This document shows, piece after piece, positions 1 to 64,000 of a DNA stretch of 64,000 nt. The DNA lies in the NCBI GenBank assembly GCA_963803805.1, contig CAWDOD010000002.1, positions 928,001 through 992,000 on the forward strand, in the 5' to 3' direction. Position 1 is the first letter of the stretch. Each line of letters opens with the position of its first letter. Source of the DNA: an uncultured cyanobacterium (GTDB taxonomy: Bacteria; Cyanobacteriota; Cyanobacteriia; Cyanobacteriales; CAWCAG01). The position numbers were made by a program, and so were the translations under genes. The notes below the pieces were generated by a model. That model did no database searches. It was given only the letters and a program-made list of their open reading frames with translations, and was not told the origin of the DNA.

Positions 1-901
1 TACGGCAAGCCATGATTGCTTCCCTTAGAGCTATAGGTCTGCCTGTTTCTATGCCTAACTTTTGTTTAGCTTTATCATAAAAAGCCATAGCATCCGTACC
101 ATGGGCTTCCATACCCACTGCCTCAATGCAACTGTCTGGACCTCTGCCATTTGTCATTTCGTCGAGGGCTTCTAAGACATTTACTTCTTCATAGTTAAGC
201 ACCTCAGCTTTGCTTTGTTCTTTGGCCATTTGCAACCGTTCAGGAAGGCGATCAATAGCAATTACCCGTTCTGCCCCCAACATATAGGCACTTCTAATCG
301 CAAACTGTCCTACCGGACCGCAGCCCCAAACGGCTACAGTATCTCCTGGTTCAATATCGGCATTTTCTGCCGCCATGTAGCCAGTGGGAAAGATATCCGT
401 TAAAAATAAAACTTGTTCGTCTGTCAAACCGGAGGGAATTTTCAGCGGACCGACATCAGCATAAGGGATGCGGGCATATTCCGCCTGACCGCCTGCAAAG
501 CCACCAAAGGTATGGGAATAGCCAAATAGCCCAGCAGAGGCGTGACCATAGGATTCTTTAGCCATTTCCTTATTGGGATTAGAATTATCGCATAGCGACC
601 ATAAATCCCGTTGGCAAAAGAAACAGCTACCACAGGAGATAGTAAATGGTACGACGATGCGATCGCCTTTTTTTAAGTTGTTAACTCCTTTACCCGTCTC
701 AACCACTTCACCCATAAATTCATGACCAAGAACATCCCCTGACTCCATAGTTGGGATGTTACCTGCATAGATATGCAAGTCAGAACCACAAATTGCTGTT
801 GAGGTAATTTTAATAACAGCATCTCGGTCATCTTCTATTTTTGGGTCGGGTATATTGTCTACCCGTACGTCATTGGCACCATGCCAGCATAAAGCTTTCA
901 T
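1..901 (-). CDS. Zn-dependent alcohol dehydrogenase / glutathione-dependent formaldehyde dehydrogenase-like protein (3' end runs off the window)
   Basis: Not in the ORF track. Manual translation from ATG at 901 gives [45 protein letters not shown]...GHEFMGEV...CGSCFFCQ...VWGCGPVG, with MDR-family Zn ligands and an NAD-binding Gly motif. Confidence 0.9.
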
Positions 902-969
902 CGTATCTAAATTATCCTAATAAACTGTAGTGCGGTTGTAGCAAAAGCCTAAACTTGACTTCCTAAAGG

Positions 970-1707
970 TTAAAGTTCTTGCTCTGTAGGACGAATAATC
1001 ATTTCGTTAACATCAACATCCCCTGGCTGTTCAATGGCAAAAGTAATAGCACGGGCGATCGCATCGGCATCTATAGCTATGGAATACAGTTCATTAACGT
1101 TTTTGGCCGTCTCTTCATCAGAGATTGTATTAGTTAATTCTGTATCTACAGCACCAGGGGAGATATTTGTTGAACGAATTTCACCATTGGATTCTAGTCT
1201 AATTCCTTCAGAGATTGCTTTAACAGCAAACTTGGTAGCACAATAAACTGTACCCCCAGGAAAGACTTTATGTCCTGCTACTGAGGATATATTAATTATA
1301 TGGCCAGATTTTTGTTGCCGCATAATGGGCAATACTGCTGCAATGCTGTATAGCACTCCTTTGATGTTGACATCTACCATTTTTTCCCACTCATCTACCT
1401 TGATTTCAGCTAAAGGAGATAGGGGCATCAAACCGGCATTGTTTACTAAAACATCTATACGTTCATAAGCCTGCTGGGTTGCTTTGGCTAAGGCTTCTAC
1501 ACTAGAGCGATCACTAACATCTGTTAGCTGGTATTTAGCTGTACCGCCATCTTTTTCAATATCAGAAACTAATTCTTTAAGACGCTCTTCTCGTCGAGCA
1601 GCAAGCATTAACTTAGCCCCGTTTTTCCCTAGCCGACGGGCAGTAGCTTCACCAAGCCCACTACTTGCTCCTGTAATAATAACAACTTTGTTTTGTATTT
1701 CAGACAT
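970..1707 (-). CDS. Short-chain dehydrogenase/reductase (SDR)
   Basis: TGASSGLG, NNAG and YCATK motifs. Start more likely MSEIQNK (1707) than 1719. Confidence 0.92.
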   Translation of the reverse strand: MSEIQNKVVIITGASSGLGEATARRLGKNGAKLMLAARREERLKELVSDIEKDGGTAKYQLTDVSDRSSVEALAKATQQAYERIDVLVNNAGLMPLSPLAEIKVDEWEKMVDVNIKGVLYSIAAVLPIMRQQKSGHIINISSVAGHKVFPGGTVYCATKFAVKAISEGIRLESNGEIRSTNISPGAVDTELTNTISDEETAKNVNELYSIAIDADAIARAITFAIEQPGDVDVNEMIIRPTEQEL

Positions 1708-1719
1708 AGTTAATACCAT

Positions 1720-1747
1720 TTATCAATTATCAATTATCAATTATCAA
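1720..1747. repeat. Heptamer tandem repeat (TTATCAA)x4, STRR-like
   Basis: Four exact copies visible in the intergenic gap. Confidence 0.85.
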
Positions 1748-3651
1748 CTCAAAAGGTCATCATTTAAAGGAAAATCAGGATTAGCTTCTGCCACAGAAGC
1801 ATACTCAGGTTTATCCCACTTAGCGGCAGGAATGGAGGCGATGAGTTTGCGAGTATATTCCTTTTCTGGTGCGCGGTAAATTTGTTCGGCGGGGGCAATT
1901 TCTTCGATTTGACCTTTATTCATTACCATAATGCGATCGCTCATAAATTTAACGACGCTTAAGTCATGAGAGATGAAAATATAGGTTAAACGGAATTCTT
2001 CTTGTAATTCTTTCAATAGGTTAAGGACTTGGGCTTGAATGGAGACATCAAGGGCAGAAACAGATTCGTCACAAATGATAAATTTAGGATTAAGTGCCAA
2101 TGCACGGGCGATACAAACTCTTTGGCGTTGTCCTCCAGAAAATTCGTGGGGATAGCGATTACTCCAAGCAGGATTTAAACCTACCCGATCTAAGAGGTAA
2201 GCAACTCTTTCTTGGCGCTGACGCTTATTTTGACCCCATTTATGAATGGTAAGGGGTTCTAGGATCGTTTTACCAATATTGCGACGGGGGTTGAGGGAAT
2301 TATAGGGATTTTGGAAAACAATTTGTAGATCACTTCTCAAGCGACGCAAACCTTTTCCTTTTAAGTTGGTTATATCTCGTCCTTCAAAAATAATCTGCCC
2401 TTGCATTTCTTTGTTTAACCGTAGCAAGGTACGGGCTAAGGTGGATTTGCCACAACCTGATTCCCCCACTAAACCCAAGGTTTCACCAGGATAGACAGCA
2501 AAAGAGACTCCGTTAACAGCGATGAAATAGCGTTTTGTTTGCCCTAAAACTCCTTTTAAAGGGAAGCCTACATGGAGATTTTTTACTTCCAATAAAGGAG
2601 GAGAGGAAGATGAGTCGGAAATTTCTTGGCTACCATTATTGACGATCTTAGGTTCAACCGGGAGAGCCGTAGTTTTTTCAATAATGATTAATCCCCCATT
2701 ACTATCTTGAGATACTTCCATAAAATCGGAAACGGTTGGTAATTGTTCTGCTTGACTATCTAAACTGGGGCGACAAGCTAATAAACCTTTAGTGTAGGGA
2801 TGGTTAGGACGAACAAAAATATCTTCTACTGTTCCCTCTTCTACAATTTTCCCTTGATACATTACCGCTACATGATCAGCAATTTCCGCGATCACCCCTA
2901 AGTCATGGGTAATAAAAATCATCGACATACCACGGGCAGAACATAATTCTCGTAATAAATCTAAGATAGTTGCTTGTACTGTGACATCCAGGGCTGTGGT
3001 GGGTTCATCAGCGATTAATAAGGTAGGATTGCAAGCAATAGCCATAGCAATCATCACCCTTTGTAGTTGTCCTCCTGAGAGTTCGTGGGGATAGCGTTTC
3101 AGGAGCGCCCGTTTGTGTTCATTAATATATTCATTGATGGCGCGCTCACTGTTTGTGGGGCCATATTCTACTAAATAAGTTTCCCGCAACTTTTCGTCCC
3201 TAGGAAGCAATTTAACTTCTTGAAGCCGGGCGATCGCCTGTCGTCTTGCTTCAACAGGGGATACATTTTGATGTAAGAGAATTGCTTCGGTAATCTGAAA
3301 ACCAATGTTATATACCGGGTTCAAAGAACTCATGGGTTCTTGGAAAATCATGGCGATCTCCTTACCCCGGTAATGCCTTCTTTGTTCTTCTGGCAAGGTT
3401 TCTAGGTTAACTGCAGGAGCATCAGTCGAGGAAGTGAACCAAATTTCTCCCCCTGCCACAATTCCTGGTTTAGGAACCAAACCCATAATCCCTAAAGATG
3501 TAACGGATTTACCTGAACCAGATTCTCCGACAATACCTAAAGTTTGCCCCCTAGTTAGCTGAAAATCAATACCATCAACTGCCGAAATGACTCTACCTTG
3601 ACTAACAAATTGAACTTTTAGGTTGCGAACATCTAAAACATTATCAGTCAT
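1744..3651 (-). CDS. Peptide/nickel ABC transporter ATP-binding protein with two fused NBDs (OppD/OppF type)
   Basis: Two Walker A motifs (GESGSGKS, GESGCGKS), two signatures (LSGGQ, FSGGQ), Walker B and HDL motifs. Confidence 0.93.
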   Translation of the reverse strand: MTDNVLDVRNLKVQFVSQGRVISAVDGIDFQLTRGQTLGIVGESGSGKSVTSLGIMGLVPKPGIVAGGEIWFTSSTDAPAVNLETLPEEQRRHYRGKEIAMIFQEPMSSLNPVYNIGFQITEAILLHQNVSPVEARRQAIARLQEVKLLPRDEKLRETYLVEYGPTNSERAINEYINEHKRALLKRYPHELSGGQLQRVMIAMAIACNPTLLIADEPTTALDVTVQATILDLLRELCSARGMSMIFITHDLGVIAEIADHVAVMYQGKIVEEGTVEDIFVRPNHPYTKGLLACRPSLDSQAEQLPTVSDFMEVSQDSNGGLIIIEKTTALPVEPKIVNNGSQEISDSSSSPPLLEVKNLHVGFPLKGVLGQTKRYFIAVNGVSFAVYPGETLGLVGESGCGKSTLARTLLRLNKEMQGQIIFEGRDITNLKGKGLRRLRSDLQIVFQNPYNSLNPRRNIGKTILEPLTIHKWGQNKRQRQERVAYLLDRVGLNPAWSNRYPHEFSGGQRQRVCIARALALNPKFIICDESVSALDVSIQAQVLNLLKELQEEFRLTYIFISHDLSVVKFMSDRIMVMNKGQIEEIAPAEQIYRAPEKEYTRKLIASIPAAKWDKPEYASVAEANPDFPLNDDLLS

Positions 3652-3718
3652 AGCTTTGGCAGTTAGTAGGTTATTAAGTTTAGTTTAAGAGAAGTATCTG
3701 ACAATTTAGCATTTTCTC

Positions 3719-4639
3719 TTACTTTTGCTGTATTAAAGTAGAACCGACAGGACAAATCATGTTTCCTTTAGTATCGAGGGTATCTAAATCTATAACAGGG
3801 GGAGTAAGCGAAGGTTCGTTTGTTCGACAGATTCCCATTACAATAGCTTCTTCTTCAGTAACAAAAATAGCGCCAGTATAGCTAGGAAGTTCTGCTTCAG
3901 TAGGTATAGCGGTTATGAAAATTTTTTGATCATCATTTGTGGGAGAGTCAATGCCATAGCGATAGAACTGACTTTCTAAGGTAGCAACAATACCCATTTG
4001 TTCAAGGTTAGTGGCAAACTTACCCCTCTCTTCAAAATAACTCTGTTGGGCTAATCCTAGAATATTGATGTATTGTACGGGAATGCTGGGTTGAGTTGCA
4101 CTATCAAACTCTTCTGGAGCAATAATTTCAACATCTTCAGGTAATTCAAGTCCCTCAGAAATCTTCGTAAATAAAAGCGCTTCTGAAGTTAATTTTTCGG
4201 GGCGAGTTTCTCCAGGAGAAGTGTTTTCGATACGTAACTTATCTTCACCCGCTAACTCAAATATTGTTGAACTTGTATCTTGATCACTAAAAAAAATATC
4301 TAATTCTTGAGGTTGTGTTTTCCCGTTAATTCGATAACTGGCTTCCAGGGCAACATTCTTTTCCCCTTCTGCAAAAACCAGGAATAACTTGCCTTCAGGG
4401 GCAAAAATCATGATTAAGGTTTCATCCGTATCTGGATCTTGAGTTTGCCATTGCCCCAATAATTGTTGGATTACAGCCTCTGTTTCTCCAGCTTCGGCCT
4501 CAGCTTGATTTTGGCGAAAAGGTGGCTGGGCAACAACGGGGGAACTGCTAGTTATCCCCAACACTAAACAACCAAGGAAAGCTAATTTATACCATTTATC
4601 ATTGTTGGCGTAAGCCTTGCCGTAGGCTACATTTATCAT
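3719..4639 (-). CDS. Secreted protein with an N-terminal beta-barrel-like domain and a C-terminal type IV pilin-like G/H domain
   Basis: Signal-peptide-like N-terminus. C-terminal INILGLAQQSYFEERGKFATNLEQMGI...YRY...LPSYTGAIF...ICRT...CP pattern resembles cyanobacterial Pilin_GH domains. Confidence 0.65.
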   Translation of the reverse strand: MINVAYGKAYANNDKWYKLAFLGCLVLGITSSSPVVAQPPFRQNQAEAEAGETEAVIQQLLGQWQTQDPDTDETLIMIFAPEGKLFLVFAEGEKNVALEASYRINGKTQPQELDIFFSDQDTSSTIFELAGEDKLRIENTSPGETRPEKLTSEALLFTKISEGLELPEDVEIIAPEEFDSATQPSIPVQYINILGLAQQSYFEERGKFATNLEQMGIVATLESQFYRYGIDSPTNDDQKIFITAIPTEAELPSYTGAIFVTEEEAIVMGICRTNEPSLTPPVIDLDTLDTKGNMICPVGSTLIQQK

Positions 4640-4867
4640 TTGTTATTAATAATATAGGGTCGTGCTGAACAAATAATACCAAATCCGATTTACCAATATC
4701 CCTGTCTAAAATAGCCATAGTTTCCTTTGTATATCAAGTTAAATGCTTCAGCAAAAGGAATCTGTGCCAAGGGGACTCTGTATAATGACAGACCACTAGT
4801 TTCTTAATCTATCGCTAACCAGACCTATTGTTGGTAGTCTAAACTCCAGTCAAGAAGCTAGGAAAAT

Positions 4868-4922
4868 AAAAAAAATCCCTAGCCTAAGCCAGGGACATAT
4901 TAACCATCAGGGTGCATCTACT
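4868..4922 (-). ncRNA. Putative small RNA, NsiR1-like copy A1
   Basis: Minus strand: TCCGGA (4953-4958) about 31 nt upstream of AGTAGATGCACCCTG, then hairpin TCCCTGGC-TTAG-GCTAGGGA and T8. Confidence 0.65.
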
Positions 4923-4981
4923 ACTCTTTTATTTCTTAGCTTCGTTTTCTATTCCGGATAATTTAAAAACTAGTTAAAAAG

Positions 4982-5033
4982 AAAAAAATCCCCCGACTGA
5001 AGCCGGAGGAGGAATTACCAGGTTGCATCTACC
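4982..5033 (-). ncRNA. Putative small RNA, NsiR1-like copy A2
   Basis: Minus strand: TCCGGA (5064-5069) about 31 nt upstream of GGTAGATGCAACCTGG, then hairpin TCCTCCGGC-TTCA-GTCGGGGGA and T7. Confidence 0.65.
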
Positions 5034-5537
5034 ACTTCTTTATTGCATAGTATTTCTTTGATTTCCGGACAAATTTAAAAAAGGATTCTGCTGAAGACTA
5101 AAATGGTAATTCTTTTGACTAGCTGTAACTATTTTAAGTACCAAATTATACTTTTAAGTAATCTTTCTTTTTATTAATACAGAGCTTAGCTCTTATCAAC
5201 TGACTTTGAAGCACTAACTATTTGAGATCAACTTTTAGTTGTGACATAGATCGTGGCTGTAAAATCACTTATTACTCTAAGATGGTTTTGATACAGAAAA
5301 CCGTGAATTTTCTCATTAAGAACTTTCCGCAGCTACTTCAATTTTGCTTAAACAATTGATAAGTAAAACCATTTTTAAATTTCCTTAGTCTCTAATTAAC
5401 CTAATCGGGAGAAGTAAAATAGGTTTTCTGAGAAAAATCGCAATCTAGTCAACTTTGTTGAGATTTTTATAGTTATTAAAAGCAAGTTGAAGTCCTTAAA
5501 ATCATAGCTAAAATTTATTTATGCTCAGGCAATAACA

Positions 5538-6017
5538 ATGATTCAACTAAAAGAATCACTAGCCCCAAATAAAACTTTTATAATGCCTCGTCTTATGGGA
5601 GCTAATCTTCATAAAGCTCAACTAGAACAAGCTCGACTCATGGAGGCCGATCTGATTCAAGCTAATCTAGTAGGAGCAAAACTTAATCAAGCTGTTCTTA
5701 CCAGAGCAGAAATGACCGTTGCTGATTTAAGAGAGGCTGATCTAAGAGAAGCTAATCTTGAAGGGGCTAATCTTATTGGGGCTAATCTTCAGGGTGCGAA
5801 TCTTGAAGGGGCTAATCTTATTGGTGTTAAGCTTATTGGCGCTAACTTAATAGAAGCCAATCTCACTAATGCAGATTTGCGCGGTGCAGATTTAAGTGCT
5901 GCTAACTTAACAGCAACTGAAGTTAAAAATGCCCGTTTCAGAATTAATCGAGGGATAACTCCTGCAATGAAACTTGACTTGCAACAAAGAGGAGCAATTT
6001 TTGAAGTACCGAAGTAA
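5538..6017 (+). CDS. Pentapeptide repeat protein
   Basis: A(D/N)Lxx repeats throughout, ending in LQQRGAIF. Confidence 0.9.
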   Translation: MIQLKESLAPNKTFIMPRLMGANLHKAQLEQARLMEADLIQANLVGAKLNQAVLTRAEMTVADLREADLREANLEGANLIGANLQGANLEGANLIGVKLIGANLIEANLTNADLRGADLSAANLTATEVKNARFRINRGITPAMKLDLQQRGAIFEVPK

Positions 6018-6266
6018 TTTAAAATTGATTGGAAAGGCCCCACCATAACCAGTATCTTTTGCTGCTGTAGTATACACTATTTCTGCCGAATCTACCTTCA
6101 AGCCAGAAATATGGCGTAAATTTCCTCTAGGCCAAGGCACTGTTATGGTACTTGAACCTTCTCTTACCGGAAGCCATTTTTGCGCTCTAACTGGTAGTAA
6201 TAGATTACTTAAAGTGAGGGAACTACAAACAACCAAGTTTAGAGCTACAAATGGAAACTTAAACAT
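5907..6266 (-). CDS. Hypothetical secreted protein (possibly a fragment; 3' end overlaps the pentapeptide gene)
   Basis: Signal-peptide-like N-terminus (..LLLPVRAQ). The C-terminal third is antisense to another CDS and doubtful. Confidence 0.35.
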   Translation of the reverse strand: MFKFPFVALNLVVCSSLTLSNLLLPVRAQKWLPVREGSSTITVPWPRGNLRHISGLKVDSAEIVYTTAAKDTGYGGAFPINFKLLRYFKNCSSLLQVKFHCRSYPSINSETGIFNFSCC

Positions 6267-6369
6267 CTAAGAAATCTAGGTTTTAGATTGACTAATTTGT
6301 TTTCAACAATAACAATTTACTAGTCAATCATTACAAGCAAGGGAATATTGATGCTTTTGTTAACTATTC

Positions 6370-6564
6370 TTAGGCTGATTTAAGCTCGCTAACTGCTAGA
6401 TACTCAGTTACTGATCGTTTCATTTTAGGCATTTTTAGCCAGCGGCTGCCAGTGTTGCGATGTATACCGACAGTTCGAGATGCTTTGGTAATACTTCCGC
6501 TATTACAGTAAACGACCAAGAAAGTTTTTTGTTGTTCTGTTAGATCTGTGGTTCTCTTATACAT
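6370..6564 (-). CDS. Small helix-turn-helix protein
   Basis: LTEQQKTFL...GSITKASRTVGIHRNTGSRWLK is an HTH-like pattern. Confidence 0.6.
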   Translation of the reverse strand: MYKRTTDLTEQQKTFLVVYCNSGSITKASRTVGIHRNTGSRWLKMPKMKRSVTEYLAVSELKSA

Positions 6565-6791
6565 GATGATCTCTGACCTGCTCTAGTTTCTATATTCTTA
6601 GTATCCCTAGTAGGTTTTTGAGATCACGTTCGCGATCATGTTTGATTTATGAATAACTTAGCTATGGTATGTATAACTTTAATAAAGTAGATAAAAAAAC
6701 TCTATTTTTCTTGCCAACAAGTTGATGTAGAAATTTTGAAGCCCAACTTTTCCCCTCTAGAAATACCAAAAAGAGGTAATATATCTTAGTT

Positions 6792-7673
6792 TTAAAAATC
6801 AATTACTGATACACTCATGCCTTCACAAGCCAAGATTGCATTAGGAAATACACTTTGAATCTTGTCTTTCATTTTGTCAAGCAAGTCATCGCTGTGTTCG
6901 GGAGAATACATCGAAAGGATCAGCTTTTTTACTTTTGTTTCTTTAGCGATACTGACTAAATTATGCCAAGCTGATTGTTCTTTACTAGGCAAAAATTTAG
7001 GTGCATTTAAAATTAATAAGTCTGCTTGGTTGGCTAAATGAATGAGGCTGGGACTAGGATGATCTGAAGAGTAGGGTATATCCGTGGCGCAAACGGCAGA
7101 GTAACCTTGCCAGTTGACGCGGTAAGCAACAGAACGATGGGGATAATTGAGAGGAATCGTTTCTACGGTAACATCCCCTAAACAATGCTTTTTGTCTTCA
7201 GCAAGGCTATAAAACTTTAGTTCTGACTGCATTACTCCAATAGGTACAGGGAAATTAGGCTGAGTCATTTGTTCCTGTAAGCGTTCTTCAAAAGAAGAAC
7301 CGTTAGCAGCCGTTGCTCCATAAATATAAAAACTGTTACCAGGAATAAAAGCCGGTACAAAAAAGGGAAACCCTTGAATCCGATCCCAATGACAGTGAGT
7401 AAAAAACATATGAGCCTTGACTGGCATTTTAGATAGCAAACTATTACCTAGTTTGCGTACTCCTGTACCGCTATCAAAAATCAGAAAAGTCTCTCCTACT
7501 TGCATTGTGATACAAGCGGTATTACCACCATAGCGAATCGCATTTTTTCCAGGGGTAGCAACCTTTGCTCTCACACCCCAAAACTTTACAGCAAATTTAC
7601 CGACAGAGTTGATCTGCTGATTATTTGTTTTCGGTGGTTTCGGTTTCGGTGCTGCTGGCTCTAGTTCTGCCAT
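6792..7673 (-). CDS. Metallo-beta-lactamase-fold protein (phosphodiesterase-like) with degenerate metal ligands
   Basis: FWGVR..YGGNTAC..FDSGTG..THCHWDRIQGFPFF family signature. HxHxDH reads HCHWDR. Confidence 0.85.
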   Translation of the reverse strand: MAELEPAAPKPKPPKTNNQQINSVGKFAVKFWGVRAKVATPGKNAIRYGGNTACITMQVGETFLIFDSGTGVRKLGNSLLSKMPVKAHMFFTHCHWDRIQGFPFFVPAFIPGNSFYIYGATAANGSSFEERLQEQMTQPNFPVPIGVMQSELKFYSLAEDKKHCLGDVTVETIPLNYPHRSVAYRVNWQGYSAVCATDIPYSSDHPSPSLIHLANQADLLILNAPKFLPSKEQSAWHNLVSIAKETKVKKLILSMYSPEHSDDLLDKMKDKIQSVFPNAILACEGMSVSVIDF

Positions 7674-8002
7674 TTTTTTGCTTAAGTTAGCCCTTTAGTT
7701 AGCAGCTTAATTGCAAAGCATTTACTTTGACCTGATTAAAATTTACTCGTTTGGAGCAAAGAACCCTCAACGGGTAAGGGTGTAGAATTTCTCTTAGGAA
7801 GTTACGACCCATGACAAAAATAGTAACGCTTTAAAATGAATTGCCAAAGTATCTGGCTTTTTATGAGATAGATTTCCCTAATTTTTGATTTACTAGCACC
7901 CTTAACTTCGTCAGGAAGCTTTAGCTTAATGTTGATAGATTTTAGCACTATGGCAAAACCTAGTTTGTGAGTTTTATCTTAGCGCTGTTGATAACTATAG
8001 CT

Positions 8003-8018
8003 TGTGAGTTACATCACA
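8003..8018. promoter_or_regulatory. CRP (SyCRP1)-type box TGTGA-N6-TCACA
   Basis: Exact TGTGA-GTTACA-TCACA in the ppa/MBL intergenic region. Confidence 0.6.
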
Positions 8019-8058
8019 AACTTTAGGTTGATCAGGATTATACATCAAGAAAACTTAC

Positions 8059-8568
8059 TTAGCTGAAAGCTTGTATACATTGTTTTACTAAAGGAGTAAC
8101 TCTATCAACATTTTGCCAACCTAAAATTTCTGTTACCTTCTTTTCGAGATTTTTGTAAGTACGAAAAAACTCTGCTATTTCGTCTAAGCGGTGTTGTGCA
8201 ACATCTTCAAGAGATTTAACTTGAGTATAACGGGGATCTTGATCCGGTACACAAAGAATTTTTTCGTCGCGATCGCCCCCATCAATCATTTCTAGCATTC
8301 CAATCGGTCTAGCTAGAATAACACAACCTGGAAAAGTGGGCTGATCCATCATAACCATGCCATCAAGGGGATCACCATCATCAGCTAGGGTATTGGGAAT
8401 AAATCCATAGTCGTAAGGATATTGTACTGATGAGTAAAGAACTCTATCGAGGGCAAAAGCATTGAGATCCTTGTCAAACTCATACTTATTTTTACTCCCA
8501 GCAGGGATTTCAATTAAGACATTTATTAAACCAGGTTCAGGTTGAGCAGGAATACGCGATAAGTCCAC
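8059..8568 (-). CDS. ppa: Inorganic pyrophosphatase
   Basis: DDGDPLDG active-site motif. True start is likely GTG at 8568 ([10 protein letters not shown]), with a GGAG RBS at 8577-8580. Confidence 0.95.
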
Positions 8569-8753
8569 TCTGGCAACTCCGAAAAAGCAATACGATATTA
8601 ATGCACCAAAAAGCACACTAGCCCATATTAATAGAAAAGGGTTGCACAAGGAAACACTACGAAATCTGCGGGACGGGGGTCGTGTCTTTTGTTACTGTAA
8701 GCTACAGGCAAGAGTGTAACGCTTTTCTTCTCATCCCGATTATTCCCGATAAC

Positions 8754-8933
8754 CTATTTTCGTTGTGAATAGCTAGCTTGGGGCAAGATTTCTACAGTTG
8801 CATTTGAAGAGTAAGATGCAATGACTAGTGTAGGTACTGCAAGAGTAATTAGAGCTATACAAGCACCGATAATGTCTGCCCACCGATAATTAGGAGGTTC
8901 AGAAGAGTTGCTAGACGGACTGCCAGATTCCAT
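8754..8933 (-). CDS. Small single-TM protein, 59 aa (below the ORF-track cutoff)
   Basis: Manual translation: MESGSPSSNSSEPPNYRWADIIGACIALITLAVPTLVIASYSSNATVEILPQASYSQRK*, with one clear hydrophobic helix. Confidence 0.65.
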   Translation of the reverse strand: MESGSPSSNSSEPPNYRWADIIGACIALITLAVPTLVIASYSSNATVEILPQASYSQRK

Positions 8934-9106
8934 AAATATTTGAGACTTTAAGCTTCAGCTAATGAATAAACTACGAGGGGAGATAAATTAATATCCCTTT
9001 ATAATTGTAACTATTTATTTGCTAGTAGCTGTTCTTTTTGCAACTATTCTTAGAGATTTTGGTGGTTGGCAACCCTTTTAGTTAGGGTTTGGTCGTCAGG
9101 AGTCAG

Positions 9107-9177
9107 TAGACATCTCCAGAAATTCCAATTTTTGTAAGTAATTACAAGGGTTTCAGCATAATTATTGGAGAGGTCTA
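9107..9177. mobile_element. Short MITE-like element with terminal inverted repeats
   Basis: TAGACATCTCCA...TGGAGAGGTCTA (11/12 inverted match), bounded by TA at both ends. Confidence 0.5.
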
Positions 9178-9253
9178 GTGATTAGAATTGATCCGGAGCA
9201 AGGGATTTGTAGTCTGAAAAACGATTGTATAGCAAAGATAATTTTTAATCGTT

Positions 9254-9915
9254 TTGGGTAAGATTATGAAAACTATTGATAAGCGTCTGATTCCTATATT
9301 TACTGGTATTATTCTCGGTTTGGGTGGCTTAGGTTTATTCTTAGATTTGAACCATCGTAGTTCTTCTATTTCCACAGCCCCCAATAGCAATGATAATTCT
9401 TCTACCACCTCTGAGGTGACGAACTCCACCAGAAAGCCAGCCTTCTCACTTTTGAGATTTCCCCTTCTCCAGTTCGTCGAAAAAGTTTCTCCTCCCCCTT
9501 CCTCACCTCTCAGTGCCTAGTCAATCTCTAGATGGGGCGAATAAAGCCAAGGAGCGATAATAATTCTCCTCTGACTATTTACGTTGCAGACAATCAATGT
9601 AATAGTTTAGTAGCTCAAGAAGTCTCTTTTCGAGGAGATGATAGTCCTGTTGAAACAGCAGTAGGTCAAGTGATTGAGCAGATGACTAGTAGTGATTTTG
9701 CGGTGGCTGGTTATCGGGTAAATATAGACCCTCAAACTCAGGTTGCCACAATAGATTTGCGTCGTTCTCCTGATAGCCAAAGACCTTTTGCTGCTTTATC
9801 TAGTTGTGAAAAGTTTGCTCTCTTCGGTAGCCTGGAAAAAACCCTTGTGAATAATCCTCAATGGAATGTTCAAAAGGTGGTTTTTACAGAACAGGGAGAG
9901 GAAATAGTTCTTTAG
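9254..9915 (+). CDS. Membrane-anchored GerMN/sporulation-germination-like protein, split by indel(s) at about 9430-9530
   Basis: ORF 9254-9520 supplies a TM anchor and Ser/Pro linker. ORF 9532-9915 supplies the YVADNQC...GYRV...ATIDLR...LSSCE...FTEQGEEI domain. Confidence 0.6.
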
Positions 9916-10087
9916 TAAGCTGCCAGAAATGAATTTATCAACTTTTCAGAACTAGGGGTGTTCAGAAACAGGTGAGATAGGTCATAAATAAGATGAGCAG
10001 TAGTCCCTTTGCCAATTAACTGTTATAGGTTTGTTAGAGTTTTCAGTCTTAAGGTAGAGGTGACGGCTATTAATCTTATTTGAGGAA

Positions 10088-11263
10088 ATGCTTATGGCTT
10101 CTATCCCTGTAAAGATTCCTTTTGTCGATTTTGCGCCACAACATGAACCGATTCAAGCCCAATTAGAAGAAGCATTTCAAGCAGTTCTCCAACGAGGAGA
10201 TTTTGTTTTAGGGCAAGGAGTAGCTAACTTTGAAGAAGCCTTCAGCAAAGCTTCTGGGACTGAATATGGAGTAGGAGTAGCCTGCGGTACAGATGGAATC
10301 GCTTTAGGTTTAGAAGCTTGTGGTGTTGGAGCAGGGGATGAAGTTATTTTACCTGCCAATACTTTTGTCGCTACCTTAATCGGTATTATCCAAACAGGTG
10401 CTACCCCGGTAATGGTTGATTGCGATCGCGATACTGCTTTAATTGATTTGACTGCTGCCGGGAAAGCTGTTACCTCAAAAACAAAAGCGATTATCCCAGT
10501 GCATCTTTATGGGCAAATGGTTTCCCCTCAGCAATTATTGGACTTTGCCCAAACCCATAACCTGATTATTTTTGAAGATGCAGCCCAAGCCCATTTAGCC
10601 GAGAAAGAGGGCTACAAAGCTGGTTCTATTGGCAAAGGGGCGGCTTTTAGCTTTTACCCTAGCAAAAATCTAGGGGCTTTTGGGGATGCGGGAATGCTAC
10701 TAACTAGTGACTCAACAGTGGCGGCGAAAGCGAGGGCTTTAAGAAATTATGGGGCTTGTCGCAAATATTTCCATACTGAACCTGGTAGGAATAGTCGCTT
10801 AGATACTTTACAAGCTAACATTCTTAACCTCAAACTGCCCTACCTTCAACAATGGAATCAAGCCCGTAATAAAGCAGGGAAACTATACGATACCTATATC
10901 AAAGAATTACAACTTCCTGGCATGACCCCAATTCAGAACCAAAGCGATACCGGGCATATTTATCATCTTTATGTTGTTAAGGTTGAAGAATCTTGTCCCT
11001 TATCTCGACAGCAAATCCAGGAAGCCTTATCTAGCCAAGGTATACAAACAGGTATTCACTATCCAACTCCCTGTCATTTGCAACCAGCCTATGAATATTT
11101 GGGCTATAAAGAAGGGGACTTTCCTCATGCCGAGATTTTAGCAACAGAAATTCTTTCTTTACCCATGTATCCAGGTATTAAGGACATTCAAGTTCAAGAA
11201 GTAGTCGAAACTTTGCAAAGAGTTCTTGCCGGTAAACCAGGATTAGTAACTGGTGAACGATAA
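10088..11263 (+). CDS. DegT/DnrJ/EryC1/StrS family PLP-dependent aminotransferase
   Basis: EDAAQAH, FSFYPSKNLGAFGDAG and NSRLD motifs. Confidence 0.93.
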   Translation: MLMASIPVKIPFVDFAPQHEPIQAQLEEAFQAVLQRGDFVLGQGVANFEEAFSKASGTEYGVGVACGTDGIALGLEACGVGAGDEVILPANTFVATLIGIIQTGATPVMVDCDRDTALIDLTAAGKAVTSKTKAIIPVHLYGQMVSPQQLLDFAQTHNLIIFEDAAQAHLAEKEGYKAGSIGKGAAFSFYPSKNLGAFGDAGMLLTSDSTVAAKARALRNYGACRKYFHTEPGRNSRLDTLQANILNLKLPYLQQWNQARNKAGKLYDTYIKELQLPGMTPIQNQSDTGHIYHLYVVKVEESCPLSRQQIQEALSSQGIQTGIHYPTPCHLQPAYEYLGYKEGDFPHAEILATEILSLPMYPGIKDIQVQEVVETLQRVLAGKPGLVTGER

Positions 11264-11308
11264 CTTCGCGAATTCTAATAACTTACAAATCTCAACTGAA
11301 TTTTAAAT

Positions 11309-12217
11309 ATGCAACTTAAAAGTAAAACCTCTTTATTGCTGCAACCGCAATTTCTTTATTGGGCAATTTTTGCTCTTTTAACCATTCTCTACGGCCCCTT
11401 AATTATTCATTGGTGTAATGGCTGGCTATTCAAAAGTATTGGCATTGAACACGAATATTTTAGTCACGGCTTACTGGGCTTTCCCTTTGCTGCTTATATA
11501 GCTTGGTCACAAAGAGAAAAATGGGCAGAATTAAAAGATAAATCCCATCCTCTCGGTGGTATTTTGTTGGGTTTAGGAGCCGCTTTCTATTTAACAGGTG
11601 TTAGCGACTTTGTTAATCTGTCTTTCCCTATTGTTTTAGCTGGACTTTGTTTGTGGTTAAAAGGTATTCCTGGTTTTAAATTGCAAGGTTTTCCTCTCAT
11701 CTTAATTTTATTGGCAACTCCTAATTCAGTTCCCTATTTGATTACTCCTTACACCATGCCCTTGCAAAAGTTTATTGCGGGGACAGCAGGATTTTTTCTT
11801 ATTCAACTTGGACTTGATGTCACTGTTAAAGAAATTTATTTATTTTTAGGAGGACGTTTAGTCGAAGTAGCACCCTATTGTGCTGGTTTGAAAATGTTGT
11901 TCACCAGTTTATATGTATCACTAATGTTACTTTATTGGACTGGGGCAATTGAATCACGTAAAAAGACAATCTGGTTACTTTCTGGGGCAGTTATTATCAG
12001 CGTTGTTGCTAATATTGTACGTAATACTATCCTCAGTTTTCTGCACGGTACAGGTAATGAAGCAGGTTTTCATTTTGTCCATGAAAGTTGGGGTGGCGAT
12101 GTCTATTCTGCTGTTATGTTAGGTTTAATTGTCTTACTACTTCATTTAATAGAAAAATGGTTTCCTGATTATGGTTATGAAGAGGAAGAAGTTTACGAAA
12201 ATGCTGTTGAAGAGTAA
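11309..12217 (+). CDS. crtB: Cyanoexosortase B
   Basis: Multi-TM protein with EYFSHG, VAPYCAG (Cys), ANIVRN (Arg) and HES (His) exosortase triad, located in an EPS locus. The symbol refers to cyanoexosortase B, not phytoene synthase. Confidence 0.85.
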   Translation: MQLKSKTSLLLQPQFLYWAIFALLTILYGPLIIHWCNGWLFKSIGIEHEYFSHGLLGFPFAAYIAWSQREKWAELKDKSHPLGGILLGLGAAFYLTGVSDFVNLSFPIVLAGLCLWLKGIPGFKLQGFPLILILLATPNSVPYLITPYTMPLQKFIAGTAGFFLIQLGLDVTVKEIYLFLGGRLVEVAPYCAGLKMLFTSLYVSLMLLYWTGAIESRKKTIWLLSGAVIISVVANIVRNTILSFLHGTGNEAGFHFVHESWGGDVYSAVMLGLIVLLLHLIEKWFPDYGYEEEEVYENAVEE

Positions 12218-12253
12218 TTTAAGTATCAAAATATAATTTCTCATTTAATATTC

Positions 12254-13003
12254 ATGGCTGAAATTAAACCCTATCAAGATCCCTTAGCTGATTCAGTGGT
12301 TAAGAAAAAAAACTCTTCCCTCAAATCAGTTCTGAAATTTGCTCCAGTATTATTGTTACTAATTTTAGTGGCATTTAAAGCTCTTCCTGGCTATTTTTCT
12401 TGGCAATGGTCTTGGCAAGAACCTATCCAAGTAACTAATCTTAGTCAAATTAAAAGTGTCCGTGAACAGCCAATAGACATACCAGGGTGGCAAAATATTG
12501 AACAGGAAGAAGTGGAAATTGGTGGGAACAAATGGTCCGTTCAGGTAATCAAAAAAGACCAAGACAAACCAGTTAATCTACTACTGCGCCCTCTCAATGA
12601 TCATAAATCTAAACCAGAAGTTGACTGGGTAGATATTCGAGGTGTACAAATTTGGCAAACTGACTCCCACAAAAAAATCAAATTTAGTGTTGATGAAAAT
12701 GTTCAAGTTAAAGCCCTTTTCTTTCGGGCTTGGACAGAAACTCAAACTTGGGCAGTAGTGCAGTGGTACGCCTTTCCTCAAGGAGGTGATCCTTACCCAT
12801 CAAGCTGGTTTTGGGCTGATCAAATAGCTCAACTCAAAGGAGAAAGAATTCCTTGGATTGCAGTTTGTTTACAAATGCCGATGAAACCTCTTGGGGACTT
12901 AGAAGAAATTCAACCAGAAGCCCAATCTCTCGCTGAAGCTGTACAATCTACTTTACTCAAAGAGGCTTTTTCTCAGTCAAAAACTCAAAGAACTAAAAAA
13001 TGA
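12254..13003 (+). CDS. Cyanoexosortase B system-associated protein
   Basis: Directly downstream of the exosortase; N-terminal TM; PEVDWVDI and AVVQWYA motifs. Confidence 0.8.
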   Translation: MAEIKPYQDPLADSVVKKKNSSLKSVLKFAPVLLLLILVAFKALPGYFSWQWSWQEPIQVTNLSQIKSVREQPIDIPGWQNIEQEEVEIGGNKWSVQVIKKDQDKPVNLLLRPLNDHKSKPEVDWVDIRGVQIWQTDSHKKIKFSVDENVQVKALFFRAWTETQTWAVVQWYAFPQGGDPYPSSWFWADQIAQLKGERIPWIAVCLQMPMKPLGDLEEIQPEAQSLAEAVQSTLLKEAFSQSKTQRTKK

Positions 13004-14187
13004 TTCGTGATCAAAAAACTAGAATCTGCGCTCTTTTTGTCTCTAGTGCTATGGTAGTTACTTGGGCAGATTTAGCAATGGGACAAAGTATTCCTATTCT
13101 TCCGGGAGAAACTCCTTCAGAGCCAATAGACGAATTTATCCCGGCACAACCCCCCACAACCTTCGGTACAGAGGAAGAAGAACTTTTACCTCCTGGAGAC
13201 TATTCTCCTCGATCCTGCACTCAAGACCGCAGCATCAATATTTATCGTCTCGGTATTAGCGATGGTATTAACGTAACAGTTCCCTTTTTTCCTGAATTTA
13301 GTGGTGGGGGAAATTTAGATTTGGAGGGTAACATCCTCTTACCCATTATTGGCAAAGTTCCTCTGTTAGGTTTAACTTTAGATGAAGCCCAAAACAGAAT
13401 TGCAGCAGAACTAAGGCGCTTTTTAGTTAAAGAAACGGAAGTTATTGTTTCTTTAGCAGGGGTGCGTCCGGCAGAAATTACCGTGGGAGGAGAAATAGTT
13501 AGACCGGGTTATTATCCCCTTGGTACAGGTAGCCAACTAGCTACAGTTATAACTGCTGCTGGAGGCACTACAGGATTAGCAGATCTACGTTCTATTATTG
13601 TACGCCGTGTACTCCCCACAGATGGCTCAGTAATTGAATGTAAAGCAGATTTATTCACCCCTTTGCAAAATGGAATGCCTTTACCAAATGTACGCTTACA
13701 AGATGGGGATGCGGTAATTGTTTCTAGAATAGAATTAGGTCAAGACCAAAGCTACGATAATGTCTTGGTTTCTCTTTCTAATTTGGCTCAACCTCAAATC
13801 ACCGTTAGAGTTCTGAGCTATCCTAATAATGGTATTGGTACTATATCCTTAGCAAATGGTAGTACTTTTCTTGATGCTTTAAGTTCGGTAGCTAGTAATA
13901 TTACCCAAGCAAATGTTAACGAAATTGCCTTAATTAGATTTGATCAAGAACAAGGTAAAGCCGTTACTCAAGTTCTCAACGGTAGAGCGGCTCTTTTTGG
14001 AGATATTTCTCAAGATATTCCTTTGCAAGATAATGATGTTATTGTAGTTGGTCGCACTTTAGTTGCTAAAATCACTAACGCTCTCAATGTCTTCACTCAA
14101 CCATTCCGAGATATCCTTGGCTTCTTGCTTTTCTTTGACTCTTTAGCAGAAAGTGCAGATAATTTGTTTGTTCCTAACCAAAGATAA
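13000..14187 (+). CDS. Polysaccharide export protein (Wza-like, SLBB domains)
   Basis: YRLGISDGI..V, G.I.LP.IG and GEIVRPGYY motifs, with repeated LQDGD/LQDND. Confidence 0.88.
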   Translation: MIRDQKTRICALFVSSAMVVTWADLAMGQSIPILPGETPSEPIDEFIPAQPPTTFGTEEEELLPPGDYSPRSCTQDRSINIYRLGISDGINVTVPFFPEFSGGGNLDLEGNILLPIIGKVPLLGLTLDEAQNRIAAELRRFLVKETEVIVSLAGVRPAEITVGGEIVRPGYYPLGTGSQLATVITAAGGTTGLADLRSIIVRRVLPTDGSVIECKADLFTPLQNGMPLPNVRLQDGDAVIVSRIELGQDQSYDNVLVSLSNLAQPQITVRVLSYPNNGIGTISLANGSTFLDALSSVASNITQANVNEIALIRFDQEQGKAVTQVLNGRAALFGDISQDIPLQDNDVIVVGRTLVAKITNALNVFTQPFRDILGFLLFFDSLAESADNLFVPNQR

Positions 14188-14266
14188 ATTGACCTAAGAT
14201 AGAACAAAAGTCTAACCTTACTACTATCTCTAAGTAGAAAGCATCGCCAAATCCTTTCTCATAGCT

Positions 14267-16480
14267 ATGACCTCCCCTATTGTCAAACGTTTTTTAATCT
14301 CTCTAAACCAAAATAAGTTTGTTGGTTTATTTGTTTTCTTATTAATTCTTGGTGGTTCAGGAGTCTTTGCTATGATCCAAAAACCTCCTGCCAATAGTTT
14401 TATTTCTGTAGGGAGCCTAGCTTTTGAAACTCCTCCTCCTCTGTTTACGCAAACTGGACAGCAGATTCAAGAACAAGGACGCATAGTTAACGAAAAAATC
14501 TTGCTGTCCCCAGGAGTACTGGAAAAAGTTCTTACCAAGCTGAATATTAACCCTGACGATAAAGAAGCTCAAAAGTTAGTTCAGGATATAGTTGATAACA
14601 CTAAGATTGCTTTACCTGATGAGAAAGAAGGTCAGCCTTTAATAGTTGTGGGCTATACCAGCCCAGATAAAGAGAAGTCCCAAACCATCCTTACCGTCTT
14701 ATTAGATTCGATGGTTGAGCATAGTGAAAACCTCAACAAAGCTCAACTAACAGCCAAGATTGAAGCTATCAGGGAGCGCTTGCCAGAAGCAGAAAGGGAA
14801 TTAGATCAAGCGGAAGACAATCTTGATAGTTATGTTCGTAAAGAAGGTTCCCAAATCTTGGCAGCTTTAGATGGTTCTTTGGTCGGGAGAATTACTGGTT
14901 CTCAAAAACAGCAAGAGGATAAAGAATTAGCTTTAGAAGCTGTTAAGGCTCAAATGAGCAGTATTGAGGGCAAGTTAGAGATGAGCGCTGCTGAAGCGAA
15001 AGATAATGCAGCATTAAGTGCTGATCCCATTGTCGCCAACGCTCAAGCAACTATATTAGATTTAGAGCGACAAATCCAAGTTTTGGAAGAAAACTATCTT
15101 TCTAGCTATCCTCCTCTGGTTCAGTTGCGCGAACAACTTGCCATTAGTGAGAAGTTTTTACGGCAACGAGCTAGGGATGTGGTAGGTAATGACCGAGTTT
15201 TCACCTTACCTTTAGAGGCACTAAGAGTTAAAAGTAGCTTAGATCCCGCCAGACAGCAGCTAGCGAATCAACTAGTTGCCTTGGATACCCAAAGGGAAAC
15301 CTTAGAAAAAGAAATTGAAACCCTAATAAGAATTAGAAAGGAACTTCGCCAAGAATACGAGCAGTTTCCTAACAAACAAATGCAGCAACAACGCTTGCAA
15401 CAGGAAGTAGCTCTTAAACAAACTTTTTATTCCCAAATTAAAACAGCTTTAGTAGATGCTCAAGCGGCTGAAGTGGAAACTACAGGTAGCTTAACCATTG
15501 CTGAACTTCCAGCTACTAAATCAGGAGAGGTAAAAGAACCCCTTAGCCCACCTCTGGTTATAGCGGCTGGTGGTGTAATTGGTATCTTAGCTGGGGCTGG
15601 AGTCATCTTTTTATTAGCCACCTTAGATCCTCGGTTACATACCCCAGAAGAAATTCGCGAGAAACTTATAGAACAAGATGTTCCTCTTTTAGGAGAAATT
15701 CCTTATATTTATAGTTTTGCTCCCGGACAAGAAGAAACAGCTATTTTACAAGAACTTGACTCTCCCTATCTCTCTTTCTACGAAAGGTTACGTAGCAAAC
15801 TTCGCCGTCTTTCTACTCCTTCCCCTAAGATGGTACTAGTTACTAGTACTTTAGGACATGAAGGTAAAACTACTACAGCTTATAATTTGGCCATTGCTTC
15901 AGCTTGTGCTGGGCAGCGTACCCTGTTAATAGAGGCTGATTTACGCTCAAATTCAGCAGCTAAAGACCTTAAGATTAGCCCCGATCCAGAAGCTCGTTTA
16001 GAACCTTTGAGTTATTATAATTCCCGAAGTGATTGTATCCGTTTGGTTCCAGAGGTTGAAAATTTATATATTGTTCCTAGTCCCGGTAAGCAAAAACGGG
16101 CCGCTGCAATTATTGAGTCTAGTGAATTAGAGCAACTTTTAAAAGAAGTAAAAGGGCGCTTTGATTTTATTGTTGTAGATACTCCTTCTCTGGCTAGTTG
16201 CAATGATGCTTTGCTTATACAACCATTAACCGATGGTATGATAATAACTACCCGTCCAGGAGAAACTAAAGGAAGTATGCTGAGTGAAGCTCTCGATCAG
16301 CTTACTGAGGCAGAGTTACCTCTTTTAGGGGTAGTGATTAATGACATTGAGCTAGATGTTCCTCTAACTGAAACTCCTTCTAAAGCTAAACAAAGGAAAG
16401 AGTTAGAAGAAGTAGATGTTGATTATGAAACTTCTGAGGAGTTAGAAGAAGAGGTTGCCGCAGAAACAATTTATCGTTGA
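14267..16480 (+). CDS. Wzc/GumC-like polysaccharide co-polymerase with BY-kinase domain
   Basis: Two TMs flanking a coiled coil; Walker A GHEGKTT, LLIEADLR and VVDTP motifs. Confidence 0.85.
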   Translation: MTSPIVKRFLISLNQNKFVGLFVFLLILGGSGVFAMIQKPPANSFISVGSLAFETPPPLFTQTGQQIQEQGRIVNEKILLSPGVLEKVLTKLNINPDDKEAQKLVQDIVDNTKIALPDEKEGQPLIVVGYTSPDKEKSQTILTVLLDSMVEHSENLNKAQLTAKIEAIRERLPEAERELDQAEDNLDSYVRKEGSQILAALDGSLVGRITGSQKQQEDKELALEAVKAQMSSIEGKLEMSAAEAKDNAALSADPIVANAQATILDLERQIQVLEENYLSSYPPLVQLREQLAISEKFLRQRARDVVGNDRVFTLPLEALRVKSSLDPARQQLANQLVALDTQRETLEKEIETLIRIRKELRQEYEQFPNKQMQQQRLQQEVALKQTFYSQIKTALVDAQAAEVETTGSLTIAELPATKSGEVKEPLSPPLVIAAGGVIGILAGAGVIFLLATLDPRLHTPEEIREKLIEQDVPLLGEIPYIYSFAPGQEETAILQELDSPYLSFYERLRSKLRRLSTPSPKMVLVTSTLGHEGKTTTAYNLAIASACAGQRTLLIEADLRSNSAAKDLKISPDPEARLEPLSYYNSRSDCIRLVPEVENLYIVPSPGKQKRAAAIIESSELEQLLKEVKGRFDFIVVDTPSLASCNDALLIQPLTDGMIITTRPGETKGSMLSEALDQLTEAELPLLGVVINDIELDVPLTETPSKAKQRKELEEVDVDYETSEELEEEVAAETIYR

Positions 16481-16519
16481 TAAACAAGCAGGAAGCAGAA
16501 AAGAGTTACAGCCTCTTCA

Positions 16520-16737
16520 GTGCGATAAGCTTCTGGCATAGCTTCCCTTATGTTTCTCTGTTGTAGGGTGCGTTCCTTAAGAAAATTCTTCCTTTCAAGC
16601 CAAATATTTTGATAGGAACGCACCATCCCCGTTGCTAATATTCAGAAAGTAATTTTGTGAGTAATGATGCGTTAAGTGCTGATTCATAAATTTATCTGGC
16701 TCATTTATAGTTTTTTGGCAGCACCAACATACCCTGC
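16520..16737. repeat. Dispersed composite REP-like repeat, copy 1 (related to 56079-56272)
   Basis: GTGCGATAA..ATAGCTTCCCTTA..GTAGGGTGCGTTCCT..AGGAACGCACCA..TAATGATGCGTTAAGTGCTGA occur in the same order at 56 kb. Confidence 0.7.
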
Positions 16738-16795
16738 AAAATTAGCGACACTAAATAAACAATATTTTAATGCTTTCTTTTGACGGTGTATCAGC

Positions 16796-17455
16796 TTAAT
16801 TTTTTTCTTGCCAAGTATAAATAAAAGGCTTATCTTCAGCCCCCCAAACTCTCTGCCCTTCATCATTTAAGCCTTTGTCCCAAGTTTCCATTCCTTGAGC
16901 ATTAAGAATAACTAAATTAGTAATTTTAGTTGCTCCCCGAAAGTTGGTAGGACAGCCTTCCGGGGGAGTTTTGCCTAGATAAATAGTTGCTATAGGAACC
17001 AGGAAAACACTACAATTAACATCCGTTAATCCCTGGCTTGAAACAACTCTATTTACTTCTGGTTGAAGGCACAAATCCACTAAAGTTTCAGGTTCAAAGT
17101 ATTGAAAAGATTTAGATTCTACTCCTTCTCCATAAGGATTGGCAGCAAGGCGTAAAATCCTTTGCCGATAGGGCTGATCAAGCTTTTCTGCTAAAGCTTG
17201 TTCCTGATAAAGGAAGATAGAATTAGGAATATTAAAACTAGAATTTGCTTCATCTAAGCGAACCTGACAAGTAGTCATGCGAACATTAACCCGATTAGGA
17301 TCAACAGTAACTTGTTGAGAAGTATCCATAACTCCTATTAGATGAGAAGCAACATCCTCTACTTGAGCTAATTTTGGTGAAGCAATGGCTTGAGAGCTAA
17401 GGGTTAACAAACTGGTAATTGCCAACTCCAATACTGAGTCAATCTTTGTGGTCAT
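16796..17455 (-). CDS. CpcT/CpeT-family chromophore lyase-like protein
   Basis: VRMTTC..LYQEQAL...PYRQR..C..G.T...C...TWDKG...RVWGA pattern. Start is probably 17455, because the longer 5' extension runs into a REP palindrome. Confidence 0.75.
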   Translation of the reverse strand: MTTKIDSVLELAITSLLTLSSQAIASPKLAQVEDVASHLIGVMDTSQQVTVDPNRVNVRMTTCQVRLDEANSSFNIPNSIFLYQEQALAEKLDQPYRQRILRLAANPYGEGVESKSFQYFEPETLVDLCLQPEVNRVVSSQGLTDVNCSVFLVPIATIYLGKTPPEGCPTNFRGATKITNLVILNAQGMETWDKGLNDEGQRVWGAEDKPFIYTWQEKN

Positions 17456-17484
17456 AATGTATATGTTTCTCCCCCTGTTCTGCG

Positions 17485-17513
17485 GTAGAGACATTCTGGC
17501 CGAACGTCTCTAC
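17485..17513. repeat. GTAG-type REP-like palindrome
   Basis: GTAGAGACATTC-TGGCC-GAACGTCTCTAC just after the rpoC2 stop. Confidence 0.65.
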
Positions 17514-17520
17514 AATCTGA

Positions 17521-20500
17521 TTATTCTGACTGAGTACCCCAACCAGAATTACCAATACTCTCATCATCAATTACAGCATTGAACCCTTCTTTAGAAAAAG
17601 GACGTTCAGAACGAGTATAGGCGCGGGCGGTACGGTCATCAAGAACAACATCCATGGGATCTTGATTGCCAATATTAGCCCCCCCATCTCCTACGCTACC
17701 ATAGGGATAAACTGCTGCACTAGCAATACTTTGGTCTGTTTCCATCGGTGGGTTAAGAGACTCATCACTATGTTGATTGAAACCAGTACCGGCGGGAATT
17801 AAGCGCCCGATAATCACATTTTCTTTCAAACCCCTCAACCAATCAGATTTGCCTTCAATAGCAGCTTCGGTTAGAACCCTGGTGGTTTCCTGGAAAGAAG
17901 CTGCGGAGATGAAGCTATCTGTATTTAGAGAAGCTTTGGTAATCCCCAACAATACGGGAGTATATCGCGCAGGTGCGCTACCGGTGATGGACATGGCTTC
18001 GTTAACTTGTTCAATTTGGCGCAGTTCCACAAGTTCCCCTGGTAGGGTGGTAGTATCACCTCCATCATCTACTCGTACTTTAGAAGTCATCTGACGAACA
18101 ATAACTTCAATGTGCTTATCAGAAATGTCAATGCCTTGGGATTGATATACTGACTGAACTTCATTCACTAAGAAAGCTTGAGCCTGTTGTAAACCCAATA
18201 AAGCCGCTTCATAAACCCCATGTTCTTCGAGATGATAGTTAAAGAAAATCTCTAAAATTTCATGGGGATTAGCTGGCCCGTCGGTTAAAGGAGTACCGGT
18301 TTGTACTTGCTGTCCATCACTGACGAGGGCATTTTGACCAGGGCGTAGGGGATAGTCAGCAATAGTACCATCTTCTTCAATTACTTTCACATCTACCACA
18401 TCGTCTTCATCGTAAACTACTTGAGCTACACCAGGAAGGCGAGCTAGGATACAAGCTTCTTTCGGTTTGCGTCCTTCAAGTAATTCTTCAATACGAGGTA
18501 AACCTTGAATAATATCTCCAGTTTTTGCTCTTTCAAAAACTAACAGAACCAAGTGATCACCACGCTGTACCAAGTCGCCATCATCAATATGCAGTACTGC
18601 ACCAGGGGAAACACGATAAGGGCGGGCAAGGCGAAGAGTAACTTGGGAGGGTTCAACTTTTACCACTTGCCCAGATTCTTCAGTGAAAATTCCCGAAGCC
18701 AGTTCACTACCTGCTACTAGGAGGTCGCCTTTTTTAACTTTCGTTTCCCCTTCTATGGGGATAGTTAGGCGATCGCCTTCTCGAACTACTAGAACCCGGC
18801 GAATTGCTTCTACCCCTTCCCTAATACCTCGTACTTCTCCAGATTCTTTACATTGAATTTCTGTACGAGCAACTACAGCACCGGGAGCTATTTCATCCCC
18901 ATCTTTAACTAAGACACGGTTTTTTGTGCCGCCACTATGGGGTTCATTAGAGCGATCACGCCTCAAAACTAAGGTTTCTGTACAAACTAGCTGTAGGCTA
19001 TATTTGTCTGCATCTTCTTCGTTTTCACTAAGAGGAACCAATTCTAAGTCCGCAGCAAGGTTCGCGCGATCGCTTTTTTCTTCGTTTTCTTGGTGGCCAA
19101 TTTCCAAGGTTAGTTGAGTCCGCATCAGCTCTAAACCTTCTACAGACTTAACCCGCTCTCCATCTTTATAGAATAATCGCTGTACCGCTGCTAGTTTAAT
19201 TTCTCGATTAACTTTTTGATTAAGGGAACTAGTTTGAGGAGTTTCCGGTTCATTGGTAATGTTGTATTCTACCACCGGACGTAAGAGCAAAGCTGCTCCT
19301 GATGGGGTTTCCAAGTAGTCTGCATAACATAGTTCAGGGGGAACAACTCCAGGAATCACTTCTTCTCCAGCTTGAACCAATCTAGGTTCAGCATCTTTAG
19401 GTATACCTCCTTCCAACAGATGAAGATCCCCTGGTTTGATCACAATTTCCCGAAGAATATCATTTTTCTGAACTACTTCAACAACTCCAGAGGTTTGACA
19501 AAAGACATCTTTAACTACTTCTGTTCCTCCTTCTACATATTGACCATCTTCAACATTTAATAGAGAAAGATCCTTATTAACTTCGTGACACTCTTCCGGT
19601 ATCCAAACTAAGGTTCCTCCTTGAATAACTTCGTAACCTTGCTTACCTTTACTTTTTTTACCTACCTCTATTCCTGCATATTTGACCATACCTCCAGTAT
19701 TGGTATGGTAGCGTTCATCAATGAGTTCACCAATAATTTGCTGGTCAATGACTTTTGCTCCAGGAGCAACTTTCAACAGGTAGCGCTGCCCCTCTTCTGT
19801 TTCAATAACATATTGCTCTCTACCACCATTACTTTCCCTTCGGACTAGTGCTTGGTCAAGTTGGACTGAGGAGTTGACAATATCAATATTGCGGTTATCT
19901 TCTTCAGCAGAGAGGCGTACTATGCCCCCAGCTACACTAGAGAGTTTTGTTTCGGCAATAACAGTTTCTGGGGTGATTTCATCACCGTTTTTAACTACTG
20001 GTTCTGCTCCAGTGGGTAAGTTATAAACATCCCCTGACAATACCCAAAGCAAGCCCCCTCGAACCACATTACGGGTCGTATTGCCTTGGCGGTCAGTTTT
20101 TTCTTCCACAGCGAGTTTATCAAAGAGAACCTCTCCTGTGATGTCAGAAGCTACATCCTTAGCAGCTCTCTCCGTAGAACGAGCTTTTTTTCCTGCTGCT
20201 AGTTCTACTAACATCTCCCCTTCGGTTACGGTATCTCCATGTTTGACCCAAATCCTGGAGCCAGGGGTTAAATTATAGGTTTTTGAAACAGATTTACCAC
20301 CAGAGTTAGGTTTAATCGTTAAATCTCCTGCGACTTCTACTTGCTCTCGCTCATCCCCATGGCTAGTACGGACTACCCTGGTACGTAGTTTTTTGCCAAT
20401 TTCTACTTTTCCAGAGAAAGGAGCGCGAATTTGTTGAGCAACTTCTCCTGTAAATACCCCTCCTGTATGGAAGGTACGCATAGTTAGCTGAGTACCTGGT

Positions 20501-21483
20501 TCCCCAATGGATTGGGCGGCGATGATACCTACTGCTTCCCCTAAGTCTACAGGGTAGCCGTGGGCCAAGCTCCAACCGTAACAGGTTTGGCAAACAGATC
20601 TAGCTGCTTCACAGGTCAAAGGAGAACGTACCATAACATTGTCTGTAACAGCACCAATTTTATCTGCTAAGTCATGGTCAATGATTTGGTTGCGCTGAGC
20701 AACTACTTCTCCTGTTTCTTGGTCTACTACATCTTCAGCAAGAACTCGACCTAGAAGACGGTGAGCTAGGGGTATCAGAACCCTCTCACCGTCTCGCATA
20801 CTAGTGGCTCCGATGCTTCGTTGAGTGCCGCAATCAATTTCCCTGACGATAACATCTTGGGATACATCTACTAAGCGCCTAGTCAAATAACCAGAATCAG
20901 CCGTACGTAGAGCCGTATCTACTAGACCTTTACGAGCGCCGTAGGAAGAGATGATGTATTCTGTTACCGTGAGTCCTTCCCTAAAGTTAGTTTTAATGGG
21001 CAGGTCAATAATTTCTCCTTGGGGATTTGCCATTAACCCCCGCATTCCCACAAGCTGACGTACTTGAGAAAGATTACCTCGCGCTCCAGAGAAAGCCATC
21101 ATATAGACAGAGTTAAGAGGATTAGTGGTACGGAAGTTAGTAACTACTTCGTCTTTAAGAGCTTCACTAGTACTATTCCAAGTATCAATTACTTTTTGGA
21201 AGCGCTCTACTTCGGTTATTTCGCCTTTAGAATAGCGGGATTCAGTAACTTTTATTTCAGCTTCGGCTTCTTCAAGCATTTTTCGCTTGATAGGGGGTAC
21301 TTGCAAGTCATCAATACTAATAGATACCCCCGCACGGGTAGCATAGCGGAAACCCATTTCTTTGAGATGATCTGCCATTTGCGCTGAGCTAGCACTACCA
21401 TAATTGGTATAAGCCCAAGACATTAAACTTTTGAGTTGCTTCTTATCAACAATACGATTGAAAAAGACTTGTTCTTTACTCAT
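17521..21483 (-). CDS. rpoC2: RNA polymerase beta'' subunit
   Basis: [44 protein letters not shown] and ASFQETT motifs; large cyanobacterial SI3 insert. Confidence 0.99.
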
Positions 21484-21612
21484 TTTTTTTGGTTATCAGT
21501 TAAGGGGCGATCACTTAGTGTGAAGCTTTTGTTCTTCACAAGAAAGGCAAAAAGATAGTTAAACTTAAATCTTCAATATGTGAGATGTGTTTGTTGAAGT
21601 ACCGTTAGTTGT

Positions 21613-23490
<1,878 letters not shown>

Positions 23491-23574
23491 TCTTTTAGTG
23501 ACTGGTGATTTAGTTATTTAGTAATTAGGGATTGGAGATGGACAGGGCAAAAATCTCCAACCCTGCAACTTAAT

Positions 23575-26500
23575 TTAGCTATCCACTCCTTCTTCTTTCA
23601 TATCTTCCCTGGTTAGAGATTCGTAGGTGGGGCGATTAGGAGCGCGGCGGCGTTCTGAGTCAGACATGAGGTCTACTTCGACATCACGGCTAGTTCCGTC
23701 TTCGGCCGTTTCTACTTTGTGTACGGCAATATCTAGTCCTAAAGATTGTAATTCTCGCATTAAGACTTTGAAAGATTCTGGAGTGCCAGGACGGGGAATA
23801 GGTTTGCCTTTCACAATGGAGTTGAGGGCTTCGTTACGACCTTGCATATCATCAGATTTTACTGTTAATAGTTCCTGCAAGGTATATGCTGCTCCATAGG
23901 CTTCCAATGCCCACACTTCCATTTCTCCAAAACGCTGTCCCCCTTGTTGAGCTTTACCTCCTAATGGTTGTTGGGTAACCAAGGAATAAGGACCGGTAGA
24001 ACGGGCATGGATCTTATCGTCTACGAGGTGAACTAGCTTCAACATATAAGCTCGACCTACAGTTACAGGGCGATCAAAGGGTTCTCCTGTACGTCCGTCG
24101 TAAACTTGAATCTTACCTGGCTCATCAGGATTAAAAATCCAATCCCGTCCCGGCCTTCTTTTACCTTCAGCAAGTTTGCCATGGACACTATTACGGGAAG
24201 CTTCTTCTCCATACATTTCATCAAAGGGAGTTATTTTAAAGCGCACTCCTAAATTATCTCCAGCCCAACCCAGGAGACATTCAAAGACCTGACCTACATT
24301 CATACGGCTAGGTACACCTAATGGGTTAAGGACAATATCCAAAGGCGTGCCATCAGGGAGGTAGGGCATATCTTCGATGGGGAGGATGCGGGAAATAATA
24401 CCTTTATTGCCATGGCGACCTGCCATTTTGTCTCCCACTTGGATTTTGCGTTTTTGAGCTACATAAACCCGCACTACCATATTGGCCCCGGGGGGAAGCT
24501 CATCTCCTTGTTCCCTAGTGAAGACTCGCACATCTACAACCCGACCTTTTTCACCATTGGGTACTCTGAGGGAATTATCCCTGACATCCCTGGCTTTTTC
24601 GCCAAAAATAGCTCTGAGGAGTTTTTCTTCTGGAGGTTGGTCTGATTCTCCTTTGGGGGTAACTTTACCAACTAAGATATCTCCTGATTCTACCCAAGCT
24701 CCGATACGGATGATACCTCGCTCATCTAAATGGCGTAATCCATCTTCCCCAACATTGGGGATCTCCCTGGTTATTTCTTCTGGCCCTAGTTTAGTTTGTC
24801 GAGCTTCAATTTCATATTTTTCGATGTGAATGCTGGTATAAACATCGTCATATACCAGACGTTCGGAAATGAGAATGGCATCTTCGTAGTTGTAACCTTC
24901 CCAGGGCATATAAGCTACTAATACGTTCTGCCCTAAAGCTAGTTCGCCTCCTTCAGTGGAGGAACCATCAGCGAGTACCTGTCCCGGTACGACATCTTCC
25001 CCTTCATAAACTAAAGGGCGCTGATTTAAGCAGGTGTCTTGGTTAGAACGTTGGTATTTTTGTAGGATATATTCTAGGTTTTGAGGTTCATTAGGAGGTA
25101 AGTCTTCTCCATTTGGCCCAGTTACCCTAACCTTGACTCTTTCAGCATCAACATGGGTAACAATACCATTGGTACGAGAAACCACTACCATACCGGAGTC
25201 TCTGGCTGCTTGGGCTTCTAAACCTGTTCCCACTAAAGGTCTTTCTGGACGCAGTAGGGGGACAGCTTGACGTTGCATATTGGAACCCATTAAGGCTCGG
25301 TTAGCATCGTCGTGTTCCAAGAAAGGAATCAAGCTGGTGGCTACGGAGACGATTTGCATAGGAGAAACCGCCACATAATCCACTTGTTCTGGGGTGGTGG
25401 TGGAAAATTCTTGGCGATAGCGTACAGGAATGGTTTCCCCTAAGATATAACCTTCTTCATCTGTAGCTACATCCCCAGGAGCAACTCTCTGGTCATCTTC
25501 CTGGTCAGCAGTTAAAAAGGCTACTGGTTCGTCTTTAAGTACCCGCCCATCAACGGCTCGAAAGTAAGGGGTTTCAATGAAGCCGTAGAGGTTGACCCTA
25601 GCGTAGGTAGCCAATGAACCAATTAAGCCGGCATTAGGACCTTCAGGAGTTTCTACGGGACAAATACGTCCGTAGTGAGAGGGGTGAATATCCCGGACAG
25701 CAAATCCGGCCCTTTCCCTGGTTAATCCTCCTGGTCCTAAAGCACTGAGGCGACGCTTGTGGGTTAACTCAGCCAGGGGATTGGTTTGATCCATAAACTG
25801 AGAGAGTTGGGAGGAACCGAAAAATTCCTTAATGGCAGCTACCAGGGGCTTGGGATTAACCAAGGAAGCTGGGGTAAGGGAATCTGCTTCTGATACGGTC
25901 ATACGTTCCCTGATGATCCGTTCTAAGCGATTTAGCCCTACTCTAACTTGGTTTTGGAGTAATTCCCCTACGGAACGGACTCGGCGGTTACCAAGGTGAT
26001 CGATGTCGTCAGTACTGCCGATATCAAATTCGAGGTTAATCAGATAATCAATGGCAGAAAGAATATCGGTGGATGTAAGTACCCGCATGGTATCAGGTAC
26101 ATTGAGGCGTAATTTTTTGTTGAGTTTATAGCGCCCCACCCTCCCTAAGTCATAGCGTTTGGGATCAAAAAAGCGCGATTCTAATAAGGCCTTACCTCCA
26201 TTGACTGTAGGAGGTTCCCCTGGACGCAGCTTTCTGTATAACTCCATCAAGGCATCTTCTTCGGTAGGATTGCCTTCTTTTTCTAAGGTTTTGTAATAAT
26301 AGTCAGGATGGCGCAATGCGTCCATGATCTCACTATCAGCTAAACCTAAAGCTTTGAGTAGTACTTGGGCTGAAAGTTTGCGAGTTTTGTCAATGCGAAC
26401 CCAAACTAAATCGTTTTTGTCAGTTTCAAACTTTAACCAGGCTCCCCGATTAGGAATTAAGGAAGCAGAATAGGTACGGCGACCATTTTTATCGGTTTCT

Positions 26501-26898
26501 CCTTTGTAATAAACTCCAGGTGAGCGCACAATTTGGTTAACAATGACTCGCTCTGCCCCATTGATGATGAAGGTTCCCCTATCTGTCATTAAGGGTAAAT
26601 CACCAATAAAAACTTCCTGTTCTTTAATTTCTCCGGTTTCTTTATTGATTAAACGTGTTGGTACATACATTTGCACTGCGTAGGTACTATCCCGACGTTT
26701 AGCTTCGTCAACGTCATATTTCGGCCGCTTGAGTTTGTAGTCAGCCCCAACAAAGTGCAGTTCTAATTTTCCCGTATAGTCGGTAATTGGGGAAAAACTA
26801 TTTAGTTCTTCAATTAATCCTTCTTCTAGAAACCAGCGAAAACTGGAGCGTTGAATATCAATTAGGTCAGGGAGTAAATTATCAGTTAGATTAGTCAT
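23575..26898 (-). CDS. rpoB: RNA polymerase beta subunit
   Basis: [25 protein letters not shown] and GGQRFGEME motifs. Confidence 0.99.
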
Positions 26899-27245
26899 AG
26901 GTTTTTTGGCAGTTAGATATCTTAAGCTTGCGGGGCCAGGCCGTTAGAGTTTTTTGATGATTTCGCCTCTGACAGCAACAAAAGGCAATCAATCTCTAGA
27001 CAGAAGACTGATTACCAGGGGTTGAGTTTTTAATCTCTTCAACTTTTTTACTTGCAGTTTTTTCGATGTTGCGTTTTCACTCACGATTAGTTTATGTAGT
27101 GAAGTAAAGCTGCTTCTTATTTTTCCTTTTCAGACATTAAATTACGCTTGGAATTTTCCCATCACTGACTAGCTTGTTATTTTGACTTCAGTTACTCCTT
27201 AACTATTATGACTTAAAATTCAAGAGCAAAACAGGAGGTTTTTGA

Positions 27246-28028
27246 TTAACTTAGAGCGATACCAAATAACTGACAAGCATTAGCTGTAGTTTGTTTGGCT
27301 AATTTTTCTAGAGAAACTTGCCGCAATTGAGCTAGATATTCGGCTACATAACGTACCAAAGCTGGTTCGTTACGCTTCCCTCTACGAGGGACTGGGGCCA
27401 GAAAAGGACAATCGGTTTCTATGAGTAGGCGATCGCTGGGAACTTGTTTGGCTGATTCTTGGACTTGTTGGGCATTTTTAAAGGTGACAATACCGCTGAA
27501 ACTGATGTAGAAACCTAAATCCAAAAACCATTTTGTTTCTTCTTTTGTCCCTCCCCAGCAGTGCATTACTCCTTTTAAAGAACTGTTTTGCTGCTTATAC
27601 TCCCGCAAGATTTCCCTGGTGGTCAAAGCAGCATCTCGGCAATGAATAATGACTGGTTTATTTAGTTGCCCCGCAATTTCGAGTTGGTGTTTGAACACCA
27701 ACTTTTGCTGTTGTTGATTTTCCGCTTTATAAAAATCGAGTCCAATTTCTCCAATTGCGACAACCCGGGGATTGCTCTTAGCTAAATTGGTGATTTCTTG
27801 GGCTGTTTGCTCAGTCCACTTTTCAGCATCGAGGGGATGTAACCCCACAGCAAAAGAAAGTTCCTGAAAACGGTTAGCTAATGCTTGAATATCCAGAAAT
27901 TCCTTGGGTTCAACACAAGAATGCACTAAATGCACTACCCCGGCTTCTTGCCAACGTTTTCGCAGCTCATCTAAATCCTCTTGGAAAACATCAAAGTTGA
28001 TGTGAACATGGCTATCTATTAGCTGCAT
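27246..28028 (-). CDS. tatD: TatD family DNase
   Basis: IDSHVH, GEIGLDF, IIHCRDA and ETDCPFLAP motifs. Confidence 0.93.
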
Positions 28029-28070
28029 TGTTACTATTTTCCACCTAAATAATTTAAGGGAATTGTTCTT

Positions 28071-28364
28071 TTAAGATGCTGCTGTTGCCCTTTTCACAGC
28101 TTTGGCGAGACGAGACTTTTTTCTGGCTCCATTATTAGCGTGTAAAACCTTACGCTTGATAGCTTTATCTATTTTTTGATAAGCCTCAGACATGGTTTGT
28201 TGGACTTTTTCCTCAGCTTCGGAGCTAGGATTGGCGGAATATTCTTGAGCGGCGCTGAAGCATTTTTTCATCAGAGTTCTCACTGCTGATTTATAAGCTT
28301 TGTTGCGCTGTCTGTTCCTTTCGGAGATTTGGATGCGTTTGATTGCTGACTTACTATTGGCCAC
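28071..28364 (-). CDS. rpsT: 30S ribosomal protein S20
   Basis: [11 protein letters not shown]...IDKA...[16 protein letters not shown] start. Confidence 0.97.
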
Positions 28365-28571
28365 GTTGTCTAGACAAAAAGTTCTGTAATTACTAGAGGG
28401 AATAGTATAACACTTATACAGTGATTTAATTCAAGGATTTTCTTACTTGAGAAGTGCAAGCACTAAAAAATCCAGGTTAAGCTATTAGGAGTGGGTCTAA
28501 GCAATGAGTAGAATTTTATTCTCTCAAAAAGCACTTCTCACATTCATCAGTTAATACCTAGAGTTAACTCC

Positions 28572-29870
28572 ATGCTGCGAATTATCACTCAGCAGACTGA
28601 GGCAAAAACTGAACTACGACGGATTCGGCGATCGCAATTTTGATTTCGAGATGCGCTCGAAGGAGGAAGTTGTTCGGGAAGTCCTACAAACTGTTAAGCT
28701 TCAAGGAGATAGAGGTCTTCTAGATTACACAGCAAAGTTTGATAGACAAGTTTTAAAGCCTGAACAACTCCGGATTAGTGGTTCAGAAATTGATGCTGCT
28801 TATCAGCAAGTTAATAAAGAATTAATTGATGCTATCGGGTTAGCATCTAAGCGTATTGAAGATTTTCATCGTCAAAGAATTCCCCAGTCTTGGGTACATT
28901 TTGCTGAAGATGATGTGGTGTTAGGCAAGCGCTATACTCCTGTTGATAAGGCTGGGATTTATGTCCCTGGGGGCAGAGCATCCTATCCTAGTACCGTGTT
29001 GATGAATGCTATTCCAGCTAAAGTAGCTGGAGTTCCCCAATTAGTGATGGTAACGCCCCCAGGAGCAGAAGGTAAAATCAATTCTGCTGTGTTGGTTGCC
29101 GCTACTGAGGCTGGGGTTGAGGAAATTTATCGTGTTGGGGGTTCCCAAGCTATTGCGGCATTGGCTTATGGCACTGAGACTATTCCTCAAGTTGATATTA
29201 TTACTGGTCCTGGTAATATTTATGTCACCTTGGCCAAGAAGATGGTTTACGGTACTGTGGGCATTGACTCCCTAGCTGGACCTTCGGAAGTTCTAATTAT
29301 TGCTGACCGCAGCGCTAAGCCAGTTTATGTAGCTACAGATATGTTAGCCCAAGCCGAGCATGACCCCATGGCAGCGGCGATTCTTTTAACAACAGAAACC
29401 GAGTTAGCTACGAAAGTTCAAGCGGAAGTTAAGCGGCAACTCAAAGACCATCCCCGCCGTCTGTACACAGAAAAGGCGATTGCTAATTATGGTTTGATTG
29501 TGGTCGTTGCTTCCATTGAAGAAGCGGCTGAGCTTTCCAATTTATTTGCCCCAGAACATTTGGAGTTAGAAGTTAAAGATCCTTGGGCAACTTTGGAGTA
29601 TATTCGCCATGCAGGGGCAATCTTTTTAGGTAGTTCAACTCCTGAAGCTGTGGGAGATTATCTCGCTGGCCCAATCACACTTTGCCAACTTCTGGAGCTG
29701 CCCGTTATGCTTCAGCTTTAGGGGTAGAAACTTTCTTGAAACATTCTAGCTTGATTCAATATTCCCCTACGGCTTTGAACAAGATGTCTAGGGCGATTCA
29801 ACTTCTTGCCCAAGCAGAAGGTCTACCTTCCCATGGTGACTCGGTTAAGTTCAGGACTGGAGAAGATTAA
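28572..29870 (+). CDS. hisD: Histidinol dehydrogenase (apparent frameshifts at about 28627 and 29671)
   Basis: ATG at 28572 (MLRIITQQ..); YVPGG, GPSE, QAEHD and APEHL motifs. GPNHTLPTSG is restored by adding one C. Confidence 0.95.
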
Positions 29871-30094
29871 GGTGAATTTTGACATTTATGGGTAGTCCTA
29901 AAGAGGTAATGATAAACTTAAGCAAATAGCCTATTATGCTATAGCAATATCATTACCTTTGTATCACTACCGATATTTCTTGTTTACAATTATTGACACG
30001 AATTTTTTTTGAATACTACTCTAAAGAACATCAACAATTTAGCTAAAGCCGCGATCGCGGCTGAAGATGCTCTAAACTGACGAGTGGATAATTA

Positions 30095-31060
30095 TCAATT
30101 ATTAACTTCAATGCCTCTACTTCTTAACCTTTGCATAAAAAACTCTTCTAAAGAAGTACGAGCGAGATCCATACTGATTAGTTGGGCCTCCATGAGACGC
30201 AAGGTAGCAATAAACTCTTGGGGTTCTCCTTGTAGTTGACCATACCAAAAATCTTCCTTGAACCGCAAATTAGCTACCCAACGTTGGAGAATATCAGTAT
30301 TTCCTCCTCTTCCTTTAACTTGATAAGCATTAATAGAACCAAGAAGTTCGTCTAAAGAACCAACACAAATAAGTTCTCCCCTGGCTAAAATCGCGATGCG
30401 ATCGCAGATTTTTTCCACATCCCCTAAAACGTGGGAGTTAAAGAAAATGGTTTTTCTTTGTTCTTTCAAGGAAAGGATTATTTCGCGCATTTGGTAGCGT
30501 CCGAGAGGATCTAATCCTGACATTGGTTCGTCGAGAAAAACCACATCGGGATTATTAATTAAAGCTTGGGCCATGCCAATTCTTTGTAACATTCCTTTAG
30601 AATACTGGCGTAGTTGTTTGTTACGAGTAGCCGATTGACTCAAGCCCACTAAATCTATTAGTTGAGGAATGCGCTTTTTTTGTTCTGATGGAGAAATGTT
30701 AAATAGTCCTGCCGTATATGCCAGAAACTCCCAACCGGTAAGAAAGTCATAGAAATAAGGATTTTCGGGAAGATAGCCGATATTTTCTTTAACCTGGCGG
30801 TTGCCCAGGGGTTTTCCTAATAGCCTAGCTTTGCCAGAAGTAGGGCGAACAATACCCAGTAGAGTTTTCAATAAAGTTGTTTTTCCTGCCCCATTAGGTC
30901 CTAGCAAACCAAAGGTTTCCCCTTCATAAACTTCTAATGAAAAGTTTTTTAGAGATTCTACTTTCTGGTTTAACCAAAAACCAGTACGATAAATTTTGCC
31001 AAGTTCCCAAGTTTGCACCACTGGAATTTCTTTAGGGGAGTTAACTGGTACGATTGTCAT
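30095..31060 (-). CDS. ABC transporter ATP-binding protein (ABC-2 type)
   Basis: GPNGAGKTT, YSKGM and LDEPMSGLD motifs. Confidence 0.92.
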   Translation of the reverse strand: MTIVPVNSPKEIPVVQTWELGKIYRTGFWLNQKVESLKNFSLEVYEGETFGLLGPNGAGKTTLLKTLLGIVRPTSGKARLLGKPLGNRQVKENIGYLPENPYFYDFLTGWEFLAYTAGLFNISPSEQKKRIPQLIDLVGLSQSATRNKQLRQYSKGMLQRIGMAQALINNPDVVFLDEPMSGLDPLGRYQMREIILSLKEQRKTIFFNSHVLGDVEKICDRIAILARGELICVGSLDELLGSINAYQVKGRGGNTDILQRWVANLRFKEDFWYGQLQGEPQEFIATLRLMEAQLISMDLARTSLEEFFMQRLRSRGIEVNN

Positions 31061-31139
31061 TCTTTATCTTAAATTGCTCTTCGTTTTGTTCTATCGTCCT
31101 ATAATCAAGTATAAATTTGTAGAGTTTTTAAGGATAAAA

Positions 31140-31304
31140 ATGGAGCGAGGTAAAATTATTGCCGTTCTTACCGGGGCTATATCGGTATTAATTGCGATCG
31201 CTTATTTAATTCTCGTACAATTGCTAGATTTTCGTGGTGAGATGATTCCTGCCCCCATTGTATTGGGATCGCTAGTATTGGCTACTTTTAAATTTGGGAA
31301 GTAG
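31140..31304 (+). CDS. Small conserved-type membrane protein (54 aa)
   Basis: Real start is probably ATG 31140: MERGKIIAVLTGAISVLIAIAYLILVQLLDFRGEMIPAP. The track's 5' extension overlaps the divergent ABC gene. Confidence 0.7.
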   Translation: MERGKIIAVLTGAISVLIAIAYLILVQLLDFRGEMIPAPIVLGSLVLATFKFGK

Positions 31305-31324
31305 GGTGAGGTTGTATGAATACT

Positions 31325-31669
31325 TTAACTTTCTAGTTGTTTGGAGAGTTGATTGTTTTGTGTGTACCTATAGGTGATGGCAGCTAAGTTAGCGACTAAA
31401 CAGGTGCTACCGAGTCCGAAAAGAACGAAGGTTTGGACTTGGACAACTCCAATTACAAACCAAGTTGCCACATGGCAGACCATAATAATAGCTAAGCTTA
31501 CAGCCAAGGTGACTATAAGATAGAGATGTAATGAAGAACGGCGTTGCAGTAGAAAAAGTAGGGTTTGTGAGGTAGCCAGTAAGTTAGCTGGCACTAAAAA
31601 AGCACAGATAGCAATGCAGTTGCTACGGGAAAATTCAAATAATGAGGAAATATCTAACATAGCTCCCAT
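31325..31669 (-). CDS. Hypothetical membrane protein
   Basis: Three hydrophobic segments; ICAFLVPANLLATSQTL motif. Confidence 0.75.
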   Translation of the reverse strand: MGAMLDISSLFEFSRSNCIAICAFLVPANLLATSQTLLFLLQRRSSLHLYLIVTLAVSLAIIMVCHVATWFVIGVVQVQTFVLFGLGSTCLVANLAAITYRYTQNNQLSKQLES

Positions 31670-31723
31670 TGTAAAAGTTTTTCCCTAGAGAGGGAATAGC
31701 AAACTCTCTAAATTTCCTCTAAC

Positions 31724-32455
31724 CTAAACCCTAGCCCCTACTTTTGCTTGAGTAGACTTATTTGTCCCACCAATTATATCTGGATTAAAGCGATAACCAA
31801 TATTGCGTACTGTTTGAACCAAACTTGGTTGACGAGGATCACTTTCTATTTTTTTGCGTAGGGATAAAACATGGGTATCTATAGTGCGGGGATTGTCAAT
31901 AGCGTCAGGCCAAGCACGCTTAAGCAGTTCAGAACGACTCAAAGCAGTTCCTTGGGCTTGAGCGAGAATATAAAGCAAACTAAACTCTTGGGGAGTTAAT
32001 TCAATTAAATTCCCTTGGAAGTGAACCCGGCGCTGTACTAAGTCGATTTTAAGATCACCATAGTTGAGATAAAGAGGAACAGAAGTTAAGCGCATCCGCC
32101 TCATCAAAGTTTCAACCCTGGTCATAAACTCCTGCATTCCAAAAGGTTTGCTTAAATAATCATCCGCCCCTGCTTTTAAGCCAGCGACGATATCCTTTTC
32201 ATTACTCCGGGCAGACAGCATTAGGATTAGAGATTGCTGCTGTTGATAGAGCCAGCGGCATAGTTCTACCCCACATCCGTCTGGTAAGTCAGAGTCAAGA
32301 ATAACTAAGTTTGGTTGGTAACTATGGAATATGTTTCTGGTAGCGTGAATGCTGGCGGATTGTTGAACCCAATAACTTGCTTGTTGCAAGTGCCATGCTA
32401 AAAGCGATCGCAGGTGAGGATTACCCTCAACAATTAAAATTTGAACCGAACCCAC
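31724..32455 (-). CDS. nrrA: OmpR-family response regulator NrrA/Rre37
   Basis: VEGNPHLRSLLAWHLQQ and RAWPDAIDNPRTIDTHVLSLRKK are characteristic; NtcA promoter upstream. Confidence 0.85.
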   Translation of the reverse strand: MGSVQILIVEGNPHLRSLLAWHLQQASYWVQQSASIHATRNIFHSYQPNLVILDSDLPDGCGVELCRWLYQQQQSLILMLSARSNEKDIVAGLKAGADDYLSKPFGMQEFMTRVETLMRRMRLTSVPLYLNYGDLKIDLVQRRVHFQGNLIELTPQEFSLLYILAQAQGTALSRSELLKRAWPDAIDNPRTIDTHVLSLRKKIESDPRQPSLVQTVRNIGYRFNPDIIGGTNKSTQAKVGARV

Positions 32456-32488
32456 GTTGGTCTTCTTCCGTTGAATTTGGTGAGATTA

Positions 32489-32530
32489 AAGGTAACAGAG
32501 CTAATGTCAAGATGTTGTAACAGAGGCTAC
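32489..32530 (-). promoter_or_regulatory. Class II NtcA-activated promoter
   Basis: Minus strand: GTA-GCCTCTGT-TAC (32530-32517), exactly 22 nt, then TACCTT (TAN3T, 32494-32489). Confidence 0.85.
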
Positions 32531-32755
32531 GTATAACTCCATAGAAATAATTTTGTCTTGGTTATTACTTCTCGCTGAAAATAGACCAAGTAAGATTTTC
32601 TACGGGAATTGAGTACTAATTCGTTAAAATGAGTTTAAAGGAATGTTGAAGAAGTTTATTAATCTTCTCAACCTTTAGCAATAAATTACTGGTAATATTT
32701 ACTTAAACCCTAGCTTTTTTCTTTAGTTCTCACTACTTACCAAAACTTTAAGATA

Positions 32756-33016
32756 ATGCTTCAAGATACTAGAGCCATTCGCTACTACCAAAGACTAACA
32801 GATTCTATGGTAGATCTTTGGCAGCGAGGTTATCGCTTTAATGATTTGCGAATGTATATGGATGGTTACTTATCCTGTCTCAGACAGTGCAATGACCTGG
32901 AACCGTACCTAATCCACCGCTTAGAAGAAGATACCTTTCGCTTTCTACGTGACCCTTCTAACTTCGAGCTAGCTATGCCCCAAACTCAAACTCAAGCTGA
33001 GGCGGACTACTACTAA
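32756..33016 (+). CDS. Conserved cyanobacterial small protein (DUF6761-like)
   Basis: MLQD..IRYYQRLTD...YMDGYL...IHRLEE..RFLRDPSNF. Confidence 0.8.
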   Translation: MLQDTRAIRYYQRLTDSMVDLWQRGYRFNDLRMYMDGYLSCLRQCNDLEPYLIHRLEEDTFRFLRDPSNFELAMPQTQTQAEADYY

Positions 33017-33118
33017 ACATCTTCTTTGGCTATGTCTCAAAAACGATTACTGGCTCAGGGGTGAAAGATATCTTATTGAGTTCTTATCTCCCCCGTTCTC
33101 CATCTACTGGCGGGGAGA

Positions 33119-33192
<74 letters not shown>

Positions 33193-33336
33193 TAAACTGC
33201 CAGTTAAAGACTATAACATAGAGTTCCTCAACAGAGCAAATTTTACTTTTCAGCAAAGAAAACTATCTTCAAGAACGATCCGAGACTCCTGAGTTTTGAT
33301 AAAATTACTGGGGTCATTAAATTTGAGTAACAATTT

Positions 33337-33840
33337 TTGAGCCAATCTACAGACGTACAACAAATCGACACATTGGCACAAGAACTGGCAAGCATACAGC
33401 AAACTAGTTCCAAAAGGATCGCTTTGCTTGGCTCTCGCCATGTTCCGATCACTCATCAGTATTTGATTGAAATGATGAGCTATGCCTTAACCCTTGGTGG
33501 TAACCGCCTGATTACTTCTGGTGCTACAGGAACTAATTCTGCTGCTATTAAAGGGGCAATGCGGGCTGATGCCAATCTTTTGACAGTGATCTTGCCTCAA
33601 AGTTTAGAGCGCCAGCCTTTAGAGTCCAAAAAACAGTTGGAAAAAGTTATCCATTTGGTTGATAAGCCAGAGAATAACCATCTTTCCTTAGCTGAGGCTA
33701 GTGCTTTGTGCAACCAAGAAATTATTTCTCGCTGTCAGCAATTAATTTGTTTTGCTTTCCACGATAGTAAAACTTTGCTAAAAACCTGTGAAGATGCTGA
33801 AGAGCAACATAAAGTAGTAACTTTGTTCTATTTTGATTGA
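33337..33840 (+). CDS. DprA/SLOG-like Rossmann-fold protein
   Basis: RIALLGSRH, ITSGATGTN and FAFHDS motifs; TTG start. Confidence 0.75.
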   Translation: MSQSTDVQQIDTLAQELASIQQTSSKRIALLGSRHVPITHQYLIEMMSYALTLGGNRLITSGATGTNSAAIKGAMRADANLLTVILPQSLERQPLESKKQLEKVIHLVDKPENNHLSLAEASALCNQEIISRCQQLICFAFHDSKTLLKTCEDAEEQHKVVTLFYFD

Positions 33841-33849
33841 TTAAAATTT

Positions 33850-34260
33850 ATGGCTATTTCCACTAGTGCTATTCTGCTCTACTCTATTGTCGGGGCAGTA
33901 GTTTTGATTTATCTTCCTTTCTTGGTAGTAGGTTATGCTCGTACCCAAGTAGGATATGATATGCAAGCTCCTAGAACTATGCTAGAAAAGTTACCTGACT
34001 ATGCAAAAAGAGCAAACTGGGCGCACCAAAATTCTTTTGAGACTTTTATGGTGTTCGCTGCGGCGGCTTTCATGGCTTATGTAACAGGAGTTGATTCTCC
34101 TTTAGCGATAGGAGCAGGAATTGCTTTTTTAGGAGCGAGATTTTTATATTCGCTTTTTTATATTTTCAATATTCCTTTGGCGCGATCGCTAATGTTTGGT
34201 ATTGGTTCTTTTTGTACAACAACTCTTTTTGTCTTGAGTTTGCTAGCAATTAATTCCTAA
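33850..34260 (+). CDS. MAPEG family membrane protein
   Basis: RANWAHQNSFE motif with TM helices. Confidence 0.88.
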   Translation: MAISTSAILLYSIVGAVVLIYLPFLVVGYARTQVGYDMQAPRTMLEKLPDYAKRANWAHQNSFETFMVFAAAAFMAYVTGVDSPLAIGAGIAFLGARFLYSLFYIFNIPLARSLMFGIGSFCTTTLFVLSLLAINS

Positions 34261-34285
34261 CTTTTAATTTTTTTAATTAACCACT

Positions 34286-34777
34286 ATGGCTTCCAACTCT
34301 TCTTTTGATATTGTCAGCGATTTTGATCAGCAAGAAATGGTTAATACAGTAGATCAAACTAATCGAGAAATAATTAATCGCTATGACCTCAAGGATACGA
34401 AAACAACTGTGGAGTTGGAGGATGATACTATTAAAATCAATACTGAAAGTGATTTCACTTTAGAGGCGGTTAATTCAATTTTGCGTACAAAGGCTGCTAA
34501 ACGTAAGTTATCTCAGAAAATCTTTGATTTTGGCAAAGTAGAATCTGCTGGTGGCGGGCGCGTTAGACAAGAAATTAAGTTGCAAAGAGGTTTAACTCAA
34601 GAACTTGCCAAGAAAATTAGTAAGTTAATTCGGGATAATTATAAGAAGGTACAAGCTTCTATTCAAGGAGATAGTGTTCGGGTTTCTAGCAAGTCAAAAG
34701 ATAGTTTACAAGAAGTGATGCAGTTATTGAAGCAGGAAGATTTTCCTGTGGAATTACAATTTACTAATTACCGCTAG
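34286..34777 (+). CDS. yajQ: YajQ family nucleotide-binding protein
   Basis: [24 protein letters not shown] and LQFTNYR motifs. Confidence 0.93.
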
Positions 34778-34805
34778 GTAATCATTGATCATTAAAAAGT
34801 TTATT

Positions 34806-35886
34806 TCAAGGCCGCATAATAATAGTTAAATCCTCTCCGAACATTGCCTCAAGTAAATCTTCAAGTTCTTCTGGAACAACTGGGGAAGCAGAAACAGGTC
34901 CTTGTAGGAAGTCTTTAATAGTAATCTTGCGATCGCGAAAATCTTGAACAAAATCACGAACTTCTTCAAGGATATCAATCTCCATTTGACCCTCTTCGAG
35001 GGTATTGCTAATTATATCTATACCCTCTCGCTTGGCGCTACGATAGGCTTTTACCATTTGACCTTCGGGAGTATTCTTAACTTGATTTAGTTCTGTTTTA
35101 AGCTGTTCAAGTTGTTCATTGAGTAACTCGATTTCTTTTTCTAACTGTATTTCTTGTCTTTCTTGTTCATTTTGAGCAGAAGCGCGAAAAGCTTGTTTGT
35201 TACTCTGACGTTCAATTTCTAATAACCTTGCATAATCACCATTTTTGTAGGCAAGATTAATTTCTTTCATTACCTCTGTATGATGATTTCTTGTTTCTTC
35301 ATCAGCAACTTTATCAGGATGAAATTTATCTGCTAACTTTAAGAAAAGCTTTCTCAAATCTTTAGAAGCGCGTCCTTTAACTTCTGCACCAGGTTCTTCA
35401 AAAAACTCCTTTTGTCCCCCAAAAAAGTTTCTAGGATTCTGAAGAATCAAAATTTTCTCCTTCTGGCTCAAAATCAAACCCATCCCCCCTTTCCTGTCCC
35501 TCTGATGGGTCAAGGCGGGAAGAAATTCGTCCTGTCAACTGAAGGGTTTTATATACTTCTTCAATCTGCTTTTTTGAGCGCTTACCAAAGCTACGTTTAG
35601 TTATAATCTCATCGAACAAATTGTGAATTTCTTCATCAAGTTTGAAAATTTGCTCATATAAAGAACTACTTTTCGACACCATTTCCATGGCAACTTCCCT
35701 TACTTGCCCAGTTAAGTTAGCCAATTCCGTTCTTCTACGCTTAACTTGGGTAAGAAGCTTTTTATGTTGTTGCTGAAGAAACTCTAGTCGTCCACTGAGG
35801 GATGCAAAGGAAAGTGTTGACTCATTAGCAGTGGGGGAAACCGTAGATGTAGTTTTGGAGGGGGCTTTTCTTTTCCTTCTGGCCAT
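34806..35886 (-). CDS. Coiled-coil J-domain (DnaJ-like) protein, split by a frameshift near 35430-35510
   Basis: LRKLFLKLADKFHPDK (HPD motif) in the downstream ORF. The upstream ORF supplies the N-terminus and overlaps in another frame. Confidence 0.7.
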
Positions 35887-35994
35887 GAATCAAAAAAAGA
35901 GGAAGAACATAAAATCCATTTCAGTTTACCGAACTTTGTGGATTTAACACCAGCTTAAGCCTGGGTAAGGGAAAGCATTAAAACCTTATTATGC

Positions 35995-36068
35995 AAAAGA
36001 AAAGGCTTCTGGGAGTCTGGCCGTGTTTCGACCCCAAAAGCCTTTTCTTTAATTTTTGCTCCTCACAC
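35995..36068 (-). ncRNA. yfr2: Yfr2-family small RNA (putative)
   Basis: Minus strand starts GTGTGAGGAG, followed by a long stem closing the 12-nt loop GAAACACGGCCA; -10-like TATAAG just upstream. Confidence 0.72.
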
Positions 36069-36182
36069 AATCATAACTTATACTTTTCTTGCCTATTTAT
36101 CTAGGGGAGTAGTGACACTTTTCAAACTGACACTCACCTCTAATTGATAGTTGATAATTACCTCTCCTTGTCTCCCCCTGTT

Positions 36183-37493
36183 TTAGTCTTTTCCTTTCCC
36201 TATCGGCAGTTCAATAATAAATTCCGTTCCTTGATTTAAGTGAGAAATACACTTAAGTTCGCCTTGATGTTTCTCTTTGATTATGTGGTAGCTGCAAGCA
36301 ATCGCCAAATACTTTTCTGTATCAATTTCTGGGGCAGCAAATAAGTTGTCAAAAAAATGATTTTGCTCTACTTCAGTTATCCCAAAAGCATTGTCGCGAA
36401 AGGAAATTTTCAGATAATTTTCAGAAGATACTTTTGTGTTAATAGTGATTTGAGGTTCTTTATTTTCTTTTCTTCTCCTTTGTTCATCTAACACATTTAC
36501 AGCATTAGTAAGGATGTTCATAAACACTTGATTAATTTCCCCTGGATAACATTCAATTAAAGACAAATCACCATATTCTTTAACTACTTTAATAATAGGT
36601 TCCCCGACTCTTGCTTTAAAACGATGCTGTAAAAGTGCCAAACAGCTATCAAGTCCTTCGTGAATATCTACTAATTTTAAATCTGCCCTATCAAAATTAG
36701 AAAAGTTACGCAAAGAATGAACTAATCTGTAGATCCTTTCTGCCCCTATATCCATTGAGGTAAGTAGTTGTAGCAAATCAGATTTGAGAAAATCTAGATC
36801 AATAGCCTCTATTTCTTGAGTGATCGCCGCAGTTTTTTCTGGCAATGCTTCTTGATACATAGTTAAAAGTTTTAGTAAACTTTGAGCATAACTACGAGCG
36901 TGGGATAAGTTACCGTAAATGAAGTTAATTGGGTTATTTATTTCATTAGCAATACTCACTACTAACTGCCCTAAACTAGACATTTTCTCACTTATAATCA
37001 AATGAGACTGGGCCTTTTGTAGTTGGCGTAAAGCTTGAGTTAATTGTTGTGATTTAGCTCTTTGCTGTGCTTCAGACTGTTGTAGTTGTTCTCGTAAGCG
37101 CAAGCTATTAATTTGGGTTTCCACCCTAGCTATAACTTCATCAATTTGAAAGGGTTTAGTTATATAATCTGCTGCACCAAGTTTAAACCCTTTAACTTTA
37201 TCAAAAACGTCGTTAAAAGCACTAATAAAAATAATGGGGATGTGGCGGGTTTGTTGATTTGCTTTGAGTTTTTCACAAACTTCATAACCATCCATTTGTG
37301 GCATATTTATGTCTAGCAAAATCAAATCTGGTGGTAGCACTTGGATAGACTTTAAGGCTAAAGAACCACTAATAGCACTGCGCACTTCATAATTGTGACT
37401 CTTCAACATCGCAGAAAGAAGGCGGAGATTATTGGGCATATCGTCAACGATGAGAAGGTTTCCTTTGAAACCTTCTACTCCATTGCTACTCAT
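36183..37493 (-). CDS. Receiver domain plus degenerate histidine-kinase domain protein
   Basis: Intact REC (IVDD, LLDINMP, TKPF). H-box reads SIANEINNP and the G boxes are eroded. Confidence 0.85.
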   Translation of the reverse strand: MSSNGVEGFKGNLLIVDDMPNNLRLLSAMLKSHNYEVRSAISGSLALKSIQVLPPDLILLDINMPQMDGYEVCEKLKANQQTRHIPIIFISAFNDVFDKVKGFKLGAADYITKPFQIDEVIARVETQINSLRLREQLQQSEAQQRAKSQQLTQALRQLQKAQSHLIISEKMSSLGQLVVSIANEINNPINFIYGNLSHARSYAQSLLKLLTMYQEALPEKTAAITQEIEAIDLDFLKSDLLQLLTSMDIGAERIYRLVHSLRNFSNFDRADLKLVDIHEGLDSCLALLQHRFKARVGEPIIKVVKEYGDLSLIECYPGEINQVFMNILTNAVNVLDEQRRRKENKEPQITINTKVSSENYLKISFRDNAFGITEVEQNHFFDNLFAAPEIDTEKYLAIACSYHIIKEKHQGELKCISHLNQGTEFIIELPIGKGKD

Positions 37494-37697
37494 GGGATAA
37501 TAGTGTAGTTGTTAGCAAGCTTATATAAATCAAGAATTACCTACCCAAAATTAACCGGCACTAGTTTAGGTAATGAGGAAATAGGGAACAAGAATATATA
37601 ACCCTAAAATTCCCTTATTTATGTAAGTCTTCAATGTTATTTAAGGGCATTGAGGTGAGAAACTGAATTTGAAGGGAACAAAGAGATAAAAAGAAAA

Positions 37698-38306
37698 ATG
37701 GTCAAAACTAAAGGTGTTAGCTATTTTGTAGCTGTCAGCGATCTTGCTAAGCCTGTTGCTGAACAGGAAGGGTTTTTAGTAGAGGTAGATAATCGTAGTG
37801 GAGATACAGAGAAAAATCGTGCTAAAGCCCTAGAAATTGTTAACCAGATGTGGGAAGAAGGGAACATAGAGTCCGATAAGTTCCCCGATGGTGTAACCAA
37901 AGAACATATTTTCTTTGTTCCTCCAGATAGCCCTCAACTACGTTCTCCCCAAGCTTTAAACGAAGAACCTGAACTTTTGCCCGTAGTTCAAGGAGCGCAA
38001 GAAATCCTGGAATTGACTAAACTTCAAGTAGAAGTTCAAGAAGCGGCAGAAGAAACTGCTCCCTATGCTCCCATTATTGAAGCAATTTTAGACCGAAGCC
38101 GCCCCCTGACTCCAGAGGAGAAGGATTTAGCGAAAGAAAAGAAATACGGCAAAGTAATTAATAGAATGGGTTTCGCCATCGCTAATCAAGAAGAGTACCA
38201 AGCAAATTGTACTGGTAACGGGCGCTTAATTCTCAATGCGATCGCTTGGCAGTTGAACAAAGAAGAGGAGGAGACTAACGAGCTAGGTGAGGGAGAGTCG
38301 GAGTGA
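37698..38306 (+). CDS. Hypothetical acidic protein
   Basis: 202-aa ORF with protein-like composition; no family recognised. Confidence 0.7.
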   Translation: MVKTKGVSYFVAVSDLAKPVAEQEGFLVEVDNRSGDTEKNRAKALEIVNQMWEEGNIESDKFPDGVTKEHIFFVPPDSPQLRSPQALNEEPELLPVVQGAQEILELTKLQVEVQEAAEETAPYAPIIEAILDRSRPLTPEEKDLAKEKKYGKVINRMGFAIANQEEYQANCTGNGRLILNAIAWQLNKEEEETNELGEGESE

Positions 38307-38334
38307 GGGGGAGAAGTAATAAGTGTCGAATATA

Positions 38335-39375
38335 CTATTGCCTATTCCTTATTCCCTTTAGTAACCGTTGATTATCTTGTTGAGATCGCACTGCTACCCG
38401 GAAATAGCTATTCCCTAATTCGGGAAAACTGAGACAGTCTCGGATTAATATTTGGTGATTTAGAAGTAGTTCTTTTTGTAGCCTGGTACTAGGTTGTTCT
38501 GTTTCTACTAGAAGGAAGTTAGCTGCCCCTAGAAGGGGAGTTAATCCTGAAATAGAGGCTATACCATGGAAAAGTTCGGATTTCGCCTCAGACAGCCATT
38601 TCCAAGTCTTTTGCTGAAACTCTTGATCTTCAAGTACAGCAACTCCTGCTGCGGCTGCTAGAATATTAACTGGCAAAGGATCACGCCAGCTTTGCCAACG
38701 CTTTAATCTTTCAGGATGGGCGATGGCATAACCGAGACGCAACCCAGGTAGACTGTAAAACTTAGTCAGCGATCGCAAAATTACTAAGTTAGGATATTCT
38801 TCAATCACTGACACCAAACTTTGCTGTTCTAAGGGAGGTAGAAAGTCCATAAAGGCTTCATCTACCACTACTAAGTCAAACTCTTCCAAACAGGGCAGAA
38901 TCTCTTCTGTGTGCCACAGCTTGCCCGTAGGATTGTGAGGATTATTTAAAATTAAGCCTCCTCTAACAGAAACTCTTTCTGCTTCCTCCAAAAAAGTTAG
39001 AGGACATCGACAAACCTTCCCTTCAAAAGTTGCCAATGCCCGCTCATAATCGCGAAAAGCAGGAGTAATTAGATGGGTAACAGCTTGCTGAGAAAGTTCC
39101 CAACAAGCCCAAGTTAATAATTCAGCAGAGCCATTTCCTGGCAAAATCCACTCAGGGGATAATTGATGGAATTGAGCTAAAGACGATCGCAGTTGAGAGT
39201 AATGAGGATCGGGATAATTGCTTAAAAAGCTTAAATTCTCATGAATCGCTGCGATCGCACTTTGGGGAGGTCCTAAAGGATTAATACTGGCAGAAAAGTC
39301 CAGGATCTGAGCAACCGAGCAACCCGCTAATTGGGCTGCCCAAGTCAAATTACCTCCGTGGACTGGTCTAGTCAA
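38335..39375 (-). CDS. cobD: Threonine-phosphate decarboxylase (cobalamin biosynthesis)
   Basis: HGGN, DFSASINPLG, NPHNPTG, VDEAFMDF and SLTKFYSLPGLRLGY motifs. Confidence 0.88.
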   Translation of the reverse strand: MTRPVHGGNLTWAAQLAGCSVAQILDFSASINPLGPPQSAIAAIHENLSFLSNYPDPHYSQLRSSLAQFHQLSPEWILPGNGSAELLTWACWELSQQAVTHLITPAFRDYERALATFEGKVCRCPLTFLEEAERVSVRGGLILNNPHNPTGKLWHTEEILPCLEEFDLVVVDEAFMDFLPPLEQQSLVSVIEEYPNLVILRSLTKFYSLPGLRLGYAIAHPERLKRWQSWRDPLPVNILAAAAGVAVLEDQEFQQKTWKWLSEAKSELFHGIASISGLTPLLGAANFLLVETEQPSTRLQKELLLNHQILIRDCLSFPELGNSYFRVAVRSQQDNQRLLKGIRNRQ

Positions 39376-39389
39376 GATTTCCGTTACAA

Positions 39390-39674
39390 CTATTTTTTTG
39401 AGGCTGCAACTTTTTCTTTGAACAACTTACCAGCAGAGAAAGCGGGAACTGTAGTTGCCGGAATTTCCATCTTATCGCCAGTTTTGGGGTTACGACCTTC
39501 ACGAGCTTTGCGATCGCGAGGTTCAAAGGAACCAAAGCCTACTAAGGTCACTTTATCATCGTTAGAAACTGCTTCCATGATGGTTTCTAATGCAGCAGTC
39601 AAAACTGCATCAGCTTGTTTTTTAGTAACGCTTGCTTTTTGAGCAACCTTATCTACTAAATCACCCTTATTCAT
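39390..39674 (-). CDS. hup: DNA-binding protein HU
   Basis: MNKGDLVD..GFGSFE..RKAREGRNPKTG. Confidence 0.97.
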   Translation of the reverse strand: MNKGDLVDKVAQKASVTKKQADAVLTAALETIMEAVSNDDKVTLVGFGSFEPRDRKAREGRNPKTGDKMEIPATTVPAFSAGKLFKEKVAASKK

Positions 39675-39961
39675 TAATAATCTCCTTATTTTGGGCTAAT
39701 TGTTGGCATTTTAAGCTAAATGTCCTTTTTGCGCTCTCAAACACATGAAATACGCCTATGAAACTAGAGATGTTGAGTATTTAGCGTTATAAGGCGCTGA
39801 AATACCTGTAGCCTGGAAGTTTCACTGCATTATTCTACGCTCTGCTTGCCTGATCTGGATAGCCAAAAGCTTTGAATTTATGTAGATTTAGCTTTTTCTT
39901 TGCAAAAATACACCTTTAGTAGCATTTTGAGTGGCACTAAATTAAAGTTTTTGTTACATCC

Positions 39962-40022
39962 GTAGGGGCGACCCGTCTCCCAAGTATTTTTGACAAACCG
40001 GAGTTTAAATTGGGTCGCCCTA
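39962..40022. repeat. GTAG-type REP-like inverted repeat
   Basis: GTAGGGGCGACCC...GGGTCGCCCTA downstream of pilQ. Confidence 0.6.
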
Positions 40023-40092
40023 TCCATCAGTTTAGTTTGGAGCAACGGCTACGTCCTACAGTTATCACCTTAGGCTAGCAACCGTTCACTGT

Positions 40093-42039
40093 TCACTGAG
40101 GAATATTGGGAAGAGCATTTTCCCCCTGCAATCTTTCCCGCACGTCACTATTGGGAATATAGCTATAGTTGAAGTCTCCATAGGGTTGAGAATCATCCAT
40201 AATGCGAGGTGTTACCAAAACAATCACCTCAGCCCTTTGATTAGCTCGGTTGGTACTTCTAAATAGGGAACCAATAATCGGTAAATCTCCTAAAATTGGT
40301 ACTTTACTTACTGTTGCCCTTTCCTGTTCTTGAATAATTCCAGTAAGTACCAAGGTTTGACCATCTCGCAAGCGCACCAACCCAGAAGAAAGAGAGCGTT
40401 CACTTAATAAAGCTATAGTATTACTGATACCAGCCGCTTGGATGTTTTGAGTATCTCCTATAGCCGTGATTTCCGGATTAACAGTAAAACTAACAAAACC
40501 GTTATCATCAATGCGGTCTACCTCAATACCTAAAATTAGTCCGGCTGGTTCTTTTTCTACGGTAATGGTGGTAGTAATAGCTCCCCCAGCAATAGTTTGC
40601 TCTGTTCGGATATTAGTAACTACTTCCTGAAAAAGCCTCACAGCCGCTTGCTGACCTTCTTGGACAATCAAAGTTGGATCTGTAATAATCTTGGCATTAT
40701 TACTAACTACAGCAGCCTGAAGCTGAGCTAAAAATCTTCTTCCCACATCAAATTGGCTCACTCCTGGTATAGTTGCTAGCCCTGTACCTATACCAGTAGT
40801 GGGAAGATTAGCGCTAGAGGGAGTGGTAGTATCAGAGCCACCTAAACTGAGGATACCCACACCAAATTGATTGATAAAAGATGTGTCATTAATACCAAAA
40901 GAGAAGCTAGTACCGAAAATATCATTACTAGTCAAATTGACATCAATCACCTTGACATTAATAGCCACTTGTCGCCGACGGGCATCTAATTGAACCAAAA
41001 AAGAAGTGGCAATTTCCACTTCATTAACAGGTCCGATGATGGTAATACTGTTCAAACGCGGGTCGGTTGCTATAGCTAGACCCCTAAGTAAAAATGTTGT
41101 TTCGCTACCCTCACCGACTTCTGCGGTTAATGTTCTCAACTCAGTAGGTAAATCCCTTCTACCTACAACTTCCTGAGTTTGGGGATTGACAATATCTTCT
41201 TGCAACTGGTCGAGAATTTGTACTGTTGCTCCTTGAGTTGCCAAGAAAGTTGCAGCATCTTCAGAATTAACTTGGTTAAGGCGGAAGGTGCGAGTAACAA
41301 TATTACGGGCGCTATCAGGTAAACTTCCTCCCACCAAAATAGTTTGATCATTACGAGAAGCTTTTAAACCAGAAAGCTGAAGAATATAGTTAAAAGTATC
41401 TTGTACTGACTCATTTTCTAAATCCAAAGAGACAGTCGGAGTAACACTTTCTTCTGCTTCTTCGGAGTAAACGAGGTTTAATCCTGCGGTACGAGCTAAA
41501 AGCGAAAGGACTTCCCTTACTGAGGCTTCCCTCAAGACTAAGCGAGGTATTCTTGCTCCTGTACCTAAATCAATGACACGAGGAACTGGAACAATCGTTG
41601 AAATACTAATGTCTCCTACTGGAGGAGCTACGGCTCTCGGTAAAAGAGGTGGTGCTGGGGCAACTGGTTGGATGGGGCCACTAGGGGAAGCTGGCTGTCC
41701 GTCGATGGTAATATCTGGATTAGGAACCAATACATCTGGAGTAGATTCAGGGAGGATTGGTATTGGTTGAGGTGGATTGGGGGTTTGAGCTACAGTATTT
41801 GTTTCTTCTGGAGAAATTTCTTCTACTGCAACTTCCTCATCAACTTCTTCCTCTTCTAAAGGTAATGCAGCTAAGTCCTCGTTTTCCTTTGCTGTTACAA
41901 TTTCTGTTGATAAAACTTTTTGTTCTTCTTGAGATTCTAGCTCCTTAATTTCGCTATCAACGGCTCTAGCTGGCTGTGCTGCCAGAAGTAACATAGCTAC
42001 TCCGGCTAAAATTTTGATGTTTGTTGGGTATGTTTTCAC
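40093..42039 (-). CDS. pilQ: Type IV pilus secretin
   Basis: LDARRRQVAINVKVID, RLRDGQTLVLTGII and KVPILGDLPIIGSLFR motifs; last gene of pilMNOQ. Confidence 0.92.
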   Translation of the reverse strand: MKTYPTNIKILAGVAMLLLAAQPARAVDSEIKELESQEEQKVLSTEIVTAKENEDLAALPLEEEEVDEEVAVEEISPEETNTVAQTPNPPQPIPILPESTPDVLVPNPDITIDGQPASPSGPIQPVAPAPPLLPRAVAPPVGDISISTIVPVPRVIDLGTGARIPRLVLREASVREVLSLLARTAGLNLVYSEEAEESVTPTVSLDLENESVQDTFNYILQLSGLKASRNDQTILVGGSLPDSARNIVTRTFRLNQVNSEDAATFLATQGATVQILDQLQEDIVNPQTQEVVGRRDLPTELRTLTAEVGEGSETTFLLRGLAIATDPRLNSITIIGPVNEVEIATSFLVQLDARRRQVAINVKVIDVNLTSNDIFGTSFSFGINDTSFINQFGVGILSLGGSDTTTPSSANLPTTGIGTGLATIPGVSQFDVGRRFLAQLQAAVVSNNAKIITDPTLIVQEGQQAAVRLFQEVVTNIRTEQTIAGGAITTTITVEKEPAGLILGIEVDRIDDNGFVSFTVNPEITAIGDTQNIQAAGISNTIALLSERSLSSGLVRLRDGQTLVLTGIIQEQERATVSKVPILGDLPIIGSLFRSTNRANQRAEVIVLVTPRIMDDSQPYGDFNYSYIPNSDVRERLQGENALPNIPQ

Positions 42040-42087
42040 GGGGATTCACTCCTCTACCTAAAAATAAGGGCATTAGAACAGGACTTT

Positions 42088-42867
42088 TTACTGTGCAGGT
42101 TGAGCTTGTTGAGCCTCTTGAGCTTGTTGTTGTTCTTGGGCTAATTTTTCTGCTTCTTCATCTGAGATGGGATAGAGCATATCGAGTCTAAAGGTAGTCC
42201 TTAGCTCATTTGTGTCTTGGGGAATAAGTTGCCCTTGTCTAAATTCAAAAGTTTCGTTCTCCTTTAACTCAGAGCGCAAATTATTAACTACTAAAACAGG
42301 TTGAAGTAGCTCAATGTTACGCATGATATTCTGAGTTTGTTGGAAAGTACCATCTAATTGCAATGTGACACTTTCCCGCTTCAGCTTACCATCTACTTCT
42401 GAACCTAAAGAGCCGTCATTAATAATATTATTATTGGCTTCACCAGCTTGCGCTTCTTGTTCTACAGGTTGATAACTAACTAACTGCCCCTGTCTAGAGG
42501 TAACAAAACGATTAATATCCAACAACAAGGTATCTAAGCTTTGTTGATCAGAAAACAAATTCCTGACAGCTACTTCCCTTTCTTGGGCTTCTGCTGCTTG
42601 GATTTCCAATTCAGCAATTCGTCTGTCTAATTCTTCTATATTTGCTAGTTGAGCTTTCTTTTCTTCTACTTCAGTGTTAGCGCTTTGATATTCTTCTATT
42701 TTCGGCTGCACTAATTTCAAGAACATATAAGCTGCTGCCGCCAGACCTAAAACGGCGATGATAATACCAATAACCGTAGGGGTTAAAGTTACTCCGAAGG
42801 CTTGGGGATATTGGGGTTCTTCGACCTCTTCTCCTTGACCAGGAACAAATTCTTCTGCAAATGCCAT
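42088..42867 (-). CDS. pilO: Type IV pilus assembly protein PilO
   Basis: TM and coiled coil; LDTLLLDIN and MRNIELLQP motifs; operon position. Confidence 0.85.
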   Translation of the reverse strand: MAFAEEFVPGQGEEVEEPQYPQAFGVTLTPTVIGIIIAVLGLAAAAYMFLKLVQPKIEEYQSANTEVEEKKAQLANIEELDRRIAELEIQAAEAQEREVAVRNLFSDQQSLDTLLLDINRFVTSRQGQLVSYQPVEQEAQAGEANNNIINDGSLGSEVDGKLKRESVTLQLDGTFQQTQNIMRNIELLQPVLVVNNLRSELKENETFEFRQGQLIPQDTNELRTTFRLDMLYPISDEEAEKLAQEQQQAQEAQQAQPAQ

Positions 42868-42875
42868 TACTCAAA

Positions 42876-43739
42876 TTACTCCTCAATTACTCCTTGTTCG
42901 ATCAGGGTTTCAATCCTAGAGGCTAACCCCACTGCACCTTTACGCTGCAATTCTCCTAATAGTTCTGTGGAAGGGACGTTATTGAGTTGAGTTTGAATAG
43001 TATAGGAGACAACTTCAGGTAATTCCACTGTTACTTGTTGTTGCTGATTTTGTCCTTGTTGGTCAAACTCCACACTCCCTGGATAGCTGATTAATTTAGC
43101 TTCCTTTAATAAGGTTTCTTCACGGTCAAAAAAGTTAGATTGCTGGAGAACTAAAAGGAAGTCATTAACTTCATTGAACGAACGAGCTATACCTGTAACA
43201 GTGAGTTGAATTTTAGGAACATTAGCTGCTGTATTGGCGGCTGGTTGTCCCTCAGCGGGTGGTTGTCCCTCAGCGGGTGGCGGGGTAGCCGCCGCCGCAG
43301 TTTGGGCTGCTGGGTCTACTTCTATAGGTGTTTGTTGAACTGTTAGAACTTGAACTCCTCCAGGAGCGCGATCGCTAATATCTTTGAAAATTGCTGACCA
43401 AGGTTTAATAAAGTTAAAAACGCTAGCTAGGGAATTCACCTCAGCATTAGATTCAGTGATTTCTTGATTTAGTTCACTAATTTGCTTTTCTTTTTGCCTT
43501 ACTACTACTAATTGTTGTTCAAGTTCCGCACTTTCTGCTCTGAGTTGACCTGTACGCCAATTAAGAAATAACCAACCTGCTCCTACTAAAGCTGGGAAAA
43601 GCAGCCCTACAGCTATTCCCGCATACATGGGTCGTCTATCTCCTACTGCTCTAGCTCTCCCTCCCGCCACAGGAGCCGCCATTTCTGAGCCAGTTAGTTC
43701 TGGTCTATCCTTAAGAAAATTAATATCTAAACTATACAT
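42876..43739 (-). CDS. pilN: Type IV pilus assembly protein PilN
   Basis: MYSLDINFLKDR start, TM, KPWSA and GIARSFNEVNDFLL motifs. Confidence 0.88.
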   Translation of the reverse strand: MYSLDINFLKDRPELTGSEMAAPVAGGRARAVGDRRPMYAGIAVGLLFPALVGAGWLFLNWRTGQLRAESAELEQQLVVVRQKEKQISELNQEITESNAEVNSLASVFNFIKPWSAIFKDISDRAPGGVQVLTVQQTPIEVDPAAQTAAAATPPPAEGQPPAEGQPAANTAANVPKIQLTVTGIARSFNEVNDFLLVLQQSNFFDREETLLKEAKLISYPGSVEFDQQGQNQQQQVTVELPEVVSYTIQTQLNNVPSTELLGELQRKGAVGLASRIETLIEQGVIEE

Positions 43740-43747
43740 AAGCTCTT

Positions 43748-44849
43748 TTACACCTCTCTTAATCCCAAGCCTAGGACAACTCCTAATCCTGGGCGTTGTA
43801 CCCCAGGAATATCCTCGTCTGCTTCTATGGCTAATTCTGCTAAGGGGTCAATTTGGGTGGTAGGTAAACTTAATTTTTGAGTAAAAAACTCGTCAAGTTG
43901 CCCAATCCCCCCTCCAGGCCCAGCAAGTAAAAGTTGAGCAACTTCAAGGTTATCACTAGAGTTTAAATAGAAATCTATGGAACGACGCAACTCATCGGTT
44001 AATTCTGTTAATACTCTTAACAAAGCGGCCATACCGGGGTTAATTCCTGTTGCCCCACTACGAATCCCTTCTACAGGAGTGTTAGGAATAGTCATATCTT
44101 GGAGCAGTTCAGTATTGCGCTGAATTGGTAAATTCATCGCTCGCGAAAGAGCGCTTTGCATTTGGTAAGTACCAATGGGGACAGTACGGGAGAATTGCGG
44201 CACACCATCGACAATAATGGCAATTTCTGTGCTATCAAATTCTATATCTACTAGTACTGCTGCTTCCCTTGGTCTCGAACTGGCGTAATTGTTCTCTTAT
44301 AGTTCTAATTAAAGAAAAGCTATTAATTTCGATAACATCTACCTTGAGGCCCGCTTGCTCAAAAGTATCCAAATACATATCCGTTACTTCTCTGCGGGTG
44401 GCAACTAATAGTACTTGTACTTTTTCAATACCATCTTCGTCGTCTATTAAACCTAGCTTTTGGTAGTCTATGTCTACTTCTTCGCGAGGATAGGGTAAAT
44501 ACAGAGCAGCTTCTTGGTTGAGAACCACATCTTCTAGTTCCGCATCGTCTAATTCGGCGGGAATTGGAATAATACGGATAATTGCTTCCCGCATTGGTAG
44601 AGCAGTAGCAACTTGAGTCACTTTGATTTTACTTTCTCTAAGGGCATCTTGAATTAATTCGGCTAAGGCTGGGGAATCAACAATTTGTCCCTCCTCAAAT
44701 ATACCTTCGGGGACTTCAACTGAAGAAAGACTAATTAACTTATACTTCTGTCCTTGCTTACGGACTTGAGCAATATTAATCCTTTCCGGCGCGATTTCAA
44801 TGCCGATCCCCTTTGCTTGTTTAGAGAAAAGACCTTTTAAACCAAACAT
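43748..44849 (-). CDS. pilM: Type IV pilus assembly protein PilM (extra base at about 44266-44268)
   Basis: GIEIAPERINI, LYLPYPREE, ELRRSIDFY and GLGLREV motifs. Removing one base restores ETKEAAVLVDIEFDSTEI. Confidence 0.9.
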
Positions 44850-45021
44850 AAGTTTTCGTTCCCTGGGGGAATTTTTTTAATTTAATATAGAGGATTAAGG
44901 CGGGAAGATAGCTAATTTCCCATCATGATGGTACTCAATCTAGCTTAGAATTAACCATCTTGGTCAGTTTCTTACCGAAATTCACTCTTGAGTTTGATCT
45001 CAAAACTCGATTTTATCTACC

Positions 45022-46395
45022 ATGGAATCATCCGAGTCTCAAAACTTTTCGCCAGAACAATCTTCTATTGTTCCAGAAATATCTGAACCAGAAGTTTCTG
45101 ATTTTCCTGAAGAATCTTCTTTTTCTAGCAAAATCAAGCAATGGTGGCCTTGGTTATTAGGGTTATTGTTGCTTTTAGGGGGAGGGTTTATTGCTTGGCG
45201 TTTTTTGTTGAATAACAATGCTCCTCCTAACCCCGTTGCTGCTCAACCTCAAGCTACTCCCGTTAAATTGGCTCTAGTAGAAACTAAAACCATTGAAGAA
45301 AGTTCTGAATTTAACGGAACCCTCGAAGCCCAAAAAGGTGTGGTTATTAGGGCAGAATCTACTGGTCGTGTTACGCAAATCTATGGTTCATCAGGGGATA
45401 GAGTAACACCAGGAACTCCTCTTTTACAATTAAAACCTGACCGCTCACGAGCCGAATTAAGTAGCGCGATCGCCAATATAAATGCGACTCGTGCTGCCCG
45501 AAATAATGCTCAAGCACAAATTGCTGCATTGGAAGCCCAAAGAGCTAGCGCTCAAGCAGAGTTAGACTTACAAGATAAAGAGTTAGAGCGTACTTCTTCC
45601 CTGGTTTCTCAAGGAGCCTTAGCAAAACAACAATTAGATATAGTCACTACCAATCGTGCCTCTGCTACTGCTGCTCTTAATGCAGCCGATGAACAAATTA
45701 AAGCCGCTAAAGCAAATTTAGAGCAAGCTAATGCTGATGTGGCCCAGGCTGAGGCTGATGCGGCTGTTGCCCGTGAGGATTTACAAGATACTACAGTAGT
45801 TGCCCCTATTGCTGGAGTGGTAGGAGATATACCAACTAAACTGGGAGATTATGTTAGTGTCGGCGATGAGTTGACTACCATCACCCAAAATGAAAGTTTA
45901 GAGTTGGAAATTGCTGTCCCTATTGAACAAGAAAATCAACTCAAAGTAGGTCTGCCTGTTGAATTAACCACCTCTTCTGAGGATGATTTTCCCATCAGGG
46001 GTCGCCTTAGTTTTATTTCTCCCCAGGCTAGTAGTAATACTCAAGGTGTTTTAGCTAAAGCACGTTTCGACAATGTAGGGGGCGTTTTGCGCGATCAGCA
46101 AAAGGTTCGAGCCAGAATTATTTGGGAGCAACGTATAGGAGTCATTATTCCTACTACCGCAGTTTCTCCCCTCGCTGGACAAGATTTTGTTTTCGTAGCG
46201 GTGGAAGAAAGAAATAAACAAGGGGAGATAGAGTTAATTGCCAAGCAAAAAGCAGTTAAATTAAACAAAAAACAGGCACAAGATAACCAGTACCCCGTAT
46301 TAGAGGGCTTGGCAAAGGGGGAAAGGTTAATTGTTTCAGGACTCCAAAATCTTAGGGATGGCGCTCCTATTAAAGTCCAGTCTACGGATAATTAG
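45022..46395 (+). CDS. RND efflux periplasmic adaptor (MFP) subunit
   Basis: TM, lipoyl half-motifs (GDRV, APIAGVVG), coiled-coil hairpin and GLQNLRDGAPI. Confidence 0.9.
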   Translation: MESSESQNFSPEQSSIVPEISEPEVSDFPEESSFSSKIKQWWPWLLGLLLLLGGGFIAWRFLLNNNAPPNPVAAQPQATPVKLALVETKTIEESSEFNGTLEAQKGVVIRAESTGRVTQIYGSSGDRVTPGTPLLQLKPDRSRAELSSAIANINATRAARNNAQAQIAALEAQRASAQAELDLQDKELERTSSLVSQGALAKQQLDIVTTNRASATAALNAADEQIKAAKANLEQANADVAQAEADAAVAREDLQDTTVVAPIAGVVGDIPTKLGDYVSVGDELTTITQNESLELEIAVPIEQENQLKVGLPVELTTSSEDDFPIRGRLSFISPQASSNTQGVLAKARFDNVGGVLRDQQKVRARIIWEQRIGVIIPTTAVSPLAGQDFVFVAVEERNKQGEIELIAKQKAVKLNKKQAQDNQYPVLEGLAKGERLIVSGLQNLRDGAPIKVQSTDN

Positions 46396-46438
46396 GTGAT
46401 GGGTAATAATAACCTGTGCAAATAAACAGCAATTTGGT

Positions 46439-46813
46439 ATGACATTAAAAGAAATTCATTCTCTTGTTCAACAAGCAGTTTATGCTTGCCAAGAAAGGAA
46501 TGTAGAAGCCTTTACCACTTTATTTGCCCAGGAAGGAGAGTTGATAATTGCTCAACAATCTATCACTGGAAAAGCTGCTATTGGCGAAATTACAGAGGCT
46601 TATTTTCTTAGCTGTGAAGGTATAGAAATTACTGTCAAAGAAATTCTCATAGAAGGCGATTCTCCTACAGAGACGCTTCGCGATCGCGCCATAGTAAAGT
46701 GGTTTTGGGAAGACACCAAAAAAGCTACAGGTAAACGTAAAGGCAACCATAACACCATTAAGATTGAGTTTGAATCTGGTTTAATTGTCCGTTGGCAAGA
46801 GTTCATTACTTAA
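46439..46813 (+). CDS. SnoaL/NTF2-like protein carrying an 8-codon insertion
   Basis: FTTLFAQEG..GKAAI..EGD[SPTETLRD]RAIVKW..GLIVRWQE. Confidence 0.8.
   Translation: MTLKEIHSLVQQAVYACQERNVEAFTTLFAQEGELIIAQQSITGKAAIGEITEAYFLSCEGIEITVKEILIEGDSPTETLRDRAIVKWFWEDTKKATGKRKGNHNTIKIEFESGLIVRWQEFIT
46661..46684. mobile_element. 24-bp small dispersed repeat inserted at a HIP1 site
   Basis: GCGAT-TCTCCTACAGAGACGCTTC-GCGATCGC: GCGAT is duplicated and HIP1 is regenerated. Confidence 0.7.
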
Positions 46814-46887
46814 CTCAATTGCTGGGCTTAGGGTTTTTAATTCCCATGCTATGCTTAGAGCTTTAGAGATAAGATCGAAAATCGGAA

Positions 46888-47517
46888 GTGAATCAACGTC
46901 TCTCCAACCTCCGAGAAAACCATACTCCTGCTGTGTCTGCAACCAACGAATTACTATGGGCTTTAATTGGTTTATTGTTAACCATTGGTGGGACATTAGT
47001 TGAAGCTTTTTTTACTAATATGCCTTGGCAATGGCAAAACCAAGGCATTACAGTTCATTCCCTCAATGTCAGTTTGCAGATGGGGGCTGTATTATTGGTA
47101 GGGTGTTTGGGGGGGAAAAATGCTGGGGCGCTTTCTCAAATTGCTTACATATTTTTAGGTTTAGCTGGCTTACCTGTTTTTACTGGGGGGGGCGGATTAA
47201 AGTATATTCAATCTCCAAGTTTTGGTTACTTACTTGGCTTCATACCAGGTGCTTGGCTGTGCGGTTTTTTTGCTTTTCAAACTAAACCAAAACTAGAATC
47301 TCTTTCTTTTAGTTGCCTGTGTGGTTTAGTTACCATTCATATTTCTGGCTTAACTTATTTAATCGTTTCTTACTTTATTTTACCGATTGAAAGCGGAACA
47401 GTAATGCTTTGGGATGCTATTATGAGTTACTCAATTAATCTTGTGCCAGGACACATTGTTGTTGTTTGTGCGGTAACTGTCATTGCTTTTGTGATGCGCA
47501 AGGTCATGTTTTATTGA
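46888..47517 (+). CDS. bioY: Biotin transporter BioY
   Basis: YIFLGLAGLPVFTGGGG..PSFGYLLGF motif. Confidence 0.92.
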   Translation: MNQRLSNLRENHTPAVSATNELLWALIGLLLTIGGTLVEAFFTNMPWQWQNQGITVHSLNVSLQMGAVLLVGCLGGKNAGALSQIAYIFLGLAGLPVFTGGGGLKYIQSPSFGYLLGFIPGAWLCGFFAFQTKPKLESLSFSCLCGLVTIHISGLTYLIVSYFILPIESGTVMLWDAIMSYSINLVPGHIVVVCAVTVIAFVMRKVMFY

Positions 47518-47541
47518 GTTAATAAGTTATTTTTGTACTAA

Positions 47542-48012
47542 ATGATCAAAAATCTTTACTTCTGGATCACTGCTATTATTGGCTTGGTTTTAGATCAATT
47601 AACGAAGTATATAGTAGTACAGAATTTCGCTGAAATTGGCGACACAGTTCCTTTATTGCCAGGGATATTTCATTTCACTTATGTTACTAATACAGGTGCT
47701 GCTTTTAGCTTATTTAGTCAAGATGGGGGCTGGTTACGCTGGCTTTCTTTATTAGTAAGTATTGGCTTAATCTTATTAGGATTAAGTACGAGGTTAAGGT
47801 TGACTGAGCAGATAGGTTATGGTTGTATTTTAGCAGGAGCTGCTGGCAACGGTATAGACCGATTTTTAGCTGGCTACGTTGTGGATTTTTTTGATTTTAG
47901 ATTAATCCAATTTGCTGTTTTTAATATAGCTGATGTTTTAATTAATCTTGGCTGGATTCTAATTTTAATTACTATTTTTCAAGAAAGCACTCACCATAAA
48001 TATAGAAATTAG
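47542..48012 (+). CDS. lspA: Lipoprotein signal peptidase II
   Basis: DQLTK, NTGAAFS, GNGIDR, VVDF and FNIAD motifs. Confidence 0.96.
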   Translation: MIKNLYFWITAIIGLVLDQLTKYIVVQNFAEIGDTVPLLPGIFHFTYVTNTGAAFSLFSQDGGWLRWLSLLVSIGLILLGLSTRLRLTEQIGYGCILAGAAGNGIDRFLAGYVVDFFDFRLIQFAVFNIADVLINLGWILILITIFQESTHHKYRN

Positions 48013-48136
48013 GGAGTAGCATTAATTAAAAACTCTTAGGGTCAGCCTTCTCACATTTAGTAAATTGAAAATTAATACCATTTCTGAAAAATAACTGGAG
48101 AATTAATCCAGTTTAGAGTCTCCGTGCCGAAAATAG

Positions 48137-49072
48137 ATGAAACAAATTTGGTCAGCTATCAAACCCTACTTGCGCTGGTTCATTTTAGGGGGAACATTAT
48201 TTTTCTTACTCCAAACCTTAAAAGATCGTTGGCGAGAAGTAGCTGAAGTTCGTATTGATGCTAATGGCTGGGCTATTTTAGCTATCGCCTTAGTAGTTAC
48301 TTTGATGGCGCATATTTGGTCAGGTTGGGTTTGGACTTGGATTCTCAAAGCTTTTAAACAACCTGTATCTCAACGTTGGGCTTTGGAAGTTTACCTGAAA
48401 ACTAATATTGCTAAATATTTACCGGGCAATGTTTGGCATTATGCCGGGCGTATCTCGGCTATTACCGAAGCGGGAGGTTCTATAGGGGTAGCAAGTCTTA
48501 GCGTCCTATTAGAACCACTTTTAATGGCAGCCGCAGCTTTACTAATTGCCCTTCTTAGTGGTAGCTTAGGGTTCATTTCCACAGCCCCAAATCCCCTCAT
48601 CCTCGCCCTACAAATTGGTGGTTTAATTGTGGTTTTGTTAGGAATCCACCCCCGGTTTCTCAACCCAGTGATTAAGTTTTTAAACCGTTCAAAAAAGGTG
48701 ACAGAAACTGGTGAAGTGAAACTAGAGCATTATCCTCTGTTACCTTTATTAGGAGAAGTAGGTTTTCTTCTCTGGCGGGGTAGTGGTTTTCTGTTAACTT
48801 TGCTAGTTCTTTTTCCTGTCACCCTTCCCCAAATACCACAACTCCTCAGTTCCTTTAGTTTTGCTTGGTTATTAGGATTAGTTGTACCTGGTGCGCCGGG
48901 AGGTTTAGGCATTTTTGAAGCAACAATTATTGCGCTTCTGGGCAACCAAGTTTCACCCGGTTTAATTTTAACTGTTGTGGCTATATTTCGGATGGTAAGT
49001 ATTTTGGCAGAGTTAGCAGGGGCTGGTTTGGGGGTTTTGAGTGAACGTGCTTTTGCCAAAAGAATCCAGTAA
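48137..49072 (+). CDS. Lysylphosphatidylglycerol synthase TM-domain (UPF0104) protein
   Basis: AKYLPGNVW and PGAPGGLGIFE motifs; multi-TM. Confidence 0.85.
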   Translation: MKQIWSAIKPYLRWFILGGTLFFLLQTLKDRWREVAEVRIDANGWAILAIALVVTLMAHIWSGWVWTWILKAFKQPVSQRWALEVYLKTNIAKYLPGNVWHYAGRISAITEAGGSIGVASLSVLLEPLLMAAAALLIALLSGSLGFISTAPNPLILALQIGGLIVVLLGIHPRFLNPVIKFLNRSKKVTETGEVKLEHYPLLPLLGEVGFLLWRGSGFLLTLLVLFPVTLPQIPQLLSSFSFAWLLGLVVPGAPGGLGIFEATIIALLGNQVSPGLILTVVAIFRMVSILAELAGAGLGVLSERAFAKRIQ

Positions 49073-49176
49073 TTGTATTAGTCGCTGAAAACTATTTCGC
49101 AAATGTTTCCGGAGAGTGAGAATTCTTAATGTTCTCTTTTTTAGCAATTTTAGTTAAGTGTAAGGTTAAGCATATT

Positions 49177-49659
49177 CTAAAAAGCACAATTGCTTGGTAA
49201 TGGTTCGGCACTCGCCAGAGAAGTAGCAAAATCTGTAGGTAAAGTTACCTCAGAAAAACCATCTTGAACCGTTCCTTTTTGGGCCCTTGAACTATAACCG
49301 TCAGGAGACATATGGACTCGGACAATTACCTCTTGTTGGGGTTGAATTGCTACAGTGCCTCCCGTGCGGGTGAATGGTTGTTCTTCTACATGGGAGTGTA
49401 ACAGAACTCGGCGATACAATAGTTGTTCATCAGGGGTAATTACTTCCCACCAGTTAGCATAGCGATCGCATCCACTATCAGGACTACTAACTGTAACGGC
49501 AAAGGTGTAATTATTAGCTTCTCCTGTGGCTTCAACTTTTAAAACCTGAGCAGGATTATTTTGCTCTAAAATGGGTTGGGGTTGGGACACTTGTGACTCA
49601 TTCGTTGTCGAACATCCACCGCAAATTAGGATGAGAGCTAAACTTACAATCTTAGTCAT
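49177..49659 (-). CDS. Hypothetical lipoprotein
   Basis: Lipobox-like ICGGC; SPDSGCDRYANWWEV...RVLLHSHVEEQPFTR. Confidence 0.75.
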   Translation of the reverse strand: MTKIVSLALILICGGCSTTNESQVSQPQPILEQNNPAQVLKVEATGEANNYTFAVTVSSPDSGCDRYANWWEVITPDEQLLYRRVLLHSHVEEQPFTRTGGTVAIQPQQEVIVRVHMSPDGYSSRAQKGTVQDGFSEVTLPTDFATSLASAEPLPSNCAF

Positions 49660-49673
49660 ATTAAATATTTACC

Positions 49674-50489
49674 CTAACTTTTCTCTATTGTGTAATTGCT
49701 ACCTTGATGGGAACGAAAGAGATGGGAATGTTGGGGATGATAAAGCTGCGATCGCACTTTTTGATCAGCTTTTAAGGCAGGACTAATTATATAAAGAGTA
49801 GTACGAATTAAATCTTGTTCTTGAGTAATTTTAGCCATTTCTTCAAGAGTAACCATCAAGACTTTTTCATCAGGCCAACCTATGCGAAAACAGATAGCCA
49901 CTGGGGTATCAGGGGGATAATGCTGAAGTAACTTTTCCTGGGCCGCTTCTACATGACGGGCAGCGAGGTAAAGGCAAAGACTCCCTTGGTGGGCAGCTAA
50001 AGAGGCTAAATCCTCCGACTCTGGTACAGCAGAAGCACGACCGCTAATACGGGTTAAGATAATTGTTTGTACCAAGCCCGGTACTGTCAGTTCCGTTTGT
50101 AGTGTGGCTGCTGCGGCTTGAAAGGCACTGATTCCTGGTACTAATTCAAAAGGGATTCCTGCTTCTTTTAAAGCGTTCATTTGCTCATGAATAGCGCTGT
50201 ACAAACTCAAATCTCCAGAGTGTAAACGTACCACAATGCGATTAGCTTTTACCCTTTCAATCATCAAAGGTAAAATTTCTTCTAAGGTTTTGTTACCAGT
50301 ACGTACTAACTCCGCATCGGGGGGTACATCTTGCCAAATTTGTTGAGGAACTAAAGAATCAGCAACTAAGATTGTATCTGCTTGTTGCAAAATTTTTAGG
50401 GCTTTAACTGTTAGTAAATCTGGATCACCAGGTCCAGCACCAATGATATAAACGGCTGGGGTTAAGGAAGAATAAGAAGATGAAGACAT
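49674..50489 (-). CDS. cobM: Precorrin-4 C11-methyltransferase
   Basis: GAGPGDPDLLT, RLHSGD.SLYSAI.EQ, VPGIS and SQLY motifs. Confidence 0.93.
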   Translation of the reverse strand: MSSSSYSSLTPAVYIIGAGPGDPDLLTVKALKILQQADTILVADSLVPQQIWQDVPPDAELVRTGNKTLEEILPLMIERVKANRIVVRLHSGDLSLYSAIHEQMNALKEAGIPFELVPGISAFQAAAATLQTELTVPGLVQTIILTRISGRASAVPESEDLASLAAHQGSLCLYLAARHVEAAQEKLLQHYPPDTPVAICFRIGWPDEKVLMVTLEEMAKITQEQDLIRTTLYIISPALKADQKVRSQLYHPQHSHLFRSHQGSNYTIEKS

Positions 50490-50589
50490 GAATATAAGTT
50501 AAAAGTTAAAAGTTGTTGGTGGAAGGCGATTTTATCTAGTTTGGTAAACTCTTCCGGATCTGAACCCAAAAGCGAAGTAATAAAGAAGT

Positions 50590-50640
50590 GGTAGATGCAC
50601 CCTGGTTAAGCTCTGGAGTTTTCACTTCAGAGCTTTTTTT
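50590..50640 (+). ncRNA. Putative small RNA, NsiR1-like copy B1
   Basis: GGTAGATGCACCCTGGTT, hairpin AAGCTCTGGAG-TTTTCA-CTTCAGAGCTT and T-tract; TCCGGA centred at about -35. Confidence 0.7.
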
Positions 50641-50738
50641 GTTACTAATTATTCCTCTAATTTCCTAAAGTTAAATAAGAAAAAGAAATATCTGATTACT
50701 TTCCGGATCTGAACCCAAAAGCGAAGTAATAAAGAAGT

Positions 50739-50790
50739 GGTAGATGCACCCTGGTTAAGCTCTGGAGTTTTCACTCCCAGAGCTTTTTTT
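50739..50790 (+). ncRNA. Putative small RNA, NsiR1-like copy B2
   Basis: Same unit as B1; the 3' arm carries an extra C. Confidence 0.7.
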
Positions 50791-50888
50791 GTTGCTAATT
50801 ATTCCTCTAATTTCCTAAAGTTAAATAAGAAAAAGAAATATCTGATTACTTTCCGGATCTGAACCCAAAAGCGAAGTAATAAAGAAGT

Positions 50889-50939
50889 GGTAGATGCACC
50901 CTGGTTAAGCTCTGGAGCGAAAACTCCAGAGCTTTTTTT
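50889..50939 (+). ncRNA. Putative small RNA, NsiR1-like copy B3
   Basis: Same core; perfect hairpin AAGCTCTGGAG-CGAAAA-CTCCAGAGCTT and T-tract. Confidence 0.7.
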
Positions 50940-50973
50940 GGTTTTGGGAATTATTTAAAATTGAGCGATCGCC

Positions 50974-51786
50974 CTAACTCATAGTTGATTTTTTCCGAGT
51001 AGAAATCACATTGGGAAGAGGACGCTTAAAGCCATAGAGCCAAATTAGCCCAGCTACACCGAGGGTAATAGCAATTAAACTAATAACCTGAGCAATGCGT
51101 AAAGGCCCTAACATCAAACTATCTAACCGCAGTGCCTCAATCCAGATACGACCGCTACTATAAGCTATTAAGTAAACTAAAGCTAGGGTTCCTATTTTCA
51201 AAACTTGAGGATGCCTCAAGCCCCAGAAGAAAAGATACATCAGCAGAGAAAAAACAGCGATATTCCAAACCGACTCATAAAGGAAAGTGGGATGAAAGTA
51301 GCCCTCTGCTTGGGGAATATAAAGTTTCCAAGGTAAGTCTGTGGGACTACCATAGGCTTCTGAGTTAAAGAAGTTACCCCAACGCCCAATTGCTTGCCCT
51401 AAAGCCAGGGAAGGAACAGCCAAGTCTGCTAGTTGCCAAACCGAGACTTTATTGATACGGGCGAAAATCAACCCGGCAATAGTGCCTCCCAAAATCGCGC
51501 CATGAATAGCAATACCACCATGCCAAATAGCGAAAATTTCCGTAGGGTTCTGGGCATACTGGGGCCATTGAAATAATACATAATAAAGTCTGGCACAGGG
51601 AATTGCCCCAATAACCAGCCAAATTGCCAAATCAGCCAGCAAATCAGGATTAACTTGGCGGCGTTTAGCTAGATACTGAGAAAGGGCTACCCCAATTAAG
51701 ACAGCACTAGCTATTAGTACACCGTACCAGCGAACAGTAACAGGTCCGATGGTAAAAATTTCTGGCCCAGGAGAAGTAAATTGCAT
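50974..51786 (-). CDS. lgt: Prolipoprotein diacylglyceryl transferase
   Basis: [24 protein letters not shown] and HPTFLYES motifs. Confidence 0.96.
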
Positions 51787-51829
51787 TTTTCAAGCAGGAC
51801 TTTCAATTAGGGACGACTTACTCTACATC

Positions 51830-53137
51830 ATGAAACTTCAGCAAGTTGGATTACTAAAAATACTAGCTAGAGGTACAGGAATTGCCTTAATTGTACAGCT
51901 TTTAAGTGTCGGTATCATCTATATCTCAAGACTATTTCTGGCTCGTTGGCTAGGGTTGGAAGAATACGGAGTTTATGAGTATGCGACAACCTTAAGTCTA
52001 TTTCTCGGCTTCTTGGCTGGTTTAGGATTTCCTAATGCTGTTTTACGGTTAATTTCGGAGTATCTTGTTAAAGAAAATTGGGCGGGGTTACGAGGTTTAA
52101 TTAAAGCCAGTTGGTGGCAAACTTTAGCTGTAGGAATTGCGATCGCAATTTTAGGTACACAGTTAATTTTCTACCTAGATTCTTGGCAAGAATTAGCTCA
52201 TAAAACTGCCTTAATCTTAGGGTTGTGGTCAGTGCCGATTATCGGTTTAATGAAACTGCAAAAGGAGATGTTGCGAGCATTACGTCGTATCGGTTTAGCC
52301 TACTCTCCTCAGCAAATCTTATTACCTTTACTTTTACTAGGAGTAGCTTGGTTTTGGCAACAAAGCGATAATAATTTAACTAGTGAGGTAGTTTTAGTTA
52401 TTTACATACTATCTCTGTTGCTTTTAATTTCCCTACAATTAGCTACTTTTCCTGTAGTTTTCCCCAAGGAAACTTATCAGTTGTCTCCCCGTTATCAGTT
52501 ACGTCATTGGCAGAACATGGCTTTTTCAATGTTTTTAGCTGATAGCTCTTTTATCGTTATGGAATCTAGCGATACTTTAATGTTAGGAAGTTGGTTAGGT
52601 TCTGCTCAAGTTGGTATTTATAGTGCTGCTCTTAAGACTGCTGCTTGGGTCAACTTTATTTTAATTGCAGTTAATGCGATCGCCGCTCCTTTGTTTGCTT
52701 CTCTCTACGCAGAAAAAGATTTTTTAGGATTACAAAAATTAGTCTCTTCTATCGCTAGGTGGATGTTTTTCCCTGCTTTTTTTGTAGCTTGTGGGCTAAT
52801 TTTGGGGGCAGAACCTTTACTAAAACTATTCGGAACAGAATTTATTGCGGCTAAGTGGTCATTAATCGCTTTAACAGGCGGGCAATTAGTTAACGTGGGG
52901 GCAGGTTCAGTTGGCTATCTATTAATGATGAGCGGACATCACAAGCAATGTGCCAAGGTTATGGGCTGGTGTACTGGGGTTAATATAATTCTCAATCTAA
53001 TTGGGATTCCTTTGTTAGGTAGTTTAGGGGCTGCGATCGCTACAGCAGTATCTATGGCTTTGTGGAATATTTGGTTGCACCGTTTGGTGATGAAATATCT
53101 CAATATAAATCCTTCTATTATGGCGGCTTTTAGGTAG
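51830..53137 (+). CDS. Wzx/MOP-family polysaccharide flippase
   Basis: About 12 TMs; LARWLG.EEYG, DTLMLG..VGIYSAA and NLIGIP..G..GAAIAT motifs. Start is likely ATG 51830. Confidence 0.85.
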   Translation: MKLQQVGLLKILARGTGIALIVQLLSVGIIYISRLFLARWLGLEEYGVYEYATTLSLFLGFLAGLGFPNAVLRLISEYLVKENWAGLRGLIKASWWQTLAVGIAIAILGTQLIFYLDSWQELAHKTALILGLWSVPIIGLMKLQKEMLRALRRIGLAYSPQQILLPLLLLGVAWFWQQSDNNLTSEVVLVIYILSLLLLISLQLATFPVVFPKETYQLSPRYQLRHWQNMAFSMFLADSSFIVMESSDTLMLGSWLGSAQVGIYSAALKTAAWVNFILIAVNAIAAPLFASLYAEKDFLGLQKLVSSIARWMFFPAFFVACGLILGAEPLLKLFGTEFIAAKWSLIALTGGQLVNVGAGSVGYLLMMSGHHKQCAKVMGWCTGVNIILNLIGIPLLGSLGAAIATAVSMALWNIWLHRLVMKYLNINPSIMAAFR

Positions 53138-53250
53138 TTGGAGAGGGAAACTTTTCACTTACTTCAGACTCTTCCCAGTAACGCACCAAAAATATAACTA
53201 TAAATAACTAATTATCGCTCCCTCGTAACTACCAATATGGAATGGTTAAC

Positions 53251-53400
53251 GGTGGGTTACGCCTAACAGCTAACGCCACCCTACTTTTTTTCTGTTTTGT
53301 TTTCAGCATTATAACTTTGTTAAATCACCTTAAGTAATAGTAGGGTGTGTTAGGCGCATTAAAATAATTTCAGCATCATTAAATATAAACATATTGCGCC
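53251..53400. repeat. Cluster of REP-like palindromes
   Basis: GGTGGGTTA..TAACGCCACCCTAC (53251-53284) and GTAGGGTGTGTTAGGCGCA...TGCGCC (53340-53400). Confidence 0.6.
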
Positions 53401-53407
53401 CAATGCT

Positions 53408-53701
53408 TTGACAAACATCTTAGCTGAACATTACGACTCTACTAACCTTCCCTTACCAAAGCCAGGATATAGATTAAGGGAATATCAACGCCTAGAAAAG
53501 TCTGCTGATCCGCAATTTCCTGCTGCTAGTACCCATAGCAGAATTGGAGATTGGCAAGTAACGAGGGTGGAAGTATATACTCCAGACATTCCGGCTAGGG
53601 AATTTGAAACTATTGCTATTTGTTATTGCCAATATGTTCCCATAGAAACTTCCTTAGAATCTTTGCCAGAAATTCAAAAGACAGAACAATCAATTTGCTA
53701 A
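53408..53701 (+). CDS. Hypothetical protein, possibly 5'-truncated
   Basis: ILAEHYDS..P.PGYRL..GDWQVTRVE.Y..ICYC. TTG start only, abutting a REP arm. Confidence 0.5.
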   Translation: MTNILAEHYDSTNLPLPKPGYRLREYQRLEKSADPQFPAASTHSRIGDWQVTRVEVYTPDIPAREFETIAICYCQYVPIETSLESLPEIQKTEQSIC

Positions 53702-54730
53702 GTCAGCAATCACTTCTACCAAACCAGCTACAACACGAGTAAACTTAGCAAAGTCAATTTTATCAATGGTATCTTCCCCTGTGTGGTAGTGAGGATAGCG
53801 ATTAAAAGCAGTGTCGGTGATCATTATTCCCTTGTATCCCTGTTGCCAAAAAGACCACTGATCTGAAAAACCAACCCCAGGCATCCAAGCAGGTAAAGAA
53901 GCCCCTTCTGAAGGAAAATCAACATGACGGCGGAAAGAAGCAAGTGATTTTCTTAGCAAGTCTCCAGAATTAAGGTTGCCTACAAAAGCGACAAAATTAC
54001 CTTGTTGAGGATAGATTAAGTTGAGGGGAGGAGGATATTTTTGGCTACCTTCTGCATTGTCAAAATAGCCCATTGTTTCTAAGCTTAACATCGCCACAAT
54101 GTTTTCGTCCTTTTGAGCTAATTCCTGGGCATATACCAAACTCCCCATCTCTTCTTTCCAGAAAAAAGGTGGTTCTTCGTTGACAAACTCCACAAAGCGA
54201 ATTGTCCGCTTAGCGGGTTTCTGGGCGAATATCCGCGCTAATTCTAGGGTTGCTGCGGCCCCGGTGGCATTATCATTAGCACCCGGACTGGTGAAAGCTG
54301 AGTCATAATGACCACCAATCACAACAATCTCCTGGGGTATCTCCGTTCCCAACTTTTCTGCTTCTAGGTTGTAACAAAGTTTGCCCTCAACTTCGTACCC
54401 TTGCAACCTCACTTCATAACCAGCTTGAGTTAAGGCTGTTTCTAAAAAGATTCTCGCTGCATCAAGCTTTGCATATCGTTCAACATTCCTCGCACCAATT
54501 TCCCCAGCCATTTTAGCCACATCTTTTTGTAGGGAGTTTTGCAGGGCTATTTCTTCAGTTTGTAGAGGTGGAAGTTGCCCTTGATAACTTTGTCCCGGCA
54601 TCCGAAACATGGTTAACCATACCCAAAAAGAAAGGATTAGTAAGACAGCACAAAGTATCCCTAAACGCATTAGTGCAGACTTATTGATTAGCTGCAATCT
54701 AAACTTGTGGTTATTTGAAGAACGGCGCAT
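53690..54730 (-). CDS. M28 family metallopeptidase
   Basis: GGHYDS, PGANDNATG, NEEPP, SDQWSF and YHT..D motifs. Start is likely 54730 or later. Confidence 0.9.
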   Translation of the reverse strand: MRRSSNNHKFRLQLINKSALMRLGILCAVLLILSFWVWLTMFRMPGQSYQGQLPPLQTEEIALQNSLQKDVAKMAGEIGARNVERYAKLDAARIFLETALTQAGYEVRLQGYEVEGKLCYNLEAEKLGTEIPQEIVVIGGHYDSAFTSPGANDNATGAAATLELARIFAQKPAKRTIRFVEFVNEEPPFFWKEEMGSLVYAQELAQKDENIVAMLSLETMGYFDNAEGSQKYPPPLNLIYPQQGNFVAFVGNLNSGDLLRKSLASFRRHVDFPSEGASLPAWMPGVGFSDQWSFWQQGYKGIMITDTAFNRYPHYHTGEDTIDKIDFAKFTRVVAGLVEVIADLAN

Positions 54731-54741
54731 AATAATTCGGA

Positions 54742-55107
54742 TTAAAAGACTTGTAGCATTCTGGTTGCTGGTAACAACTCCTGAACAACATTTTCTGGCC
54801 AATTGCCTTCGCAACGACGGCCTGTGTTAAGAATAAAACGAAGACTGTAAGCGTGAGGATATCCTTCAATTTCCATCCACAATAATTCACTTTCTGCTTC
54901 GCAAGTGATTCTTTCTTCAGGCATCAATTCTGTGGCTATTTTGATAATAGTTTGGCATAGTTCTGCTGATAAACGCCGAAAATCTTGCAATTCCGCCTCT
55001 GTTAACTCAATGGCCCAATTTTCCCCCGCCACTAAACCCGGATAATCTTGTGCTTCCGGGTTCCAACCAATACGCCAACCAGTGCCACTTTTAACTACCC
55101 GTTTCAT
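54742..55107 (-). CDS. DUF1818-family protein
   Basis: GWRIGW..LVAGENWAIELTE.E..ELM.EE..GRRCEGNW. Confidence 0.8.
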   Translation of the reverse strand: MKRVVKSGTGWRIGWNPEAQDYPGLVAGENWAIELTEAELQDFRRLSAELCQTIIKIATELMPEERITCEAESELLWMEIEGYPHAYSLRFILNTGRRCEGNWPENVVQELLPATRMLQVF

Positions 55108-55109
55108 GA

Positions 55110-55697
55110 TTACTTCAGTAAGTCTGCATCCCCCGGTTGAGGTAAAGATGGGTTATTAGGAGTTGTAGGAGTTGGTGTTGGGTTTGAGGTGGGCGTTGGG
55201 GTTTCTGGTTCTGGTTTAGGGGCAAAAGTATTAACGAGGGCGCTAATTAACTGTTCTCTTTGCTGCCTATCTAGATTGTCAATGATGGCTAAATCCTGAG
55301 CAAAAGGATTGACAGTTAAGCTATTGTGGCCAGGATAACGAGACTCATCAATTTTATCATGAACCCCTAAATAGTCAGCCATAGTTAGCTTCCAATCTAA
55401 ACGAGAATTGGGCAAGCGATTTTTGATGTAAAGGTGATAGCTGAGGAGGCGACGAATCAGGGTATGATTTGTAGCTACTTCTCCTGTTTCTAGGCTGATA
55501 TACTGATTCTCTAAAGGAAAATCAGCCAACTGTTCATAGACAAAAGGAGCAACTTCTTGGGGAGAAATAAATTGTGCGATCGCCGGTTCTATGGTAGCTA
55601 ATTTACCAATTTTACCTCCTCCCAAAAAGAAGATCAGACCAGTTACTATTACAATATTTCTCAACAGCCGAGGCTTTTTAACCATTATTCTTACCAA
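55110..55697 (-). CDS. Hypothetical exported protein
   Basis: VYEQL..FPLENQY..RLDWKLT.ADYLG motif with a Pro/Thr-rich tail. Confidence 0.75.
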   Translation of the reverse strand: MVRIMVKKPRLLRNIVIVTGLIFFLGGGKIGKLATIEPAIAQFISPQEVAPFVYEQLADFPLENQYISLETGEVATNHTLIRRLLSYHLYIKNRLPNSRLDWKLTMADYLGVHDKIDESRYPGHNSLTVNPFAQDLAIIDNLDRQQREQLISALVNTFAPKPEPETPTPTSNPTPTPTTPNNPSLPQPGDADLLK

Positions 55698-55775
55698 AGA
55701 AAATAAAAATAACCAAAATGATCATTGTACGGCTTTGCCATTGTTATAGACATTAGTAATCATTGATCATTGATA

Positions 55776-56009
55776 TCAGTCGCCAATAATTTCTGGTTGA
55801 GTTAATTCATCAGACATTTCAATGATGGCCCTAATCACAGGCTTCATCATTGGATCATCAAGATTCTCAAAATCTTCATAACGTCGGCGTTTGGCGCGAT
55901 TAGCTACTTGAACAGTAATTTTATAACGATTAGAAGCCGCCGACATTAACTCCTCTGCCCGGTGCATAATTTGAGGAGAATTGAAAGATGTGCGTCTAAG
56001 CATTCTCAT
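55776..56009 (-). CDS. rpoZ: RNA polymerase omega subunit
   Basis: [20 protein letters not shown]...[14 protein letters not shown]. Confidence 0.92.
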
Positions 56010-56078
56010 AGGTTGATCACTCTAGTTAGGTTGCAAAGCTATAGTTTAACAAAGTCCGTCCCTATTAGTTTTTTAGAT

Positions 56079-56272
56079 GTGCGATAAACCTGGGAATAGC
56101 TTCCCTTAGGCTTCTTTATTGTCGGGTGTGTTCCTTCAGGTAATACTTTATAATCTAAAACAAAATTTTCTAATTAGGAACGCACCACTCCCATTACTAA
56201 ACATTCCGTAAATAAATTTTAATTCTCAATTCTCAAAAATAGCAGCTAGACTAATGGTGCGTTAAGTGCTGA
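56079..56272. repeat. Dispersed composite REP-like repeat, copy 2
   Basis: Shares ordered blocks with 16520-16682. Confidence 0.7.
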
Positions 56273-56375
56273 ATAAAGACTTTGGTGGACTAAAAAGTCT
56301 TTAGCTACCCCTGTCTACATTAATCTTGAACTTGAGGATCATCACTAATGATCAATAACTAATGACCAACAACCA

Positions 56376-59300
56376 ATGAATAATAACTCCCCTTCCTTAA
56401 GAATTTCCGTAACTGTGGGTACATCTGAACCAGAGTTATTGCAAGGTTTGGATGTTTGGTTGCGTTTAGGTTTGATTAGTGAGTTGCAGGTAAACAAGAT
56501 TGCCAGGGAGTATCTTAGTTGTCCCCTGCCTACTTCTAGCAATATCGCAGTTTCTCAATCTCAACCTGTTGCAACCTCAGAATTTGCTTCACCAGCTAGA
56601 GAACCACAATTACCCAGAGTGCCTGGAATACCTTTGCTTTCCAGGTTAGGGCAGTCTTTTAAAGATGAGCTTAGTGTGCGTTGGCTACTCTTTTTAGGGG
56701 TATTTTTAGTGGTCATGTCCTCCGGAGTACTGGCGGCAACTCAGTGGTCAAGATTCCCTCCTGTGGGGCAATATGGGGTCTTGTTTGTCTACACTGTCAT
56801 CTTTTGGCTAGTAGGTTTTTGGGCCAAACAGCAGGAGAATTTACAACTAACTGCCCAGACTTTGACTAATATTGCCTTACTGTTGATTCCCCTTAACTTT
56901 TGGGCGATGGATAGCTTTAGTTTATGGCAAAATACCACCGGATTAATCACGGTAGGAATCGCCGTTGTTGGTTTAGTTAGTATCACTTGGTTCCACAACT
57001 CCGCAACCAAGGTGCAAAGTCTGGTTTTTCTCGGTTTAAGTCTGTTGCATTGGGGTTGGCAAATTTCAGGATTTGCCCTTGTATCTGTTTATCTAGCAAC
57101 CATCACCACAACAACCATTTTTCCCTGGCAACGTGCTTCAATCAAGCCTCCATTACTAATTTATGCTTTAGGGGTTATCCTTGCTAGAGCAGTTTTTATT
57201 GAACAGTTACCCATAGAAAGTTTAGCTTTAGCAGTGGGGATTTGCGGTTGGTTGTCGGCAACCGAAGGGTTAAGGGTTGAAACTTCCCAAAGGACTACGT
57301 GGCAAATTATAGGAGTGATTCTGCTCTTTTTTAGTTGGGCGGTGGTTGTTGAACAAACTGCCTATGGGCAAGCATTATTAGTCAGTGGTTTAACTATCTG
57401 GTTTTTCACTCGTCGCTTACAGCTTTATTGGCAACGTAGAGATTTAGGAATTATATTTATCATTGGTTTGCAGACATTATTCCTTGTCTGGGCATTAGTC
57501 CCCTCCTCCTGGCAAACCAGCATTGTTACCCCCTTGCTACAACTCACTACTTCGCAAACCAACCCTGAAGCCTTGCTTAGTATCAGTTTGTTTCCTTATG
57601 TCGTACTCTTCACTGCTGTAAACGATTGGTTGTATAGCCGCGAAAAAACTAATGCTGCTAGATTTGGAGACTTTCTCACCTTAGTTTTAGGCATCGCCTT
57701 AACCTTAATTAGTTGCTTAAACCCTAACCTGCGATCGCTAAATTTAATTCTCTCGACTTGTACCCTCGCTTTTGTTAGCCAACGTCGCCAACCTCTCAAT
57801 GCTTATCTGGTTTATTTTACCCACCTCCTCGGCTTACTGGCTTTTGCTTCCACCCTTGATAGCTTTTTCCCCAACCTTCCCGAACAAAATTGGGCCTTAA
57901 TTCTTTTATTATTAATGATAGGAGAATGGCTTTTCTCCAGCCGCAATACCTCTATTGCTCATCAAAGCGCTTGGTATTTCGGTTTCCTCCTCGCCGCTAT
58001 TAGCTATGCCCTCTTAACTTCAACCTTAACCCTAGAAGTTAATCAACGTTGGCAACTTGCTTGGTTACTCACTCCCCTCACCTTAACCGGAGTTGCTGAC
58101 ACTAACCAACCACCCCGGCAACATCAAGCAGCTTGGTTTAGCATTGCTAGTTTAATAGCGGTACAACTGCTTACCGGCTGGCAACCAGAAACGAGAATCA
58201 TCAGCTTAGGTTTTGCAGTAGGATTGATGCACCTGAATCTTCGCTATCTCAATTCTTTAGTTGCTGCCACAATTCATTTAGGCTTCATGCTTACCTTTGT
58301 AGCAACTATACTCTGGCAGTTTTCCCCCTCTCCTCCTACCTGGTTACTTAGCAGTGCGATCGCAACTATTATTCTTTGGTTAGGACAAGGCTTTTTACAA
58401 CAGAGTCAAGGAAACCTTGCAGCGATCTATGCCAAAGCTGCTGATAGTTGGGCAATTTCGCTCTGGATTATAAATTTAAGCCTCTTAACCTGTCATAGCT
58501 TAACTATCTACAATCCCATCTTCTTACCCCATTGGCAATATCCTACCGTAGCAGCTTTAATGGTAATCGCTATCATCGGGCGCTACTGGCAACAACCTAA
58601 AGATGTTCACGTTTATGGTTTCATCTGGGCAGTAGAAATATTGATTGCTGAAATCATTCTCCTCAACAATGGTTCAGCATTACACCTTGCCGTTGCCAAT
58701 ATCCTTCTCGCCCTAGTCACCCTGGTAGCAACAACGTGGTTATTAAGTCAGGAAAACCGCCTTTCTTCCTTAGAAAGCATCGCTCTATCTCCCCTCATCT
58801 ACGCCATTATTGGTACTTGCAGCCGTTTACCTTACTTCAACCCCTACACTGGCTTACTTACCCTGGGGGCAGCATTAACTGGGCTAGGAGTATCCCCTCG
58901 TCGTCAGGAGTGGAAAGATCTTGCTTACTTTTCCTTAGCAGGTATTTCCTTAGCTTGGTATGAACTAGTTATTTATCAACTCTCCCAAACACCAGCAGGA
59001 AACCCCGCCGACGGCTACACAATCTTAGGGGCAGTGGCAGTAGGAATCGCCTTTTGTTACCATTTCTTAGCTTGGTGGGGACAAAATAAACCCCGTATTT
59101 TCAACTTAGAAACCAAAGAAATTCAAACCACCGCCCATATCCATTGGTTTATTGGCACTTTCTTAATGGTGGCAGCAGCAAGCTACAGCGTAATTTCCCC
59201 CCCAAATCTTAAAGTAGCTGCTATTGGTATTAGTTTAAGTCTGGTTGGTTATAGCTTGGCACAAGGTAGAAAGACAACTGACACAGCTTCTGCTTGGGTT

Positions 59301-60074
59301 TATGCTGGTTTAATAGAACTTGGGGCAACAACATTATACACTCGCTTATTGTGGCCGCAACTTAATATCTTCGACAACTGGATTGTCTTGATCGCCTGTT
59401 GTATTGCTGCCCTACTTTACGAATTACCTTGGGGAGGTTGGGGATGGCAAAATCAACCTTGGTTACATTCTGCTACTGTCCTACCTTTACTAACTATCAC
59501 CTTAACTTCTCTCCAAGTATCCTCTGTCAGCTTACTTGGTGCTGCTGCCTTTTATGGTTGGCTTGCTAAACGTCAACAAAACCTGCGCTTTTCTTACCTC
59601 AGCCTAATTTTAATTGATTGGGCGATCGCCCGTTGGTTATTAACTCAGCAGCTTAACGATCCTCTTTGGTATGCCGCCGTTATTGGTTTATCAATTTTGT
59701 ATATTGCCCAATTCAATCCTCAAAAAAGACAACGCCATCACCTACGCCTCATTGGTATGAGTCTCATTGCCGTAGTTGCAGTCATCTTCCACCAAGAAAA
59801 TGGAATCATACCTGGAATCATTGGTTTAATAGCAACTTTCTTGGGCTTAGGTCTAAAAATCAGAGCTTTCCTTTGGGTGGGTACAATCACCTTTGTAATT
59901 ACCGTTTCCTACCAATTAATTATCTTAGCCTTAACCTACTCCTTTTTGAAATGGGTTTTCGGCATCATCGCCGGAACAACTTTAATCATTGTTGCTGCTA
60001 ACTTTGAGCGACGTAGAGAACAAGCTTCTTCCCTCTGGCAAAATTGGTCAACCAGGCTAGAAGAATGGGAATAA
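56376..60074 (+). CDS. Large polytopic membrane protein (DUF2157-like N-terminus)
   Basis: 1232 aa, almost entirely TM helices; LDVWLRLGLIS and WLLFLGVFLVV.SSG motifs. Confidence 0.8.
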   Translation: MNNNSPSLRISVTVGTSEPELLQGLDVWLRLGLISELQVNKIAREYLSCPLPTSSNIAVSQSQPVATSEFASPAREPQLPRVPGIPLLSRLGQSFKDELSVRWLLFLGVFLVVMSSGVLAATQWSRFPPVGQYGVLFVYTVIFWLVGFWAKQQENLQLTAQTLTNIALLLIPLNFWAMDSFSLWQNTTGLITVGIAVVGLVSITWFHNSATKVQSLVFLGLSLLHWGWQISGFALVSVYLATITTTTIFPWQRASIKPPLLIYALGVILARAVFIEQLPIESLALAVGICGWLSATEGLRVETSQRTTWQIIGVILLFFSWAVVVEQTAYGQALLVSGLTIWFFTRRLQLYWQRRDLGIIFIIGLQTLFLVWALVPSSWQTSIVTPLLQLTTSQTNPEALLSISLFPYVVLFTAVNDWLYSREKTNAARFGDFLTLVLGIALTLISCLNPNLRSLNLILSTCTLAFVSQRRQPLNAYLVYFTHLLGLLAFASTLDSFFPNLPEQNWALILLLLMIGEWLFSSRNTSIAHQSAWYFGFLLAAISYALLTSTLTLEVNQRWQLAWLLTPLTLTGVADTNQPPRQHQAAWFSIASLIAVQLLTGWQPETRIISLGFAVGLMHLNLRYLNSLVAATIHLGFMLTFVATILWQFSPSPPTWLLSSAIATIILWLGQGFLQQSQGNLAAIYAKAADSWAISLWIINLSLLTCHSLTIYNPIFLPHWQYPTVAALMVIAIIGRYWQQPKDVHVYGFIWAVEILIAEIILLNNGSALHLAVANILLALVTLVATTWLLSQENRLSSLESIALSPLIYAIIGTCSRLPYFNPYTGLLTLGAALTGLGVSPRRQEWKDLAYFSLAGISLAWYELVIYQLSQTPAGNPADGYTILGAVAVGIAFCYHFLAWWGQNKPRIFNLETKEIQTTAHIHWFIGTFLMVAAASYSVISPPNLKVAAIGISLSLVGYSLAQGRKTTDTASAWVYAGLIELGATTLYTRLLWPQLNIFDNWIVLIACCIAALLYELPWGGWGWQNQPWLHSATVLPLLTITLTSLQVSSVSLLGAAAFYGWLAKRQQNLRFSYLSLILIDWAIARWLLTQQLNDPLWYAAVIGLSILYIAQFNPQKRQRHHLRLIGMSLIAVVAVIFHQENGIIPGIIGLIATFLGLGLKIRAFLWVGTITFVITVSYQLIILALTYSFLKWVFGIIAGTTLIIVAANFERRREQASSLWQNWSTRLEEWE

Positions 60075-60661
60075 TTGTCAGAACAGTTAAAAATAATTTG
60101 CTATTTGGCAATGAGAAACTAAAATAATTAAAGATTGTCTTACTAATAACCCTCTGCTTTGTGAGTTAATACTCATCTACTCGATTTAGTACGAAGTAGT
60201 TTTAACATCACAAAGAAAGCAGTGCGTCTGTTATGTTAAGTCTAGGCAAAAGACTAGCTAACCTATCACTGAGAAAGTAAAGTGTAAGTTAGCCTCAATT
60301 GCTTCTAACGAGACAATCTCCCTAACTGATGTCAACAAGAGCAAAAAATTCACTCTGCAATCTTTCCAATGGGTTTGACCAATTTTGCATCTATATTTCT
60401 CTACAAACAGAGAGTTCAGCAACATAATCGGCGCAGAGACAAGCATAAATCCCAGTTTGGGGTTAAGGATAGTAAAAAGTATCAAGAAATGATGACTTTT
60501 AACTTTGATAATTCATTAATGTTCTTGAATTCTTTATCCTTCAAACTCAGGTTTTGTGCCTTCTTCGCCACTAGAAACATTCAAAGATTGCTATTTGCCC
60601 TGCAAAGTTATAGCAAAAGCCAACCAATACAACGCCCCATAAGATTTAAGGACTATTCTCA

Positions 60662-62926
60662 ATGGAATTTTCAGTCGCCACACTGCTATCTCAATTCAGT
60701 GATGACAAATTAGTAGCTCGCAAAGCACTAGAAAAAAAGCTAGATTGTGAAGATGCTGAAAGTACAGAAAAACTTGATATTGTTTTAGATGCCCTAGAAA
60801 GAATCGGTGTTCTGGTTAAGGAACGTGGCAAATATCGTCGTCTGGAAGAAGATGATGTAGTAGAAGCCAAATTACGCTGTTCGAGTAAAGGATTTTGCTT
60901 TGCGATTCAAGATCAAGAAACCTCTGAAGATGTCTACATTAGAGAAAGCCACCTCTCCAATGCTTGGAATAGCGATCGCGTCTTAGTCAAAATCATCAAA
61001 GAAGGTAGCCGCCGCCGTTCCCCGGAAGGAGAAGTTAGGCTCATTTTAGACCGTTCTAACCCTTCTTTACTAGCAACAGTGAAAAAAACCGAACGAGGTT
61101 ATCGGGCTGTACCTTTAGATGATCGCCTATTGTTTGAACTCAACCTCAAAGGAGAAGAAGAATTTTTAGAGCAAGCAGTAGAACACTTGGTTCATGTCGA
61201 AGTTAAGCGTTATCCTTTAGGTTCTAATTTACCCATCGGTCAAGTCAGCAAAATTCTCGGTAGTGATGCAGAAGAAGCAGCGGATACAGACATAGTTTGT
61301 TGCAAACACGACTTACCTCAAACCTTCCCAGAAAAAGTACTCGAAGCCGCCGAAGAGTTACCTAAACAACTACGCCAACAACATCGCAAAGATAGGGAAG
61401 ACTTAAGAAAGTTACTCACCCTCTCTATTGAAGCTGAAGCAGACACCTCTAGTAGTCGTCAAAAAAAGCCTTTAGTCGAAAATGCCTTTACCTTAGAAAA
61501 AACTGAAGCAGGGGATTGGTATTTAGGCATTCATATCACTGATTTAGCTTACTTCATTGAAGAAGGTTCTCCTTTAGATTTAGAAGCGAAAAAACGGGGT
61601 ACAGATATTTATTTGGCAGATCTGGTACTGCCTTTACTTCCGGATACAGCCATTCGCCGTTGTTCCCTATCTCCTGGTTCGGAACGTCTGGCCATTTCTA
61701 CATTTCTAACTATTGATGAAACAGGGAAAGTAGTTGAGTTTGAGTTCAAGCGTACAGTGGTAAAACCAGATTATCAACTCAGCTACCAAGAAGTGCAGTC
61801 TCTTTTAGGAGGACAAGAAGAAGTTGATCAAGAAATGAAGCCTGTAGAAGATTTGCTCAAACAACTCTTTTTCAGCTTAAGTCCTGTGGTTAAAGCCAGA
61901 AGACAGCAAAGAGGGGCTTTTGAAATTGAAGCTCAAGACAATACCTTACCTTATAAAGACGAAGGTAGAATGGGGGCAGTAGCTGTTTCCTCTTCCTTTC
62001 CCATTCGCTCCCTACTCACAGAATTAGTGGTACTGGCTAACCGAGCGATGGCAGAACATTTACAGGCTTTAGAACTCCCGGCTATCTATTGCTATCAAAC
62101 TGAACCAGACTTAGAGCAACTCGAAGACTTAATCAAACTAAGTAGTAACTTAGGCTTGGATTTGTATGTCGAAGATGAAGAAGAAATTCATCCCCAGGAT
62201 TATCAACGTTTTACTCAACAGTTTGCTACTTCCTCAGCCCGGAAAATTCTTAATTACCTGTTGCAGTCAACCTTAAAACCCTTAGCCTACAGCACCAAAC
62301 CAGCCTTCCACTTCGGTTTAACCTATGAAGGTGGTTATACCCGTTGCATTTCTCCTGGTAGACGCTATGCAGATTTGTTAATACAGCGTTTGTTACATAG
62401 CCTTTTTGATGAAGGGCGCGATCGCCGTTCTACCCGTTCCAAAGAAGGTGTTGATTTAGGCAGTAGCACCAGCCATGACCAAATTAACTGGAACATTCTC
62501 CCGGCACAAACTCAAACCGCTTGGGAAGAAACCCTCTCATCCATCATACCTTACCTCAACGAGCGCGAGAAGCTCGCTCAAGACGCAGAAAAGGACTTGG
62601 AAGGGTTGAAGAAAGCTGAACAAATGAAAGAGCGTACAGGGCAAGTTTTCCAAGGTTTGATTACCGGAGTTCAATCCTATGGCTTCTTTGTGGAAATTGA
62701 AGACTTGCTTGTAGAAGGATTAGTTCATGTCAGTTCTCTCAAGGATGATTGGTACGAATATCGTTCCCGTCATTCTTGTTTAGTCGGGCGCAAAAACCGC
62801 ACTGCCTACCGCTTAGGAGATAGAGTAGAAGTACAGGTGAAAAGCGTCGATTACTATCGCCAGCAAATTGATTTAGTCACTGTTAGCGGCGGTAGTGAAG
62901 CGAGTAACGAAGATTTGGAGGATTAG
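60662..62926 (+). CDS. RNase II/R-family protein, Zam-like (catalytic Asp motif absent)
   Basis: CSD (SKGFCF), RNB (SPGRRYADL) and S1 domains. DxxxxxDxDD is replaced by EAEADTSSSRQKKPLVENA. Confidence 0.88.
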   Translation: MEFSVATLLSQFSDDKLVARKALEKKLDCEDAESTEKLDIVLDALERIGVLVKERGKYRRLEEDDVVEAKLRCSSKGFCFAIQDQETSEDVYIRESHLSNAWNSDRVLVKIIKEGSRRRSPEGEVRLILDRSNPSLLATVKKTERGYRAVPLDDRLLFELNLKGEEEFLEQAVEHLVHVEVKRYPLGSNLPIGQVSKILGSDAEEAADTDIVCCKHDLPQTFPEKVLEAAEELPKQLRQQHRKDREDLRKLLTLSIEAEADTSSSRQKKPLVENAFTLEKTEAGDWYLGIHITDLAYFIEEGSPLDLEAKKRGTDIYLADLVLPLLPDTAIRRCSLSPGSERLAISTFLTIDETGKVVEFEFKRTVVKPDYQLSYQEVQSLLGGQEEVDQEMKPVEDLLKQLFFSLSPVVKARRQQRGAFEIEAQDNTLPYKDEGRMGAVAVSSSFPIRSLLTELVVLANRAMAEHLQALELPAIYCYQTEPDLEQLEDLIKLSSNLGLDLYVEDEEEIHPQDYQRFTQQFATSSARKILNYLLQSTLKPLAYSTKPAFHFGLTYEGGYTRCISPGRRYADLLIQRLLHSLFDEGRDRRSTRSKEGVDLGSSTSHDQINWNILPAQTQTAWEETLSSIIPYLNEREKLAQDAEKDLEGLKKAEQMKERTGQVFQGLITGVQSYGFFVEIEDLLVEGLVHVSSLKDDWYEYRSRHSCLVGRKNRTAYRLGDRVEVQVKSVDYYRQQIDLVTVSGGSEASNEDLED

Positions 62927-62927
62927 T

Positions 62928-62995
62928 TTGCTAATTGCTAGTTGCTAGTCGCTAGTTGCTAACTGAATCATTGATAACTGATAACTGATGACTGA
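62928..62995. repeat. Heptamer tandem repeats (TTGCTAG-like, then TGATAAC-like); similar tract at 63605-63639
   Basis: Seen directly on both sides of ubiX. Confidence 0.75.
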
Positions 62996-63601
62996 ATGAA
63001 GCCTTTAATTTTAGGAATTTCTGGTGCTTCTGGTTTAATTTATGCTGTACGTGCTTTGAAATTCCTTTTAGAGGCAGAGTACAGCATTGAACTAGTTGCT
63101 TCCAAAGCCAGCTATATGGTTTGGCAAGCGGAACAAAACATCCGTATGCCTCCGGAACCAGAACAGCAAGAACTCTTCTGGCGACAGCAAGCTGGAGTAG
63201 AAAGTAGTGGTAAGCTTAATTGCCATCGCTGGGCAGATGTGGGAGCAAATATTGCTAGCGGTTCTTTTCGTACTTTAGGGATGATTGTTATTCCCTGTAG
63301 TATGAGTACAGTGGCTAAAATTGCGGCTGGTTTGAGTTCTGATTTACTGGAGCGGGCTGCTGATGTACAAATAAAAGAAGGAGGGAAATTAATTGTTATG
63401 CCCAGAGAAACTCCTTTGAGCCTAATTCATTTGCGTAACTTAACTCAGTTAGCAGAAACTGGCGTAAGAATTGTTCCTGCTATTCCTGCTTGGTATCATA
63501 ATCCCCAAACTATTGAAGATTTGGTAGATTTTGTAGTGGCAAGAACTTTAGATCAACTGGATATTGATTGTGTACCTATTAATCGGTGGAAGGAAGATTA
63601 A
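62996..63601 (+). CDS. ubiX: Flavin prenyltransferase
   Basis: GISGASG, IASGSF, PCSMST, RAADV and PRETPLS motifs. Confidence 0.95.
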   Translation: MKPLILGISGASGLIYAVRALKFLLEAEYSIELVASKASYMVWQAEQNIRMPPEPEQQELFWRQQAGVESSGKLNCHRWADVGANIASGSFRTLGMIVIPCSMSTVAKIAAGLSSDLLERAADVQIKEGGKLIVMPRETPLSLIHLRNLTQLAETGVRIVPAIPAWYHNPQTIEDLVDFVVARTLDQLDIDCVPINRWKED

Positions 63602-63701
63602 TAATGGCTAGTCGCTAGTGGCTAGTGGCTAATTGCTAAAGGGTTGTTGTGTTTACTACAGGCAAAAGTAAATTATAAAACTTATTACTTGATTAAACGA
63701 G

Positions 63702-64000
63702 ATGGCTCTAATTCGTATGTTGGTGTTGCTGGTAGTCTTTGGGGGAGGGACTGTTTTTGTCTTGCAGAACTTCTCTCCAGCTTTGCCTTTAGTGGTTTTT
63801 GGCAGTCAAACTTTAACTTTGCCAGTGGGATTATGGCTATTGCTTTTTTTATTGGCTGGGGCTTTAACTGGACTTTTCTTACAAATAATTAATTATAGCC
63901 CCAGGCCATCACCAAAAGATTATCGGGAAAGAAAAGTTACTGTTTCCCCTCCCCCTCCTCCACAAAGTGGGAACTACAAAAGAGAAAGACAAAGAGAAGC
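63702..64000 (+). CDS. LapA-like membrane protein (runs off the window)
   Basis: Not in the track. ATG 63702: MALIRMLVLLVVFGGGTVFVLQNFSPALPLVVFGSQTLTLPVGLWLLLFLLAGALTG... Confidence 0.7.
   Translation, partial: MALIRMLVLLVVFGGGTVFVLQNFSPALPLVVFGSQTLTLPVGLWLLLFLLAGALTGLFLQIINYSPRPSPKDYRERKVTVSPPPPPQSGNYKRERQRE

Follow-up and report, generated by a model that had tools for sequence, protein, structure and literature searches.

NsiR1 has been described as a heterocyst-specific RNA of nitrogen-fixing Nostocales whose genes adjoin hetF (PMC4030482; PMC6596454). In the stretch of 64,000 nucleotides of cyanobacterial DNA analyzed here as a whole, hereafter called the window, a short repeat array between lgt and cobM had been read in an earlier note as three complete small RNA genes of an NsiR1-like family, each with its own TCCGGA promoter, in a host that did not look Nostocalean. 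This raises the question whether the array encodes true NsiR1 RNAs, and which role such RNAs could play in an organism of this kind.

Three NsiR1 genes in tandem between lgt and cobM

Tandem Repeats Finder reported a single array with a period of 150, 2.6 copies, 96% matches, and no indels (score 720). Together with an alignment of the units, this placed the array at positions 50552-50940 of the plus strand, where three units of about 150 bp follow each other head-to-tail with their starts spaced 149 and 150 bp apart. Both flanking genes are located on the opposite strand, as had been proposed. The cobM gene for precorrin-4 C11-methyltransferase (49674-50489, minus strand; TIGR01465, 331.9 bits with a cut-off of 259.65; PF00590) is divergent to unit 1, with 100 nt between its start codon and the RNA start of unit 1. 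The lgt gene for prolipoprotein diacylglyceryl transferase (50974-51786, minus strand; TIGR00544, 248.5 with a cut-off of 118.9; PF01790, 275.8 bits) is convergent with unit 3, with 34 nt between its stop codon and the end of unit 3. With cobM and lgt as neighbours, the array also lacks an adjacent hetF, as the earlier note had observed.

Each unit contains a TCCGGA -35 box (50553-50558, 50702-50707, and 50852-50857, plus strand), and direct reading of the sequence confirmed that the core GGTAGATGCACCCTGGTT follows at 50590, 50739, and 50889, i.e., 32 positions past the last TCCGGA base in every unit. In a covariance-model search, all three units matched Rfam model RF02399 (NsiR1) over positions 1-60 of 60 with scores above the gathering score of 39 bits, namely 44.4 bits for unit 1 (RNA at 50589-50641), 44.6 bits for unit 2 (50738-50791), and 47.1 bits for unit 3 (50888-50940), all on the plus strand. 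This supports the family assignment proposed in the earlier note. The units proved to be complete as suggested, but the Rfam boundaries give RNAs of 53-54 nt instead of about 51 nt. Because the E-values calculated for the whole window were between 1.7e-5 and 3.8e-6 and TCCGGA is rare (553 occurrences in the 5.3-Mb genome), the threefold co-occurrence of motif and family is beyond chance.

The 5′ stretch of the units, UGGUAGAUGCACCCUGGUU, does not vary in its first 16 nt across the order and is predicted to be single-stranded (19 nt in unit 1), and UGGUAGAUGCACCCUG was found in every unit upstream of a Rho-independent terminator. A terminator scan detected stems of 11-12 pairs followed by T7 in unit 1 (stem 50608-50635, T7 at 50634-50640) and unit 3 (stem 50907-50934), and a total of 3 terminator-like sites was observed compared to 0.7 expected in shuffled sequences. 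Unit 2 was missed by the scan because of a one-base bulge in its hairpin, but its fold is alike (-18.2 kcal/mol), and the postulated hairpin with U-tract (U7) is present in each unit. Between units 1 and 2, the spacer shows a single difference and the 3′ arm of the hairpin two (three positions in total), and unit 3 diverges from the others in the loop and the 3′ flank, which agrees with the initial impression that the copies differ mostly in loop and 3′ arm. When the three units were aligned with 34 distinct copies from named lgt loci, positions 2-16 of the 5′ 16 nt were invariant in all 37 sequences, and 5 of the 9 predicted pairs of the terminator helix showed compensatory double changes. 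The array is thus a set of three complete head-to-tail genes for NsiR1-family small RNAs.

Promoter type and gene content of the host

In Anabaena, the DIF1 motif TCCGGA was reported to serve the ECF-type sigma factor HetZ as its -35 element and not to be a direct HetR site (PMC13342950). The earlier description of TCCGGA as the DIF1 motif of HetR-dependent promoters consequently holds with respect to the motif, whereas a direct HetR site has to be replaced by a sigma-HetZ -35 box. The published consensus is TCCGGA N16-17 TGNA N7-9 T, and the genome scan in that study allowed up to two mismatches (PMC13342950). In unit 1, N17 separates TCCGGA from aGTA (50576-50579), and a further N9 leads to the start T at 50589. 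All array promoters have this form, TCCGGA N17 aGTA N9 T, and fit the consensus with one mismatch, and the modelled 5′ end of the RNA lies 30 nt past TCCGGA in all three units. The mismatch in the -10-like element affects the T of TGNA that was reported as contacted (PMC13342950), which counts against a sigma-HetZ promoter.

A second NsiR1 locus in the window spans positions 4868-5034 between a pilin-like gene and a pentapeptide-repeat gene and contains two copies on the minus strand. The first (4982-5069; 44.5 bits) comprises an RNA at 4982-5034 and TCCGGA at 5064-5069, and the second (4868-4958; 53.4 bits) an RNA at 4868-4923 and TCCGGA at 4953-4958. The copy with the RNA start at 5034 has a perfect sigma-HetZ consensus (TCCGGA N16 TGCA N9 T). 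In the entire host genome, seven NsiR1 copies of the TCCGGA type were found (six exact, one with a single mismatch). Among 92 distinct NsiR1-like copies, which were evaluated by script in loci fetched from 17 genomes, the -35 window contained an exact TCCGGA in 45 and a one-mismatch variant in 22, and the copies at named lgt loci carried the motif in 54 of 54 cases (50 exact, 4 with one mismatch). In a second, conserved promoter class, a HetR-site-like palindrome, (G/A)AGGGG-N5-CCCCTC (sites AGGGGGTGACACCCCTC), takes the place of the -35 region. A literature search on HetR, sRNA, and palindrome returned nothing on such a class of NsiR1 promoters.

The genome of the host is 97.4% complete and was compared with genomes of the same genus (G001) and the same family (G002) and with G008 as positive control. 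It encodes HetR (NF009718, 553.8 bits with a cut-off of 489) and, directly upstream of hetR, a patX candidate in the form of a 76-aa ORF with RGSGR, which has a TCCGGA motif 46 nt upstream. The HetZ profile scored 552.4 (cut-off 550), HetZ_related 621.9 (cut-off 612), and HetZ_rel_2 616 (cut-off 400), and a patU-like ORF is located directly 3′ of hetZ. The host has therefore kept hetR, patX, and hetZ-patU plus two hetZ paralogues. Its hetZ gene shows a 1-base deletion compared to G001 which shifts the frame after approximately codon 50, leaving only profile positions 51-366 in frame, while hetZ is intact in G001 and G002 and both HetZ_related and HetZ_rel_2 are intact in the host. The deletion could be genuine or could stem from a sequencing error; in the former case, only the HetZ-related paralogue could serve, provided that it recognises such promoters.

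The hetZ family was identified with the NCBIfam profiles. Candidates rejected in the search included the ORFs behind GGG-N5-CCC sites or TCCGGA promoters, which belonged to unrelated families only (22 proteins compared with NCBIfam, 10 with Pfam), four irrelevant pairs in which a DIF1-promoter gene came after an ORF of 330-480 aa, and a 449-aa protein with no relative among solved structures. A perfect HetR site (GAGGGGTCTAACCCCTC) at C2:1363122 lies 5′ of a 177-aa ORF; this ORF matched no Pfam or NCBIfam family and is not recognisable as hetP.

Profile searches found no nifH, nifD, or HetP-family gene in the host, G001, and G002; the best nifH match in the host reached 216.9 bits, below the cut-off of 394.35. 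In the control genome G008, nifD and four HetP-family matches were present. In a tree of Lgt proteins, the host was placed outside a 24-row clade containing all 20 rows of heterocystous families. Gene content and Lgt position, rather than morphology, thus suggest that the host is non-heterocystous, in line with the earlier doubts about a Nostocalean origin. Since neither nitrogenase nor HetP was found, the array RNA presumably has a role other than heterocyst commitment or differentiation in this organism.

Phyletic distribution and conservation of the lgt-cobM locus

NsiR1 was detected above the gathering score in 22 of 41 related genomes. HetZ-family matches (E ≤ 1e-40) were obtained in the identical 22 genomes and in none of the other 19. 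Among the NsiR1-bearing genomes, hetR is present in 19 and nifH in 11, and the other 11 are without nifH. Across the 41 genomes, NsiR1 travels with hetZ rather than with nifH.

The position between lgt and cobM is also conserved. The order lgt-NsiR1-cobM was found in G002, G004, G008, G015, and G022, and of 76 judgeable named lgt loci, 43 have an NsiR1 paralogue in the lgt-cobM spacer, oriented opposite to the two genes, with carriers including Nostoc, Anabaena, Microcoleus, and Planktothrix. This paralogue is composed of the body CCCUGGUU and the AGCUCUGGAG hairpin, and the type is tied to the lgt-cobM spacer across the order. Multiple copies occur at the locus in G002 (two) and at two lgt loci of Coleofasciculaceae (three and four), and in G001 one copy resembles unit 1 and one unit 3. 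This NsiR1 paralogue has long resided in the lgt-cobM spacer, in lineages with and without heterocysts, and the array is a local triplication of it. The earlier note had called the family recently amplified, which is correct for the last step, as units 1 and 2 are near-identical, but not for the locus, which is old and widely conserved. We found no paper joining NsiR1 with lgt; Ionescu 2010 (J Mol Biol) and Brenes-Alvarez 2020 (Environ Microbiol), which were outside the search, may mention NsiR1 copies off the hetF array or in non-heterocystous strains.

These data are probably best explained by three NsiR1 genes that arose by local triplication of the old lgt-cobM paralogue, are transcribed from HetZ-type promoters, and specify a trans-acting base-pairing RNA. 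When the HetR-to-HetZ circuit is on, RNA polymerase with HetZ or an intact paralogue would fire the three array promoters, which would multiply the dose of the RNA, and its invariant 5′ seed would then base-pair with mRNAs. Transcription, sigma-factor dependence, dosage effect, and targets are all predicted here from sequence features.

The conserved position could alternatively mean that the array RNAs act mainly in cis, with convergent transcription into the 3′ end of lgt or pairing with a read-through lgt-cobM transcript tuning the two genes, in the manner of NsiR1.1, which acts in cis on hetF in Nostoc. Such an effect would be compatible with a trans-acting RNA, and it would account for position and orientation being conserved in the 43 named loci and the five further genomes, for the tight spacing (at named loci, the NsiR1 3′ end and the lgt stop are a median of 48 nt apart, NsiR1 and the cobM start 115 nt), and for the hairpin sequence being more conserved in the lgt-cobM paralogue than in other NsiR1 copies. 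Moreover, the minus strand of the lgt-cobM spacer showed no sigma-70-like promoter, and its hairpins are without a subsequent T-run, which makes read-through from lgt into cobM plausible. We nevertheless regard a mainly cis-acting function as rather unlikely. The locus is split in G001, where 125 nt separate cobM from a divergent NsiR1 copy that is flanked by a different gene on its other side, so that cobM must be transcribed from a promoter of its own in this genome, with no need for overlap with the RNA. G011 and G029 have retained the RNA beside only one of the two genes, lgt and cobM are adjacent with the RNA absent at 16 named loci, and recombination breakpoints at dispersed repeats are expected without selection. 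The part of the RNA that is invariant is the 5′ seed, and because every other copy in the genome has this seed too, a shared partner in trans is favored.

A further alternative is that the array is a silent relic, i.e., that the sigma factor is broken in this strain, heterocysts are not formed, and the copies are kept by recent duplication only. The hetZ frameshift in this assembly and the failure to find nifH, nifD, and hetP in the host are in favor of this assumption. We consider it quite improbable, as promoter, seed, and terminator are intact in the three units and in all seven TCCGGA-type copies of the genome, whereas truly decayed copies, such as the one at C2:609155, look different. The elements are also kept in G001 and G002, both with intact hetZ, a HetZ-related paralogue is intact in the host itself, and in the 11 nifH-negative genomes 50 of 72 NsiR1 copies have an exact or one-mismatch TCCGGA and 16 of 72 the palindrome.

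Candidate targets and comparison with known systems

If the array RNA acts in trans by base-pairing, the most promising candidate target at present is the hetR 5′ leader. This leader contains an 11-nt site, CAUCGGGGUGC, approximately 118 nt upstream of the start, which is complementary to nt 9-19 of NsiR1. Co-located sites are present in 6 of 13 hetR leaders, with variants that retain pairing, and none of 400 shuffled seeds reached this count, with the energy threshold and the position window set after seeing the data. The site pairs more weakly with the array copies (10 pairs, 2 G-U) than with GAUG-type copies, and its distance from the start codon counts against a function as target. When the 22-nt 5′ part of NsiR1 was scanned genome-wide for duplexes with 4722 crude ORF starts, no conserved target was compelling. 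The best-scoring match was simply the opposite strand of another NsiR1-like gene, and a site 99 nt upstream of a cyclase/TIR/NTPase gene (-30.9 kcal/mol) was rejected, with three substitutions in G001 and no counterpart in G002. The leaders of patX, hetZ, patU, both hetZ paralogues, the ORF behind the perfect HetR site, and a CHAT gene showed ordinary duplex energies only. The two targets known from Nostoc are not present in the same form: HetP-family genes were not detected in the host, G001, or G002, leaving the hetP-like target alr3234, whose translation NsiR1 represses in Nostoc through pairing at the start region of the mRNA, without a counterpart, and there is no hetF beside the array.

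The main partner of the invariant 5′ stretch might also be a protein, with the multiplied RNA titrating, or being chaperoned by, an RNA-binding protein such as PatR. NsiR1 was enriched in the CLIP-seq targetome of Nostoc PatR with a log2 fold change of 5.6, and homologues of patR have been reported from 1655 genomes of cyanobacteria (PMC11797042). Furthermore, 16 nt invariant across many families is stricter than most sRNA seeds need, and a multi-copy dosage would fit titration. We give this possibility little credence, since pairing of Nostoc NsiR1 with the alr3234 and hetF mRNAs was shown (PMC9045159) and PatR also binds other sRNAs and terminators, so that binding need not equal function. 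Finally, an assembly artefact that turned one or two true units into three is very improbable, because, although near-identical 150-bp repeats are hard to count from short reads and the Logan contigs of two metagenome runs break in the repeats with none spanning the whole array, the units are non-identical with private differences in each, the relatives are multi-copy here too, and a 161-nt contig of run X1 equals 50742-50902 without a difference and bridges unit 2 into unit 3; this bridge does not count as independent support because X1 may be the source sample.

A wider proposal, which we offer tentatively and regard as doubtful in its full extent, is that NsiR1 is not an invention of heterocyst-forming strains but belongs, as the RNA component, to a HetR/HetZ circuit that is ancestral in filamentous-type cyanobacteria. 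A single invariant seed would be expressed from two promoter classes, the sigma-HetZ TCCGGA type of the array and the ancient lgt-cobM copy and the HetR-site-like palindrome, and in heterocyst-free lineages it would pair with the 5′ end of the hetR leader and thereby close a feedback loop. Amplification at lgt-cobM would have occurred independently here and in Coleofasciculaceae and would tune the gain of this loop.

The closest known system is NsiR1 of Nostoc/Anabaena sp. PCC 7120 (RF02399). In Nostoc, this RNA depends on HetR and is made specifically in early (pro)heterocysts upon nitrogen step-down. The array RNAs belong to the same covariance-model family, have a similar length (~55-60 nt in the family), and share the 5′ motif, and in both organisms each copy has an individual DIF1 promoter and an intrinsic terminator and the copies are tandem, slightly divergent 'siblings' (PMC9045159; PMC4030482). 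In PCC 7120, however, 12 copies are located upstream of hetF, whereas the array has 3 copies with a 150-bp period between lgt and cobM and, for want of a hetF neighbour, contains no copy antisense to the hetF 5′ UTR, as occurs in Nostoc. Unlike PCC 7120, the host lacks detectable nifH, nifD, and HetP-family genes, and the array belongs to the paralogue type with the body and hairpin described above. Slightly divergent sibling sRNAs that may act additively or on different targets are also found in E. coli, Pseudomonas, Bacillus, and Sinorhizobium (PMC9045159); these are unrelated in sequence and regulators, and the comparison concerns the logic only.

With respect to transcription, sigma-HetZ (DIF1) promoters in Anabaena include those of hetR, patS, patX, patU, sigC, and hep genes (PMC13342950). 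The array promoters share with them the TCCGGA box at -35, the spacer length (16-17), G-12 and A-10 in the -10 element, and the distance to the start (7-9 nt) (PMC13342950), and patX of the host carries a DIF1 motif as in Anabaena. They differ in having A for T at the first -10 position, in being predicted to drive a non-coding RNA in a heterocyst-free host, and in that the hetZ orthologue of this host is frameshifted in the assembly. Another parallel is provided by the filamentous cyanobacterium Limnospira indica PCC 8005, which is without heterocysts and N2 fixation and has retained hetR-patS (PMC8400943). Its RNA162, a single 57-nt gene described as 'resembling NsiR1', was noted in passing in a radiation transcriptome, in an account that, in the part concerning RNA162, offers no analysis of promoter, copy number, locus, or distribution (PMC8400943).

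The role of hetR, patX, and hetZ in heterocyst-free species has been called a mystery (PMC11298460). RNA-seq of ΔhetR and ΔpatX mutants exists for the non-heterocystous Leptolyngbya BL0902 (PMC11298460). A short, multi-copy HetZ-type promoter driving an sRNA would offer both a direct read-out and a candidate effector for this question. For genome annotation, an Rfam match to NsiR1 should not count as evidence of heterocyst formation. An organism in which neither nitrogenase nor HetP was detected has retained NsiR1 together with its promoter type and has even multiplied it, which suggests that the regulatory circuit of this 'heterocyst' RNA is older and more widespread.

Three NsiR1 genes between cobM and lgt

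The intergenic region between cobM (window positions 49674-50489, minus strand) and lgt (50974-51786, minus strand), both scoring well over their NCBIfam cut-offs, contains a tandem array at 50552-50940 (period 150, 2.6 copies; 96% matches without indels). Its three units are oriented on the strand opposite to both genes, and their TCCGGA boxes, read from the sequence, start at 50553, 50702 and 50852. GGTAGATGCACCCTGGTT begins 32 positions past the last base of the hexamer in every unit, and each contains the hairpin AAGCTCTGGAG/loop/CTCCAGAGCTT and, after it, a run of seven T. A terminator scan picked up the hairpins of units 1 and 3 (3 sites vs. 0.7 expected from shuffles); that of unit 2 has a one-base bulge and a similar fold. 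Units 1 and 2 are distinguished by three positions, and unit 3 diverges from them in the loop and the 3′ flank.

The whole window was scanned with Rfam at gathering thresholds. Five of the seven matches were to NsiR1 (RF02399, gathering threshold 39 bits), and units 1, 2 and 3 scored 44.4, 44.6 and 47.1 bits. The array thus comprises three units of a known sRNA family, each with promoter, RNA and terminator intact, as the earlier note had proposed from repeats, hexamers, hairpins and neighboring genes; its statements that the copies differ mainly in the hairpin loop and 3′ arm and that hetF does not adjoin the array, which is flanked by cobM and lgt, also held. The 5′ 19 nt of the RNA are predicted by folding to be single-stranded. 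The other two Rfam matches were a Cyano-1 RNA (35996-36072, minus strand, RF01701, 51.9 bits vs. 41) and a tRNA (33119-33192, minus strand, 74.6 bits).

The remaining two NsiR1 copies (4982-5034, 44.5 bits; 4868-4923, 53.4 bits) lie 114 bp apart on the minus strand in a second locus (4868-5069), and both have TCCGGA at -35 with the spacing of the array. This locus is flanked by genes for a pilin-like protein (3719-4639, PF16734) and a pentapeptide-repeat protein (5538-6017), and the pair of NsiR1 copies was also found in the same-genus genome G001. In the entire host genome (5.3 Mb, 11 contigs, 97.4% complete), 10 NsiR1 matches were obtained at E ≤ 0.001, 8 of them above gathering.

Promoters and HetZ-related genes

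The TCCGGA motif (DIF1) was originally linked to HetR-dependent heterocyst promoters. A 2026 paper shows that it serves as the -35 element for the ECF-type sigma factor HetZ, with the promoter consensus TCCGGA N16-17 TGNA N7-9 T (PMC13342950). The array promoters read TCCGGA N17 aGTA N9 T and that of the copy at 5034 TCCGGA N16 TGCA N9 T; the Rfam match starts at the last T of both patterns. The host genome contains 553 TCCGGA hexamers (composition estimate ~764), and just 27 gene-upstream matches to TCCGGA N16-17 NGNA were found, including patX and a site at window ~9192-9197, 62 nt 5′ of a crude 88-residue ORF (9254-9520). TCCGGA also stands right before the first ATG of a gene for a CHAT-domain protein (caspase-like, HFDGHG and SAC motifs; contig C2:1359299-1360446), which is apparently frameshifted twice because it is read in three overlapping frames.

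A script found 92 distinct NsiR1-like copies in loci fetched from 17 of 41 genomes, 72 of them from 11 nifH-negative genomes (counts for these in brackets). The -35 window held an exact TCCGGA in 45 copies (30), a one-mismatch variant (TCCTGA, TCCCGA, CCCGGA) in 22 (20), a GGG-N5-CCC palindrome in its place in 19 (16) and a half palindrome in 2 (2); one promoter region was masked (1). Of the 3 copies (3) with neither element, two resemble chance words in coding sequence and one is a decayed copy. A 3′ hairpin of ≤ -8 kcal/mol was present in 77 of the 92.

Five further NsiR1-like genes of the host with the same 5′ seed lack TCCGGA (C2:608827(+), C2:160845(-), C3:60442(-), C10:382134(-), C10:381911(-)). 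In its place, AGGGGGTGACACCCCTC or a degenerate version of it is centered at ~-32 and ends ~25 nt before GTAGATG, with a TATAxT box after it. Eleven other genomes of the order show this arrangement too (G001, G002, G006, G008, G011, G013, G015, G021, G029, G032, G039), including one of heterocystous type. The palindrome, a candidate HetR site, resembles the published HetR site GAGGGGTCTAACCCCTC and agrees with its required core GGG-N5-CCC (PMC4192349). Our literature search found no published account of palindrome-type NsiR1 promoters. The Anabaena hetP promoter has a 17-bp HetR site (GAGGGGTCTAACCCCTC), an exact copy of which occurs at C2:1363122-1363138; a 177-residue ORF ~135 nt downstream matched no Pfam or NCBIfam family.

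The 41 genomes comprised the host, one same-genus and one same-family genome, and 38 from 37 further families of the order; related genomes are not independent, yet nearly each of the 41 represents a separate family. NsiR1 above gathering was present in 22, a HetZ-family match at E ≤ 1e-40 in 22, nifH above cut-off in 21 and hetR in 20. The NsiR1 and HetZ sets were identical and the remaining 19 genomes had neither, so that co-occurrence of NsiR1 with hetZ was perfect. hetR was found in 19 of the 22 NsiR1 genomes (not in G011, G034 and G039), and G031, with hetR and without HetZ, gave an NsiR1 match of just 32.9 bits. Half of the NsiR1 genomes (11) had nifH and 11 did not.

The host itself has HetR/PatX and HetZ/PatU genes and lacks nitrogenase and HetP. 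Its hetR (NF009718, 553.8 bits vs. 489) is directly preceded by a 76-residue ORF with a signal-like N-terminus, RGSGR close to its end and TCCGGA 46 nt upstream, which fits the description of patX. The 347-residue ORF after hetZ (NF037963, 552.4 vs. 550 bits) shares 35% identity (E 3e-46) with the ORF after hetZ of the heterocystous-type control G008 and was thus assigned as patU by position (placement according to PMC7377430). HetZ_related (621.9 vs. 612 bits) and HetZ_rel_2 (616 vs. 400 bits) were also present. The host hetZ is one base short compared to G001 (GGGCC-AAAAA against GGGCCGAAAAA; C11, about 306083), which shifts the frame after about codon 50; the gene is undamaged in G001, G002, G008 and G015, and the missing base may reflect either a sequencing error or a loss specific to this strain.

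Neither nifH, nifD nor the HetP family was found in the 97.4% complete host genome, the top nifH match (216.9 bits vs. cut-off 394.35) probably being a protochlorophyllide reductase subunit. All three were also missing from G001 and G002, which belong to the same family (98% complete); G008, the positive control, had four HetP genes in addition to nifH and nifD. A quick maximum-likelihood tree was computed for Lgt (83 rows), and all 20 rows from seven families that we take to be heterocystous fell in one 24-row clade (SH-aLRT 94). The host was outside this clade and grouped weakly (85-91) with Microcystaceae, Aphanothecaceae, Xenococcaceae and Pleurocapsaceae rows; since Lgt is a single short gene, only the exclusion was relied on. 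The earlier note suspected that the host is not Nostocalean; gene content and tree point to a host that is not heterocystous.

Proposed mode of action and a candidate target

We propose that the array units would be transcribed by a HetZ-type polymerase, that the 19-nt single-stranded 5′ stretch would base-pair with mRNAs, and that three promoters would provide a higher RNA dose. When the three units were aligned with 34 distinct copies from named loci, positions 2-16 were invariant (37/37), and both sides had changed in 5 of 9 pairs of the terminator helix. A protein partner may coexist with mRNA pairing, as PatR binds NsiR1 in Nostoc (PMC11797042).

Nostoc NsiR1 pairs with alr3234 and hetF mRNAs (PMC9045159); these targets are lacking as such in the host, and a genome-wide duplex scan of the host gave no convincing conserved target. 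The most notable lead is CAUCGGGGUGC, located ~118 nt upstream of hetR right after a TATAAT (C9, locus L011:2215-2230), to which NsiR1 nt 9-19 are complementary. Sites with ≤ -18.5 kcal/mol at -111 to -129, an energy threshold and position window chosen after the data were seen, occurred in 6 of 13 hetR leaders (that of the host and those of G001, G002, G015, G016 and G029), and their variants (CG vs. UA, C vs. U) still pair with the unchanged RNA. Among 400 shuffled seeds, the maximum was 3 co-located genomes vs. 5 observed (G001 left out). The hetR leader of G008 has no such site, and the array copies form just 10 base pairs with the host site. We regard the hetR leader as a possible but rather doubtful target.

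The lgt-cobM locus and its relation to known NsiR1

The body of the array copies (CCCUGGUU and an AGCYCURGAG hairpin) is common to single copies in other genomes. In G002, G004, G008, G015 and G022, such a copy occupies the lgt-cobM spacer, on the strand opposite to the two genes; G011 has it next to lgt only and G029 next to cobM only. From a species collection, 80 named lgt loci were taken, which are the best Lgt matches to the host and no random sample; 4 were too short. Of the 76 judged, 43 had lgt-NsiR1-cobM, 6 NsiR1 after lgt with cobM not next or beyond reach, 16 lgt-cobM without NsiR1, and 11 lgt alone. Heterocystous families contributed 15 of the 43 (Nostoc, Anabaena, Fischerella, Nostochopsis, Scytonema, Calothrix, Rivularia, Rhizonema, Heteroscytonema). 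The arrangement was found in 11/11 Microcoleaceae (with Planktothrix), 5/7 Leptolyngbyaceae and 2/10 Coleofasciculaceae (5 others have the RNA with cobM out of reach), and also in Elainella and Aliterella. All 54 copies at these loci carry TCCGGA (50 exact, 4 one-mismatch). Between the lgt stop and the RNA 3′ end the median gap was 48 nt (34 in the window); between the RNA and the cobM start it was 115 nt (about 100 in the window).

This conserved position suggests a cis role of the RNA on lgt or cobM, against which the split loci and the 16 lgt-cobM loci without RNA count. Should the hetZ deletion prove real, the array may be a silent relic, but the elements are intact in all copies and in relatives. 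We favor an RNA acting in trans by base pairing.

Concerning copy number, units 1 and 2 stem from a recent duplication of 150 bp. Two copies are present at the lgt-cobM site of G002, and the G001 locus is split, with a unit-3-like copy at lgt and a unit-1-like copy at cobM on separate contigs, so that two or more copies were present in the ancestor of the genus. Both G001 copies are internal to large contigs, and the split is consistent with recombination between dispersed NsiR1 repeats. The recent amplification assumed in the earlier note thus applies to units 1 and 2, whereas the locus is old. An assembly artefact is unlikely, as each unit has private differences and units 2 and 3 are bridged by a 161-nt contig from a run that may itself represent the source sample. 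Two Coleofasciculaceae MAG loci have tandem arrays of 3 and 4 copies after lgt (L025:3938-4142, L055:5222-5522; period ~100 nt, TCCGGA on every copy), which are independent of the host array.

Tandem nsiR1 genes lie near hetF in all heterocystous genomes according to PMC4030482, and the 12 Nostoc copies are upstream of hetF (PMC9045159). RNA162 of Limnospira indica was the only mention outside the heterocystous group that we found (PMC8400943), and none of the papers searched mentions both NsiR1 and lgt. The array resembles Nostoc NsiR1 in covariance model and promoter, but does not match the described location, host and target. By model and promoter it is NsiR1, and with these differences we place it as a variant of NsiR1.
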